DNA from: a virus
DNA: 64,000 bases
Direction: 5' to 3' (one strand)
Virus record (IMG/VR): IMGVR_UViG_3300028895_000881
Span: 1-64,000 of that record
A program made the position numbers and the translations under genes. This document shows, piece by piece, positions 1 through 64,000 of the stretch. The notes under the pieces were generated by a model. The model was not told the origin of the DNA. It saw only the letters and a list, made by a program, of their open reading frames with translations, and made no database searches. Within the stretch, counting starts at the first letter, position 1, and each line of letters opens with the position of its first letter.

Positions 1-7707: not shown

Positions 7708-8271
7708 TCAGTACTTCAATCCTTTGCGGTACCGTGCGTTTTTCTTTTTCTGACGTGTGCGTCCTCGTCCTCGGTTACGGCCTTTCGCAAAAGGGCTTAG
7801 TGCGTGGCAGTTTGGGCAGATGAGTCGGACGTTTTCTTCAGCATTGTTGTCAGAGTTCCCGTCGATGTGGTCCATTTCCAGAGGAATCGGTTTTTTGAGC
7901 CAGTGAGTCCTTCCACAACCTTCGCAGCGATGAGAGCGTGTCCGCAAAAGGTATCGCCTCCGGGTTTGGTCTGAAGTAATCTCCGTCCATGCCTTACGTC
8001 CTAAATGTTCTCCTTGTTCGATGCAGGCATCGCAGTAAGTGTTGAAATGACCTACCGCGTATGCTCGCGTGGGTTCCCCACAGTTTTTGCAAGGTGGAGG
8101 GGCTTGGCCGGTGCCAACTCGGTTTCGAGTCTTCTTGGCCGCACAGGAGTGGTCGCAGTATTTGGCTTGCCGTTTTTCGTAAGGGAGTTCTTTCTGGCAG
8201 TACGCACACAGTTTGGGGTTTTGCTTGTAAGCGGCCTTCGCTGCTAAAGATCGTTTGGTGCTGCTATGCAC
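7708..8271 (-). CDS. HNH endonuclease inserted between tRNA-Thr genes
   Basis: CEGCG...PLEMDHIDGNSDNN..ENVRLICPNCH; probable GTG start at 8271, since the longer ORF call runs through two tRNAs. Confidence 0.85.
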   Translation of the reverse strand: MHSSTKRSLAAKAAYKQNPKLCAYCQKELPYEKRQAKYCDHSCAAKKTRNRVGTGQAPPPCKNCGEPTRAYAVGHFNTYCDACIEQGEHLGRKAWTEITSDQTRRRYLLRTRSHRCEGCGRTHWLKKPIPLEMDHIDGNSDNNAEENVRLICPNCHALSPFAKGRNRGRGRTRQKKKNARYRKGLKY

Positions 8272-8306
8272 GGAGTTAAAATAGCACGTCGCTTTGACTC
8301 GTGCCG

Positions 8307-8382
8307 TGGAGCCGCCGGGGGGACTCGAACCCCCTGCCTCTTGATTACGAATCAAGTGCACTGCCAGTTGTGCTTCAGCGGC
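8307..8382 (-). tRNA. tRNA-Thr(CGT)
   Basis: CTTGA-TTCGTAA-TCAAG anticodon arm, CCA end. Confidence 0.9.
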
Positions 8383-8426
8383 ATGGTAAAGGCTATCCAG
8401 GCATGTCTTTCCTTGAGTGAAGAGTT

Positions 8427-8502
8427 TGGAGCTGACGATAGGAGTCGAACCTACAACCCCCTGATTACAAATCAGGTGCTCTGCCAATTGAGCTACGCCA
8501 GC
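8427..8502 (-). tRNA. tRNA-Thr(TGT)
   Basis: CCTGA-TTTGTAA-TCAGG anticodon arm, CCA end. Confidence 0.9.
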
Positions 8503-8613
8503 TTGAGTGGCCAGCGTGGCCAGCGTGGCCAGGTCCGCGTTGAGCTCCCCTTCCGGGGTCCCCGGCGGGTGTTCTTCACTCTGTTAGAGGTCGGTCTACA
8601 CGCCGGGAAATGC

Positions 8614-8709
8614 TCAACACGAGGTCGTATCGCCCATAATGGGGCGTACGACGGCCACGACGACCATGGCGGTCGTTGTCGTGGTGAGTTCTGTCGTGGA
8701 GCGTTTCAT
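8614..8709 (-). CDS. thrL-like leader peptide MKRSTTELTTTTTAMVVVAVVRPIMGDTTSC
   Basis: 31 aa with 9 Thr and 5 Val; lies between a sigma70-like promoter and the first tRNA-Thr. Confidence 0.7.
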   Translation of the reverse strand: MKRSTTELTTTTTAMVVVAVVRPIMGDTTSC

Positions 8710-8755
8710 GGCGTGAGTTCCGAGTCGCCGGCCTGCCAAGGGAGGCGACAGAGTG

Positions 8756-8784
8756 GGTCTACTTTCCCTCTGACGAGAAGTCAA
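8756..8784 (-). promoter_or_regulatory. Sigma70-like promoter for the minus-strand tRNA operon
   Basis: TTGACT-17 nt-TAGACC. Confidence 0.6.
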
Positions 8785-8862
8785 GAGGACCCTTCAACTT
8801 TTTTGGCGTCGTCGCGCACGTCTTGTTGACACGAGGTGATAGCGACCCTATCCTCTTCATGA

Positions 8863-9099
8863 ATGGCCGACAAGAACATCAAGACCGGCATCGTCGAACT
8901 CGACGAGCTTCTCTCCGGAGAGGGTCGGTTGGACCTGTCTGTCTTCTCGGCCGGACCGGGCAAAACCACCTTGCGCGAGCAGATGATCAAAAAAGCTCTC
9001 GAGGGAGGTGCGGTCTACGTGGATTTCGACTTCGAGATGAAGCCGAAGTTTGACGAAGAAGCTCTCGGCGTTCCGCCGGACAAGCCCATCATGCCCTAG
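8863..9099 (+). CDS. Small hypothetical protein
   Basis: 78-aa ORF followed by a hairpin with an 11-bp base (9093-9140). Confidence 0.5.
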   Translation: MADKNIKTGIVELDELLSGEGRLDLSVFSAGPGKTTLREQMIKKALEGGAVYVDFDFEMKPKFDEEALGVPPDKPIMP

Positions 9100-9153
9100 C
9101 CCGGCTCGAGCGCGTGGTGCTCTCGGGTTCGGGCTAGGGCGGAAAGCCCAGGC

Positions 9154-9438
9154 ATGTCCCAACGAGCACTTCGTCGTCATCACCGCGATCGTATGATCGC
9201 CCGAGCCCGCCACGTCACCCGACGCTGGCACAACTCCTACGAGCAAGACTGGAACGATCCTCTTACTCGTCCCGACCACACCAAAGCGGACGAGCAAGCG
9301 ACTCGGATCCACGACCACCTCAAGGTCTGCTCCTGTTCCGGATGCGGCAACCCTCGACGTGGGGGTTGGGATGAGCCGCGTACTCGACAGGAGCTTCGAG
9401 CCGAGCTCGACCTTCAAGACCAGCTCGAAGAAATCTGA
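9154..9438 (+). CDS. Small basic protein with CSCSGCGNPRR motif
   Basis: 94-aa ORF, Arg-rich N-terminus, Cys cluster. Confidence 0.6.
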   Translation: MSQRALRRHHRDRMIARARHVTRRWHNSYEQDWNDPLTRPDHTKADEQATRIHDHLKVCSCSGCGNPRRGGWDEPRTRQELRAELDLQDQLEEI

Positions 9439-9447
9439 ATCACAGGG

Positions 9448-9476
9448 TTGACTTCTTCGTCAACGGCCCCTAGAAC
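9448..9476 (+). promoter_or_regulatory. Sigma70-like promoter for the Lys tRNA operon
   Basis: TTGACT-17 nt-TAGAAC; overlaps the palindrome TTGAC-N6-GTCAA. Confidence 0.6.
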
Positions 9477-9486
9477 GAGACGCATC

Positions 9487-9519
9487 ATGTTCTGCATGAA
9501 ACGCAAGTCCAAGCTTTAG
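9487..9519 (+). CDS. Lys-rich leader mini-ORF (MFC)MKRKSKL
   Basis: Directly after the promoter; codons AAA, AAG, AAG; followed by hairpin 9519-9553 and then tRNA-Lys. Confidence 0.5.
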   Translation: MFCMKRKSKL

Positions 9520-9572
9520 CCCGTGGGGATGGTTCACTCCGTCCTTCACGGGCGTCGTAGTGATACATCCTC

Positions 9573-9646
9573 GGGCCGGTAGCTCAGTCTGCGTAGAGCG
9601 AGGGACTCTTACCCCCTAGGCGTGAGTTCGAATCTCACCCGGCTCT
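9573..9646 (+). tRNA. tRNA-Lys(CTT), imperfect anticodon stem
   Basis: GGGCCGG/CCGGCTC acceptor, AGGGA-CTCTTAC-CCCCT, GTGAG-TTCGAAT-CTCAC; no encoded CCA. Confidence 0.75.
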
Positions 9647-9756
9647 CTTCAACGAGGATCGCAAACATGGTCGTGTAAAACAGACGGCCAGCGACTCCTC
9701 GGGCAGAGAAGGTGATCGCCAACGGGCAGCGTTGGAACGATGTCTCCTGCCAACCT

Positions 9757-9842
9757 GGGCCGAACGCACAGTCTGGTTGGTGCAGCGGACTTTTAATCCG
9801 CCGGACGAAAGTCCCTCGTGGGTTCAAATCCCACTCGGCTCT
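9757..9842 (+). tRNA. tRNA-Lys(TTT) with long variable arm
   Basis: GCGGA-CTTTTAA-TCCGC, variable arm GGAC-GAAA-GTCC, T arm GTGGG-TTCAAAT-CCCAC. Confidence 0.8.
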
Positions 9843-9844
9843 CT

Positions 9845-9935
9845 GAGAAACACAGCGCGTGGGCATCTCCTGCTAGCGGGGGTTCCGGTTCGACTCCGGA
9901 TGGGCTGTAGAGGATCGTACCCTCATGTGTTTCTC
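9845..9935 (+). ncRNA. Structured tRNA-mimic ncRNA candidate
   Basis: 10-bp closing stem GAGAAACACA/TGTGTTTCTC enclosing a canonical T arm TCCGG-TTCGACT-CCGGA and two more hairpins. Confidence 0.45.
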
Positions 9936-9939
9936 TCCT

Positions 9940-10013
9940 GGGCCCATAGCTCAACCTGGTAGAGCAGCAGACTCTTAATCTGACGGTTGAAGGTTCAATT
10001 CCTTCTGGGCTCA
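9940..10013 (+). tRNA. tRNA-Lys(CTT)
   Basis: GCAGA-CTCTTAA-TCTGA anticodon arm, normal D and T arms. Confidence 0.85.
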
Positions 10014-10036
10014 CTACCTCTCGGTAAAATAGACAC

Positions 10037-10456
10037 ATGGCACGATCACGACCACTACAGGAAGCCCACCAGATCGCAGAGGCATACTCCCGCGAGCTGG
10101 ATCGTCGTGCCCGCGAATCGAAGACGATGGACAGCCGCTTCAACTACGCGGTGCAAGTTCTTCACGAAGAGGGCACCTCGTTCTTCTACCGGAACGCTTT
10201 CACGGTGCGGTGGGGGATCTGGCACATCGTCATCCCCGAACACCACGACATCGCCGTCTACGCGAACGACGAAGTACAGGTCTTCATGTTCAAGATGGCC
10301 CCGGACGAAGTCGAGGAGATCGCGGACGTGTCCCAGCTCGGTATCGACGAAGCCACGCTCGAGTGGGGTCCGGACCCCTACGGCACGCTGAAACGCAAGG
10401 CCGAGGAGGACGCCGCACTCGAAGCGGAAGACCCCTCGGCCGACCCCAACCTTTAG
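10037..10456 (+). CDS. Hypothetical protein
   Basis: 139-aa ORF; TAAAAT box 6 nt upstream of ATG. Confidence 0.65.
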   Translation: MARSRPLQEAHQIAEAYSRELDRRARESKTMDSRFNYAVQVLHEEGTSFFYRNAFTVRWGIWHIVIPEHHDIAVYANDEVQVFMFKMAPDEVEEIADVSQLGIDEATLEWGPDPYGTLKRKAEEDAALEAEDPSADPNL

Positions 10457-10548
10457 GGCGGGTATAGCGTAGCTGGCCGAACGCACCGGACTTTTAATCC
10501 GGCGAAGAGAAATCCCCATCGTGGGTTCGAATCCCACCCCGCTCTCCA
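10456..10548 (+). tRNA. tRNA-Lys(TTT) with long variable region
   Basis: CCGGA-CTTTTAA-TCCGG, 18-nt variable region, GTGGG-TTCGAAT-CCCAC, CCA end. Confidence 0.8.
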
Positions 10549-10580
10549 CTTTGAATTGCGATCGTGGTATAAAAGCCTCG

Positions 10581-11024
10581 ATGCAACGGAAAAAGTGCGG
10601 CACATGCAAACGGAGTCGCATGGTGAAGTTTTTCAACGCCAAGGCCGCAAGCCCTGACGGCCTCCAAAGCACGTGCCGCGATTGCAACCGTCGAAACGCC
10701 AAAGCGTACTACGAACGAAATCGAGACTCACACAAAAAGAAAATGGTCGCCTACGCAGCGAAATACAAAAGCCGCGTCGCCCGGCAAGTGTGGGACTACC
10801 TTCTGGAACACCCCTGTGTGGACTGCGGAGAAACCGACCCGGTGGTCTTGGACTTCGACCACGTTCGTGGCACAAAATTCAGACCCATCAGCAGTATGCT
10901 CGCCAACAAAATGTCCTGGAAACGCATTCAGGACGAAATCACCAAGTGTGAAGTACGGTGTGCTAACTGCCATCGCCGGAAGACCGCCAAGGATTTCAAC
11001 TGGCACGCCAGTTTCCGCGACTGA
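10581..11024 (+). CDS. HNH-like endonuclease
   Basis: KKCGTC...DGLQSTCRDC, PCVDCG...LDFDHV...KCEVRCANCHRRKT. Confidence 0.8.
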   Translation: MQRKKCGTCKRSRMVKFFNAKAASPDGLQSTCRDCNRRNAKAYYERNRDSHKKKMVAYAAKYKSRVARQVWDYLLEHPCVDCGETDPVVLDFDHVRGTKFRPISSMLANKMSWKRIQDEITKCEVRCANCHRRKTAKDFNWHASFRD

Positions 11025-11077
11025 TTCGCCCGAGTAGGCTCTCATTTTCTTTCCTATAGCCCTCCTTTTCCAGGACG

Positions 11078-11998
11078 ATGGCAGCGTTAGCACTAGATGG
11101 GGGAGGCGTCCGAGGTCTCATCACAGCCGCGTGGCTGGAGTATCTCGACGAGCACACCGACAAACCCCTGCTCGACTACTTCGACGTGGTTGCCGGCACC
11201 AGCGCCGGGAGCATCAACGCGATGGGCCTCGCGTTAGGACTCTCTGGCCGCGATGTTCGCGAGCTCTTCCAAGTGAACGCACCAGAGATCTTCCCATGGT
11301 GTCTTCCCCGGTGGGCCGACAAGGCTGCCCGGATCCCGAGTCAGGGTCTCTCCTCGCCCAAGTACGGCTCAGAACGTCTCGTCGATGCGATGCGCAACGT
11401 GTTTGGTGAGCGCCTCTTCGGTGACGCAAAGATCCGCTGCCTGGTGACCACGTACTCGATGACTGAATCTCGAGCACTGATCCTCGACAGCGCGAACCCG
11501 GACCATGCCGATCTCCCGATGTGGAAGGTCGTCGCAGCCTCCTCGGCCGCGCCGGTGTTCTTCCCGGCCATGTGCCTCAAAGTCGGGGGTGTCGATCATG
11601 TTGTCGTGGATGGAGGTGTCGCCATCAACGACCCGGCCCTCACGGCCAGCACCGCGCTTCGTGAAATGACGGGCAAGGATTTCACGAATCTGTTCCTGCT
11701 GAGCCTCGGTACCGGACACCCTGTTACCAAGGACAAGCTGTACGAGCTCAAGGGTGCGGGTCTGTGGGACTGGGGCATCGGCCTCGTGCACTTCCTTCTG
11801 ACGGCTCCGAGCGACCACACGGACTACGTGTGCCGCCGCCTTCACGGTGACAACTACCACCGTGTGCAGGTCCGAGTCCCCTACGATGAGTTCGACATCG
11901 ACGACGCTTCGAAGAAGAACCTCGAACGTCTCCTCCACACGGCAGCTTCGGCGTTCAGCGAGCTCGATCCGATCGTCGAAGCGCTGGAGTCCCTTTAG
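11078..11998 (+). CDS. Patatin-like phospholipase
   Basis: DGGGVRG oxyanion loop, GTSAG nucleophile motif, SSAAP, DGG. Confidence 0.92.
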   Translation: MAALALDGGGVRGLITAAWLEYLDEHTDKPLLDYFDVVAGTSAGSINAMGLALGLSGRDVRELFQVNAPEIFPWCLPRWADKAARIPSQGLSSPKYGSERLVDAMRNVFGERLFGDAKIRCLVTTYSMTESRALILDSANPDHADLPMWKVVAASSAAPVFFPAMCLKVGGVDHVVVDGGVAINDPALTASTALREMTGKDFTNLFLLSLGTGHPVTKDKLYELKGAGLWDWGIGLVHFLLTAPSDHTDYVCRRLHGDNYHRVQVRVPYDEFDIDDASKKNLERLLHTAASAFSELDPIVEALESL

Positions 11999-12080
11999 CC
12001 GCCTTCCGGGCATGACCGGCTTCCTCTATCCTTGTTTTTTGACGGAAGAGAAAATAGGTTGCGAGCAGCAAAAGGAGGGC

Positions 12081-12983
12081 ATGGGACGCCCTCGAAAACA
12101 ACTACCCGATGAGGAGATTGTAGCTCTTTACCAGGAAGGCCACTCCGAATCGTCTTTGGCACAACGATTCAGAACAAGTCGAAGCTCCATACATCGCCGT
12201 CTCGTTTCTGCGGGAGTCGACCCTCGCAACGCTGTTGAGACCACCGCTCTACGGACTCGGAAAACTTTCCCTGTTACGGAGAGGTTCCTCGAACTCGTGG
12301 ATGGCCTCCTTCTGGGGGATGCTTGGATTGAGGTATACGGCACTAGCGAAGGGCGTCTAGGGCTGGAGCAGACCTGTCATCACGAAGCATGGATCGAAGC
12401 GGTGGCGAAAGAGTTCGCTGGGCTAAACATCTCAACCAATCATAAATGCCGACGTGCCCGGAAAAAATCCGTGGTTTTAAGGACGCACAAATACATGCCT
12501 TTTACCGCGCAACGGCATCGGTGGTACCCAAAAGGTGAGAAGCGTGTTCCTGTTGATGTGCATCTCTCTCCTCGCTCTCTTGCTCACTGGTACTGGGGAG
12601 ACGGGGCTACGGTGAATGATGGGTATGGGATGCTTTTTCACACTGAGGGGTTCAACGAAGAGGATGTCGCACTGCTCCGAGCAAGACTGAAAAAAGTTTA
12701 CGGATGGGACACAACCCAACGGGAACGGCGCCCAGGCCAATTCACGATTGGCCTGTACCGACAAAAATATCGAGATGAGCTCGTGAAGTTGATCGAACCC
12801 TACTGTCCTTCATGTTTCCGATACAAAATCAAAACAAGAACCAGAGCGCCATCGAAAATTTCTGAAGTCGAGGCCGAGTTACGCACACTTAGATCTGAAG
12901 GGCTCACTCAGCGACAAATTTCTGAACACTTTCGAATGTCCCCAGGTTGGGGAGGATGGGCCTGCCGAAAACTCGGCATCTGA
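12081..12983 (+). CDS. Free-standing LAGLIDADG homing endonuclease with HTH motifs
   Basis: LVDGLLLGDA and LAHWYWGDG motifs; AAGGAGG SD before ATG 12081. Confidence 0.85.
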   Translation: MGRPRKQLPDEEIVALYQEGHSESSLAQRFRTSRSSIHRRLVSAGVDPRNAVETTALRTRKTFPVTERFLELVDGLLLGDAWIEVYGTSEGRLGLEQTCHHEAWIEAVAKEFAGLNISTNHKCRRARKKSVVLRTHKYMPFTAQRHRWYPKGEKRVPVDVHLSPRSLAHWYWGDGATVNDGYGMLFHTEGFNEEDVALLRARLKKVYGWDTTQRERRPGQFTIGLYRQKYRDELVKLIEPYCPSCFRYKIKTRTRAPSKISEVEAELRTLRSEGLTQRQISEHFRMSPGWGGWACRKLGI

Positions 12984-12994
12984 AAGGATAAACC

Positions 12995-13676
12995 ATGGAA
13001 ACGTTACTCGTTGAAATCAGGAGTGGGGAGGGCGGCGAAGATGCCAAACTCCTCGTACAAGAGCAATACCGTATTTACAGCCGGTATTGCTCTTTGGAGC
13101 GTCTTTGACCACGAACTACTCGAGGATCGCCCCGGCTTTTTGCTGATGCGCGTCACGGGTAGGAACGCCTCCCAAGCGTTCTGCCATGAGTCCGGTGGGC
13201 ACCGTTTTCAGCGCGTACCACCCAACGAAAAAAGAGGCCGGGTACACACCAGTACGGTGACGGTAGCCATTCTCGAGGAACCTTCAGAACACGAAGTTCG
13301 CATTGACCCTCGTGATCTTGAAGAGCAGTTCACTCGAGGATCGGGCAAAGGAGGCCAGCACCGGAACAAGACGGATACGTGCGTGATCCTAAAACACAAA
13401 CCGTCGGGCATTCAGGTGCGAGTAGACGGTGGCCGCAGCCAGGCAGACAACCGTCTCTCTGCGTTAGGCATTTTGAGAGCTCGCCTAAAAGCCGCAGGGA
13501 CAACCAAAAAAACCAAAGAGCGGAATGCCAAGCGACGTCGTCAGGTGGGCACCGGAATGAGGGGAGATAAAGTACGCACTATCGCCATGCAGCGCGACAC
13601 CGTCACCGACCACAACACAGGCAAAACAATGAGGGCCAAACATTACCTGCGAGGAAACCTCAGCGATCTTTGGTAA
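12995..13676 (+). CDS. Minimal class-I peptide chain release factor (RF1-like), expressed via +1 programmed frameshift at 13103-13109
   Basis: ORF1 METLLVEIRSGEGGEDA...ERL ends CTT-TGA-C; +1 frame carries HESGGHRFQRVPPNEKRGRVHTS and GSGKGGQHRNKTD (GGQ); about 226 aa, lacks domain 1. Confidence 0.88.
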
Positions 13677-13765
13677 CCTAGAGCACCCCATCAAGACTTT
13701 TCACTCTAGATGGGGTGCGCGTTTGCGCGTTCGTATCTTTGAGGTCACACTAGTGTTTCGGAGGT

Positions 13766-14053
13766 GTGACCGTGAACAAGACAAACCGATGGCTGACCTG
13801 GACCTTTGCAGCACTGACGGGAGCGATGGTTTTCCTTGGGGCTGGATTGACGTCCCTGGATGCCGCTAGCAGCCCCAATGAGCGAGCAGCTCAGGAGGCG
13901 GGACAATGGATGGATGATCTCGGGTCCGTGCGGTCGAGCGAGCTTGTCTACTCCGAAGATTTCGGACACCCCGTCTGGCGTGTTCGTGGAACTTCCACGA
14001 CAGTGATCATGGACGGCGAGTACGATCTGGTCGGTCTCGAATTTCACGACTGA
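13766..14053 (+). CDS. Small membrane-anchored or secreted protein
   Basis: N-terminal hydrophobic segment. Confidence 0.55.
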   Translation: MTVNKTNRWLTWTFAALTGAMVFLGAGLTSLDAASSPNERAAQEAGQWMDDLGSVRSSELVYSEDFGHPVWRVRGTSTTVIMDGEYDLVGLEFHD

Positions 14054-14718
14054 TCTTCGTCCTCGTCCTCGACAAGTTCACCTTCGACCGGGATGCCGAC
14101 CACGTCGATGACCTGCGCGAGCTCGGGCGGGATCTGAAGTACACGTCCCTTCGACTCGATGGCCTCGAGCGCCTTGCGCTCCTTGGCCGCCTCCGCGAGC
14201 TCGAAGATCTTCTGTGCGAGTTGGCCGAGATCGATCTGCGTGACCGTAGCGACCTGTTCCTTGAGCGCTTTGTTCTCCTGTTCGAGCTGCGTGATCCGAG
14301 CTTCCATCGCCGCAGCCAAAGCGTACTGCTGCTTTTCGACACGATGAACGTGCTCGTTCGTGTTGCGGATCTCCACCTTGTTCCTGCGGGCTCGTTCCAT
14401 GTACTCCGCAGTCAAAGTTTTGCCAGGGCCGGGACACGAAAGCTCGATGTTCGAGTTGATTCGTTTGCCGGCGTTGTCTTGGTAGCGCCACAACCGTTCA
14501 GGAGTTCCAACTGGAGCTTGCGGGTCTCCACGTCGAAGCTCGGTCACAAAACAGATCAAACAAGTTCTGGGACCAACGGCCCCATAGTGGCTCGACGGCA
14601 TGTTGAAAGAGTCTGTTCCTCCCCATTTATGTTCTCGGAACTCGAGCACTTCGTCGTCCTCGGACACGAGCTCGATGGGAGGCACCCTCCCGGGAAGGGT
14701 TTTAGGGCGGTCGGCCAC
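14044..14718 (-). CDS. Hypothetical coiled-coil protein
   Basis: 224 aa with heptad-like central region. Confidence 0.65.
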   Translation of the reverse strand: MADRPKTLPGRVPPIELVSEDDEVLEFREHKWGGTDSFNMPSSHYGAVGPRTCLICFVTELRRGDPQAPVGTPERLWRYQDNAGKRINSNIELSCPGPGKTLTAEYMERARRNKVEIRNTNEHVHRVEKQQYALAAAMEARITQLEQENKALKEQVATVTQIDLGQLAQKIFELAEAAKERKALEAIESKGRVLQIPPELAQVIDVVGIPVEGELVEDEDEDQS

Positions 14719-14955
14719 CCTACATGTTACCGAACAAGCACTTCTTGAGACGAAGCCAGAACCGCCTCCAGCGACCTCTTCGACGACGCCGACGAATTTC
14801 CCTCTCTGTCATCGGGCGCACCAAGATGGCGTTCTTCATCGTCCCAAGCACCTCGTGATAGCCGGGCTCCGTCGTAACTTCCACCCAGATCACGTCGCCG
14901 TGCTGGAAGAACGCGCTGTCCAACACGGGATACCAGAACCTCTGTCGAACGAGCT

Positions 14956-15573
14956 TCACGACAATGCTCCTCGTAGATCCCTGAACGCCTCGTCCCAAGC
15001 GTTCGGGTTCTCCCCTGTCGTTTTCACACCGTAGCTATTTTCGCCAGTCGGCTTGATCTCGAACCCGTGTCGCATACCTAGAGCGAGCTCGACTCTAGGG
15101 TCCGTCGTGTAAAACGGAAGCCACCCCACCGGTTGATGCTCGTCGGCCTTTTGCCGGAACTCTTCGAAGGACGCCCACGGCAGCTCGTAGTCCCGGTCCT
15201 GGAAAATGTAGTCCTCACCGGTCTCGGGGTCCCGAAGCAACAGTCCTGTCGTCTGGATCGCCTCAGCATCCCGCTCGAGGCCGGCGTAGATGTCCTCGAA
15301 CCCGTAGGTGCCGATGTCGTGCCCAGCACAGGAAGGGCCCGTAGGGATTCCATGCTGATGCAACCATGAAACGAGCGGTCTCAACGCCGGATCGACCGTC
15401 CGAAGGAAGTTCGGATCCGTCGGCAGCCCACGCTCCACTGGAGCCTCTCCAGTGGCGGCTGCGTAGTACCAGGGCTCCTTGCGTTTTTCGTGGGGTAGGA
15501 GCCACGCGAATCTATCCCACATTTCGTGGGGCACGAAATCCGGACTGGCGGTGACTCCTCGCATCGTCACCAC
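14956..15573 (-). CDS. Hypothetical protein with GxxTxxSCxGH motif
   Basis: VDPALRPLVSWLHQHGIPTGPSCAGH. Confidence 0.6.
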   Translation of the reverse strand: MVTMRGVTASPDFVPHEMWDRFAWLLPHEKRKEPWYYAAATGEAPVERGLPTDPNFLRTVDPALRPLVSWLHQHGIPTGPSCAGHDIGTYGFEDIYAGLERDAEAIQTTGLLLRDPETGEDYIFQDRDYELPWASFEEFRQKADEHQPVGWLPFYTTDPRVELALGMRHGFEIKPTGENSYGVKTTGENPNAWDEAFRDLRGALS

Positions 15574-15599
15574 AGGTTAGCCCATAGACCAGCTATCGC

Positions 15600-16442
15600 T
15601 TACAACAGGTCGAAGATGCCACCTTCGGGCTCCGAAGCATCTTCGGCTACCTCACCGTCACGGACCCAGTGGGCCTTGCGTTTCTGGAAGTAGTCGAACG
15701 CCTTCTGCTCCACGTCGAACCCGAGGAAGTTCCGGCCGAGGTTGAACGCCGCCTCGCCGCAGGAGCCGCTGCCGGCGAAGGGGTCAAGCACAAGCTCTCC
15801 TTCTTCACTCGACTGCTGAATCAGGAGCTCGAGGAGCTCGACCGGCTTCTCCGTGGGATAGGCGTTCTTGCGCTTGATCCAAGGAACCTGAAGCACACCA
15901 CCGGACTCGTCATCGTCGATCGGGGTGGGCTGCACGTTGCGGACGCTCCGGTTCTTCGGAGCCTTCCTCTTCCCCTTGCGCCCCACCAGGATCATCTCCC
16001 ACTGACTCCGGAACGGGTAGCCCATCCCTGGAGTGCCCGGCGTGTTCGTGTGTGTCAAGACATGCCCGCAGTTCTCGCAGGGGATCTCGACACGCTTGCC
16101 GACCTTCCACCAGATGAGCGACTTGCGGACCTCGTAGCCTGCCTTGCGCATCAAGGGTTTGATGGCTTCAGCCGTCTCTTCGTCGCACATCACGTAGATG
16201 TCTGAGCCACGTTTCATGACGCGGTAGCACTCTTCGAAGAAAGGCTCGAAGTACTCGTTCTGGAGCGTCGGGAACCAGGCGTTGCTCGACTGCTTCGAGT
16301 TCTTGAGGCGCGTCGTCGTCCCCATGTTGCGCCACTTCTCGAGGGACGCATACGCAGGATCGGTCACAACGAGATCGACGGATTTGTCCTCGAGCTCGGC
16401 GAGACCCTTGAGCGCGTCGATCAGCTTGATCTCGTGGCTCAC
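15600..16442 (-). CDS. N6A/N4C DNA methyltransferase (beta class)
   Basis: VDLVVTDPAY (motif IV variant), YPTEKP, VLDPFAGSGS; probable GTG start at 16442. Confidence 0.88.
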   Translation of the reverse strand: MSHEIKLIDALKGLAELEDKSVDLVVTDPAYASLEKWRNMGTTTRLKNSKQSSNAWFPTLQNEYFEPFFEECYRVMKRGSDIYVMCDEETAEAIKPLMRKAGYEVRKSLIWWKVGKRVEIPCENCGHVLTHTNTPGTPGMGYPFRSQWEMILVGRKGKRKAPKNRSVRNVQPTPIDDDESGGVLQVPWIKRKNAYPTEKPVELLELLIQQSSEEGELVLDPFAGSGSCGEAAFNLGRNFLGFDVEQKAFDYFQKRKAHWVRDGEVAEDASEPEGGIFDLL

Positions 16443-16831
16443 TTGTCGTCGAGCTCCTCGAGGTACTCTTCGACAAGGACCTCGAGCTTGTCGCACTGGT
16501 CTTCAGTGAAGCGTCCGATGTGGGCCTCATCCTCGGACATCTCCATGGCCTCCTGCATCCACCCGTAGGCTTCAGAGCGACTCATGTGCTTGTCCTTCCA
16601 AAGCTGGTCGAACGCATCGTGAGCACGCATCCGAGCTTTCTTGGTCTTCTTGTCCGCCGGGATACCGAGCGGTTTCCCAGACTTCTTGTGGGCACCGTGC
16701 GTGGCCTTGCACTTCGGGTAGTTCGAGCAGCCGTAGAAGAGGCCGTACTTGCTATCCCGCAACACCATCGTGCTTCCGCATTCAGGGCACGGATGGTCGA
16801 GCACGGTCCCCAGAGGAAGTACATCATTCAT
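16439..16831 (-). CDS. Topoisomerase-type C4 zinc-ribbon protein (DUF3268-like)
   Basis: CPECGSTMVLRDSKYGLFYGCSNYPKC...RMRAHDAFDQLWK...HIGRF. Confidence 0.75.
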   Translation of the reverse strand: MNDVLPLGTVLDHPCPECGSTMVLRDSKYGLFYGCSNYPKCKATHGAHKKSGKPLGIPADKKTKKARMRAHDAFDQLWKDKHMSRSEAYGWMQEAMEMSEDEAHIGRFTEDQCDKLEVLVEEYLEELDDK

Positions 16832-17271
16832 TGAATCGCCCTATCTCTGAGAGGACACGCTTGGAAGTCAGCAGCGTACTTCTCATTGGTCATCACGCCT
16901 TCGATCGCTTCCGGCTCCCAGCCAGCCCGATTGCCCATCGGTGAGAAGCCAGCACCACAGAGACTGTCGATCTCGGGATCGAACCATGCACACCCCGGGC
17001 ATTTTTCGCAGGGGAAAGTTCGCTCGCCACCGAGGACGTGCATGATGTTGCGCCGCTTCTTCTTTTGCTCCTCAGTCTCCTGCGTACTGTTCGCGTCCAC
17101 ATCACACCCGTAAGACCGCATCTGGGCTTCGAGCGCCAGCGCCTGCTCGTGCGTGCACAGACACTTCAGCAAAGACTCGGGCCTTCCGTCGTAGACCATG
17201 TGCGGGTTACCCTGCACGGCGATACGGAAGGGCTCTCCCCCAGAGACACGAAACGTCCAGAGCTGTTTCAT
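16828..17271 (-). CDS. Cys-rich hypothetical protein
   Basis: Overlap-coupled ORF in the minus-strand gene string. Confidence 0.6.
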   Translation of the reverse strand: MKQLWTFRVSGGEPFRIAVQGNPHMVYDGRPESLLKCLCTHEQALALEAQMRSYGCDVDANSTQETEEQKKKRRNIMHVLGGERTFPCEKCPGCAWFDPEIDSLCGAGFSPMGNRAGWEPEAIEGVMTNEKYAADFQACPLRDRAIQ

Positions 17272-17639
17272 CGCAGAACCTTGAGCTCCCCAGGTTTTTC
17301 ACCTTGTACGACGACACCGCTGGCACTCTGACGCCATGTGTGGAGCAGGATCTGATCCCTGGGCGTCAGTTCGGAGTCGAAACCCAAGAACATGACGTAG
17401 AAGCCCTTACCGTGGACCCCGTTATCGCCTCCTGTGACCGTCACACGGCCTCCACCGGGGCACAACAAGGTGCGGCCCCCCATGGAGGCACCAGACGGCC
17501 TGATGGCTGTGAGAGCCGCCTGGACGCTCTTTTCGGTCTTGCTTTCAGGCGTCACCACGACAACCCAGTCCTTCGTCTTCTGGACATGCTCCAGGGCTGC
17601 TTGGAGTACCGGGATGTGGTTGGACACGAGCGTCACCAT
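17268..17639 (-). CDS. Hypothetical protein
   Basis: Overlap-coupled ORF; TATAAC box upstream. Confidence 0.6.
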   Translation of the reverse strand: MVTLVSNHIPVLQAALEHVQKTKDWVVVVTPESKTEKSVQAALTAIRPSGASMGGRTLLCPGGGRVTVTGGDNGVHGKGFYVMFLGFDSELTPRDQILLHTWRQSASGVVVQGEKPGELKVLR

Positions 17640-17665
17640 CGACCGTTATACCCTATCGTAGATTT

Positions 17666-18763
17666 TCACGTATCGTACAGAACCGCGCGCCAGCCGACGC
17701 GCCGCTCGCTGATCGTATTGATGGTGGCCACGGCCAGGTGGTACTGGGTGTAGCGACTGGCCTCTCCCTGGAGTTTTCGCTTCAGTTTGGCCGTCAGAGA
17801 CATAGCCGCCGTGTCGATGAAATTGAAGTTAGGGTTGCGCTCGGACTGGCCTCCATCGATCTGCATGGCCCACTCTTCGTCACAGACAACGTTAGCCTTC
17901 TCGAGATCCCTGGAGTTGCCCATGCGAAGCGCGCTGTACCCCTCTCGAGTCAGCGCAGTGAGGATCATGTTGGCGATTACCGGAACGGCTGAACGCCGCC
18001 CTTGCGTGCTCGTCAACGCTTTGTGGGCAAGCTCCTGTTTCTCCGCAAAAGGCATCCGAGCCAACTCAGCACCCGTGGGTGCCTTGACCTCCCGAATTGC
18101 AGCCCGCTGTCCCGGGGTGTACCCGGGCACCGCCACACCGCGCTCGGTCTCTTGACGAACAAGGCCCGTCACCGGAGCTCCGCTATCGGCCACGGCGCCC
18201 AGCATCTTCTCGACCTTCTTCTGTCGTTCGACTTGAGCCTCACCGAGCTCGAGGGCGACCTCTTCACTTGCGGTGCGCAACATGGCTCCGAGTGCTACGG
18301 GGTTGCGCGCCATCGACTTCACCGGAACAGCCGGAGTGCCTCCCTCGGGCATCGCTCCCGTCCGAAGCTCAGGGATGTCACCGTCGAACTGAAGGAGCTC
18401 GACAATCATCCCCATCAGGAGAGGATGGAGCATCTTGTAGTCGGGGCGGTCTTCGAAGGGCTGAAAAATGAGGTCCTCGTCTGAGAACCCCCATCGATCG
18501 AGCATCTTCTCGCGGTCGGGAAAGTGAGCCAGGTCCGTCGAGCCGGGCTTGATCTGGAACGCCTCGAACATTGCCTTCTCGGCGCTGTCCTGGAAATCCT
18601 TGTTCTGAGCCGCGACACGCCAAATCTCCTTCACGGCTTCCTTGGGGTCCCGCGTTCCTGCCCGAGCCGAGGCCACCAAGTCTTCGAGTTGCGGGTTCTT
18701 GGCGAGGAACTCAACGCCGAACCGTTCGACAGCCTCGAGGAACTTCTGATCGTCGTCGCTCAT
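17666..18763 (-). CDS. Hypothetical protein
   Basis: About 365 aa from MSDDDQK; start overlaps the upstream stop. Confidence 0.7.
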   Translation of the reverse strand: MSDDDQKFLEAVERFGVEFLAKNPQLEDLVASARAGTRDPKEAVKEIWRVAAQNKDFQDSAEKAMFEAFQIKPGSTDLAHFPDREKMLDRWGFSDEDLIFQPFEDRPDYKMLHPLLMGMIVELLQFDGDIPELRTGAMPEGGTPAVPVKSMARNPVALGAMLRTASEEVALELGEAQVERQKKVEKMLGAVADSGAPVTGLVRQETERGVAVPGYTPGQRAAIREVKAPTGAELARMPFAEKQELAHKALTSTQGRRSAVPVIANMILTALTREGYSALRMGNSRDLEKANVVCDEEWAMQIDGGQSERNPNFNFIDTAAMSLTAKLKRKLQGEASRYTQYHLAVATINTISERRVGWRAVLYDT

Positions 18764-19806
18764 TTTTTCTTCTTGCCCTTGATGGTGACTTGGGCGCCCG
18801 GCTTCACCACAGGAGCCGTTGGGATCTCCCATGGGTTCTGAGACTTGGCGGGGCCACGAGGCTGCACACCCTGGTCCGGCCCACTGCCACCGCCAATCAT
18901 AACCCCACCTTGAGGCATGGGGGTGTTCATCGGCCGCTGAGGAGGTGGAAGCCGAGGGTCTCGAGGCGGGGGCGGCTGTTTGGGAGGTGTCTTCGGAGTA
19001 GCCGGTGCCGTTCCACTCGGAGGACTTCCGCCACCACCCTCGTCATCGTCATCGTCATCGTCTTCTTCGGCCTGACGAAGCTGGTCTTCGTACCAGGCTC
19101 GCACAGTATCGACGTGCTTGCACTTGCTGGTGTACCGGAAGCCGTCGCAGTCACAGCCCCACTTACCGTTCTTGTCGAGGGTGACGTGGTAGTTGCGAGT
19201 GCCATCCGAGCTCGGGAACTGCGTCTCGTACTCGTAGGGACTCTCCTCTTCCGGCTCAGGCTCCGGTGCAGGAGGATCTTGTTGCTGGAAGTGGGCCGGC
19301 GCGTCTTCACCTTCAGGACGGGGAAGGTTCGGTTCTTCCTTGCCTCGGGCCTTGGCCAGCTTCTTGACGGCCTCGTCGAACTGATCGGTGGTGTCGGGAG
19401 CTGCGACCTTGTCGATGCCGTCCGTCGGTTGGTCGGGGATGCTCCAGTCCTGACGTTGTCGAGCGATCTCCAGGCGCATCATCTTATGGCCGATGTCCTC
19501 GAAGGCTTGCTCGGCGATGTGCCTGTGATACTCACTTGTGAGATCAGAAAACTCGGGGTCGTTGAGCAAGTAATCCACCTGCTCCGCCATGCGAGTGTGC
19601 CAAGGACTCACGGAACCCTTGGCACGAACACAGTCTGCGTTCTTGCAGATACGGCAGAAGGTCTTCTCGAAAACGTGAGCGTCCGGGCGGAACCACTCTT
19701 TGCCGGGCTCGTTACACCCGGCAAAGAGATCCCGCTTTTCGCGGGGCGCCATCCCAATGACTCGGTCCTCGGGACTGAGCTTGAGCCGTTTGGGTTTCTT
19801 GGGCAT
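18760..19806 (-). CDS. SWIM zinc-finger protein with acidic/Pro-rich tail
   Basis: YHVT...WGCDCDGFRYTSKCKHV (CxCx7CKH). Confidence 0.7.
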   Translation of the reverse strand: MPKKPKRLKLSPEDRVIGMAPREKRDLFAGCNEPGKEWFRPDAHVFEKTFCRICKNADCVRAKGSVSPWHTRMAEQVDYLLNDPEFSDLTSEYHRHIAEQAFEDIGHKMMRLEIARQRQDWSIPDQPTDGIDKVAAPDTTDQFDEAVKKLAKARGKEEPNLPRPEGEDAPAHFQQQDPPAPEPEPEEESPYEYETQFPSSDGTRNYHVTLDKNGKWGCDCDGFRYTSKCKHVDTVRAWYEDQLRQAEEDDDDDDDEGGGGSPPSGTAPATPKTPPKQPPPPRDPRLPPPQRPMNTPMPQGGVMIGGGSGPDQGVQPRGPAKSQNPWEIPTAPVVKPGAQVTIKGKKKK

Positions 19807-20462
19807 CAGTCTTCCGCAAGGGCATCGAGAAGATCATCCGCAAGGCCAGGAGCTTCCTTGACCTCTTCCTCCTCGGGATCCTCTTCCAAGCCCAAATCGG
19901 CGGTGGCCGCGTCGAGATCTTCGGCGATGTACTCGTCCGGGTTCTCGAGTGCGTCCGTCAGCGGCTTGACCGTGGGCTCCGTGCTCGGAGGAGTATCCGG
20001 CTCGGAGTCCAGGATGCCGCTCTCGATCGCCTTCTCGGCAAGCTCCTGCTTCGACACCGGCTCGTGACGAGCAGGCTCAGTGGGAGTGGGATCGACAGGA
20101 GTCTCTTGTTCGGCAAGAGGTTCGGGCGCGAGCTTGCCCGTCTTCATGTCGTCCCATCGCATTTGACGCTTGACCGGGAGCCATGGCTCCGTCTCGATGA
20201 CATGCGGTCGTCCCGGTCGAGGGTTCTGCTTGAGAGCCAGCTTGCAGTCCAGACAACGCGGGCCCATCACCATGAGCCCGCAGTTTTCCTGCCAGACCTT
20301 GAGGTGCTGGTGCTGGTTCTGATCGATGGCCCCCTGCTTCCACAGGTTGTCGATGTCGTCAGGCGTCGAGCCGTACATCTGCGGCGGCGGAAAAGTCTTC
20401 TTGTGGGTGCACTCGAGAGTGATCTCTCGGCCTTGATAGTTGACGGTCAGTGGTTTCAGCAT
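19806..20462 (-). CDS. Hypothetical protein with acidic C-terminus
   Basis: 218-aa ORF directly downstream of the polymerase. Confidence 0.65.
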   Translation of the reverse strand: MLKPLTVNYQGREITLECTHKKTFPPPQMYGSTPDDIDNLWKQGAIDQNQHQHLKVWQENCGLMVMGPRCLDCKLALKQNPRPGRPHVIETEPWLPVKRQMRWDDMKTGKLAPEPLAEQETPVDPTPTEPARHEPVSKQELAEKAIESGILDSEPDTPPSTEPTVKPLTDALENPDEYIAEDLDAATADLGLEEDPEEEEVKEAPGLADDLLDALAED

Positions 20463-20466
20463 TTGG

Positions 20467-23400
20467 TCAGATCCCGTGGTAGCTGGCTGCGGTTTCGAAC
20501 TCGATGGGGTTGACCCGGATGGTTGCCCCCTCCCACAGAACCGACTCGCCCGTGGGTCCGATAACGTGCAGAGGATGAGACCCCCTGCCCTGACACTGTA
20601 CGATCACTCGGGCCAGTTTTTCCGCCACACCCACACCAAGTTCACGAAGGCGGTACTGGAAGGTCTCTCCCTTCTCCAGGGTAGCCACAGACAGCCGTTG
20701 TGGGAGGGCCTCGGGTGCGGAGGGGGCCTCGGGTGCCGACGAGCCCAAAGACGCTGAGGGAGCTTCCTGTGGCTTCTCCGAGGCCGTCTCCTGCGGTTGA
20801 GGCGCAGTCGCCGCTTCGAGCAGCGGTGTTTCGGGCTCAGAAGGCTTATCTGTAAGCGGAAGAGGCTGCCAGTCCGGACCGAAGAACTTTTTACCTTCTT
20901 CTTCGGTCAGGTTTTCAACAACAGGCGCATACCCGTAGACCGGCCCGAAGATTTTCACGTATTCGGCAGGCCACTGCTTGGCCTTGAGCTTGCCTGTCTC
21001 CTTGTCCCGGAACAGGCGTCCCTTCTCGTCAGTCTGGAACCCGTCAGGACGTACGCGCTTGTACTTGAAGTCCTTGAGGTCGTAGGGGACCGTCCAGTCA
21101 GGACCAATCTCGCAGTCCGTGGTCAACGGCACACGCCACTTGAGGTTCAGTAGGGTCTTGTTCCGAGTCATGATCTGCTGGAACAACTCGAGAGCTTCAG
21201 CCGCGACGCTCTTGTGCACCTCAAAAACAAGCTCGTCGTGAATCGTGATGATCATGCGAACCTTGTCGAACCACTCACGCTTTTTCACCTCACGGTAGAT
21301 GAGCGCCATCGCCAGCTTGGTGATGTCGGCACTCAACCCTTGGATTGGTCCGTTAGTCGCGTTGCGCTCAGCCTTCGCCTTGAACTTCCGGTTGAACTCC
21401 ATGAAGCGACGCACGTCCGCATCGGTCGGAGGCTTCGCGTCCTTCCCCGCTGCCTTCTTTGCCTCGTACTTCTCCTTGAGGCTTCGAGCCACATCACGCT
21501 GGCTCGTCGGCAATCGAATATCCGGCAACGGGTAGTGGCGACCAAAGGCCGTCGCCACGTAGCCGTGCTTGCGACCGAAGCTTTTGGTCTGGTCCCACCA
21601 CGCCTTCAGCGTCCCGTAGGTCTCGTTGAAAGTCCGGTGGTGCCGTGCGGCTTCTTGGTCGGAACAGCCCTCGATGGCACGCATGATGGCGCTCGGGCCA
21701 CCGCCATAAGCCATCGCAAAGTTGGCCGACTTCGCACCCTGGCGCAGGCCCTTGCCCTCCTTCGTTGCCATGCGTTCCTCACCGTAGAAGGTGATGGCCG
21801 TGAGCGTGTGGAGGTCACCGATACGGTCGTCACCGCATTTGGGACAATAGGCTGGAGGTGCTTCCGGGGTATAGGTGCCGTCGCCACTATCGAACTCGTG
21901 GCCACAGGTGCTGCACCGGAAATACTCAGCCAGCCACTTAGGCTCACCCGACAAGATGGTAGCGATGCGGAGCTCAACACCACCAAAGTCACAATTGTGA
22001 GCCAGAATCCCGCTCACTTGCAGCCGGTGACCGTCTGGAACGGATACGTCATAGACTTCCACAGTGCCACTGTTCGTGACCTGTTTAACGGTGTCGAACA
22101 GAAGTGGGCCGTCCAGAAGAATCTCCATCCAATCGTCGTCTAGGTCTTCTGGACACGAGAGGGCGGCTTGCAAAAGCGCACGGCTGACACGACCTTTCCG
22201 ACGCCCATTGGAATGAACCCGATTGGTTTCAGCGTGACGCTGCCGCACAACAGCTTTTTTGGCCAAACCCAACGGGATGAATTCAGTCATATCCCGGTTG
22301 CGTCCTGCACGAAGCAAAAGATCGAGTTCCAGGGTTTTCCGGGGGCTTGCCATGCCGATCCGATCTCGGAACCGTTCCAGGTTTCGAATCCCTGTGATCG
22401 ACATCTCCCACCCTTCGGCGCGGCCAAAATTTGTTTCCCGCTCTACCCAAACCCTTTTGGCCTGAACCCCATGCTGAAGCAGGAGAAGCTGAACTTGCTG
22501 TGCCATCCTGCTGGAAGAAATCCAGATACGGACCCCATCCCCTCCTCGGTTGCTAACACTTCCGTCAGCATCGAAAAGCCCACGCAAAAAGGCAGCCGTC
22601 ACCTCTGGCCCACCTTGAAGAACACACTCAGGCACACTCAGATCGTGTACATCCGTGGCCGCTTTACCCGTAAGAGTATTGAGCCATCGACAAAGTGGTC
22701 GAGAGTTGATCGACACATCTCCGTTTGCGCGATGTGTGAACTCCCGATCGAAAAGAGACTTAGCAGCTCGGTTCACATGGGGAAGCACCGCATCAATGTC
22801 ACTACCCAAAGCAAGATTTACCGCAACCATCTCACCTTTATCGTGGGAGATCGAACCGTCTCCCAAGAACCGCCCGAGAAACTCTGCCAAGTCTTCAGAC
22901 ATGTGCCGAGGCACGCGAAGGGGGTACTTTTCCTCCTGGGCGCGGGCTCGAGCATTCTTCGACCAAGGAACATCGGGAAGTTGCGAACTAACCCCTTTTG
23001 CTGTTCCTGTGGCTTGACACACCCAGTCGCCGGGGACCAGGTCCCCGGCTTCTTTCCACTCAAAGCCACCATCCCCGGCCACAAGGATCCGGTGGTCTCG
23101 AGTCACGCGAAGATGGAACCCTTTGTTTGTCCGTACTGTAACTGTGGGCTTGGTTCCGGTGTAGCCGGACCATTTCACCTGTTTGTACCCGCTCTCGGTG
23201 AGAACTTGGTCAGTATCCGTCACGTCTTCGACTGGAATAAGACCACGAGCAGTCGAAACCAAACTACCCTTGGCAAAACAAGCGGCCATGATCCAGTCGG
23301 GGTCACGCACCATGATGGCCTCACGGATGCGGAGCAGACACTGGGGGCGCTTCTTCTGGTACGTGGCCGGCGTCCCGTGCATCGGATACTTCGTGCCGCC

Positions 23401-24786
23401 ATCGATCTCGGGTCGCTTGGAGGAAGGCGTCGTGAAGCGACCCGTATCCGTGCCGAGCTGGTTGTAGTTGACACGCAGGGTTCCGTCAGGGCCCACGTCA
23501 CGGTGCAGCGAAATCAAGTACGTGCCAAGAGCCTTTTGAAGCTCACCCAGGCGCTTGATCTTCGGAAGGAACGGGTAGCGGTGTCCGTACTTGTCGTTGA
23601 GCCGGTCGATCTCCGACTGCGTCGTCATGATCTGCTCGGACTTCTCGGTGCGGCGCAGGTCGGGGATCTTGAGCTCTTCGAACAGGTAGCCAAGCTGCTC
23701 GCGGCTGAGGATGTCGTACTTCTCGGCGTGCCCGCTGGCGGTCTTGACGTAGTGACCGTCGGTGTCGAGATCGTCCATCTTCTTGCGCAGAGCTTCGCCA
23801 CGCAGGTCTTCGATCTGTTTGTTGATCGGGAAGGTGGCGTCGTCGGGGATGAAATTGTCCCGAAGGAGACGCACCCATCCGGGCTCGATGTTGCGGCCGA
23901 GGGTCTTGTTGCAAAAGTCGTAGACCTCGGTGATGCACTCGAAGTACTCGATCTGCCCGATCTGGATCAGCTCGTTGACCTTCTTCGGATCGATCCAGAC
24001 ACGGCAACGCTCCATCCACCGAGTCGCCGGCAGGCACATCTTTTCCAGACGGTAGACGACTTCCTGCCCTCGAGCTCGGTTGCCCTCCGGCATCACCACC
24101 TGCGGCTGTAGGACTTTGAAGAGCTGGTAGGTGCAGATGGCATCGGAGCAGGCGTACCAGATACACGGGTCCCAGGACGGGTCGAGCTCGGCGAAGTTGA
24201 TCTTGCCCTTGCGCTTCTTGACCTCGTCCTTGCCGAAGAGGTCTTCGAGCTCGATCATCTCCTTGTCGAGCTCCACCTTGCTCAGGTGCTTCAACCCCTT
24301 ATTGCGTTCACGAGTGTTACGAAGCCATGCGAGAATGAGTGTGTCCTCAAATTTGAGCGGGTCGTCCCAGACACCCAAAGTCGTACCGGGGTTGTGCTGG
24401 AGAAACTCCTGGTCAAATTTGGCGTTGTGGAAGATGGCTGTGGCTTCGGATTCGATGAGTCGAGCCATCTCTTTGTTGAAGAGGGAGAGCGGCAGGTTGT
24501 GCTTCTCACCTTTCATGTGACGGACGGGGATGTAGTAGCCCCGCTTGCCGTCCGGACTGAGACACGCGCCGACGATCTTGTCCTTCGTGCCCCCCATCTC
24601 GGAGAAGTAGCGATTGTCGAGGCCCGTCGTTTCGAGGTCGAGCGCATAGAGGCCAGCTTCGATGCACTCGTCGATCACACGTTCGATGGTCTCGGCCGTG
24701 ACGAGCTCCATCGTCACGTTGTTCATCCAAGGTTTCTTGGTGATGTCTGGGCGGGTTGCTTCTTCCAGAGAGTCCAGAAAGTTCAT
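20467..24786 (-). CDS. polA: Family A DNA polymerase with 3'-5' exonuclease, intein-containing
   Basis: LDLETTG (ExoI), HNAKFD, TDTGRF, motif A DFGGVELRI, motif B RQGAKSANFAMAYG, NGPIQG, motif C TIHDELVFEV. Confidence 0.95.
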   Translation of the reverse strand: MNFLDSLEEATRPDITKKPWMNNVTMELVTAETIERVIDECIEAGLYALDLETTGLDNRYFSEMGGTKDKIVGACLSPDGKRGYYIPVRHMKGEKHNLPLSLFNKEMARLIESEATAIFHNAKFDQEFLQHNPGTTLGVWDDPLKFEDTLILAWLRNTRERNKGLKHLSKVELDKEMIELEDLFGKDEVKKRKGKINFAELDPSWDPCIWYACSDAICTYQLFKVLQPQVVMPEGNRARGQEVVYRLEKMCLPATRWMERCRVWIDPKKVNELIQIGQIEYFECITEVYDFCNKTLGRNIEPGWVRLLRDNFIPDDATFPINKQIEDLRGEALRKKMDDLDTDGHYVKTASGHAEKYDILSREQLGYLFEELKIPDLRRTEKSEQIMTTQSEIDRLNDKYGHRYPFLPKIKRLGELQKALGTYLISLHRDVGPDGTLRVNYNQLGTDTGRFTTPSSKRPEIDGGTKYPMHGTPATYQKKRPQCLLRIREAIMVRDPDWIMAACFAKGSLVSTARGLIPVEDVTDTDQVLTESGYKQVKWSGYTGTKPTVTVRTNKGFHLRVTRDHRILVAGDGGFEWKEAGDLVPGDWVCQATGTAKGVSSQLPDVPWSKNARARAQEEKYPLRVPRHMSEDLAEFLGRFLGDGSISHDKGEMVAVNLALGSDIDAVLPHVNRAAKSLFDREFTHRANGDVSINSRPLCRWLNTLTGKAATDVHDLSVPECVLQGGPEVTAAFLRGLFDADGSVSNRGGDGVRIWISSSRMAQQVQLLLLQHGVQAKRVWVERETNFGRAEGWEMSITGIRNLERFRDRIGMASPRKTLELDLLLRAGRNRDMTEFIPLGLAKKAVVRQRHAETNRVHSNGRRKGRVSRALLQAALSCPEDLDDDWMEILLDGPLLFDTVKQVTNSGTVEVYDVSVPDGHRLQVSGILAHNCDFGGVELRIATILSGEPKWLAEYFRCSTCGHEFDSGDGTYTPEAPPAYCPKCGDDRIGDLHTLTAITFYGEERMATKEGKGLRQGAKSANFAMAYGGGPSAIMRAIEGCSDQEAARHHRTFNETYGTLKAWWDQTKSFGRKHGYVATAFGRHYPLPDIRLPTSQRDVARSLKEKYEAKKAAGKDAKPPTDADVRRFMEFNRKFKAKAERNATNGPIQGLSADITKLAMALIYREVKKREWFDKVRMIITIHDELVFEVHKSVAAEALELFQQIMTRNKTLLNLKWRVPLTTDCEIGPDWTVPYDLKDFKYKRVRPDGFQTDEKGRLFRDKETGKLKAKQWPAEYVKIFGPVYGYAPVVENLTEEEGKKFFGPDWQPLPLTDKPSEPETPLLEAATAPQPQETASEKPQEAPSASLGSSAPEAPSAPEALPQRLSVATLEKGETFQYRLRELGVGVAEKLARVIVQCQGRGSHPLHVIGPTGESVLWEGATIRVNPIEFETAASYHGI
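21994..23280 (-). mobile_element. Intein with LAGLIDADG endonuclease in DNA polymerase motif A
   Basis: Begins CFAKGSLV, ends VYDVSV..GILAHN followed by C; FLGRFLGDG and FLRGLFDADG. Confidence 0.92.
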
Positions 24787-24820
24787 TCGTGCCTCGCTCC
24801 GGGGTTCTACGCCCCAGAAT

Positions 24821-25324
24821 TCAACGAAGCGTGAACTCGGGACCCTTCACCACGAAAACGTACCGGCCTTCGTCCCACGCTTGCCCGACAGCAACCGCAA
24901 TCTGTCTAAGCGTGCGATCTTCGCAGGGTGCCAGGTAGCACTCTGGGAGCTTGCCTGACCCCGGGGTGCAATGAGATCCCGCCAGTTCACACGAGCCCTG
25001 CTGCGCCTCGAGGCACATGCGATCCTCCATCGTCAAACGCAAGGGACGACCTTTTGGCGGACGCCCCAACATTTCAAGAAGCATGTCCGGGTGCCCATGC
25101 AGGGCATGGGAAAGCGCCTCACCGGTTACCGTAGGAACCTGCTCACCCCAACTCGTTCCCTTCAAAGGGAGCATGGCGCCCCACGGTTCGTGAGGAAGCG
25201 GAAGGGGGTAGAGCACAGGCACTCGACGGAACCGCACGGGGTCATCGATCATGGCGTATCGGAGACCGTCGAGGGGGTTGTCGAAAGTGCGTGGCCCTTT
25301 GCCCCTCACGACATCTCCTTGCAT
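24821..25324 (-). CDS. Hypothetical protein
   Basis: 167-aa ORF in the gene string. Confidence 0.55.
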   Translation of the reverse strand: MQGDVVRGKGPRTFDNPLDGLRYAMIDDPVRFRRVPVLYPLPLPHEPWGAMLPLKGTSWGEQVPTVTGEALSHALHGHPDMLLEMLGRPPKGRPLRLTMEDRMCLEAQQGSCELAGSHCTPGSGKLPECYLAPCEDRTLRQIAVAVGQAWDEGRYVFVVKGPEFTLR

Positions 25325-25893
25325 TTGTCTTTGGCCCGCTCAAGCAGTTTGAGCATGGCAACAGCGCCTTTCTTTTCAGGCCAGTTTTGTCGGGCTACAC
25401 CGTAGTCGATACGGTCGTAGACCTCCCACAAAGAGAGCAACGTCGTGGCGTTCAAATCTCGATCCGAGGTCAAGCTCTGGAGGAACTTGCCCACCCGCTC
25501 CTTCTCACGCTCGAAGCTCGCGGTCTGTATCTCCATCGCCTCGATCTCATTGGCGACGTTGACCGGCTTGTTCTCTTCGTCGGACCAGGGCAGCGGTGGA
25601 AGCCCAAGCTTTTCCTCGAGCCGCTCGATGGCCTCACGAAAATTGACCAGCTCCTTCTCCATCACGTAGGAGATCGGATCACGGGTCTTCTGACACACCC
25701 AGCAGTAGGTCGTGTTGTTGTGCCCGTACAGGCGGGCGGAAGGCTTGTTATCGACACCGTGCAAGTCGCAGGCAAACTGCTGCTCACGGTGACGGTCGGG
25801 TACGACAGCGTAGCCGTACTCCTGCAAGAGCTGCCCGAGATCACACTCCTGTTTGACGCGCTCAGCTCGAGCCCGCATCCGTTCGAAGCTCAT
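25306..25893 (-). CDS. Stand-alone CHC2 zinc-finger (DnaG primase N-terminal-like) protein
   Basis: FACDLHGVDNKPSARLY...YCWVC...DPISYVMEKELVNFREAIERL. Confidence 0.8.
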   Translation of the reverse strand: MSFERMRARAERVKQECDLGQLLQEYGYAVVPDRHREQQFACDLHGVDNKPSARLYGHNNTTYCWVCQKTRDPISYVMEKELVNFREAIERLEEKLGLPPLPWSDEENKPVNVANEIEAMEIQTASFEREKERVGKFLQSLTSDRDLNATTLLSLWEVYDRIDYGVARQNWPEKKGAVAMLKLLERAKDKCKEMS

Positions 25894-26579
25894 CGCTTGA
25901 ACGCCTCTCGTACACGAAGCAGGCGAAGGATATCACTGAGATCCGTAGCCGCGTACGTCGTAGTGCTTGGCCCTTCAACAGTGATGGGGCATGTCGCCCG
26001 GTCGATAAGCTCGTTTTTACCGTTGTTGGTCAGGACACCAAGGAAGCGACCATCACGGTCGAAGGCCCTCCAGTTTTCGCCGGAAGGAACGACGCGACGG
26101 ACGAGCCCGTAAGGTCCCGTGTTGCGATCCGCTTCCCACCCTTCGACTTCTTTCACCGCGTGGTCACAGAAGACGGCCCATGAATACCAAACGTGACCTC
26201 GAAGTCGTTCCGCATCACGGTCATGAGGCCAAAACCGTACACGCTCGAGATCCACGTTGAGATCCAGATGCAGATCGATCCGGTTCAACCATTCACGGAG
26301 GTACCTCGCTTGGTCCGGTGACAGACACAGAACCAGGAACTGCGCAGGTGCGTGGAGTGGATTGCGCTGGTCCTCGTGCATGTCGAGGTAGAGCTCGATC
26401 AGCATGTGAGCCGACGTACCAATACCCCGAGGAAACGCCGGTGTAGGCCCCCTCCCGAGTGCGGATCGCTCGTAGGCCAGCGGCTCACCCCATTGGAGCT
26501 TCTGGTAGGCGTCGGCGAGTTTCATCCCCCTCTTGTACTCCCTCGGAGGGCGGCGCCCAACAGTCAGAAAGGAAGCCAC
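25890..26579 (-). CDS. Hypothetical protein
   Basis: 229-aa ORF coupled to the next gene. Confidence 0.6.
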   Translation of the reverse strand: MASFLTVGRRPPREYKRGMKLADAYQKLQWGEPLAYERSALGRGPTPAFPRGIGTSAHMLIELYLDMHEDQRNPLHAPAQFLVLCLSPDQARYLREWLNRIDLHLDLNVDLERVRFWPHDRDAERLRGHVWYSWAVFCDHAVKEVEGWEADRNTGPYGLVRRVVPSGENWRAFDRDGRFLGVLTNNGKNELIDRATCPITVEGPSTTTYAATDLSDILRLLRVREAFKR

Positions 26580-26638
26580 ACAGGAGGGCGCGCTATAGGC
26601 GGGGCAGCGTCCATTGTATTTTCACGAACGCGATCCCT

Positions 26639-26896
26639 TCAGTACATGTGGTCGATGAAACCGTTTTTGAGCTTGATCCCGTTCTCGGTGCAGAAGTTCA
26701 CGAGCTTGTGGATGTCTTGGAATTCCAGCTTCTGACCGGCCGGGATGTTGTCCACGAATTGCATCGCGTCTTCTTCGTCGCTCCAAGAATCCCAGGTCTC
26801 TTTGGTCATGAGCGACGCGACGAGGTCACCACCCCCAAAAAGGGCGACGACGTACTGGAGGTCTTTGACCGGAACTTCGAGCTTCTTCTTGGCCAT
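26639..26896 (-). CDS. Small hypothetical protein
   Basis: MAKKKLEV..., AAGGAG SD. Confidence 0.6.
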   Translation of the reverse strand: MAKKKLEVPVKDLQYVVALFGGGDLVASLMTKETWDSWSDEEDAMQFVDNIPAGQKLEFQDIHKLVNFCTENGIKLKNGFIDHMY

Positions 26897-27354
26897 CACG
26901 TCTCCTTGTAGTCTGCTTCGATCTTCTCGAGCAGCTTGAATAGTCGCTTGTTGTTGCGGCTCACGGGGTAGATTTTCTCGCACGAGCCGTCCCCGCTCAG
27001 GTGCTCCCACTTCCCGGGCACTACCGTTCCATCCTCCAACTTCCGACCCCCTTCGACTTTACGATACTCGACGAGTGCACCACAACGGTCGCAAGTCGTA
27101 GGCTCGCTCTCTCGGAAAGGAACCGTGGAGTCTTCGATGGGGCCGAGGTCTTCCACCGGGCGCACCGTCCCGTGGGGAGGGCCGTTATCCCAGTGATGCT
27201 CCGTGAAGAGGAACAGGCGTCCAAACTTCTCGCGGATACCGATGAACCCGTTTTCTTTCTCAGGAACGAACAGCCCGAAAGCCAAGTTGCGAGACCGGAC
27301 ACGATAGATGTGCCCACGTTTGCAGTTCGCCAGAGCGATGTAGTCCTCGGTCAC
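26896..27354 (-). CDS. Hypothetical protein
   Basis: 152-aa overlap-coupled ORF. Confidence 0.6.
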   Translation of the reverse strand: MTEDYIALANCKRGHIYRVRSRNLAFGLFVPEKENGFIGIREKFGRLFLFTEHHWDNGPPHGTVRPVEDLGPIEDSTVPFRESEPTTCDRCGALVEYRKVEGGRKLEDGTVVPGKWEHLSGDGSCEKIYPVSRNNKRLFKLLEKIEADYKET

Positions 27355-27821
27355 GACCCCAGCACCTTGAGCCGCACCTTGGAGCGACGCTCTTCGTCGA
27401 GGCGATCCACGAGCGCTTGAGCCTTGGTCATGAACGCGCTTGAGCCTTGGAGAGTACGGCTCCCATCGGCGTGGCAGATGTAGAGGTCGAGGCCGCTCTG
27501 GCGCAGCTTCTTCATCACCTGCTTGGCCTTGGGGTTCCGGTAACCGCCCAGCTTCGTCTCGTTGACCACGATGATGTTCCCGAGCTCGGGGCTGTCCTCC
27601 GCGTGCACGAGGACGTTGCTGCGATCAGGACGGTGCCCATTGCTGCCGAACCCCTTGAGCCACAGGCACTCGAAGGCGCGACACGAGGACGGACGCTGAT
27701 TGTAGACGCTGCACCCCTCGGCGCCGAGCATCTCGCAGGTCGTCCCTCGAGGTTTGCCGAGCTCCTCAACCTTCATGATGGTGCAGCACACCTTGCACTT
27801 CCCACAGCTTCGTTCCGTCAT
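27351..27821 (-). CDS. CxxCxxCC (YkgJ-like) metal-chelating protein
   Basis: CGKCKVCC...C..L...GCSVYNQRPSSCRAFECLW. Confidence 0.8.
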   Translation of the reverse strand: MTERSCGKCKVCCTIMKVEELGKPRGTTCEMLGAEGCSVYNQRPSSCRAFECLWLKGFGSNGHRPDRSNVLVHAEDSPELGNIIVVNETKLGGYRNPKAKQVMKKLRQSGLDLYICHADGSRTLQGSSAFMTKAQALVDRLDEERRSKVRLKVLGS

Positions 27822-28159
27822 CAGTCGTTCCTCAAATCTAGCGACTCCATGTCACCCTTCACAGCCTCCCAGATCTCACGATCATCGGGAGACAGGTCAT
27901 CGGGTAGTGCCCGCTGGGATCGCGTGGGCTGCTTCGGAGGCTTGTCCATGATCATCCAGAGGATGGCGTAGAGGGGAAGCCCAACGCCCCACATGAGCGT
28001 CGTGAAGATGAAAGCGAGGCGCCACACGACCGTCGGGGTGCCGGTACGGATGGCGATACCCGAGCACACACCACCCAGCTTGCCGCTCTCGAGGTCTCGG
28101 TAGAGCTTGTCCGGGCGGTCGAGCTCTCCCCGCTCGTATTTGGTCGGCAGGTTGCTCAC
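27821..28159 (-). CDS. PspC-domain membrane protein
   Basis: KLYRD...KLGGVCSGIA...VWRLAF...LYAILWMIM, the PspC signature; probable GTG start at 28159. Confidence 0.85.
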   Translation of the reverse strand: MSNLPTKYERGELDRPDKLYRDLESGKLGGVCSGIAIRTGTPTVVWRLAFIFTTLMWGVGLPLYAILWMIMDKPPKQPTRSQRALPDDLSPDDREIWEAVKGDMESLDLRND

Positions 28160-28524
28160 AACACCACCACCGTCTCGAGCCATGCAAGCACGCGGCTGAA
28201 GTCTCCGTGCGTGCGGATCACACGACCGTCCTCCATCACCATGATGGCCGGGTTGTTGACGAGGTGGGGCTTCGTGTCTTTGTAGCCCTCGGTCCAGTAT
28301 TGGATACCGATTTCCAGGGCTTCGGTCTCGACACCACACTCGACCGTGATCTTGGTGAAGCGATCGTCCTGGACCTCTCGGACGATCTTCTTGTAGGGCC
28401 CCGGACCATCACACCGAGCGGAGAGGACCTCGTCACCTTCGGTCAGACACCACTCTCGTAGCTTGCGGTACTCCGCAAACCAACGAAGGTCCTCGGAGAT
28501 GTGCTTGTGGTTCGTGTTGCTCAT
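28156..28524 (-). CDS. Hypothetical protein
   Basis: 122-aa ORF. Confidence 0.6.
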   Translation of the reverse strand: MSNTNHKHISEDLRWFAEYRKLREWCLTEGDEVLSARCDGPGPYKKIVREVQDDRFTKITVECGVETEALEIGIQYWTEGYKDTKPHLVNNPAIMVMEDGRVIRTHGDFSRVLAWLETVVVL

Positions 28525-28705
28525 CTGACTATCCTCTACTCGAACAGCATTCCAAATTCGGGTTCAGGGAGCCCCAAACGCTTGGCCTCCGCGCGTTCCC
28601 GGCGCATGTAATCCTCGACCCACAGGTCTCAGTAGCGCTGCACCAGGAAGAGCACATGGCCCGTCCCCAGACTCCACAGGAGGCCGCAGAAAAAACCGGC
28701 CACGC

Positions 28706-30664
28706 TCACAGCAGCGCCTTCGCTTCCTCGAGGCTGATCACCTCGACACCCAGGTCTCGAGCCTTCTTGGCCTTCCCGCTGGTGCTCTTGGGGTCCTTGG
28801 CGACGAGGTAGGTCAGCCCCTTCCCGACACTGCCCTTGACGGCACCCCCAGCGTCCTCGATCTCGGCCGCGAACGCCTTGTCTCGGATGCCGGTGAAGCA
28901 GAACGAGAGACCCGCCAGCTTGCCTCCAGACACGGGAGCCTTGACCTTGACGCCGGCCGCCAAGAGATCGTCGATGACCTTCTTGCGGCGACGGAAACCG
29001 TCTACGAAGGCGACCGCCTTCGTCTCACCCACACCCGGGACTTGAGCGATGTCGCCCACGGAGGCGTCCTCCATCTTCTCGAGCGTGTCGATGCCTGCGT
29101 CTACGATGAACTTGCACATGGACTGTCCCCACAGGTCGATGCCCAGGGCTCCTACAAACTCATGTACGCGGAGCTCCATTTTCGCCCGAAGATTCTTCAT
29201 GACCTTCTTGGCGGTGCTCTTGCCGACCTTCTTGCCGGAGAGCGTGACGGCGGCGAGCTTGTCCTCGTCGAGCCCGTAGAGGTCGGACACGGACTTGACC
29301 ATGCCGTTCTCACACAGGGCCTCGATGAGAGTGTCGCCCCAGTCCTTGATGTCGAGCTTCTTGACCCAGCGCTTGATGGCGCCGCTCTGCTGTGCCGGGC
29401 AGCGAGCACTGTTGTCGCACAGCAGGTACTCGCCCTTCATCTTGAGGCGGTTGCCACAGGAGGGGCAATCGTGGGGCACGGCGAAGCGGGCGTTCTTGGA
29501 AGGCGTCAGGACCTTCTCGACGTAGGGGATCACGTCGTTGCGACGGGACACCAGGATCTTGTCGCTGAGGCCCATCAGCTTCTGCGGGCTGTCGGCCGCG
29601 AGCCGGTGGATGTTGCTGACGTTGTGCAGCGACGCCTGACTCACGGAGGCACCCGCGAGCTCCACGGTGTCGAAGTAGGCCACCGGCGTCACGCGGCCGG
29701 AGTTGCCCACCTGCCACACGATCTCGCGGAGGCGAGTCGGCTGCTTCTCGTGGGGGAACTTGAACGCACGAGCACCCTTGGGCCGACCGTCGTGCTCGCC
29801 CAGGTGCTCCATGACCGTGAGGTCGTCGTGCTCGACCACCAGACCGTCGATCTCGTAGTCGAGGCCGGCACGGGTGGTGTTGATGTAGTCCTGGTACATG
29901 GAAGCCACGCCCGAGGGCTTGACACGCTTCCAGTTGGGCACCGTGAAGCCCAGCGCCTTGAGCAGCTTGAACTCGACGCTCTTGGCCGTGATCGGATGCT
30001 GCCGGGAGAGCACCTGGTAGCAGACCACGGTGAGGTGCTTGCACGGATCGGCATCGGACTCGCGCTTGGCGATGCCGCTGGCTGCGTTGCGCGGGTTCTT
30101 GTACTCCGGAACGTGCTTCTGGTGGTCGGACTTCTTGAGGATGATCTCGCCACGGATGAAACCCGTCAGGTCACGGGCATCCTTGACGACGCCCTTCATC
30201 AGCAGGACGTTGCGGGTGATGTCCTCGCCCGTCTCACCGTCGCCGCGAGTGACCGCCTGGACCAGCTTGCCCTTCTCGTACTTGAGACTGATGCTGATAC
30301 CGTCGAGCTTCTCGCTGACGACGAGATCGCGCTTGGCCTCCTCGAGATCACCGGCACGCTCGCCCTTGGCGATCTTGTCTTCGGTGTCCTTGGCCCACTT
30401 GTCGAACTCTTCCTGGTTCTGGACCTTGAGGAGGGAGCCCATCGGAGCGCCGTGCTTGACCTTCTTCCACTTGGTCGTCTTGGTCTTGGCACCGACCTGC
30501 TTGAAGAAAGCGTTCTTGGGGTCCAGCTCCCGGAGCTCATCCTCGAGCGCGTCGTACTCGGCGTCCGACATCACCGGGGCGTCGTTGTAGTAGGCGTCTC
30601 GGGCCTGCTGGAGCTGCTCTACAAGGTCTTGAATCTCACGGTCGCTCATGGCTATCAGATGCAC
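28706..30664 (-). CDS. ligA: NAD-dependent DNA ligase
   Basis: YY..PVMSDAEYD, EKLDG, TRGDGETGEDIT, NPRNAA, Zn finger, HhH, C-terminal BRCT. Confidence 0.96.
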   Translation of the reverse strand: MHLIAMSDREIQDLVEQLQQARDAYYNDAPVMSDAEYDALEDELRELDPKNAFFKQVGAKTKTTKWKKVKHGAPMGSLLKVQNQEEFDKWAKDTEDKIAKGERAGDLEEAKRDLVVSEKLDGISISLKYEKGKLVQAVTRGDGETGEDITRNVLLMKGVVKDARDLTGFIRGEIILKKSDHQKHVPEYKNPRNAASGIAKRESDADPCKHLTVVCYQVLSRQHPITAKSVEFKLLKALGFTVPNWKRVKPSGVASMYQDYINTTRAGLDYEIDGLVVEHDDLTVMEHLGEHDGRPKGARAFKFPHEKQPTRLREIVWQVGNSGRVTPVAYFDTVELAGASVSQASLHNVSNIHRLAADSPQKLMGLSDKILVSRRNDVIPYVEKVLTPSKNARFAVPHDCPSCGNRLKMKGEYLLCDNSARCPAQQSGAIKRWVKKLDIKDWGDTLIEALCENGMVKSVSDLYGLDEDKLAAVTLSGKKVGKSTAKKVMKNLRAKMELRVHEFVGALGIDLWGQSMCKFIVDAGIDTLEKMEDASVGDIAQVPGVGETKAVAFVDGFRRRKKVIDDLLAAGVKVKAPVSGGKLAGLSFCFTGIRDKAFAAEIEDAGGAVKGSVGKGLTYLVAKDPKSTSGKAKKARDLGVEVISLEEAKALL

Positions 30665-30757
30665 GGACTCCCCGACCGTTTTACACAGCCAGGGGCAGAA
30701 ATCGCCGAAAAGGCGGTTGGTCGCTGTTCTGGCCTCCGCGCTTTTTGCGCGGAAACG

Positions 30758-31045
30758 TCACTCTTCCACAGGATCGGACAAGTTGGGTGTCGTCAGGTAA
30801 GACCCGTTACCGATGGTCCACGATACCTTGGTGAGCCATTCCTGGTCCTCGCAGGCGTTGAACAGGTCCTCCGACCGCAGGTAGTCGAAGACCTGGAGCC
30901 GCTCGGTACGAGCGGCCTGTTGCCACAGGCTGAAGAGCATCTCGACAACGGGCTGTTCTTTCTCGAGAGCCCGGTCGGTTCGCTCGGCACCAAAGACCTT
31001 GTCCAGCGCCTCGACGAATTTGTACGGGTAGTCAGACTCCGACAT
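30758..31045 (-). CDS. Hypothetical protein
   Basis: 95-aa ORF. Confidence 0.55.
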   Translation of the reverse strand: MSESDYPYKFVEALDKVFGAERTDRALEKEQPVVEMLFSLWQQAARTERLQVFDYLRSEDLFNACEDQEWLTKVSWTIGNGSYLTTPNLSDPVEE

Positions 31046-31622
31046 GTTCTGGTGGACTCTCCTTCACTGACGACTTCTCCGCGTCGTCCATGACCCACCA
31101 GTGCGTGTCCTGCTTGTCGAGGTTGTAGGGCGTGTGATTCTCATCATCGTCGTAGCTTCCATACCAGGGGCAGTTGCCGTTCACGGAGGTCTGGTTCCAC
31201 CCCACGGCGCGCCAACCCTTCTCCTCGCGCTCCCCGTCGAGCTTGCGAAGGTAGTTGGCCTGCCGGTCGAGGTGGAAGACACGACCTTCGAGCGCAGGCT
31301 TGTACTCGGCGAAGAAAGTTTCCATCGCCTCGGCCACCTTGGCGAAGTTCTCGGCCTTCACCATCGCGCCATCACAGGTCGTCAAGAGCACGATGCGCTC
31401 CCAGGAGTTGAGGCGATCGGTCTTGAGCAGATCGAAGAGCTTCTTGTAGCCCTCCATCATGCCGCCAGTGCCGTCACCGTACTCGGGGACGTACTTGGCC
31501 GAGAGCGCCATCCACACGGCCATGCCACCGCCCCAAGAGTTAGAGATCTGGAAGACTTGATGGATGTCGCCATCGGCGCCCACGGGGAAGAGTTCAGTGT
31601 AGCTCACACCTTTTCTACCCAT
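31032..31622 (-). CDS. Hypothetical protein
   Basis: About 190-aa ORF. Confidence 0.65.
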   Translation of the reverse strand: MGRKGVSYTELFPVGADGDIHQVFQISNSWGGGMAVWMALSAKYVPEYGDGTGGMMEGYKKLFDLLKTDRLNSWERIVLLTTCDGAMVKAENFAKVAEAMETFFAEYKPALEGRVFHLDRQANYLRKLDGEREEKGWRAVGWNQTSVNGNCPWYGSYDDDENHTPYNLDKQDTHWWVMDDAEKSSVKESPPEHVGV

Positions 31623-31667
31623 ATTTTTACGAAACGTAGAACAGGCCGTAGGAGGTGCCAGAGGAGC

Positions 31668-32195
31668 CTATTCGGACTGATCCCCGCCAAATTGCCGAAA
31701 GAACCGAGAGGCGCCCCCGGTGTCCCCGTAGGTGACCACAGGTGTGCCCTCTGGGCGGCTCTCGGCCCCGTAGGCCGACGCCCGGTTGCCCCCTTGGTCC
31801 TTCGAGCTCGAACGCTTCACGGCCCCTGTGCCGCTCGTGAGCTCGCCGCTCTGGCGGTCCAGGGACGCCACTGGACACTCAGGCTCGCACTCCCAGTCGG
31901 GGATGGTCCCCATGCCATCCTCATCGGCGTAGGTCATGTTGGGCATCGTCTTCTTCTCGGTCTCCGAGAAGATAGTCCGGCCGCCGCTGTTCTCTCGGTG
32001 CGCCGTCCCAGTGGGGACCTTCCGTTCGCCAACGATCTTGCACCCATCACGGTGCGTCAACATCACGTTCGGAGGCCATCTCTTCTTGTCCCCGATGCGG
32101 GCGGCATCAATGTTGAGCGCACCCGCTTCGTACTCCACGACGTTCCTCGTGGTGCTCCCCTTGAAGGGCTTTCGAGCGATGGTGATAACGCGCAT
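31668..32195 (-). CDS. DNA methyltransferase middle-segment-only protein
   Basis: ARKP...GALNID..RI...RWPPNV...DTGGASRFF; no catalytic or SAM-binding motif. Confidence 0.7.
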   Translation of the reverse strand: MRVITIARKPFKGSTTRNVVEYEAGALNIDAARIGDKKRWPPNVMLTHRDGCKIVGERKVPTGTAHRENSGGRTIFSETEKKTMPNMTYADEDGMGTIPDWECEPECPVASLDRQSGELTSGTGAVKRSSSKDQGGNRASAYGAESRPEGTPVVTYGDTGGASRFFRQFGGDQSE

Positions 32196-33382
32196 CAGAG
32201 CTCGAACAAGTCCTCGACCCCGATGGGGCCTTCGTCCTCTTCTTCAGCCTTCACGTCGGAGACAATCTCGACCCCATCCCAAGCACACACAGCGCGGTCC
32301 CAATGCCGCACTCGCTGGTCCGCGATAGTCAAGTAGCTCTCGCTCTGCTCGATGCCGATGAAATCGTGCTTCGTGTGCAGGGCCGCGATACCCGTCGTCC
32401 CAGAGCCCAGGAAAGGATCGACCACCGGACCTTGATCCGTTGGGAGGTTTTGCAGGAGTGCTTGCATCACCCCAACAGGCTTGACCGTCTCGTGGCTGTT
32501 CTGCACGAACCGACCCGTGGCTTCATCCTCATGCTGTTCGACTCCCGCGTGCCGTTCCTTACCCGAGGGCTTGGCGACGTAGTAGAAGTCATCCGGCTGA
32601 TCGAGCAGCGCCACCGCGTCTCGGATCTCGTACCCGAAGTCCTCGACGGAGCACGCACCCGCGTAACCCGTGGGCTCATCTTCAGGAGAGATGAGAAGGA
32701 GGTGCGCTCCCGGACGAAGCACTCGGTCGAGCTCTTTCATGTAGGGTCCAGGGTCGCCCACCGTCACCACCCCGTGCACGGTGCTGTCGTCGTACTCAGA
32801 GAAGCCCACGTCCTCGAGACTGTCTCCGACGATGAGCACGGGTTCGCAGCCGGGCGGCGGAGCGATGAGCGTATACAGGTAGTCCCAGAGCTCCTCGGGG
32901 AGATCGTTCATGGTGTTCCTCTGCGCTTGTTTGAAATACCGACCCTCGAGGGGGCCCAAGACCGTGTGCGGGCACCCTTCGGCGCACTCCCACATGAGGA
33001 GCTCCTCATCCGGGAACACTTCGGTCTCGAACTCATGACCAGCCCCCCCACCGAAAGGTTTGGCCCCATCGACGAAACGGTTGATACTATAGCCCCCGAT
33101 TGTTCGCGTTCCTCGAAGTTGACACCCAGGTCGGTGCATAAGGATCGCGTTCGCGGGCCAACGACCCCGTCGGTCACCGCCGCGAGGCCCGGGGGTTGCA
33201 GCGAAGTTGGTACTCCCACGCTCGGTGTACCGACGCGCCTGGCTCTCTTCCCCTTGACGTGATCCACCTTTGCCAGGGCGCAGCCTTGAGCCATCGATGT
33301 TCAACGCCCCAGCCTCGTACTCGACGACATTGTGCGTCGTCCCGCCTCGACACGGCTTGCGACTGACGGTGACGACCCTCAT
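32195..33382 (-). CDS. DNA methyltransferase C-terminal part (SAM-binding)
   Basis: SRKP..GALNIDG..GRWPAN, FYYVAKPS..ER, NSHETVKP, VVDPFLGSGTTG. Confidence 0.82.
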   Translation of the reverse strand: MRVVTVSRKPCRGGTTHNVVEYEAGALNIDGSRLRPGKGGSRQGEESQARRYTERGSTNFAATPGPRGGDRRGRWPANAILMHRPGCQLRGTRTIGGYSINRFVDGAKPFGGGAGHEFETEVFPDEELLMWECAEGCPHTVLGPLEGRYFKQAQRNTMNDLPEELWDYLYTLIAPPPGCEPVLIVGDSLEDVGFSEYDDSTVHGVVTVGDPGPYMKELDRVLRPGAHLLLISPEDEPTGYAGACSVEDFGYEIRDAVALLDQPDDFYYVAKPSGKERHAGVEQHEDEATGRFVQNSHETVKPVGVMQALLQNLPTDQGPVVDPFLGSGTTGIAALHTKHDFIGIEQSESYLTIADQRVRHWDRAVCAWDGVEIVSDVKAEEEDEGPIGVEDLFEL

Positions 33383-33603
33383 AGCCCCTTGATGCCCTCA
33401 AGGAACTCAGCCCGGTTGTAGCGGTTCCACAGGTCTTTCAAAACTTTGCCGCGCCAAACGATGATCTCGGAGTTTTGGACGATGCCGCCTGGAATGGGAG
33501 GCCACCCGTCAGCCGGCTGCACGTGAAGCGGAATGCCAGGGTCAGTCACTCGCCACGATCCACGAGCGCAGTAGTAGACGCGGTTGTCGTCCTCCATCAT
33601 GAT
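33379..33603 (-). CDS. Small hypothetical protein between the methylase halves
   Basis: MMEDDNRVYY..., coupled to neighbours. Confidence 0.5.
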   Translation of the reverse strand: MMMEDDNRVYYCARGSWRVTDPGIPLHVQPADGWPPIPGGIVQNSEIIVWRGKVLKDLWNRYNRAEFLEGIKGL

Positions 33604-35216
33604 GGCTTCCTCCCAACAACGACGGGCTCCCACGCGGGCTTGAGCGCAGTGCCGTACCCGTCCCAGAGTTTGGCTAGTTCCGTCGCCGGCACCGTGATCG
33701 GCACGTCCACCGCGACCTGCTTGGCCCCTGTGCCGTAGGCACCCACGCCCTTGCCACCTTCGTCGGTCGTCTTGCGGACATGCTTCTTGCCGCGCACGAG
33801 ATCGTTGAGGTTGTCTCCTCCAACCCCACGCTTGTGGCCGATGACTTCTCGTGTGGCACCGGCTTGCTTGTCGATACGCTTCGAGATGTTCGTGGATTTT
33901 GGGAAGCCGCTGTTGCCGGTGATGAAAATACGACCATTACGCCGAGCGACGAAAGCACCCGTCGGAACGCGCACACACCACACATTTCCTACGTATCGTT
34001 GCCGATCGTGTTTAGTAAGGTGACGCCGCTGAAGCTGTGTCTGTGGGTTCTCATGGAGACTCACACAGTTCTTCTTGTCATTGATACGTGCCTGCCAGCC
34101 CATCATGTGGACGAGGGTTTGATACCACTCCCGGTCTGCTGGATCTTTTTGATAGAACTGCTTGTTGACTTCGGACCCATCCCCGCACAGGGCCGTCCAC
34201 ATGAACACGTCTTTCTCCTCCAGGGTCATGCGCCAGAGCAGGTCATAGGTGGGGTGTTTATTGGGAAGGTCCTTGCGCACACGATCGGCCACGTCACCCG
34301 TAAAGAACCACGTGTGCTCGACGTAAGGGCGCCCGCGATAGCTGCGCTCCCGGGTGTAATGCTTGTGTCCGGGCACGAGCCGTTTCAGGAGAGTATCGAT
34401 CATGTCCACGTGTTCGTGACCTTCACCTCCGACGCGAGTGCTCTGGTAGATACGAACCCCGTTTCCAATTTGGTCGAACCCACCTTCGGTCCAGATCCAC
34501 GCGAGAAGTTCGGCGTAGTGCGGGGTCTCATCAAGACCCGGACCTTCGTGGTACCCCGATAAAGGAAGATTAATGGGGTTCCATCTGTTGATCTCTGCGG
34601 CTTCTACCACCGACCAGCTAGGCTCAAAAAAAGCCACACGGATACCATCCTGCACCTGCCGGATACGGCTTCGTTTGTAGACCCGGTGGTTCGGCGTGAG
34701 CATCTGGTCCGTGTTGTCGTTCACGAAACACACCATTTCACCGTCAAAGGGCGCGAGCGTTTTCTCTTCCACGGGCATCAGTGTGAGGACCTCCGTGTTG
34801 GGGTCCCAGCACATAACACGTTCACCCTGTTGCACCTGAGTTCCGAGTTTCCACCCCATCTCAGTCAAGATTTCAGAAGACTCATCAAGGCACCCGTAGA
34901 CCCATGCCTCGAGTCGCACATCCTCAAACTGAGCTTGCTTCACGGCTCGCACCATCTTGTGGAACGTGCGGGTCCCTCCAAAAGCTTTGATGATGCCGTC
35001 GGGTCGGAGCTTGGACTTGACCAGGTCCCAGAACTTCACATCGAAAGCAATTCCGGTCGCATCCCACTCCTTCCCCATGAACCCCTTGCCCGAGGACTGC
35101 GTGAGGTCGTAAGGAGGATCGCAAACAAAGGCGGCCACCGACCCGTCCTCGAGCTCTTCAAGCCGCTCGCGACAGTCTCCCAGCATCAGCCATACGTAGC
35201 GTTTCATGTCAGTCAT
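33597..35216 (-). CDS. DNA methyltransferase N-terminal (catalytic DPPY) part, intein-containing
   Basis: GDC, VCDPPY, FMGKEWD, WVYG|intein|SGFPKS, ends GYGTALKPAWEPVVVGRKPS. Confidence 0.85.
   Translation of the reverse strand: MTDMKRYVWLMLGDCRERLEELEDGSVAAFVCDPPYDLTQSSGKGFMGKEWDATGIAFDVKFWDLVKSKLRPDGIIKAFGGTRTFHKMVRAVKQAQFEDVRLEAWVYGCLDESSEILTEMGWKLGTQVQQGERVMCWDPNTEVLTLMPVEEKTLAPFDGEMVCFVNDNTDQMLTPNHRVYKRSRIRQVQDGIRVAFFEPSWSVVEAAEINRWNPINLPLSGYHEGPGLDETPHYAELLAWIWTEGGFDQIGNGVRIYQSTRVGGEGHEHVDMIDTLLKRLVPGHKHYTRERSYRGRPYVEHTWFFTGDVADRVRKDLPNKHPTYDLLWRMTLEEKDVFMWTALCGDGSEVNKQFYQKDPADREWYQTLVHMMGWQARINDKKNCVSLHENPQTQLQRRHLTKHDRQRYVGNVWCVRVPTGAFVARRNGRIFITGNSGFPKSTNISKRIDKQAGATREVIGHKRGVGGDNLNDLVRGKKHVRKTTDEGGKGVGAYGTGAKQVAVDVPITVPATELAKLWDGYGTALKPAWEPVVVGRKPS
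33912..34892 (-). mobile_element. Intein in DNA methyltransferase
   Basis: Begins CLDESSEILT, block B TPNH, ends VWCVRVPTGAFVARRNGRIFITGN followed by S; degenerate LAGLIDADG-like LLAWIWTEGG. Confidence 0.88.
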
Positions 35217-36792
35217 TCAACCCCAGGTCAGGGACAGGCTGCTTGCTTTTCTTCTTCCACTTCTGCTTCTCATCGTCCTCACCGCCCTTCGCGTCCTTCA
35301 CCTTCTGATCGATTTCCTCGATACTGGTGTTGTCAGTGAGCAGACGCCGGCAAGGGAATTCTACCCGCACAGGGACGCGATCGAAGGGCTTTTGGTCGCG
35401 CGACTTGAGGCACTGGAAGATCGCGCGGTTGAGCTTGCGAAGTTCGTCGTCCACCCAGGACGATGTGACGATGTCCGAGGAGCGCTCGGCCTCGTTCGCG
35501 TAGCTGAGGTGAGTGAGGTTGTACCGGCCGCCGTTCTTCTCGGCCGATCGGTAACCCTCACGACTGATCTGAAAAAGCCCAACGACGGCGATGCCCATGC
35601 CTCGGTTGAAACCCATCGCCACCTGCTTGAGGTCCTTCATGACCTCGTTGAGCTTGTCGGTGGTGCTGCTGTACCGACCACGGGCATCCATCAGACCAAG
35701 GTGATCCACGAAGATGGTCGAGAACGGAGTCTTGGCGAACACGAGCTCGGCCTGCGATTGAAGGTCGTCAATCGTGAAATCCCGCTTGTCCGGGTTCTTG
35801 TTACGGATGTGGATGTCACCGTAGTCCTCTGCCTGCACCGCAGCAGGCCCTGTCGCCGGCACCGTAGTCTTCTTGTTGAAGTCGGGGACGACATATTCAC
35901 GCAGGAACTGTTCTTCGGCAGGGCTGAGTGTCGCGGTCTTGATTTTGTCATAGTCGAGACCGATGTAGTCGATGCCAAGCTGCTTCCGAACGTCCCGGAA
36001 CTTCTCATGCGCCGAGTGCATCGTGTAGATCAAGTTGCGCACCTGCACGTAGGGCATCTCGATCGAGAAGTAGACGGAACTCGAGCGGTAGTAGATGGCT
36101 TGCACGTAGGCCCAGTGAAGGGCGAAGGTAGACTTGAGGCCGCCGGTGTATGCGGTGTGCAGCCAGAGCTCATACTTCTTGGCACCCTTGAGCACCGAGT
36201 CGATCTGACTGATGCCGCACATCTGACCGATGCCGTAGAGAGGATCCGCCTTGATACGGTCGTAGCGGTCGAGGAAATCGTCCTCGTCCTGCATAAGGTT
36301 GCCGGACAACTTCGACCCCAAGGTAGGCGCGATGATGTCGTGGCTTCGGTCAAGAGCGTGACGCATCGCATCGATGGCGCCTTGGAGTTTTGTAGATTGC
36401 CCCTTGGTATCCTTGACTTCGATGCCCGTCTGGACGATCTGCGCCATCTCTTTGGCGAGGTCCATGACGATGCGGTTGCGGCGGTCGGTCGCTTTCTCCT
36501 CGAGATAGGTGAGGAAGTCACCTCGCGTGCGAGGCTTGAGCTGCGCCACACGTTCGATGCGGTCCACGACATCCACCTCGTGGACGGTCGTGAAGTGAGA
36601 GCGCACCGTTTGAACCTCGGGCACGTGCCCGTGGGACTTGAAGAAGTCCGTGATGAACTTCCAGATGATGTTGTCCTCGGGGGTATCGAACCCAAGGCCG
36701 CTCTCGACGAGCGCGTGATAGTTTTGGGCAAAGAGCTCAGGCTGATCCGTCGTCGGGTCAGCCACAAAACAGGACCGAAGAAGGTTCTTCAC
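35209..36792 (-). CDS. DnaB-like replicative helicase
   Basis: AYTGGLKST Walker A, YFSIEM, IFVDHLGLM, QISRE, AERSSD. Confidence 0.88.
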   Translation of the reverse strand: MKNLLRSCFVADPTTDQPELFAQNYHALVESGLGFDTPEDNIIWKFITDFFKSHGHVPEVQTVRSHFTTVHEVDVVDRIERVAQLKPRTRGDFLTYLEEKATDRRNRIVMDLAKEMAQIVQTGIEVKDTKGQSTKLQGAIDAMRHALDRSHDIIAPTLGSKLSGNLMQDEDDFLDRYDRIKADPLYGIGQMCGISQIDSVLKGAKKYELWLHTAYTGGLKSTFALHWAYVQAIYYRSSSVYFSIEMPYVQVRNLIYTMHSAHEKFRDVRKQLGIDYIGLDYDKIKTATLSPAEEQFLREYVVPDFNKKTTVPATGPAAVQAEDYGDIHIRNKNPDKRDFTIDDLQSQAELVFAKTPFSTIFVDHLGLMDARGRYSSTTDKLNEVMKDLKQVAMGFNRGMGIAVVGLFQISREGYRSAEKNGGRYNLTHLSYANEAERSSDIVTSSWVDDELRKLNRAIFQCLKSRDQKPFDRVPVRVEFPCRRLLTDNTSIEEIDQKVKDAKGGEDDEKQKWKKKSKQPVPDLGLND

Positions 36793-37847
36793 TTGCGAAA
36801 TCCTTTCTTCGCACCCCAGCTCCGTTTCTTCTTTTTGGACCCGTAGCGCTCTTTTTCAGCCGCCTTCTCTTCGTTAGCCATCAACGCCGCAAGCATGGGA
36901 TCGGGCTCGTCCTCTTCCTCGTACTCCTCTTCCTCGTACTCCTCTTCCTCGGCGGCAGTAGTGGCGGCACTGTCCTCACCCTCTGCACCCTCTTCCTCGT
37001 CAAGATCACTCAGCGCATTATCGATCTTCGTTTCGGCCTCGGGCTCCGTTTCGAGCAAATCGTCCGGAGACATATCCGAAACCATCTCCGGCTCTTCTTC
37101 GACCGCAGGACCGCTGAGCACTTTCACATGCACACCGGCAAGGCCGATGTGCCACCAGTGGCTCAAGATGCTCTCGAGCTTTTCGCTGTACGCACGGTGC
37201 GACATGTCATCGATCCGCTGGTCAAGCTGGTCGATGATCCATGTAGGTTTCCCGATGTGCATCCGGGTCGTCACCGTCTCGAGCACACAGGAATAGAGCT
37301 CCTTGTTGGGCGTTTGCATCACGCCCAACTTGAGGATGAGCAGCTCAGGAGGCTCAACCAACTCGGCGATATCCATCGCCATGAACTGGTTGTCATGGTT
37401 TTCGATCTCCGACTGATAGATCTTGTGCCCCTGCGCCTTAGCGGTCTTGAGCCAAGCGTCCGGCAGGTCTTTGTCCGTAATGACTCGAGCGTCCCACATC
37501 GTTGACTTCGAAAAAGCCAACGCTTTGAGGTGCGCGCGGAACACCACGTCTTTCGACGTAATCCAAACGTTGTGGCCAACGAGGGGTTTCAGTGGAGGAC
37601 GCTCACGCAGCCCAGGAATCTCCCGCGCTGCGGACAGTGACTTCCACATCCTCTCCATGTTCTGGAGCTTCAGTGCATCCATCATGCAGTGGCACGAGCG
37701 ACCACCATCGAGCATGGACTCACCGTAGATAAAACCCAACCCGCCACAGTCCGGGCAGTTGGGGTCGGCGTACTCTCGGCTCACAACCCTTTTACCCTTC
37801 TCAAGCGTACTTGCGAGCGTCCGCTTGGAGGGCCGCGAAGATGTCAT
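36789..37847 (-). CDS. DnaC/DnaI-like helicase loader (degenerate) with Zn finger
   Basis: CPDCGG.G...CHC N-terminus, ELLILKLG..R...GKPTWI, adjacent to DnaB; acidic tail. Confidence 0.55.
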   Translation of the reverse strand: MTSSRPSKRTLASTLEKGKRVVSREYADPNCPDCGGLGFIYGESMLDGGRSCHCMMDALKLQNMERMWKSLSAAREIPGLRERPPLKPLVGHNVWITSKDVVFRAHLKALAFSKSTMWDARVITDKDLPDAWLKTAKAQGHKIYQSEIENHDNQFMAMDIAELVEPPELLILKLGVMQTPNKELYSCVLETVTTRMHIGKPTWIIDQLDQRIDDMSHRAYSEKLESILSHWWHIGLAGVHVKVLSGPAVEEEPEMVSDMSPDDLLETEPEAETKIDNALSDLDEEEGAEGEDSAATTAAEEEEYEEEEYEEEDEPDPMLAALMANEEKAAEKERYGSKKKKRSWGAKKGFRK

Positions 37848-40779
37848 CGATGCTGTTGTCCGAAGACACCGTCACATCGCTCATACCTTCGCCCTTGAGG
37901 CGTTTGCCCATGACCGACTCGATCAGCTTCATCTTTGTACGAAGGACGCTCATCACCTTGGCGTCGATGGTGCCACGTGCCACGAGGTGGATCGCATAGC
38001 AACGGTCATGGTCTGACCCGATGCGAATCATGCGGCCGAGAATCTGAAGGTAGTCTCCGGCCGACCAGGGGCTGTCGTAGAAGATGAGCGCCTTGGCCGC
38101 CTGGAGGTTGATCCCCTCCTTGGCAGCGTCCGTGATCCAGCAAATGCGCACGTCGGAGTCCGGTTTCTGGAACTCCTGCATCGCCGCCTTGCGCTGATTT
38201 TCGTCCTCGTCGCCAGTGATACGGACGGTCTTGAGTTTGTACTTCTTGCTGTGCGCGACTTCCTCGAGTTTGTCGATCATCTTGCGGAAACGACTGAAAA
38301 CGATGACCTTCTCGTCCGCGAGATCCCCCTCGGTAAGGATCTCGAAAAGCTCCTTCATCTTGTCGCTGTCACCCTCGCAATCCACGAGCTCGGGGTGGTC
38401 CACGATCTGCTGGCAGTAGATCAACGAAGTCAGCTTCGTGGTCTCGACCTCCTCGTCCGTGCGATCCTTCTCCAGCAAACCCTCGAGCGCTTCACGGTAC
38501 TTGGCCTCCTGCGCTTTCGTCATGCCGCAGTGATGCGTGTCGATCTGGAGCACCGGGAGCTCCTTGGCCACATCGAACTTCGCACGTGCCAAGAAGTAGG
38601 GGTCGATCTTGTCCTTGAACCGCGCGATCTGGTCCTTGCGGTATCCGATGATGACCGGGATTTGCCGGCGCGAGCCCGGGATGGGCTGCAAGCGCGTGAG
38701 ACAGTACTCGTTCATGAACTTGCCCTTCGAGCTCGGAAAGAGCCCGGGGACGAGCAGCGAGTAGATGCCGTAGCCCTCGATTAGGTTGTTCTTGATCAGG
38801 GTTGCGGTGAGCGCCCAGAACCGGCTCGCGTTCCGAGACAGATGGCGCACCACCTTGTACGTCTGCGTGCTCGGGTTCTTGAATGCAGTGGCCTCGTCAC
38901 ACACGAGCACGAAGTCCTTCCAGTGCTGGAGGAACTTGATATCCCGACGTGCTGTCGCGTACCCCATGATGAGGACGGTCGGCCCCTTGGCTGACTCGAA
39001 CTCCTTGTAGATCTTCTCGCGCTTGGCCGGGGTGCCGACACAGGTGATGACGTTGATCTGGTCTGGCGTGCAGAACTTCTCGAACTCGAGTGCCCACTGA
39101 CCGACGACCGACTTGTTGGTCAGGATGACGGCCTTCGCGTCGGGCTGCTTGGCCCACACGAAACACAGGGACGCGATGCTCTGAATCGTGTTGTGATTGA
39201 CGAGCCCGTTACCCACAAAGGCGTGTCGAGGATCACGCACCTCCAAATCGAACACTTCTGCCCAACCATCCTCGAGGGTTACGACTGGATCGTAGAACCA
39301 CCGGCGTTCTAAAATTTCCTGAACCGCCGCGTACGCCGGGTTAAGCTCCGAAATCCCCACTTCGCGGGCAATCTCCAAAGCACGCTTCAAGTACTGGTAC
39401 GTTGGATTGCGGCGACCGGCTCGGATGTGGCCCAGCGTGTTGTAGAACGCTGACCCCCACTTCTTGGCAATCCCTTCACCTTTGTAACCGTGACGTCCAG
39501 CGCGGGCGTAAATTTCGGCGCGAAGGTCTTCGATCTCCGCTTTGGCGTAGGGGACCACATCGAAATTCGGGTTGCTATTTTTCTCGACCAAAGAGGCCAG
39601 GGCCGAGATCTTGCGGCGAGAAACCAGGCCAATTTCACGCATGAGGCGACGAACGTCGTCTCCCTGAATTTGAAGACGCCAGTAGACGTGGTCGTACCCC
39701 TCAACCATTTTTGGCAGCCTGCTCGTCACGATTCCAAAGGTCAGCAGCATCACCTGGATCTGACGCAGAAGTGTCTCCGATGCCGAGCTCACCTCCAAAC
39801 CCAAACCGTTGGCATGTCCTTCCGCATCAAGATACCCCCGAAGGAATTGCCGCATGGAGGCCGGCGAACTTTGAAGAACGGACCACGGCACTTCTTTGTC
39901 CTTGGCCACACCGGGCACCACTCCAATGGAGCGGAGAAACCGGATGACCTGAGTACTCGACAGCACGAACCCAACATCTGTTGAGCGCATCTCGATCCCA
40001 AAAACTTGGGCCGCAAGGTCTGCCATGTCCGCGTAAACCTCGGGGTTCCGTTCAGCATGTTGACTCGGGCTGAAAAAATCGTGACGGCTGAACCAACTCT
40101 CGGCCACCAGATAACCCAGGAACCGAGCCAGCTCCGGAGACATTTTCACAGGAATCTGGTGTTTCTTTTCGTTAGAAGCGCCATGTCCCGGAGAAGGTAG
40201 AGCCGGCTCAGACCTGCCCTCCACCATCGCCGTCGATCCAGGGTCCCGATCCACGGCCACAAAATCTCCTTCTTGAAGATCCCGAAGACGCACCCACTGG
40301 TCCACCCCATCACGTCGCACCATGACAGGATGGATCTGAGACCCCTCCACTTCGTACCCACATCGCGTCACGACTCTGATGGTGGGTTTTTCTCCCCCGT
40401 AGTAGAAACGACCGATGTCGCACTGACTTTTCCCGAAATCGACCTGGAGATCTTCACTCATGGGAGCGAAGGTGTCGGGCTCATCAATGCCAGGGTTGAG
40501 ATCCTTGATCGGGATCAAGCCACGCGAAGTCCGAATCAAAGTACTTCCAACGCAGCACTTCCCGATTCCGGTGTCGTCACCGAGCAGGAACCGGTTCATC
40601 GCCACCAGATGGAGGACACCCTGCACCTGGTAGTACCGAAGCTTGAAAGGCTTCTCTTCGCCGTCGAACCCCGTGAAGGTCGTCTTGAGGAGCGGCGTGG
40701 GCTTCAGTGAAAGATCCGTGCGCTGGCGGATCTGCTTGAGCCGATCATGGGCTGCTTTGAGGCGCGGATCTTGGGACAT
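37801..40779 (-). CDS. SNF2-family helicase, intein-containing
   Basis: LRYYQ, GDDTGIGK|intein|T, DEAT, LTAT, VIVFS, EGINLQ, QILGRMIRIG. Confidence 0.92.
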   Translation of the reverse strand: MSQDPRLKAAHDRLKQIRQRTDLSLKPTPLLKTTFTGFDGEEKPFKLRYYQVQGVLHLVAMNRFLLGDDTGIGKCCVGSTLIRTSRGLIPIKDLNPGIDEPDTFAPMSEDLQVDFGKSQCDIGRFYYGGEKPTIRVVTRCGYEVEGSQIHPVMVRRDGVDQWVRLRDLQEGDFVAVDRDPGSTAMVEGRSEPALPSPGHGASNEKKHQIPVKMSPELARFLGYLVAESWFSRHDFFSPSQHAERNPEVYADMADLAAQVFGIEMRSTDVGFVLSSTQVIRFLRSIGVVPGVAKDKEVPWSVLQSSPASMRQFLRGYLDAEGHANGLGLEVSSASETLLRQIQVMLLTFGIVTSRLPKMVEGYDHVYWRLQIQGDDVRRLMREIGLVSRRKISALASLVEKNSNPNFDVVPYAKAEIEDLRAEIYARAGRHGYKGEGIAKKWGSAFYNTLGHIRAGRRNPTYQYLKRALEIAREVGISELNPAYAAVQEILERRWFYDPVVTLEDGWAEVFDLEVRDPRHAFVGNGLVNHNTIQSIASLCFVWAKQPDAKAVILTNKSVVGQWALEFEKFCTPDQINVITCVGTPAKREKIYKEFESAKGPTVLIMGYATARRDIKFLQHWKDFVLVCDEATAFKNPSTQTYKVVRHLSRNASRFWALTATLIKNNLIEGYGIYSLLVPGLFPSSKGKFMNEYCLTRLQPIPGSRRQIPVIIGYRKDQIARFKDKIDPYFLARAKFDVAKELPVLQIDTHHCGMTKAQEAKYREALEGLLEKDRTDEEVETTKLTSLIYCQQIVDHPELVDCEGDSDKMKELFEILTEGDLADEKVIVFSRFRKMIDKLEEVAHSKKYKLKTVRITGDEDENQRKAAMQEFQKPDSDVRICWITDAAKEGINLQAAKALIFYDSPWSAGDYLQILGRMIRIGSDHDRCYAIHLVARGTIDAKVMSVLRTKMKLIESVMGKRLKGEGMSDVTVSSDNSIDDIFAALQADARKYA
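39190..40557 (-). mobile_element. Intein with LAGLIDADG endonuclease in the SNF2 Walker A motif
   Basis: Begins CCVGSTL, FLGYLVAE and FLRGYLDAEG, ends VFDLEV..GLVNHN followed by T. Confidence 0.92.
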
Positions 40780-40795
40780 GCGGGGCTTATACGCC

Positions 40796-41473
40796 TCACG
40801 AGAAGAGGTCTACGATTTCTTGAACCGCAGGCTTGGCTTGGAACCGATCAGCAACGAGACGCTTCTCGAAATTCCGCATCAGCATGACAGCCGCTTTGGG
40901 ATCGCGAGGCGCGTTACCACCCCGGAACTGCTTCACAAGATCCTGGGACTGCTTCCAAACTTCACGAACGTAGACGCGCTCGATCTTGGGCACCACGCTT
41001 CGCAAAAACCATTTGCCGAAATCTACAAGAGCTCGATCCCGGTCCCGGCTCTGTGACATGTCCGGGATCTGCATGGTGTTCCAGTGCGCCGGCACAGCGC
41101 CGTACCAAAGGTACATGTTTTGAATCGCCCGAAGCGCCTTGTTGGCGTCGTTGGGCATCGGCGGCCAGTTCTTGCCGTTGACCAAGAACCAGTTGAAGTA
41201 GAGCGGGTCCAGGCCAGCTTTGCGCGCAAACTGCTGCTCCGCACGTTGGGTGGGGCCGATTTCCCTCTTGATCGTCGCCATCAGGACCTTCTTGGCAGCC
41301 TCATAGGCGTCCTCGATCGACTTCTCACGCGCTCGAGGGGTCATGTTGACCACAGGAGGCAGGTCGGCAGGCGCGGCGGGCTGAGGGCCCCTGGTGGACC
41401 GTTGGGTGCGCTGTATGAGGTTGTTGAGCCAAGCCCAAGCAACCTTCTCGTGATTTGCACTCAGTGTGGTCAT
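40796..41473 (-). CDS. Hypothetical protein
   Basis: Probable start MTTLSANH at 41473, overlapping the upstream stop. Confidence 0.6.
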   Translation of the reverse strand: MTTLSANHEKVAWAWLNNLIQRTQRSTRGPQPAAPADLPPVVNMTPRAREKSIEDAYEAAKKVLMATIKREIGPTQRAEQQFARKAGLDPLYFNWFLVNGKNWPPMPNDANKALRAIQNMYLWYGAVPAHWNTMQIPDMSQSRDRDRALVDFGKWFLRSVVPKIERVYVREVWKQSQDLVKQFRGGNAPRDPKAAVMLMRNFEKRLVADRFQAKPAVQEIVDLFS

Positions 41474-42294
41474 TTGGGTGGATCCCGAACGTCGATGACG
41501 ACACGGCCGGGACCCGAGATGTGGAGGTTGGCCCCTTGAACGGTGCGCGTCGTACGTACCTGTCCATAGGGATGTATAGACCAATCAACGTCCGGCATCT
41601 CCAAGCGCCCCTGGATGTCCTTTTCGAGCGTCGTGGGCACGTGAGGCGCCTTTTTCACGATCTGCTTTGCGACATCCTTCATGGGCATCGAGTGCATCCC
41701 AGCCGCCCGGAGAGCTCCTTGAGTCTTGTTGCCCACGACACCGTCGATGGCACCAACGTTGAACCCGATGCGATGCAAGTGGGTCTGCACAAGACGCTCC
41801 GTCATGCGAGGTCCCTCCCACTTACCGACATCGATCTGAGCGGCACAGCAGAACCCGGGCCACCCCGCCTCACCCCGTCCCGCGCCGAGGAGCTGGTCCA
41901 TCATCGTCGTCCAGTCGCCGATGAAATGGAAGACCTCATCATGAGGGCCCGGCAACGGGTAGCGCGTGAACGGAGTGAACCCCAACGGAATCGCCATCCC
42001 CCACAACATGGCGAGCTCCCGCTCTCGACGGGATGCAGCCGAGCCTTCTTCGTCTTTCTTGATCGTCAGGCGCAGGTAGACTTCGCGCCCCGTGGGCACA
42101 GCACTCCACTCCGGAGGAAGTCCCGTAGGTCCTGGGTCTTCTCGGATGGAACCCCACCCCATCTCGAGCGCGGGACGTCCTTCGACTTTCAACGTGACGT
42201 TGAGCTTGGAGACCTGACGTTCGAGCTTCCGAAGCGCGTCGATCGTGTCAGGAGTGAAGACGCCGTTCTTGTGTTGGACGAGCTGATAGCGCAT
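41470..42294 (-). CDS. Peptidoglycan-binding-domain protein (possible endolysin-related)
   Basis: LVQTHLHRIGFNVGAIDGVVGNKTQGAL (PGBD consensus); DEVFHF resembles the M15 peptidase ExWH motif. Confidence 0.65.
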   Translation of the reverse strand: MRYQLVQHKNGVFTPDTIDALRKLERQVSKLNVTLKVEGRPALEMGWGSIREDPGPTGLPPEWSAVPTGREVYLRLTIKKDEEGSAASRRERELAMLWGMAIPLGFTPFTRYPLPGPHDEVFHFIGDWTTMMDQLLGAGRGEAGWPGFCCAAQIDVGKWEGPRMTERLVQTHLHRIGFNVGAIDGVVGNKTQGALRAAGMHSMPMKDVAKQIVKKAPHVPTTLEKDIQGRLEMPDVDWSIHPYGQVRTTRTVQGANLHISGPGRVVIDVRDPPK

Positions 42295-42300
42295 GGCTTT

Positions 42301-44010
42301 TCACGAACCTGTCCGCGTGAGGGCAACCTCAGCGGTGAGAAGGGTGGACGCGGTCGAGATCGCAGTAAGCACAACGCTCTTCACGACAGCGAGTGGGTCA
42401 CAGATGATGGGATCATGGCGCAGATCGCGAACTTCGTTGGTGCGGGCATCCCAACCCGTCTGCCAACCCGCCATCGGACGGGTCGCCCCAGGCTCCGTAG
42501 CAGCCTTCTGAACGCGCTCAAGGACAACCGCTCCCTCGTGCCCCGCATTCCGGGCAAGAACCCTCAGAGGCTCCTTCAGGGCCTCCACGAGAACCCTCGC
42601 GCCGAGCCCGGCGACGGCAAACTCAGGGACCTTCCGGGAAAAGCCGGCAGCCCCCTCCCAGAAATTGGAGAGCGCCAGGTATGCGATCCCACCTCCGGGG
42701 ACCACCCCTTCTTCAAGCGCGACACGAACAGCCTCAAGCGCGTCTTCGATCCGTCCTCGTTTTTCACGAATCTCGGTGTCGGACCACCCACCCACCCGCA
42801 TGACACAGAACCCTTCGGTGAGCTTCGCGATTCTCGTGCGCAGCTTTTCGGCGTCGTGGCTGAAATCGATCTGCTCACGGTGGAGCTGGGACACCCGCTC
42901 ATCGATGAGTGGGTACTTGTCTTCGAAGGCTACGAAGATCGCGGAGTCGCTCTTGATGGTCGCCGTCTGAGCTGAGCCAAACATCTCCGACCGAAATTCA
43001 CTGAACGGCGTGACGAGAGGATCCATTACAGTGGCGCCCGTCAGCGCTGCTAGATCAGCTAAATGATGCCGCATGTGATCTACATGCCCAGGACAGCGCA
43101 CAGCGCAGACTTGGAGTTTGCCCCCCGTTGGTAGTTCGAGCTTCTTGTCGTTGGCGACGAGCAGCTTCACAGCTTCACCGAAACAGCCACGCGACACGAT
43201 GATGAGCGGGTGCGGAAACTGAGTGGCTTCCTCCACGATCGGGCTGATGTCCTTGAGCGTCGTGAGTTCGGCGTCGATCAACGCCACGAGGGGCACATCC
43301 ATGTGGCGAGGGCCGCCGTCAGGACCTGCAAGCTCACTGCTCTCCCAACCACGATCGATCTCCATGCCAGTCTTATGGTCGAGCTCGATGCCCCGACCTT
43401 TGCCTTCTTCGACCACGACCATGCCTTCGGAGCCAACACGACTAAACGCCTCGACGATGGCGTCTGCGATCTCGAGGTCTCCGTTGCAAGCCGTGAGCGC
43501 GACGTGTCGCATCAACTCTTCGTCCTCGACCGGCTCGGGGCACATCACGTCCCACAAGTTCGCACCCTCGAAGTCTTCGGCAATCCGCTGAAGGTCTTGT
43601 GCAAGCAGAGCCGGGTGCGCCCCCGCAGCTACCCACTTGAGGCTCTCACGCAGGATGGCGTGTACCAGAATCGCGGTTGTCGTCGTACCGTCTCCGCACG
43701 CCTTGTTCACCTTGTGGCAGGCTTCTTGGAGCACCCTCGTACCAAGGCGTTGGACTCGATTCTCGGGCTCGACTTCCCAAGCCACGGACACCCCATCTTT
43801 GGTCGAGAGTAGACCGCCGGCACGATCAAGCATGACCGTACGTCCTCGAGGCCCGTATGTTGCCGAAACGACCCGAGCCATCTCCTCGACACCAGCCAAC
43901 ATGTGGCGTCGAGCTTCGAGGCCCCGGTTAACCTGAACGGGTTGCTTCTTTCTTCGTCTCACAGCGCAAAGAAGGGGGTTCGATCCCTCGTTGAGGGAGT
44001 TGCTATACAA
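42301..44010 (-). CDS. groEL: GroEL-like chaperonin (start uncertain)
   Basis: TYGPRGRTV, TKDGVSVA, GDGTTT, GMEIDRG, RIEDAL, EEGVVPGGG, DPLAVV. Confidence 0.93.
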   Translation of the reverse strand: MYSNSLNEGSNPLLCAVRRRKKQPVQVNRGLEARRHMLAGVEEMARVVSATYGPRGRTVMLDRAGGLLSTKDGVSVAWEVEPENRVQRLGTRVLQEACHKVNKACGDGTTTTAILVHAILRESLKWVAAGAHPALLAQDLQRIAEDFEGANLWDVMCPEPVEDEELMRHVALTACNGDLEIADAIVEAFSRVGSEGMVVVEEGKGRGIELDHKTGMEIDRGWESSELAGPDGGPRHMDVPLVALIDAELTTLKDISPIVEEATQFPHPLIIVSRGCFGEAVKLLVANDKKLELPTGGKLQVCAVRCPGHVDHMRHHLADLAALTGATVMDPLVTPFSEFRSEMFGSAQTATIKSDSAIFVAFEDKYPLIDERVSQLHREQIDFSHDAEKLRTRIAKLTEGFCVMRVGGWSDTEIREKRGRIEDALEAVRVALEEGVVPGGGIAYLALSNFWEGAAGFSRKVPEFAVAGLGARVLVEALKEPLRVLARNAGHEGAVVLERVQKAATEPGATRPMAGWQTGWDARTNEVRDLRHDPIICDPLAVVKSVVLTAISTASTLLTAEVALTRTGS

Positions 44011-44013
44011 GCA

Positions 44014-44250
44014 TCATCGAGGATTGAGGATGTAGTTCCGGACGAATTTGGCGAACTGGTCCCCATCAACGTCAGCGTCGAGGTCTACGATCTTGACGTC
44101 CTCGGTTCCTGGTTTCGATGTGTGCCAGATGACTTCTTCGATCTGGAAGTTCGTCCAGATGAGGCGTTTGAGCTCTTCCCGACGCTCCTCATCCAGAAGG
44201 TTCGAGGCGTACCGGATCGTGACTTTCTCGTCCCTGGGAAACGCTTCCAT
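44014..44250 (-). CDS. Small hypothetical protein
   Basis: MEAFPRD..., TAGAAT box 7 nt upstream. Confidence 0.6.
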   Translation of the reverse strand: MEAFPRDEKVTIRYASNLLDEERREELKRLIWTNFQIEEVIWHTSKPGTEDVKIVDLDADVDGDQFAKFVRNYILNPR

Positions 44251-44269
44251 GTCTCGGATTCTACCCCTT

Positions 44270-44307
44270 AAACGAACGAGGGCCCGACCGTTTGGCCGAG
44301 CCCTCGT
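44270..44307 (-). terminator. Probable terminator hairpin
   Basis: ACGAGGGC...GCCCTCGT stem followed by TCGTTT on the minus strand. Confidence 0.5.
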
Positions 44308-44327
44308 ACACACAATGTCTTGTGTGG

Positions 44328-44921
44328 TTAGGCGTCACCCTCCGCAGCTTCCGCCTTGGCCGACAGGAAGTGCTTGAGGAGCATCTCCCACAGACCCACT
44401 GCGGTCGCGCCAGCCGTGGCACCACCGAGCAGCGCATCCGGGATGGAGGCGCCCTCTGCCATCAAAGCCGCAATGACGTAACTGAGCACACCGAATGCAG
44501 CGGTCACCCACGGGAGTGCCTTGCTGGGTACCTTGTTGAGGACTCCGGTGCGACGGAGCCCAAAGACGAGTAGGGAAAGGCCGAGACCCAGAGCGAGTGC
44601 CCATTGCTTCTGTTGAAGCGCGTTGTAGAGCCCCTTGGCAGTCTCAACGGCCTCCTCGTCACTCTCGATCTCCTTGGCCGGAGCAAGCTCTTCGCCGCCA
44701 GTGGTGCCGGTATCGCCGTCCTTGGCATCGTCTGCCGGAAGGTCAGCCTTGGGAGCATCCTCGTCGGCAGCGGGAAGGTCAGCCTTGGGGGCCTCGCCGT
44801 CGTCCTTGTCACCGGCGCCGGTCTCGGCAGCAACGTCTCCTGCGGGAGGCGCGGCCAGGGCCGGGGCACTGATGGCGAAAACGGCCAGGAAGGCCAGCAG
44901 CATCATGATCCGATTCTTCAT
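44328..44921 (-). CDS. Membrane protein with signal peptide and three C-terminal TM segments (holin-like)
   Basis: Signal-like N-terminus, APKADLPA repeat, hydrophobic helices ending GATAVGLWE. Confidence 0.6.
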   Translation of the reverse strand: MKNRIMMLLAFLAVFAISAPALAAPPAGDVAAETGAGDKDDGEAPKADLPAADEDAPKADLPADDAKDGDTGTTGGEELAPAKEIESDEEAVETAKGLYNALQQKQWALALGLGLSLLVFGLRRTGVLNKVPSKALPWVTAAFGVLSYVIAALMAEGASIPDALLGGATAGATAVGLWEMLLKHFLSAKAEAAEGDA

Positions 44922-45307
44922 CGTTCTTCTCCTTGAGTAGCGGTCAGAATCGTCTTCACGATCACCGCTTTGGTGTCACCAGGTTTGACTTCCAAACCCT
45001 TTTGCTGAGCGTAGAGGTATAGCTTCGCGTGCGGGATGGTCGAGAGATTCTCGAAATTCATCTCGTCGAGGTCGAGCTCGATCTCCACGGGAGGCATCGG
45101 GCCTGGGTCGATCGCCCCAGGAGGGGGCGATTCGTCTTCGAGGTACTCCTTGGGCTTGCCCAGCCTGTCCAACAACTGGAGCAGGAGCGTGCGCTCCTCG
45201 GCCCGGATACCGGGACGGCGCAATGCCTCCTTGAGTCTCTTCTCCTGCCGCTTCAGGTACGGCGCTCGAAGCTCAATGGAGATCATGTTCTGGGCAAGGT
45301 GTTTCAT
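44918..45307 (-). CDS. Hypothetical protein
   Basis: 129-aa coupled ORF. Confidence 0.6.
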   Translation of the reverse strand: MKHLAQNMISIELRAPYLKRQEKRLKEALRRPGIRAEERTLLLQLLDRLGKPKEYLEDESPPPGAIDPGPMPPVEIELDLDEMNFENLSTIPHAKLYLYAQQKGLEVKPGDTKAVIVKTILTATQGEER

Positions 45308-48300
45308 ACGATGTCGGTCTGGTCACGTCCGGGGAAGGGAGCCATCGGCACCGTCTCCGGGTCGGGCACCACACGAGTGCGACCCACGTACATCGGCTTC
45401 CCAGTCAACCGGTAGCGATCCGAAGCAGCGTTCCCCTCACCGAAGCCCGTGGGGCTGATGATGCCGCCGATGGTGACGCCCGCCGAGCTCTGAGCCGCCT
45501 GTCCGACCTGGGCAAAGGTAAGAATCACCATCTGGATCTCATCACCATCCGTGGTCGTGTCATCCGTCGAGAAAGCCTCCTCAACGAAATTGCGAACCAG
45601 GAGAGCCTTGCAAGCGAGCAAGCCGCCCTTGAGCACCGGCATCAGCGACGGTGGGAAGGTGTCCGAGAACCAGTCCACGACCCCGCCCGGGTTGCGACCA
45701 CCGAGCACGAAGCTCGAGCCACCGCCACGGAACAGACGGAACCGCTTGCTACCGCCAGGGTTGGTGTTCTGATCAAACGCGGTGTACTGGAGGATCGCAC
45801 CGTCCGAAGAAGCCAGAAGCTCTCCAGGCGATCCTGCGAACCGAGTGAACTCCTCACCGGCCGATGCGGTCAGAGGCAACAAACTCTGAACCGGACGGAT
45901 ACCACCGAAGAAGGTGTTGACGGCCGAGGCCGTGTCCCCCAGCGGGTTCTCACCGATGAAGTCAGAGTCCTGGACCAAGATGCCAAGCGGCAACCGCTCG
46001 GTCATGCCAGTCAGGGCGAGCTGAGTCGTCCCCGAACCCGCATTGAGTCGAAGGTCCTCACCTCCAATGAGGTTGGTCGTGGTCAGAACGGCATCAAGAC
46101 CCTGAAGCCCGCTGGTCGGAACTCGAATCAAGAAGTCATCCGTGTTGTTGATCTGGACCCGGACCTCATTGCCCGCAGCCCCGACCTCGAACGCGACGAG
46201 CTCGATGCGAGGCGAGTCCGTGTCGTTGAAGGCCACGACGATGTTTTGGAGCTCCGTCCGAGCATTGATCTTCGTGAAAAGCTCGGTCGCGATCACAGCT
46301 ACGTCCGGTGACGAAGCGTCGAACTCATCCGCGTTGGCCGTAGCACCATTCACACCGGTGAAAGAGACAGCCGTCCCGGTCGGAGTGAAGATGGTAACGG
46401 CCGAAGTTCCGTAGTCGAAGACGGGCACCGTGGCAGAGGAACCGGTGACCTCGAACGTGGCTCGGGCCCGATCCGTGTTATTGCGCGCCTGACCCTCTGT
46501 GAAGGCACGAGTCAGGATACGCCACGCCGGAGTGTCTCCCGTAGGCGGAATACGACCGGAAGCCGGCAGCGCGTCATTGGTGTAGCCCACATCCGTCACG
46601 GTGCCCGGGAACAGGCGACCGCCGATGTTGCCCGTGCCCATCGTCGTGTAGAAATCCACGGCGGCAAGCACCTGGAAAGACCTGGCGTTCGGACGCTGCG
46701 GGATCTGATCGCCGTTGTCGTCGAACTGCTGGATCGCGTTTGCCAGACCCACCGCGTCACCTTGACTGACCTGACCGTATCGGTTCTCGTAGTCCGACGT
46801 GGTACGGGTCTCGCCCTGGCGAGTCATGTATGGGTCGCCCTGGTACACGGTGCGGTTGTAGGCCGTGTAGACACGGCTCGAGTCCGGAGCCGCGCTCGGG
46901 ATGCACATGAACGCACCCGAAAGCTCCGGGTTGTCGATGTCCGCACGAAGCGTGCCTTGGCCGTTGTGGCGCCGGGCCATGACGTAGTTGTTCTCGTTGA
47001 TCCAACCGTTGCTGAAACCGAAGGCCGTGAACTCGAGCACGTACTCGAGCTGCTCCGGGAGCTCGCCGTCCACAAAGTTCGGGGACTTCGTGATGTCGAT
47101 GGCGTTGAACGGCACGATGTACGTGTGGTCCCCCCGCACGCCCGTGAGGTCGAAAGCACCGTCCTCGCAGATGAAGAGGGTCTGCTTGTCCTGATCGCGA
47201 CGGAGCAGGTTGACGGCCGGGTTGGCTTCGGGGGTCACACGGTCCGCCTGGTAGGTGACACCACCCTTCGCGACAAAGTCACGACGGTCGTAGACACCGT
47301 AGAGGCGGGCGATGCCGAGGTACGGAGGCAACTGAATGCCCTTGAGACCCGCACCGAAATCGGAGCTCACCGTGTTGGCAAGCTTCCGCGTGATTTCAGC
47401 CGCCTCGGAGCAAGCGTTCCCGATCTCAGTCGTCAGACGTCCCTGGTAACCCGGCTTGAGTGTACCAAGGATTGTGGCGAACTGGCCGTAGGCAAGACCG
47501 CCCGTCGCACCCGTTTGCAGGTACAGCGGAGTCACCTGAGCACCGCCGGTCATGTTGTCCTCACCACCGATGATGTCGAATACCGGGTTCGAAAGATTGG
47601 TGGTGTCGCAGAACAGGTGGTTGATCCCCTCCAAGAAGGTCCCCGTACCGAAGACAGGACCGTTGTCTTGGAAGTATGGGATGTCCTGGCGCCCGAACCG
47701 AGGCATGTACTGCGAGGGCACCGGGTACCCCATACGCAGACCGGTCGTGAAGATCTGCGCGTCGTCCTTGGGGCCGTCCCAACCGTTCAGGATGAGGGAC
47801 GGGTTCGGGTACTCCGTTCCGTTGTTCGGGTTCCCCACGGTTGCAGCGCCCAACAACGTGTTGGTGTTTGCGGGGGGAAGCGACGTGGGGTCCGCCGTGT
47901 CCGTGATGATCGTGTAGCCCTGGAACGTCATCGCCTGACGCTGGAAGGGACGGAACAACAACGTCTTCGAACCGTTGTCGAAGAAGCTCTCGTTCTCGCG
48001 ATCGATCTCTGAGCTCAACACCACGTTGCCACCGTAGTCGGGGGCTTGAGGCGCAGGAAGACCAAGGCTCGGAAGTCGGTTCCACGTTTGGATGTGCGTG
48101 GGACAGTAGTCCACCTCAGCCGGGTTGCTCGGAGCTCCCGTATCCGTCGGGAAGTTCGGGTCGAGCACAGCACGACTCTGACGCAGAATTGTGCTCACCG
48201 GTGACTGGATAGTGATGCGGTTGATCTGGTCCGGAACACGAGCCATCGCACCGCGACCAGGGTGGTACATCATCGTGAGGTTGAGGACCGCCTTGAAGTC

Positions 48301-51003
48301 GAAAGGCGTCTGAAGCGAGTGCCCAGGCTTCGTGCCCGGGTTGATGTTGGCCTCATTCCAGGGGTTCGAAGCTCCGCCCGCGACCGCACGAAGGTCCGTG
48401 AGCGTGATCGTCATCGCAGCGGGACCGCCTGCCGAACCATTGCCGTCCTCAGCGTTGGTGATCTGCGAACGAAGCTCAGCCGTGACCGTGTTGGTCGTAC
48501 CAGCGTTGTTGAAATCGTCGATCCCCTGCGAGATGAACTCGACACGCAAACGGTTGCTCTGACTTGCCGGGTTGGTTGTGAGACCGCCATTAGCCGCCGT
48601 CGTGCCCGCGCCAATGACCCGGAACGCGCCGTTGTTCTCGATCGTGTCGTCGTCACCGAAAAGGATGAGATAGACCTCAGAAGACTTGCCGGTGATGTCG
48701 CGACCCCCATTGGTGAGCATGTCCCAGAGGGTTCGTTGCCCACGAAGCACCGGGAAGTTCAGGGTCGTGGGGTCGTTGTTGAACGCGCCGCCAGTACCCG
48801 ACCACCAGTCTCCGGGGTTGTCGAAGTCGATACCCGGAAGAACAATCTCGCCCTCACCGAGCGGGATAGTGCCACCCGACAAGGTGAAGCCTTCGAGCTG
48901 TGTCGCAGCGTCGATGCCCGTGATCACCGAGGCACTGTTGAGCACGCCACCACAAACCAGGTAGGGCTTCTCGAAGTCGAGCGACTGAAGCGGGTACATC
49001 GGACCCGGGAACTCGGTCGGGTTTTGACCGGGACCAGCAGGGGACAGAGCTTGTAGACCCGCCCCCGCCGTCGCCGAGCCGGTGTTGAACTGGGTCGAGT
49101 TGACCCACAGCATCGTCACCGGGTTCTGCAACCCGGTATCGTCGTTGGGGAACTGAGTCTTCCAGTACTCGAACGGAGAGACGAACCGCACCGCTCGAGT
49201 GCCTCCGTCACGGAAGGTCTTGCGAGCTCCATTGGTGCCGTCATCGCCACCGATGTAGAGGAAAATGGTGGTGCCGTCCGTGAACCCAGGGTTCGTGTTG
49301 TTCTGGTTGTTCATGAACGCAGCCGGCTTGAAGTCCGCGCCCACGTCCCAGTCCACCAAGTCATCCAGGGTCTGGATGAAGCCCGCGTTGATCGTACCGT
49401 CAGGGTTCAGCAGCAGAGTCACGTCACCCTGGATCGCCGCCGCGTCCGACCAGATCTGACGGATGCCGTCTGGACCGTCGAGCGCCTCCGTGCCCACAGG
49501 CTCGGCAGTGGCACCATCTTGCAGGAGGTAGTCCACTTCCTTGACTGTGACGCCCTGAGTGTCACCACCGTCGTTGCCCGCCTGCTTCCAGGTCGTACGC
49601 ATACGGCCACGGATCAGGTTGGAGACGTTGTGAAGCAAGATCCGCGTGTAGTCCCAGTCCCCGATGTTCGAGCCGCGTCGAAGATCGAGGATGTCGTCTT
49701 GAGAGATTTCGTCCGCGAACAACCCGTCATCGCGGGTGTTGAAAAAACTGATCGCTGCCCCGGAACCGATCTCCCCACCAGCGTTGCGACCCGAGTGCAC
49801 CACTGGGTCAGTGCCCCAACGACCACGACCGTTGGCGGGGATCGTGATGGTGTTGGGAGCCGCAACGGTATCCACGGCCGAGATGCCGATGATCTCACCG
49901 TCGATGACCATGAACGCCTTGCTCAGGTCGAGGTTCGGATCATCCCACCCAGAACCAATCAGGTTGTCTACCTCGATGATCGTGTCGAGCGTGAACTGCT
50001 CAGCCGGCATCTCGTTGATGAGCGACATGGTGGTCAGTCGCTTCACGCCATCTTGAGGGTTCGCCAGGGTTGCCGCTGACGGGTTGCGATCGAAAGCACC
50101 GTTCTGGTTGGGGCTCCCGCTGAGGTTCACAGCCACGTAGGGCTGGTTGTTGCGACGGAACACCGCGCACATCGGAATGGCGTACGTGTAGCCATCCACA
50201 GTCCCGAGAGCGTTCTGAGAATCGCCATCACCAGCACGCCACAGCGAAGGGTCCCCCAACGCCGCGCGCATGTTCTCGAAGGTGAAACTCGTGACAGCCG
50301 TTTGGGGGCCCTGAGCAAACACGTTGGGATCACCGAGACCATCGGGATATACCGAGAGGTCCGGGCTCGAGCCAGCACCCGAACCGGAACCAACGACACG
50401 GATTCGGTACTGAAGCTGCACCCGCTCCGTGGTCTCGAACCCGATCGTCGGATCGGTGATGTCGTCATCGAGGTTGGTGCCCCCGAATTCGACGTTGCCC
50501 CACTTCCAGATCTTGTTGGCGGCAGGCTTGTTTGCCGTGCTCGGGTTCGGAGCGACGTTGACGAGCCACGCCTCCAAAAAGACGAAGTCGATGCGAGAGT
50601 CGCTCTCAGGGGGAGGGAACAGACGCACTTCGTTGGAGGTCGCACCCTCCGTCGTGATGTTGGAGCCAGACACCGGGATGATCCACCCGTTGACGTTGGC
50701 GTACATCACCGGAGCGAGCTCTTCCGGATCTCCAGCGTCATCGTCCTTCTGCTGTCCGAACTGGAAAAAGTTCGACCAGTTCTGCGAAGTGACGTAGTCA
50801 TCCAGCGCCCGAGTGGGGTCCAGGAAGAATCCAGAGTGAGTCTCCACGCGGACAAGCTGAGCGAGCTGCTCAACCTGGTCCTGCTGAAGCAGGTTCAGCT
50901 CGGAGTCCAGGGGCGGCTTGCCTTCTTGGAAGACAACGGCCTGGAACTGCCGGGCGAAAGCATCGAGAGTACGAGAGACACCATTTCCGAAATCTTGGGA
51001 CAT
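45304..51003 (-). CDS. Very large virion structural protein (tail/baseplate-associated)
   Basis: 1899 aa, Gly/Thr/Asn/Asp-rich; N-terminal VFQEGKPPLDSELNLLQ; shares blocks with 59275-62706. Confidence 0.75.
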   Translation of the reverse strand: MSQDFGNGVSRTLDAFARQFQAVVFQEGKPPLDSELNLLQQDQVEQLAQLVRVETHSGFFLDPTRALDDYVTSQNWSNFFQFGQQKDDDAGDPEELAPVMYANVNGWIIPVSGSNITTEGATSNEVRLFPPPESDSRIDFVFLEAWLVNVAPNPSTANKPAANKIWKWGNVEFGGTNLDDDITDPTIGFETTERVQLQYRIRVVGSGSGAGSSPDLSVYPDGLGDPNVFAQGPQTAVTSFTFENMRAALGDPSLWRAGDGDSQNALGTVDGYTYAIPMCAVFRRNNQPYVAVNLSGSPNQNGAFDRNPSAATLANPQDGVKRLTTMSLINEMPAEQFTLDTIIEVDNLIGSGWDDPNLDLSKAFMVIDGEIIGISAVDTVAAPNTITIPANGRGRWGTDPVVHSGRNAGGEIGSGAAISFFNTRDDGLFADEISQDDILDLRRGSNIGDWDYTRILLHNVSNLIRGRMRTTWKQAGNDGGDTQGVTVKEVDYLLQDGATAEPVGTEALDGPDGIRQIWSDAAAIQGDVTLLLNPDGTINAGFIQTLDDLVDWDVGADFKPAAFMNNQNNTNPGFTDGTTIFLYIGGDDGTNGARKTFRDGGTRAVRFVSPFEYWKTQFPNDDTGLQNPVTMLWVNSTQFNTGSATAGAGLQALSPAGPGQNPTEFPGPMYPLQSLDFEKPYLVCGGVLNSASVITGIDAATQLEGFTLSGGTIPLGEGEIVLPGIDFDNPGDWWSGTGGAFNNDPTTLNFPVLRGQRTLWDMLTNGGRDITGKSSEVYLILFGDDDTIENNGAFRVIGAGTTAANGGLTTNPASQSNRLRVEFISQGIDDFNNAGTTNTVTAELRSQITNAEDGNGSAGGPAAMTITLTDLRAVAGGASNPWNEANINPGTKPGHSLQTPFDFKAVLNLTMMYHPGRGAMARVPDQINRITIQSPVSTILRQSRAVLDPNFPTDTGAPSNPAEVDYCPTHIQTWNRLPSLGLPAPQAPDYGGNVVLSSEIDRENESFFDNGSKTLLFRPFQRQAMTFQGYTIITDTADPTSLPPANTNTLLGAATVGNPNNGTEYPNPSLILNGWDGPKDDAQIFTTGLRMGYPVPSQYMPRFGRQDIPYFQDNGPVFGTGTFLEGINHLFCDTTNLSNPVFDIIGGEDNMTGGAQVTPLYLQTGATGGLAYGQFATILGTLKPGYQGRLTTEIGNACSEAAEITRKLANTVSSDFGAGLKGIQLPPYLGIARLYGVYDRRDFVAKGGVTYQADRVTPEANPAVNLLRRDQDKQTLFICEDGAFDLTGVRGDHTYIVPFNAIDITKSPNFVDGELPEQLEYVLEFTAFGFSNGWINENNYVMARRHNGQGTLRADIDNPELSGAFMCIPSAAPDSSRVYTAYNRTVYQGDPYMTRQGETRTTSDYENRYGQVSQGDAVGLANAIQQFDDNGDQIPQRPNARSFQVLAAVDFYTTMGTGNIGGRLFPGTVTDVGYTNDALPASGRIPPTGDTPAWRILTRAFTEGQARNNTDRARATFEVTGSSATVPVFDYGTSAVTIFTPTGTAVSFTGVNGATANADEFDASSPDVAVIATELFTKINARTELQNIVVAFNDTDSPRIELVAFEVGAAGNEVRVQINNTDDFLIRVPTSGLQGLDAVLTTTNLIGGEDLRLNAGSGTTQLALTGMTERLPLGILVQDSDFIGENPLGDTASAVNTFFGGIRPVQSLLPLTASAGEEFTRFAGSPGELLASSDGAILQYTAFDQNTNPGGSKRFRLFRGGGSSFVLGGRNPGGVVDWFSDTFPPSLMPVLKGGLLACKALLVRNFVEEAFSTDDTTTDGDEIQMVILTFAQVGQAAQSSAGVTIGGIISPTGFGEGNAASDRYRLTGKPMYVGRTRVVPDPETVPMAPFPGRDQTDIV

Positions 51004-51006
51004 AGC

Positions 51007-51669
51007 TCAAAGCTCCATCGGGGCCCACTGGGAGCCTTTGGACAGGTTTACGGGAGCAGGCAGACACTGATGGTTTTCAGGGGCGAACGCCTTCTGGGGA
51101 GTCAGGGGGTCGGTCCAGTCAAAAGAGCTGAGAGGACGAATGTGGTCGATGTGCCACTCGGCACGGGGCCCAGGACATGGGCCGAGATGGTCCAGGATCG
51201 CTTGATAGTCGATCCCGTACTCGTCAGCCGTTTTTACTTTGCCGCCAGGGACATACACGTAAAAAGCGTGATGCAGCCGGGACCGGAGCCTTTGTTGCAA
51301 AGCAAAGGTTTCGTCTTCGGCACGACGTTTGTTGACGTACTTGCGTTGACAACGACGCCACGCATCTCGACCGTGGTCGGTCGCAAGATACCGGTCAAAC
51401 GCCCTTTTGGTAGCGGCGTCCCCTTCGGGGGTTTTCCGGTATCTTTGGCGATAAGCCGCCAGCTTGGTTTTCCCTTGGGGACTACTCTCCCATTTTTTCC
51501 GTGAAAGTGCTTGGCACTGCACACAGGGACCCGTTCGGTTTTTCCCCCGATACCGCCAAGATTGGTTTGACCCCGGCTCTGACTCATGGCCACGACGACA
51601 GAGCGCTCCGAGCACATGCTTGGTTGCGTCAGGCTCGAAAACTCCGGTTTTTGATCGGAACGGGGACAT
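51007..51669 (-). CDS. HNH homing endonuclease inserted in the structural module
   Basis: RLRSRL, WHIDHIRPLSSFD...ENHQCL..VNLSKG. Confidence 0.82.
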   Translation of the reverse strand: MSPFRSKTGVFEPDATKHVLGALCRRGHESEPGSNQSWRYRGKNRTGPCVQCQALSRKKWESSPQGKTKLAAYRQRYRKTPEGDAATKRAFDRYLATDHGRDAWRRCQRKYVNKRRAEDETFALQQRLRSRLHHAFYVYVPGGKVKTADEYGIDYQAILDHLGPCPGPRAEWHIDHIRPLSSFDWTDPLTPQKAFAPENHQCLPAPVNLSKGSQWAPMEL

Positions 51670-52457
51670 CAGAAAAGAAGACCGTAGTGGGCCAGGTAGT
51701 ACTTGAAATCCGGATTCGTATTTTTGAACGCCAACCGGATCAACAGCCCTGGATTACAGAAGGCGATGGGAATAAGACGCCCAACGGGGAAAAAATTTGC
51801 ACCGTCATTGATGGAGATGAAAACCTCGAAATCCGAAGGTTCTTGGTCCACTTCCAATGCCTGACGGACTGCTGGAGTGTTGAGTCCCGCAGTGGCGCCA
51901 AAACTTGAACGGACATCGTTAGTGGTGGAAAAGCGATACACGTACCAGTAGACCGCAAATTCCATCGCCCCCACGCCCCCCGTGAGAGGGCCCACGTCGA
52001 TGGTGTCGGTCACGAGGACGCCCGGACGCTCGAGCCCGAAACCGGGGGCGTCGTTTTGAGGGAGCACTGCCACCGAGTTTGCCGCGTTTCCAGTCGGCAG
52101 TGGGCCAGCGGTCCCACGGCCGAACTGGAATCGTGAAATGTGGGAGGCCGTGATGGGCGAGCCTTCGTTCAAAACCCCGGCCGGATCGAGATCGTCCATG
52201 TCCGCGCCCTCGATGAGAGGGTTGAACAGGATGTTCTCGTACTGAGGGAACTGGACCAGCAACCCTGCGAAGTTCCGGGCCACGACCGAGTTCGGAGCTC
52301 CGCTCGGGAGAATGAAGCTGTTCGGCTCGACGGCGACTTTGACCCCTTCCGCGATGGGGACCATGTACTGGCCGTTCCGCGCAACGGGGGTTCCGTTGGG
52401 CGGATTCTTCTCCAACTGGATGATCTCGTTGGATTCGAGTGTGGCGACGATGCGCAT
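51669..52457 (-). CDS. Putative virion protein
   Basis: 262-aa ORF in the structural gene string. Confidence 0.6.
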   Translation of the reverse strand: MRIVATLESNEIIQLEKNPPNGTPVARNGQYMVPIAEGVKVAVEPNSFILPSGAPNSVVARNFAGLLVQFPQYENILFNPLIEGADMDDLDPAGVLNEGSPITASHISRFQFGRGTAGPLPTGNAANSVAVLPQNDAPGFGLERPGVLVTDTIDVGPLTGGVGAMEFAVYWYVYRFSTTNDVRSSFGATAGLNTPAVRQALEVDQEPSDFEVFISINDGANFFPVGRLIPIAFCNPGLLIRLAFKNTNPDFKYYLAHYGLLF

Positions 52458-52505
52458 CGAGCGTTCCTGTATGGGGCCGACCTATAAGCTGAAAAATGGC
52501 CGTTT

Positions 52506-55500
52506 CTACGGCAGCAGCGGGAGGTTGAAAGTGCCCAGATCCTTCTCCAGCACGACAGAAACGTGGTGGAAATTGAGGTCGAAAATGCCGGGATTGGCTG
52601 TTGCCGTACGACGAGCTCCTCCGCACACGAACATGCCCGTTCCGCTCGGAGTCGGGAGCAGGTCACCCTGCGTCACGTTGATGCTGTCGATGAGGTTCTT
52701 GTTCTGGTCGAAGACCCCCATTTTCACGATGTTGGAAAAGGGACCATTCTGAGGACCATACGGCTGAACCTCGATCACGAAATAGTAGGCTTCGGAGACC
52801 AAGTTCACCGGGTTCGACGAAGCCGGGGTGGTCACCACGTTCTCGACTCCCGAAAGACCCCTCGTCCAGTAGCGCCAGTTCGGCCCTGCGGCGTTGTCAA
52901 GCTGGAACCCCACCACCGTGTACCGGAGCGGCAGACCCGGCTCAGCACCGCCCAGAGGGCCCTGAGTGATGAAGTCCACGGTGGGGGCGAAGGGCGCTCC
53001 ACCCTCATCTTGCACAAGCCCGACAAACGCTTTTCCGCTTTGCGTCGTCACCCGGTACTCCGTCGAAATCTTGGCGACGAAGCGCAAGTTGTCCCGCATG
53101 TGGAACTGACCGTCACCAGCAGGGATGCCGCCCGGTGTGGTGATCCACCCTTGCCAGTCAACACCGGCACCACCGTCGGTGCTCATCGGGATGGAAGGTC
53201 CGAACGGCGTGATGGTGAACCAGTTACCCGGTTTGGAGCCACGCGGGTCACCGAGCGGAACCTGGTAGTCCAGGTTCATCAGCAGACCCTCTTCGTCGTA
53301 GTAGTTTCGGAACGGGTCGACCAGGTTCACATCGCCGATGGGGTACAGCAACTTGGACGGCGTGATGCGTCCATAGGCACGATCCTGGAACCCAAAGTCA
53401 GGGAGGCGCCGGATCGTCATCGACCCGTCGATCTCAGGCCGCATCCGAGCGCCCTCAAAACGAAGAGTATCGGCTCGAGTCGAACTACCGTAGTAGGTGT
53501 CCGATGGCGCAAAGTTCGAGACGAACGGGATCGAGAAGGACTCGCGACGGAACACCACTTCACGACGCAAGACCACAAAGCGAGACTGCGCACCCGGGAA
53601 CAACGAAGGGTCCGGGTTCACAGAGTTGGCCTTGGCCGAAATGCCGCCCAGAGCAGTCCCAGCCCCACCACCAGGAAGGACAACAGGAACTTTCGTCGTG
53701 TAGCCCCAAAGCCCAAGCGCCGCGCTTTGGCCAGAACCCGTCTGGATGGTGATGACACCCGTCTCCGGCCCATCCCAAACACGATCGAGGACGATGTCTA
53801 CGTTGCCTGTCAGGGCCGAGACGCCGATGTACGGGTTGGTCGGAACGAAGGTCGTGTTGACCAGATCGATTTTGGCCGAAACCTCTTCGCTATAGGCGTC
53901 GTGGTCCTTGAGACCGTCCGCGTCGTGCGTCGTGACGCGCAGGCCCGTTCCGAGTTGCGAGTCCTCCATCGAGTACGGCACGCAGGCCGCAAACAGGACA
54001 ACTTCGCCACGCGGGTTGTTGCCGGTCAGACCCGTGATGCCGTTCGGGATCACGTCACTCGGTGCGAGCGGAACGTTGGCTCGAGACTGCGGAGGCGGAT
54101 GACTCAAGCGCACCACACCAGACGAGTAGTCGATGTCGACGTACTGCTTCTCGTTGATCGAACCGTCAATCACGAGCTCGCGGCCCGTGATGGGACGGTC
54201 GAAATCCGGAATCGTCTGCGTCGGGTCGAGAGGGCTCTCCTTGGCCGGGAAAAGCACCATGCGGAACCCGAGATCCATCATGTTGCCGGGGTTCTCGATG
54301 TTGCGGATGGGGCCCCCAGCCGCGACAGAGCGCGTATCGAAAATGGCGCGGTCAGGGCGACCCGGGCCCGAACCCGGCGGCGGTGCGGGCTGGCCACCCG
54401 TCAGCAGCGGATCGGCGATCTGTTTCTCGAAACGCCCGACCCACTGAGGATCGATGAGCGTCTTGAGGCGAGAGGACTCGACGTTGTCGAGGTTGAACTC
54501 GTTTTGCCACAAAGACGAGATCGACTGATGCAGGTTGAACAGCAACCCCACCTCTTGACCGGCAAATATGTTGCTGACGAAAGGACCAGGGCCCCAGTAA
54601 GTGAGACCCGTCTGCGGGTCGGTCTCGGGCACCCGGTTGAGCAAAAGACGGTCGGGACCCACCAAAAGGTCCACCATGTCGAACCACCCGAAACAACTTT
54701 CGATCGTGCCGAAAGACAGCCCCGGGAGATCGTCATCACGCTGGGTGACCGACACATTGACGATGGGATATTCGGAGGTGAAGAGCCCCGTCGTGTACGT
54801 GGTGGGGTCCGTGATGTCGATGATCCACTGGCCCACCGAAGACCCGAGCGCGAAAGCACTCTCCACCGTGCCTGCCGCTTCTCGTACGGGGTTGGGGACA
54901 GGCAGGCGTACACGGCCGCCATAGGCAGCGGGAGCCCCTCCAACAACGAAAGAACCTCCTCGAGAACTTGTGAACCCACCTTGCAACCAGGTGCCGTCTC
55001 CAGGAGTGCCACCGTCATACGGTGGGAAATTGTCGCCGCCCGCAGCGCGCTCGGGAGAAATGACCACGAAGGTCTGCTCGCGTCCCGAGGTGGACATCCC
55101 GTCGTTACCGCCCGCCGCACCAGATTGCGGAATCGCCTGGAGGCGCGTGACGTAGGGACGAAGCAAGGTGATGGCACGGATGCTCAGCGTAGGAGCACCC
55201 GAAACATCGAAGTAGTCCTGCAATCGCTTGTCAGGGTGGAGCTCGATGCGAAAGGGCAGACCGATGCCCACCAAAGGAATCGCCGACACACGGAAGAGCT
55301 CAAAACGAGCCGTGTCTGCGTTGAGGTCCAACGCGGGCATCGGCGTACGCCCCGCAGGGATGCTGCCCGGGTTGAAACCATCGTCCGTGATGACCACGTA
55401 CAAGCCACCGTTAGGCTCAGCCGGGTCGCCAATAGTCCAGCCGCCGCCTCCTCCAGGACCGTAGGCACTGAGCAAGTTGCCGGAGTACGGCTGCATCACG

Positions 55501-56033
55501 TTCGGGTTGCCGTCAGGGCGCACGTCCATGATGAGAAGGTCGCCGCCGTTGGGGCCAGCACCCAACGAGACCTGCCACGTCCAGTCCATGAACGGAGATT
55601 TGAGAGTCGGTCCGATGACCTCGAAACCGATGGGGTGCCCCACCAAACTCGGGCCCTTCTTGCCGAAGGTGTTCGTGCGCCAGTTGTAAGGCACGAAGTT
55701 GATCTCCGGAGCGCCGCGATACCCGAGTTTGCTGATCTTGCTCCGGATGGGAACGGGAGGCCCTTGAGGATCGACCCCGGCCACGGGCTCGCTGACCAGG
55801 TTTCCCGTGGGGTTGATGGTCGATCCCATCCCGAACTTGTACTGGGCCGCCCAAGACCCCGAGAACCCTTCGATGATCTTGGCCGCCGCCGACGCTCGGT
55901 TCGCGTTGACGGTTGCGTCACGGTCAATGAGCTCCTGCCACGGCTCGAGCTCCGAACGTGTTTTGGCGTCGCGCTCAAACCCCTTGCGGAGCTTGTCGAG
56001 GAGTTCCTTATCCTGATCAGTAAAATCGGCCAT
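52506..56033 (-). CDS. Large putative virion structural protein
   Basis: 1175 aa, Gly/Pro-rich; IDYSSGVVRL motif typical of baseplate/tail beta-repeats. Confidence 0.7.
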   Translation of the reverse strand: MADFTDQDKELLDKLRKGFERDAKTRSELEPWQELIDRDATVNANRASAAAKIIEGFSGSWAAQYKFGMGSTINPTGNLVSEPVAGVDPQGPPVPIRSKISKLGYRGAPEINFVPYNWRTNTFGKKGPSLVGHPIGFEVIGPTLKSPFMDWTWQVSLGAGPNGGDLLIMDVRPDGNPNVMQPYSGNLLSAYGPGGGGGWTIGDPAEPNGGLYVVITDDGFNPGSIPAGRTPMPALDLNADTARFELFRVSAIPLVGIGLPFRIELHPDKRLQDYFDVSGAPTLSIRAITLLRPYVTRLQAIPQSGAAGGNDGMSTSGREQTFVVISPERAAGGDNFPPYDGGTPGDGTWLQGGFTSSRGGSFVVGGAPAAYGGRVRLPVPNPVREAAGTVESAFALGSSVGQWIIDITDPTTYTTGLFTSEYPIVNVSVTQRDDDLPGLSFGTIESCFGWFDMVDLLVGPDRLLLNRVPETDPQTGLTYWGPGPFVSNIFAGQEVGLLFNLHQSISSLWQNEFNLDNVESSRLKTLIDPQWVGRFEKQIADPLLTGGQPAPPPGSGPGRPDRAIFDTRSVAAGGPIRNIENPGNMMDLGFRMVLFPAKESPLDPTQTIPDFDRPITGRELVIDGSINEKQYVDIDYSSGVVRLSHPPPQSRANVPLAPSDVIPNGITGLTGNNPRGEVVLFAACVPYSMEDSQLGTGLRVTTHDADGLKDHDAYSEEVSAKIDLVNTTFVPTNPYIGVSALTGNVDIVLDRVWDGPETGVITIQTGSGQSAALGLWGYTTKVPVVLPGGGAGTALGGISAKANSVNPDPSLFPGAQSRFVVLRREVVFRRESFSIPFVSNFAPSDTYYGSSTRADTLRFEGARMRPEIDGSMTIRRLPDFGFQDRAYGRITPSKLLYPIGDVNLVDPFRNYYDEEGLLMNLDYQVPLGDPRGSKPGNWFTITPFGPSIPMSTDGGAGVDWQGWITTPGGIPAGDGQFHMRDNLRFVAKISTEYRVTTQSGKAFVGLVQDEGGAPFAPTVDFITQGPLGGAEPGLPLRYTVVGFQLDNAAGPNWRYWTRGLSGVENVVTTPASSNPVNLVSEAYYFVIEVQPYGPQNGPFSNIVKMGVFDQNKNLIDSINVTQGDLLPTPSGTGMFVCGGARRTATANPGIFDLNFHHVSVVLEKDLGTFNLPLLP

Positions 56034-56043
56034 CGTTCATTCC

Positions 56044-64000: not shown

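Follow-up and report, generated by a model that had tools for sequence, protein, structure and literature searches.

Among the described systems that come closest to the element reported here, the leader of the Escherichia coli thr operon is represented by thrL (Rfam family Thr_leader, RF00506). thrL is a short frame starting with MKR that contains runs of Thr codons, is located behind the promoter and ahead of the genes under its control, and overlaps RNA helices. Genes of amino-acid biosynthesis and certain genes for aminoacyl-tRNA synthetases are known to be regulated through leader-peptide sensing. T-box riboswitches bind tRNA directly, end in a terminator/antiterminator, and control the same amino-acid system. 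In mycobacteria, leaderless short polycysteine ORFs are reported to act as Cys-responsive attenuators of their downstream operons (bioRxiv 10.1101/834739).

The DNA analyzed here (the window, a whole stretch of 64,000 nucleotides) is contained in an 83-kb IMG/VR virus record with an estimated completeness of 16%; a phage contig of 618 kb is its closest relative. At the head of a phage operon of Thr, Asp, Val, Ile, and Met tRNA genes lies a short frame with many Thr codons (Table 1). Based on comparative sequence analysis, we lean with modest confidence toward the interpretation that this frame is a ribosome-read sensor of cognate tRNA supply. It resembles thrL in its MKR start, its runs of Thr codons, its promoter-proximal position, the helices that it overlaps, and its presumed logic, in which the speed of the ribosome at Thr codons reports the supply of Thr-tRNA. 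Unlike thrL, the phage leader heads 12 tRNA genes instead of thrABC and threonine biosynthesis, lacks an Ile run (one Ile and nine Thr among 31 codons) as well as a U-tract terminator hairpin, has no SD site, and forms a three-way junction with the frame itself. A cmscan of positions 6400-10800 on both strands (E ≤ 1) returned tRNAs and chance matches, with nothing in 8503-8760, and the encoded peptide had no Pfam or NCBIfam match at E ≤ 10. The kinship with thrL proposed in the initial annotation was thus not borne out: the element appears to work like a leader-peptide attenuator, yet by these comparisons it is not a member of the thrL family.

Like a T-box, the leader RNA would sense a single tRNA species and act on genes of the same amino-acid system; unlike in T-boxes, the codon triplets are frame-specific, and no Rfam T-box match was obtained. 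With the polycysteine ORFs as reported (10.1101/834739), the phage leader shares a frame rich in one cognate codon, the absence of an SD site and of a classical terminator, and a proposed tuning by ribosome speed. The polycysteine ORFs are leaderless and act on protein-coding targets, whereas the phage frame is preceded by a structured 5' leader of 45 nt and is followed by untranslated tRNA targets. No report of feedback by a leader frame on tRNA genes was found in a full-text collection with few subscription journals. A text search of PMC8421152 gave no mention of a leader, leader peptide, attenuation, or small ORF.

Table 1. Coordinates of the leader, its predicted RNA elements, and the tRNA genes in the window
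Feature	Position	Strand	Basis
tRNA-operon promoter: -35 TTGACT (8784-8779), 17-nt spacer, -10 TAGACC (8761-8756)	8756-8784	minus	conserved pattern
5' hairpin P1, stem GUCGCC/GGCGAC, loop with invariant CCCUUGGCAGG (8742-8732)	8724-8749	minus	alignment + folds
Leader frame, 31 codons + UGA, MKRSTTELTTTTTAMVVVAVVRPIMGDTTSC, 9 Thr codons	8709-8614	minus	ORF listing + codon listing
Three-way junction within the frame	8618-8698	minus	single-sequence folds
Closing stem of the three-way junction, CACGA/UCGUG	8698-8694 with 8622-8618	minus	
Hairpin H1, Thr-run arm + Val-run arm	8684-8655	minus	
Hairpin H2	8652-8624	minus	
Second junction	8536-8621	minus	RNAalifold consensus
Helix C, CGUGUUGAGC (holds the stop codon) with GCUCAACGCG	8621-8612 with 8545-8536	minus	
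Helix B, inside helix C	8609-8601 with 8567-8559	minus	
Small hairpin CCCC-GGAA-GGGG, inside helix C	8558-8547	minus	
Short GC hairpin(s) from the 9-nt repeat GUGGCCAGC (plus-strand reading), just before the first tRNA	8509-8530	minus	repeat scan
tRNA array, 12 genes	8502-6630	minus	ARAGORN
tRNA-Thr(TGT), first gene of the array	8427-8502	minus	ARAGORN + cmscan
tRNA-Thr(CGT)	8382-8307	minus	ARAGORN + cmscan
tRNA-Thr(GGT), two copies	7697-7622 and 7492-7423	minus	ARAGORN + cmscan

The order of the array given by ARAGORN is Thr TGT, Thr CGT, Thr GGT (two copies), Asp GTC (two copies), Val TAC, Val GAC, Ile GAT (two copies), and Met CAT (two copies). Between Thr CGT and Thr GGT, the array is interrupted by an HNH endonuclease gene. 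In all 24 loci with DNA downstream of the leader (window included), Thr TGT followed by Thr CGT opens the array, and Thr GGT comes next wherever the contig continues. The initial annotation had noted the absence of a U-tailed terminator between the leader and the first tRNA, and a terminator scan agreed with this observation: no terminator-like site was found on the minus strand from the frame to the first tRNA (8614 to 8502). The three sites detected in 6400-10700 are all on the plus strand, with 3.9 expected from shuffled sequences. GC hairpins do occur between the frame and the first tRNA, without U runs after them.

The frame begins with ATG at 8709, ends with TGA at 8616-8614, and lies ~110 nt upstream of the tRNA array; the ORF listing also contains a longer, TTG-started version of the same frame (8784-8614). 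The nine Thr codons are ACG (four), ACA (two), and ACC (three), and the number of ACN triplets per frame is 9/0/3. The frame also includes five Val codons (three GTC, one GTG, and one GTA), three Met codons including the start, one Ile codon (ATT), and one Asp codon (GAT). A Thr share of at least 9/31 is reached by 0.11% of 5268 small ORFs, some of which are copies of this leader; this set comprises the ATG-started ORFs with 20-40 codons from six-frame translations of related phage loci (~1.6 Mb) and of one bacterial contig. The encoded peptide begins with a basic MKR segment, and its middle part is partly hydrophobic. An imperfect palindrome (8648-8685) has the Thr run as one arm and the Val run as the other, which is why the plus strand also reads a T-run and then a V-run (8639-8716, plus). 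Since the two runs are hairpin arms, pairing could account for a large share of the codon bias.

The promoter of the tRNA operon follows the pattern TTGAC[ATG]-17-TAnnnn, which was found in 18/18 homologues. Its -10 element ends 13-16 nt ahead of the invariant loop of the 5' hairpin, and the alignment with relatives breaks down upstream of the promoter. A generic promoter scan missed it because the -10 element is weak. The frame starts ~45 nt downstream of the promoter, and its AUG is located within an A/C-rich stretch that ends in CGCC-AUG and is unpaired in the consensus fold. None of the 18 leaders contains GGAG, GAGG, AGGA, or AAGG within 22 nt of the AUG. By a rough count, an SD-like 4-mer precedes the first start of 9/25 long ORFs in the window, versus a background of 0.16.

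Homologues were collected by several routes. The vWA neighbor protein has hundreds of relatives, and an alignment of 28 was used to fetch 74 viral loci; among these, the leader is confined to the closest clade (≥69% identity of the vWA neighbor protein), with L002/L016, L015, L012, and L013 = L014 as the nhmmer-positive viral loci. Another 20 stretches came from a metagenome scan whose pattern was taken from the best-conserved block, and after removal of duplicates 16 full leaders were obtained. The stop codon was part of the collecting pattern for 12 of these 16 distinct phage leaders; it was not included in the search that yielded the four viral relatives (via the neighboring protein), nor in that for the bacterial pair described below. 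A near-identity search against phage records gave tRNA matches alone, and no related loci were found via the small neighboring protein at 8863-9099. When two exact leader patterns were searched in viral contigs, one gave no match and the other gave the known relative alone. In the contigs of four DNA runs, this phage was found again along with numerous unrelated tRNA-Thr genes, and no useful leader variants were obtained. The resulting collection comprises 16 distinct phage leaders and two bacterial ones from Nannocystaceae MAGs, with a leader length of ~250 nt.

All 18 homologues share a promoter of the form TTGAC-17-TA, a hairpin whose invariant loop is CCCTTGGCAGG, the CGCC-AUG start, and an open frame (24-31 codons) that closes with UGU UGA. 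Together with the codon counts, this confirms the initial description of a short Thr-codon-rich frame heading a tRNA operon. Loss of the frame in homologues, which had been named as evidence against a leader, was not observed: the frame is open in 16/16 phage and 2/2 bacterial homologues. AUG and UGA are 93 or 96 nt apart in all phage leaders (n = 16) and 75 nt apart in both bacterial ones, whereas the flanking parts of the leader change in length by non-multiples of three. All length changes of the frame could be due to triplet-repeat slippage. The openness of the frame is by itself weak evidence, because the antisense in-phase frame (16/16) and the sense +2 frame (13/16) are largely open too. 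The placement of the Thr codons is more specific to one frame: in each of the 16 Thr-class leaders, 7-10 ACN triplets are found in frame versus 0-2 and 1-3 in the other frames. In one clade (L089), the counts per frame are 7/0/1 although hairpin H1 is no longer an ACG repeat. Furthermore, the unpaired linker (codons 7-8) contains Thr in 14/32 codons, as counted on the codon listing.

The initial annotation had held that the codons mirror the whole downstream operon. This applies to Thr, which is robustly enriched in all 16 phage versions, and does not extend to Val, Ile, Asp, and Met. The Val codons are largely the complementary hairpin arm and are down to 2-3 in some phage versions, while Ile, Asp, and internal Met codons number 0-3 across the phage versions (Ile 0-2). 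A comparison of leaders for synonymous-only changes, as had been suggested, revealed a different pattern: the pN/pS of the frame is 0.88, compared with 0.93 and 0.84 for the shifted frames, and the variable columns are distributed 20/21/21 over the codon positions. Since pN/pS is like that of the shifted frames and the variable columns are even by codon position, the peptide as such is not under selection. A free amino-acid sequence matches the expectation for a leader in which the codons, and not the product, matter.

The leader RNA (298 nt) folds well beyond its shuffled versions (z = -5.57). The loop of the 5' hairpin P1 is identical in 18/18 sequences, bacterial ones included, and its stem varies in sequence among homologues yet pairs in 16/16 single-sequence folds. 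When the frame was folded alone, 16/16 single-sequence folds gave the closing stem and the two hairpins H1 and H2, with dG values from -29.7 to -43.3 kcal/mol for 93-96 nt; the frame is thus predicted to be among the most tightly folded parts of the leader. Compensatory changes are seen in H2, where one pair occurs as CG 9, GC 5, and AU 1 and another as CG 11 and UA 5. Downstream of the frame, helix C pairs CGUGUUGAGC with GCUCAACRCG ~70 nt further on across the homologues. For H2, helix C, helix B, and the small hairpin inside helix C jointly, 96.3% of the cells are paired versus 36-48% with slid partners, and the covariation score is 0.212 versus 0.018-0.071, a value that was reached by 0/500 shuffles. 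A small hairpin is also present in other homologues at the position of the GC hairpin(s) just before the first tRNA, with a different sequence.

The segment with the stop codon can alternatively pair with the segment that carries the start codon. This pairing is possible in 87.2% of the cells versus 30-52% with slid partners, and its covariation score of 0.054 lies within the 0.014-0.068 of the slid controls, i.e., without clear covariation. As the stop segment can pair either with its partner in helix C or with the start segment, there would be two mutually exclusive pairings around the ends of the frame. Classical attenuation was considered and rejected, since there is no terminator and the candidate 3:4 pairing (CCGGGG/CCCCGG), as judged by eye, is poor in some homologues and missing in others. 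The invariant loop was also considered, by eye, as a sigma-54 promoter or T-box element; these ideas were dropped because spacing and discriminator base do not fit. MFE folds with masked ribosome footprints were noisy and gave no clear output device.

A change of codons on the same scaffold was observed in bacteria. Genome contigs were scanned with a frame-agnostic pattern (the invariant loop plus GCCATGA), mostly yielding noise. At least 159 new loci were screened, and among the matches listed one (L158) was the sole new significant homologue, with an nhmmer E value of 8e-8 against the phage profile and reciprocal E values down to 4.5e-6. It is found on a 25-kb contig of a Nannocystaceae MAG whose genes are ordinary bacterial ones (transporter, acyl-CoA dehydrogenase, Ser/Thr kinase, PspA, and ligase). 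A second Nannocystaceae MAG (L299) contains an element that is 87% identical. The same two members, and no others, were found in 73 genomes of the family and among 401 genomes sampled from the class. Each phage record contains the invariant 11-mer once; other exact copies are present in a 9.2-Mb MAG, where they have no profile match.

Both bacterial leaders keep the promoter, the invariant loop, the CGCC-AUG start, and the CCG-UGU-UGA end. They are followed by two tRNA-Met genes up to the contig end in L158 and by Met-Met-Phe-Met-Phe-Met in L299. Their frames encode MIRSTNMMYMYTPGARFMCVMAPC (L158) and MIRFTNMMYMYTPGARFMCVMAPC (L299). ATG is distributed 6/0/0 per frame, with all six in frame, and the Thr bias is lost (ACN 2/3/2). 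A Met share of at least 6/24 is reached by 0.038% of the 5268 small ORFs. Phe codons number 1-2, the higher count occurring in a single MAG. Codon content that follows the downstream tRNAs on the same scaffold is expected of a ribosome-read sensor and would be hard to obtain from pairing alone; this co-variation of codons and tRNAs spans two lineages (n = 2), because only two codon classes share the scaffold.

Several alternatives have to be weighed against a ribosome-read sensor. A purely structural leader RNA of ~250 nt that serves stability, RNase P/E processing, or antitermination, or that is released as a small RNA, is a possible account to which we give clearly less than an even chance. 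Here, the AUG, the UGA, and the open frame would arise incidentally from conserved pairing segments that consist of ACGAC/GUCGU repeats. This would agree with the strongly conserved and covariation-supported structure, with substitutions that lack codon periodicity and a pN/pS as in shifted frames, with the location of AUG and UGA in invariant blocks capable of mutual pairing, with the missing SD site in 18/18 leaders, with the open antisense in-phase frame, and with the lack of a terminator. However, it leaves unexplained why all net length changes of the frame are multiples of three, why ACN clusters in different helices and in the unpaired linker share the frame from AUG to UGA, and why a Met/Phe homologue that has lost the Thr bias contains six in-frame ATG codons.

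We regard a functional small peptide as quite improbable, for instance a membrane-active peptide or a toxin with a folded mRNA, as in type I toxin-antitoxin systems, that is co-transcribed with the tRNAs. The conserved frame, the basic MKR N terminus with the partly hydrophobic middle, and a start region able to pair with the end of the frame would suit such a function, but the pN/pS equals that of the control frames, the hydrophobic stretch has just 9-13 residues and is unconserved, the bacterial peptide of 24 residues is quite different, and no family match was obtained. Sensing of tRNA without a ribosome, in which displayed triplets pair with anticodons in a T-box-like or sponge-like manner, seems similarly far-fetched. 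Triplets complementary to the downstream anticodons are indeed enriched and change with tRNA identity, and the invariant hairpin loop contains UGGC. On the other hand, the Rfam search gave no T-box match, helices enclose the majority of the Thr triplets, the U73-CCA end seen in the tRNA-Thr sequence is not matched by the UGGC loop, and the frame-specific placement of the triplets would be meaningless without a ribosome.

For the ribosome-read sensor, a course of events can be proposed that starts from direct observations (a promoter, RNA helices, a conserved frame with cognate codons in phase, and codon content that changes with tRNA identity) and adds presumed steps, namely, translation of the frame, sensing of stalling, and the whole output. 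Transcription would begin ~45 nt ahead of the AUG, and the RNA would fold into the 5' hairpin with the invariant loop, the unpaired A/C-rich stretch with the AUG, the frame as a three-way junction, and then the second junction, whose outer helix would hold the stop codon. Ribosomes would presumably initiate at the exposed AUG without an SD site. A reading ribosome would then meet 7-10 Thr codons (ACG/ACA/ACC), precisely the codons for which the three downstream Thr tRNAs are suited. When Thr-tRNA is plentiful, the ribosome would arrive at the UGA and melt helices C and B; when it is scarce, the ribosome would wait early in the frame and the downstream junction would remain folded. The state of the junction would presumably set the amount of tRNA that is made or matured. 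By analogy to attenuators, waiting ribosomes should raise the output. Because there is no terminator, the output would be processing, stability, or factor-dependent termination. In its broader form, the proposal is that a scaffold common to giant phages and Nannocystaceae serves as a track on which ribosomes test the supply of tRNA: its frame would be rewritten with the codons of the tRNAs that follow (Thr in the phages and Met/Phe in the bacteria), and the ribosome's speed on it would set the output of an untranslated tRNA operon without an intrinsic terminator. We consider the chances of this broader proposal to be about even.

If the sensor exists, it would reveal how huge phages adjust the dose of their own tRNAs to what the host supplies or to defenses that cleave tRNA, and its terminator-free output mechanism would be open to dissection. 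With 250 nt, the element is compact and testable. Should the structural account be the right one, the leader would still be a new conserved structured RNA motif heading tRNA operons. The homologous leader in Nannocystaceae MAGs also provides a lead to a Nannocystaceae host for an uncultured phage clade (records of ~150-620 kb; G004, G003, and G001).

Other tRNA genes of this phage group are preceded by short frames as well. In relatives, tRNA-Asp is headed by an SD site (GAAAGGAG) and an ATG-started mini-ORF of 10-16 codons, 5-8 of them Asp, which runs into the tRNA (13/13 distinct cases). Preceding tRNA-Ile, a mini-ORF with mostly 2-3 Ile codons is found; among the 10 relatives listed, the majority have an SD site there and one lacks the mini-ORF. 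Since the Asp and Ile mini-ORFs carry a strong SD site, translation beside tRNA genes appears to be a habit of this phage group. If the sensor reading is true, the Thr leader together with these SD-led mini-ORFs would amount to a layered feedback on tRNA production, per amino acid. Among 26 Thr tRNAs of more distant relatives (upstream gap ≥150 nt), 25 have no Thr-rich frame and one has a marginal TTG-started frame. When 603 non-redundant gaps upstream of tRNAs were tested by permutation, the mean percentile was 0.52 versus 0.50 (p = 0.03), with 4.8% of the gaps in the top 5%; a general rule of cognate frames in all tRNA gaps of the wider phage family was rejected because this signal is weak. 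The heads of the Asp, Ile, Lys, Tyr, and Leu tRNAs are other designs, with a scaffold different from that of the Thr leader. The head of the Lys array keeps (M)KRK(S/T)KL or LKRKT, and that of Leu(TAA, CAA) contains TTG and TTA codons. In relatives, the Tyr head reads MKYATYRAYAW behind an SD site.

Within the operon of 12 tRNA genes that follows the Thr leader, short open reading frames rich in codons for the cognate amino acid also precede individual tRNA genes (see the table). The Asp mini-ORF, which is led by the strong Shine-Dalgarno (SD) sequence GAAAGGAG, contains 5-8 Asp codons among its 10-16 codons and runs directly into tRNA-Asp. It is retained in 13 of 13 distinct relatives (related phage loci) while varying in sequence and length, and in a scan of 603 gaps upstream of tRNA genes, the Asp mini-ORFs were the top extremes among cognate-rich windows. 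The SD-led Ile mini-ORF (MEIESDISDIISS...) mostly contains two to three Ile codons, terminates in or at tRNA-Ile(GAT), and is retained in nine of the ten relatives listed, the exception being L016. A Tyr tRNA pair in relatives is preceded by an SD and MKYATYRAYAW... (L098, ~6472-6580, minus strand), and a Leu(TAA)/Leu(CAA) pair by MTLYRPYDTRLRHSLSE, which includes the rare TTG and TTA codons (Leu heads of L087, L089, L100, and L103).

Features at and around the tRNA arrays
Feature	Position in window	Strand	Remarks
Mirror ORF MGRTTATTTMAVVVVVSSVVERFMA	8639-8716	+	Strand opposite the Thr leader frame
Asp mini-ORF, SD GAAAGGAG	7363-7412	-	Window and relatives compared
Ile mini-ORF, SD-led, MEIESDISDIISS...	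6976-7030	-	Window and relatives compared
Lys tRNA array head, promoter and tiny frame	9443-9572	+	Compared with L015, L086, L088, L012, L013
Short release-factor-like protein	13011-13676	+	Pfam RF-1 and PCRF domains
Two HNH and one LAGLIDADG endonuclease genes	7708-8259, 5848-6594, 11847-12983	-, -, +	Within or adjoining tRNA arrays

The Lys tRNA array has a promoter of its own (TTGACT-17-TAGAAC), and its head comprises a tiny frame reading (MFC)MKRKSKL, followed by a hairpin. The Lys heads of the five relatives compared retain KRK(S/T)KL or LKRKT, but their start codons differ, being ATG in some and no more than GTG/CTG in others, and AUGAAACGC is common to the Lys head and the Thr leader. 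The promoter type TTGAC-17-TA is shared by both leaders and by a divergent gene (8863-9099), whose promoter (TTGACA-17-TATCCT) lies only ~8 nt before the gene start (promoter to start, 8826-8863, plus strand); its mRNA may therefore be leaderless.

In all 16 distinct phage versions of the Thr leader the mirror ORF is open. As a side effect of the palindromic hairpins, it cautions against taking open frames at this leader for genes. The release-factor-like gene lies 4 kb away from the Thr leader, whose frame stops at UGA.

Two Nannocystaceae metagenome-assembled genomes (L158, CAZUPD010000120.1; L299, G026:C26) contain a homologue of the phage element, promoter included, upstream of an unusual array of Met/Phe tRNA genes. 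The contig bearing it encodes ordinary bacterial genes and has a GC content of 61%, near the 60% of the window. This homologue provides a lead to the host of the phage clade. Finally, the sites occupied by endonuclease genes at the tRNA arrays carry other insertions in relatives.

Follow-up and report, generated by a model that had tools for sequence, protein, structure and literature searches.

A candidate prfB-like +1 frameshift site in a shortened RF1-type release factor gene of a very large uncultured phage and in its relatives

The stop-codon tripeptide of bacterial release factors follows the rule P-x-T in RF1 and is S-P-F in RF2, and a factor of the RF1 type is not expected to read UGA. 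The frameshift of prfB is the classic example of recoding by which a gene gauges the level of its own product. As given in the parts of the literature available to us, the prfB +1 frameshift consensus is CTT_TGA_C with an upstream Shine-Dalgarno (SD) sequence (PMC3711429, PMC12421855); the site lies near the start of the open reading frame (ORF), and among the 8,164 genomes with the motif its stop is TGA in 98.6% and TAG in none (PMC12421855). Within the same portions of text, no credible programmed frameshift was found for prfA (PMC12421855), and the CUU-stop entries in RECODE are all prfB (PMC10274946).

Internal stops also gate virus-encoded class-I release factors, i.e. Mimivirus R726 and Megavirus mg280, with the frameshift motifs CUU UAG C and CUU UAA C (PMC3521657). 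According to the accessible portion of that report, these factors of amoeba viruses are of the eRF1/aRF1 type, each gene has two recoding events, a readthrough stop occurs as well, and the context is weak at the gate and strong at the true stop. PrfH (RFH), on the other hand, is a release factor without domain 1 that is paired with RtcB; as far as the source at hand extends, it lacks the N-terminal domain, keeps a codon-recognition-type domain and has a sporadic, horizontally spread distribution (PMC6514570). Class-I release factors are further carried by large tRNA-rich phages with altered codes, namely RF1 in the TGA-recoded Jade phages and RF2 in the TAG-recoded Lak and Agate phages, where they are parts of a code-change module for which the available text of the preprint mentions no frameshift (bioRxiv 10.1101/2021.08.26.457843). 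A frameshift in the release factor of a phage, or in any factor of the RF1 type, is not described as far as we could find in the available parts of PMC12421855, PMC3711429, PMC10274946, PMC7162821, PMC7824862, PMC13037316, PMC6514570 and bioRxiv 10.1101/2021.08.26.457843, although supplementary tables (e.g. Table S2 of the recoding preprint) may list such genes.

In this paper, we describe a shortened RF1-type release factor gene of a very large uncultured phage (record IMGVR_UViG_3300028895_000881). The window is the whole stretch of DNA that was analysed, i.e. positions 1 to 64,000 of that record. A preliminary description of the locus had placed the start of the gene at 12995 behind an AAAGGA SD sequence and, 37 codons further on, a site of prfB-type geometry (GGAG-CGT-CTT-TGA-C); both were borne out when the sequence was read again, and the elements, in window coordinates, are as follows.

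12982..12987, + strand: SD-like AAAGGA, 7 nt 5' of the ORF0 start codon (sequence read)
12995..13105, + strand: ORF0, start ATG 12995, 37 sense codons, frame 0 (sequence read)
12995..13105, + strand: segment of the ORF0 product, assigned to RF domain 2, of which it forms the first strand and the long helix with its GEGGEDA tip (Pfam and model)
13096..13099, + strand: internal SD-like GGAG, followed by the 3-nt spacer CGT (13100-13102) and then the slip codon (sequence read)
13103..13109, + strand: slip site CTT TGA C, with CTT at 13103-13105 (CUU in the P site), the in-frame TGA at 13106-13108 and C at 13109
13107..13676, + strand: +1 frame, 189 codons plus TAA, assigned to the remainder of domain 2 and to domains 3 (with GGQ) and 4
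13218..13226, + strand: codons of P75-P76-N77, which take the position of the tripeptide PxT that reads the stop codon in RF1 (joined reading; alignment with PVT of T. maritima RF1)
13350..13358, + strand: codons of G119-G120-Q121, the catalytic GGQ motif (joined reading)
13683..13718, + strand: stable, terminator-like hairpin just 3' of the TAA of the gene (folding versus shuffles)

With its stop, ORF0 spans 12995..13108 in the ORF list and encodes 37 residues, and the +1 frame is open from GAC at 13107 through the TAA at 13674-13676. The internal SD of this gene is GGAG only, shorter than GGAGG, and no RNA structure stands out downstream of the slip site (z -1.66). The hairpin behind the gene has a folding energy of -25.4 kcal/mol (z -3.36), which none of 200 shuffles equalled; it is followed by another, small GC hairpin and by T-rich sequence, and a terminator-like site was also predicted at 13713-13732. 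Upstream of ORF0 there is a LAGLIDADG ORF, whose stop TGA occupies 12981-12983. No sigma-70-like promoter was found within 11000-14200, a DNA-level search of the phage collection returned no match, and none of the listed RNA runs contains the stretch.

Judged by their domain matches, the two frames encode successive parts of a single release factor fold. The 37-residue ORF0 piece alone matches positions 102-132 of Pfam PCRF (E 8.4e-7) and the +1-frame piece matches positions 155-194, while the joined protein matches positions 102-194 in a single stretch across the join; the +1-frame piece further matches Pfam RF-1 (E 5e-26) and NCBIfam prfA (180.6 bits). The Pfam scores are 76.1 bits for PCRF and 90.8 bits for RF-1. 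The joined protein scores 212.3 bits with NCBIfam prfA (NF001859, cut-off 400) and 204.5 bits with the RF1 equivalog (TIGR00019, cut-off 423.25), below the cut-off in either case, and covers positions 106-333 of the 347 of the RF1 model, short of a full-length equivalog match that includes domain 1. With the prfB model (TIGR00020) the score is 131.4 bits, below the cut-off of 370; there is no SPF, the loop being VPPNEKR. The RF1-like scaffold and the absence of domain 1 noted earlier therefore hold, with scores of 212, 131 and 68 bits for prfA, prfB and prfH, respectively, and a match that begins only at position 106 of the RF1 model.

Among solved structures, RF1 of Thermotoga maritima is matched best (E 5e-46; residues 4-224 against 88-315), and in this RF1 the slip site aligns to about residue 121, inside domain 2. 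For the joined protein, AlphaFold gives a model with a mean pLDDT of 89.3 and a pTM of 0.81, which superposes on free RF1 (1rq0_A) with a TM of 0.84 and an rmsd of 2.9 Å. Its ORF0 part is predicted to form a strand (2-10) and a helix (15-34) with a pLDDT of 94-98, and the join falls between this helix and the strand 38-45. Judged by these domain matches, the locus is best read as a single gene whose 226-residue product is a class-I release factor descended from RF1, with domains 2, 3 and 4 and without domain 1, and its joined product is predicted by modelling to be a compact RF1.

In common with bacterial RF1 (prfA), the short factor has the PCRF and RF-1 domains, the GGQ motif, the stretch Q...P-x-[T]...H-T-S and the fold; it differs in the missing domain 1, the scores below the equivalog cut-offs, the PPN and an altered stretch opposite the switch loop. 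GGQ is invariant in alignment A2 and present in 166 of 167 relatives among the matches listed. The alignments show that the codon-reading elements, i.e. Q, the tripeptide and H-T-S, are retained, and that the decoding parts differ from those of cellular RF1 in having PP[T/N/S]EKRGR and a GGxDA helix tip. The gene itself departs from the P-x-T rule, with P-P-N opposite the PVT of T. maritima RF1. This PPN loop, to which attention had been drawn before, is indeed present at residues 75-77, but it is not special to this gene: among the 120 closest database proteins PPN is about as frequent as PPT, with a few cases of PPS and PPG.

Relatives were collected with patterns from this protein family, the best 80 per scan being kept. 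From 201 loci, 15 without the N-terminal piece (contig ends or distant RF-domain genes) were dropped, and collapsing of duplicates reduced the remaining 186 to 167 distinct relatives. Among the matches listed, a +1 shift is required in 146 of the 167, a sample biased by the family-derived patterns and by the limit of 80 per scan; 6 of the 167 are uninterrupted, and the gate can thus be lost. The slip codon is CTT in 145 of the 146 frameshift loci among these matches, the gate lies at codon 37 in 143, and a C follows the gate stop in 117. An internal SD at 3 nt is found in 100 of the same 146 (GGAGG in 72, GGAG in 28), and 20 have none by a simple match. For comparison, CTT accounts for 345 of the 2319 other leucine codons of the same 146 genes (14.9%), their true terminal stops are TAA in 81, TGA in 45 and TAG in 20, and only 16 of them have a C behind the true stop. 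Against these controls for codon usage and stop context, the cassette recurs more than chance allows. The conservation of the motif in homologs, proposed earlier as a check, is thus observed, and most sampled relatives of the short-factor gene would appear from their sequences to keep the same device. In 61 of the 146 loci, no start codon (ATG, GTG or TTG) is available where the +1 frame is open ahead of the site, there is one recoding event per gene in all sampled loci but one, and the N-terminal motif was found in none of the 120 closest database proteins.

Which stop serves as the gate varies: it is TGA in 103, TAG in 36 and TAA in 7 of the 146 frameshift loci among the matches listed. The UGA gate of the preliminary description therefore stands for this gene and for 103 of the 146, but the family as a whole is not tied to UGA, and an explanation by inactivated host RF2 alone is weakened accordingly. 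TAA gates only 5 of the 43 loci with a GC content below 0.5, and the distribution suggests that weak stops are preferred at the gate and TAA is avoided. On the tree of relatives, from which 6 rows were left out for odd length or type, the gate stop flips at least 30 times, also between close relatives, and it depends only weakly on base composition. Flanking ORFs end with TGA in 171 of 330 cases at TGA-gated and in 42 of 116 at TAG-gated loci, a comparison confounded by relatedness and crude ORF calling. We rejected the idea that the tripeptide tracks the gate stop, as its T/N/S residue alternates among near relatives whatever the stop. TGA-gated and TAG-gated relatives in the list alike have PPT and PPN at about 2:1, an independent-pairs test of gate stop against tripeptide gave no trend over only 5 well-supported pairs, and the 20 nearest TAG/TGA pairs have T, N and S on either side, as far as the imperfect motif patterns can tell. 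In one nested clade of standard-code phages, an in-frame TGA takes the place of the +1 slip. The use of all three stops as gates is as compatible with a general device for slow stops as it is with a sensor of one kind of termination.

Genome-wide recoding of TGA was rejected for this phage, with an ORF coverage under table 11 of 0.94 or 0.908. TGA is in fact the commonest stop of its own ORFs (35 of 55 and 32 of 54 greedy ORFs in two ORF sets), which makes an RF2-knock-out scenario unattractive. Recoding was likewise rejected for the four AT-rich phages of the in-frame-TGA clade to which the coverage test was applied, a test that is uninformative for the GC-rich G005; coverage was about the same under tables 11 and 4. 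Gated copies also occur in Myxococcota chromosomes and in cultured actinobacteria, and the cultured carriers comprise Archangium gephyra SDU49, Ornithinimicrobium murale DSM 22056 and an Aeromicrobium isolate. Besides the factor gene, no conserved neighbour was found across 13 Myxococcota loci, and no RtcB in the 83-kb phage record, which is itself a fragment.

The short-factor gene resembles bacterial prfB in having CUU directly 5' of the in-frame stop, a C after it and an SD-like stretch 3 nt upstream, in a +1 frame that carries the functional class-I release factor body, and in the conservation of the arrangement across many divergent genes. Unlike prfB, it is of RF1 and not of RF2 descent, and its site lies in domain 2, at codon 37, whereas the prfB site, as placed in the accessible text, lies in a region that the short factor lacks altogether. 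Because the two sites are non-homologous, the cassette probably arose independently of that of prfB. Furthermore, TAG gates 36 of the 146 short-factor loci among the matches listed versus none of the 8,164 prfB motifs in the consulted part of PMC12421855, and self-regulation, a feature of prfB, is doubtful for the short factor. With Mimivirus R726 and Megavirus mg280 it shares the gating of a virus-encoded release factor by internal stops, the contrast between a weak gate and a strong true stop, and, in the in-frame-TGA clade, a readthrough stop, to judge from the available part of PMC3521657; it differs in being a bacterial-type RF1 without domain 1 in phages and bacteria. Compared with PrfH, which similarly lacks the N-terminal domain, the model score is below the cut-off, no RtcB lies in the record and there is no conserved partner gene. 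The factors of recoded phages are likewise class-I release factors of large tRNA-rich phages, but this phage uses the standard code.

By analogy with prfB and from the sequence elements, the following course of events can be proposed. Ribosomes would start at ATG 12995 and translate 37 codons, which would bring CUU into the P site and UGA-C into the A site. Two outcomes would then be possible, termination by a release factor, which would leave a 37-residue dead-end peptide, or a slip of the peptidyl-tRNA-Leu from CUU to UUU, helped by pairing of the internal GGAG, 3 bases upstream, with the 16S rRNA. After the slip, reading would resume at GAC in the +1 frame and continue to the TAA at 13674. 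Because the slip would compete with termination at a weak stop, the yield of the full-length factor should rise when the infected cell terminates slowly, in this phage at UGA and hence in response to RF2 activity. The elements support the earlier suggestion that full-length protein would arise only from ribosomes that fail to terminate at the internal UGA. The gene may then act as a sensor of termination capacity that supplies an extra terminator without domain 1. On the sequence evidence, a programmed frameshift that makes one fused protein is highly probable. Whether its purpose is termination-dependent feedback and not a fixed ratio is, in our judgement, an evenly balanced question. The gated short RF1-type factor as a whole, mechanism and purpose taken together and weighted towards the mechanism, we consider likely.

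Since a factor of the RF1 type is not expected to read UGA, self-regulation of the prfB kind does not follow here. It would require a short factor with broadened specificity that reads its own gate stop (UGA here, UAG or UAA in relatives), which would give negative feedback as in prfB. In both published precedents, i.e. prfB and the Mimivirus/Megavirus factors, the encoded factor does read the gate stop, and the at least 30 gate-stop changes without a matching change of the tripeptide are what a free choice among readable stops would give; the decoding parts also differ from those of cellular RF1 (PP[T/N/S]EKRGR, the GGxDA helix tip). The scaffold, however, is clearly that of RF1 (212 versus 131 bits), and PPT in most relatives fits the P-x-T rule; in addition, the lack of covariation is weak evidence, as it derives from only 5 well-supported independent pairs, and we regard such self-regulation as doubtful. 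We would also rate as rather unlikely that the gate is a fixed-ratio attenuator, which would keep a constant low yield of a factor harmful in excess and give no meaningful response to release-factor levels. The tolerance of any of the three stops and the flips between close relatives speak for it, and overproduced RF2, and more mildly RF1, lowers the fitness of B. subtilis according to the consulted portion of PMC12421855. But a weak ribosome-binding site would be a far simpler route to the same end, a multi-part cassette is kept by selection (CTT in 145 of 146, SD at 3 nt in 100, +4 C in 117, TAA avoided), and a response to release-factor activity is built into the mechanism of any slip that has to compete with termination.

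A stop-independent, ArfB- or PrfH-like role in ribosome rescue, induced when termination or ribosomes are compromised, would agree with the missing domain 1, known from PrfH in the available text of PMC6514570, with synthesis tied to failing termination, and with the stretch RTIAMQRDTVTDH in the switch-loop region, opposite RTYNFPQNRVTDH in T. maritima RF1. It is made improbable, however, by scores of 67.7 bits with the prfH model TIGR03072 (cut-off 166.65) and of 36.2 bits with the ArfB model (cut-off 100), the latter matching residues 99-134 only, around GGQ, as well as by the retained Q, tripeptide and H-T-S codon-reading elements. The alignment with T. maritima RF1 shows a codon-recognition domain and no basic tail at the C-terminus such as ArfB has, and neither RtcB in the 83-kb record nor a shared neighbour in the 13 Myxococcota loci was found. 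Finally, contigs assembled from metagenomes often contain a spurious single frameshift, and an assembly indel or a decaying gene split in two would produce the same appearance; a sequencing indel in the reads had been named in the preliminary description as a refutation. No indel was seen: contigs of four runs, two of them possibly the source of this record and two (X8 and X12) not so marked, agree letter for letter over the site and have no gap there. The same +1 requirement recurs at the same codon in 143 of the 146 frameshift loci with conserved flanking signals, and both halves are conserved at the protein level, including GGQ in 166 of 167 relatives; the chance of an artefact or pseudogene is accordingly negligible.

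Beyond the gated short factor itself, we can only tentatively suggest a self-contained module for termination insurance: a factor without domain 1 that would read more than the RF1 stop pair (all three stops, or at least UAG and UGA), would be switched on by the very failure it repairs, and would have become distributed over huge phages, Myxococcota and some actinobacteria. Such a role would explain why the gate drifts among TGA, TAG and TAA without a change of the decoding loop, and why the same region is gated mostly by a +1 slip and in one nested clade by UGA readthrough.

The CUU-stop device is treated in the available parts of the literature as confined to RF2 (PMC10274946, PMC12421855). 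What is new here is the same multi-part signal at a non-homologous place in a factor of the RF1 type, where it would gate more than 100 genes of huge phages and bacterial chromosomes with UAG and UAA besides UGA; new as well are the flips of the gate stop, the in-frame-TGA clade and the gated copies in Myxococcota and cultured actinobacteria. If the gate senses termination capacity, phages would keep watch on termination in the host and supplement it, a step of translation to which studies of infection have paid little attention. Should the factor read the stop of its own gate, it would be a natural bacterial-type release factor with broadened specificity, of interest for genetic-code engineering. 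The gene is also present in cultured bacteria, and the question is open to experiment.

The release-factor gene of the window is read in two pieces, ORF0, which comprises its first 37 codons, and the remainder in the +1 frame. The two are separated by an internal stop right after the slip codon (the gate stop), as distinct from the true stop at the gene's end.

Features of the release-factor gene (sequence reading unless stated otherwise)
Ending 7 nt before ATG 12995, plus strand: Shine-Dalgarno-like (SD) stretch AAAGGA
From ATG 12995, plus strand: ORF0, 37 sense codons (sequence reading and ORF call)
13096-13099, plus strand: internal GGAG, with the spacer CGT next
13103-13105, plus strand: slip codon CTT
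13106-13108, plus strand: in-frame TGA, then C
GAC 13107 to TAA 13674-13676, plus strand: open +1 frame
13683-13718: stable hairpin 3' of the gene's stop (-25.4 kcal/mol, z -3.36)

Given a single +1 step at CTT-T, the joined product has 226 residues, in which the stretch facing the RF1 tripeptide is VPPNEKRGRVHTS (P75-P76-N77) and GGQ occupies residues 119-121. The arrangement given in the preliminary description, i.e. ATG 12995, 37 codons, GGAG-CGT-CTT-TGA-C and a +1 frame with GGQ, is thus borne out by the sequence; folding of the stretch downstream of the slip site revealed no notable RNA structure. Directly 5' of the gene lies an ORF for a LAGLIDADG homing endonuclease with an N-terminal helix-turn-helix (11847-12983, plus strand, Pfam E 2.3e-26); as this long ORF overlaps the end of a patatin-like phospholipase gene (11078-11998, plus strand, E 2.8e-27), its true start is probably further in. 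The gene for an N6/N4 DNA methylase is found at 15600-16496 (minus strand, E 1.1e-32). Positions 6630-10548 contain 16 tRNA genes, most of them as neighbouring pairs that share an anticodon (Met, Ile, Asp), and Thr and Lys are represented by four genes each; two of the tRNA-Lys(TTT) genes have unusual lengths of 87 and 93 nt, and the tRNA-Lys block ends 2.4 kb 5' of the factor gene.

The frameshift is not an artefact. The stretch is present in sequencing runs of several studies, and the contigs of four runs are identical across the slip site, with 0 differing letters and 0 gaps, which disposes of the sequencing indel considered earlier; two of these runs (X1 and X6) are possibly the record's own source, and the other two (X8 and X12) are not marked so. 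The record, an 83,068-base virus fragment about 16% complete, reads as standard code: under table 11 the greedy ORF coverage was 0.94 or 0.908 in two runs, and TGA was the commonest ORF stop (35 of 55 or 32 of 54 in the two greedy ORF sets). It contains one RF-1 domain gene, and RtcB was not found in its 83,068 bases.

Both frames contribute successive parts to a single release-factor fold. By itself, ORF0 matches Pfam PCRF positions 102-132 (E 8.4e-7) and the +1 piece positions 155-194, while the joined protein gives one unbroken PCRF match (102-194) followed by the RF-1 domain. Among the NCBIfam models RF1 scored highest (212 bits, against 131 for RF2, 68 for PrfH and 36 for ArfB, all under the curated cut-offs), and its match spans only model positions 106-333 of 347; the factor is therefore of RF1 descent and lacks domain 1, in agreement with the RF1-like, domain-1-less scaffold described previously. 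Among solved structures the best match is Thermotoga maritima RF1 (E 5e-46, residues 4-224 aligned to 88-315), and in this alignment the join L37|D38 maps to the conserved G-W-N, PPN faces PVT, and RTIAMQRDTVTDH faces RTYNFPQNRVTDH in the switch-loop region. AlphaFold gave a confident model for the joined protein (58-row alignment; mean pLDDT 89.3, pTM 0.81), which superposes best on free RF1 (1rq0_A, TM 0.84, rmsd 2.9 A), and RF1 chains were also top-ranked by E-value in the structure search. ORF0 is modelled as a strand (2-10) and a helix (15-34) of domain 2 with pLDDT 94-98, and the join as a turn preceding strand 38-45, so that a product without ORF0 would be missing a piece integral to domain 2.

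A word-based search returned 2,762 relatives. The lengths of the best 120 (63-100% identity) fall within 158-228 aa, and none has the N-terminal motif; in these database proteins gene callers annotated the +1 piece only. A full HMMER scan gave 248 cluster representatives at E <= 1e-30, and 244 loci were fetched from phage, viral-contig and metagenome collections and searched for both pieces. With the window counted in, 201 had a clear +1 piece and 186 an N-terminal piece, yielding 167 distinct proteins, a sample biased by patterns that came from the short-factor family itself and by taking the best 80 loci per scan.

Classes of the 167 distinct relatives
+1 frameshift: 146 (gate stop TGA 103, TAG 36, TAA 7)
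In-frame stop at the same place: 14 (TGA 13, TAG 1)
Uninterrupted, no stop: 6
Unclear: 1

The homologs thus keep the motif. Among the 146 frameshift loci, the slip codon is CTT in 145 and TTT in one, and it stands at codon 37 in 143; the internal SD at 3 nt is GGAGG in 72 and GGAG in 28, with none found by simple match in 20. GGQ is present in 166 of the 167 relatives, and in 68 of these loci the fetched flanks include a tRNA gene. Several loci deviate individually: the CTT-stop site is at codon 53 in L013 and L014 and at codon 25 in L023, and the pieces of L242 are two frames apart, which may reflect a second shift or an assembly error. A 485-kb uncultured phage (L001, LR745208.1) has the same 37-codon ORF0 and CTT TGA C, with a decoding loop four residues shorter and without any tripeptide. 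A 72-kb contig filed as a Gemmatimonadota MAG (L245), which may be a phage contig binned into a bacterial genome, carries a factor gene closely resembling that of the window (alignment score 814), with the same cassette.

The same 146 genes provide internal controls. CTT makes up 345 of their 2,319 other Leu codons (14.9%). C follows the gate stop in 117 genes but the true stop in only 16 (T in 72), and the true stops are rich in TAA (TAA 81, TGA 45, TAG 20), which indicates a weak gate context and a strong real end; Jeudy et al. demonstrated such a contrast for the Mimivirus factor, too (PMC3521657, section 8). No alternative start accounts for the +1 piece, since the open upstream +1 stretch has no start codon in 61 of the 146 loci and is at most 10 codons long in 29.

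In a FastTree tree, 161 short factors group in a single clade, separate from 10 cellular RF1 sequences (support 99). The stop used at the gate is labile: across 141 frameshift rows it changes 30 times or more, with 7 to 8 changes required by the well-supported branches by themselves. Near relatives can differ in the gate stop alone, as L255 and L256 are identical over the 15 bases upstream, after which one has TGA and the other TAG. AT-rich loci, too, avoid TAA at the gate (5 of 43 with GC < 0.5). PPN, singled out in the preliminary description, is indeed present in the window factor but is not special, the loop variants listed for the 120 closest proteins being PPN in ~56, PPT in ~57, PPS in 2 and PPG in 2; gate stop and tripeptide did not track each other among the relatives compared.

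Nine rows (L011, L015, L016, L018, L021, L024, L026, L028, L030) form a supported clade nested among the frameshift rows, in which an in-frame TGA replaces the conserved Trp at about codon 36, one codon away from the relatives' frameshift site, in the form GGT TGA AAG or similar and without SD. Four AT-rich phages of this clade, with table 11/table 4 coverages of 0.774/0.810, 0.829/0.819, 0.787/0.802 and 0.786/0.825 and 16 to 46 ORFs ended by TGA, read as standard code, so that their in-frame TGA is gene-specific; three of the four have a tRNA with anticodon CTA and tRNA-Trp copies.

The short-factor gene also occurs outside phages. In Myxococcota-lineage genomes, thirteen loci have CTT-TGA or CTT-TAG gates and mostly PPN, and no neighbour gene is shared across them. 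One lies in the complete chromosome of Archangium gephyra SDU49 (L248), among ordinary chromosomal rather than phage genes (glycosyltransferases, DUF1569, a beta-propeller protein and an MFS transporter). Ornithinimicrobium murale DSM 22056 (L271) and an Aeromicrobium isolate (L265) have CTT TGA C at codons 48-51; frameshift-gated short factors are thus carried by cultured bacteria.

As all the frameshift elements known from prfB, the RF2 gene, are present and under selection, the economical reading is that the same mechanism operates, and the proposal of a prfB-type frameshift is strengthened by the retention of CUU, the stop followed by C, and the SD at 3 nt. CUU in the P site would re-pair on UUU, the stop followed by C would be decoded slowly with the SD 3 nt upstream, and the +1 slip would compete with termination at the gate stop, so that the yield would depend on how fast that stop is recognized, in the window gene by RF2. 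The purpose may well be to sense termination capacity and supply an extra, domain-1-less terminator, a view we find about as easy to accept as to doubt. It seems unlikely that the factor has broadened specificity and truly regulates its own level, a fixed attenuator is similarly improbable, and stop-independent rescue we consider very improbable indeed. That the gate stop drifts freely speaks against tuning of the device to a single host factor, and the phage's heavy use of TGA stops against the scenario of a disabled RF2.

The cassette is alike in form to that of prfB, but its position is not homologous to that in prfB, and the protein belongs to the other lineage of release factors. TAG gates occur in the short-factor family, with none among the 8,164 prfB motifs of PMC12421855. 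The nearest viral parallel is the Mimivirus/Megavirus eRF1-type factor, with CUU UAG C or CUU UAA C and a readthrough stop (PMC3521657). RF1 and RF2 genes are mentioned for huge and recoded phages in the portions available of PMC7162821 and bioRxiv 10.1101/2021.08.26.457843, which, supplements aside, do not mention frameshifting in phage release-factor genes (0 occurrences of 'frameshift' in PMC7162821). The short-factor gate is a new form of a known recoding type, and is open to bench testing.
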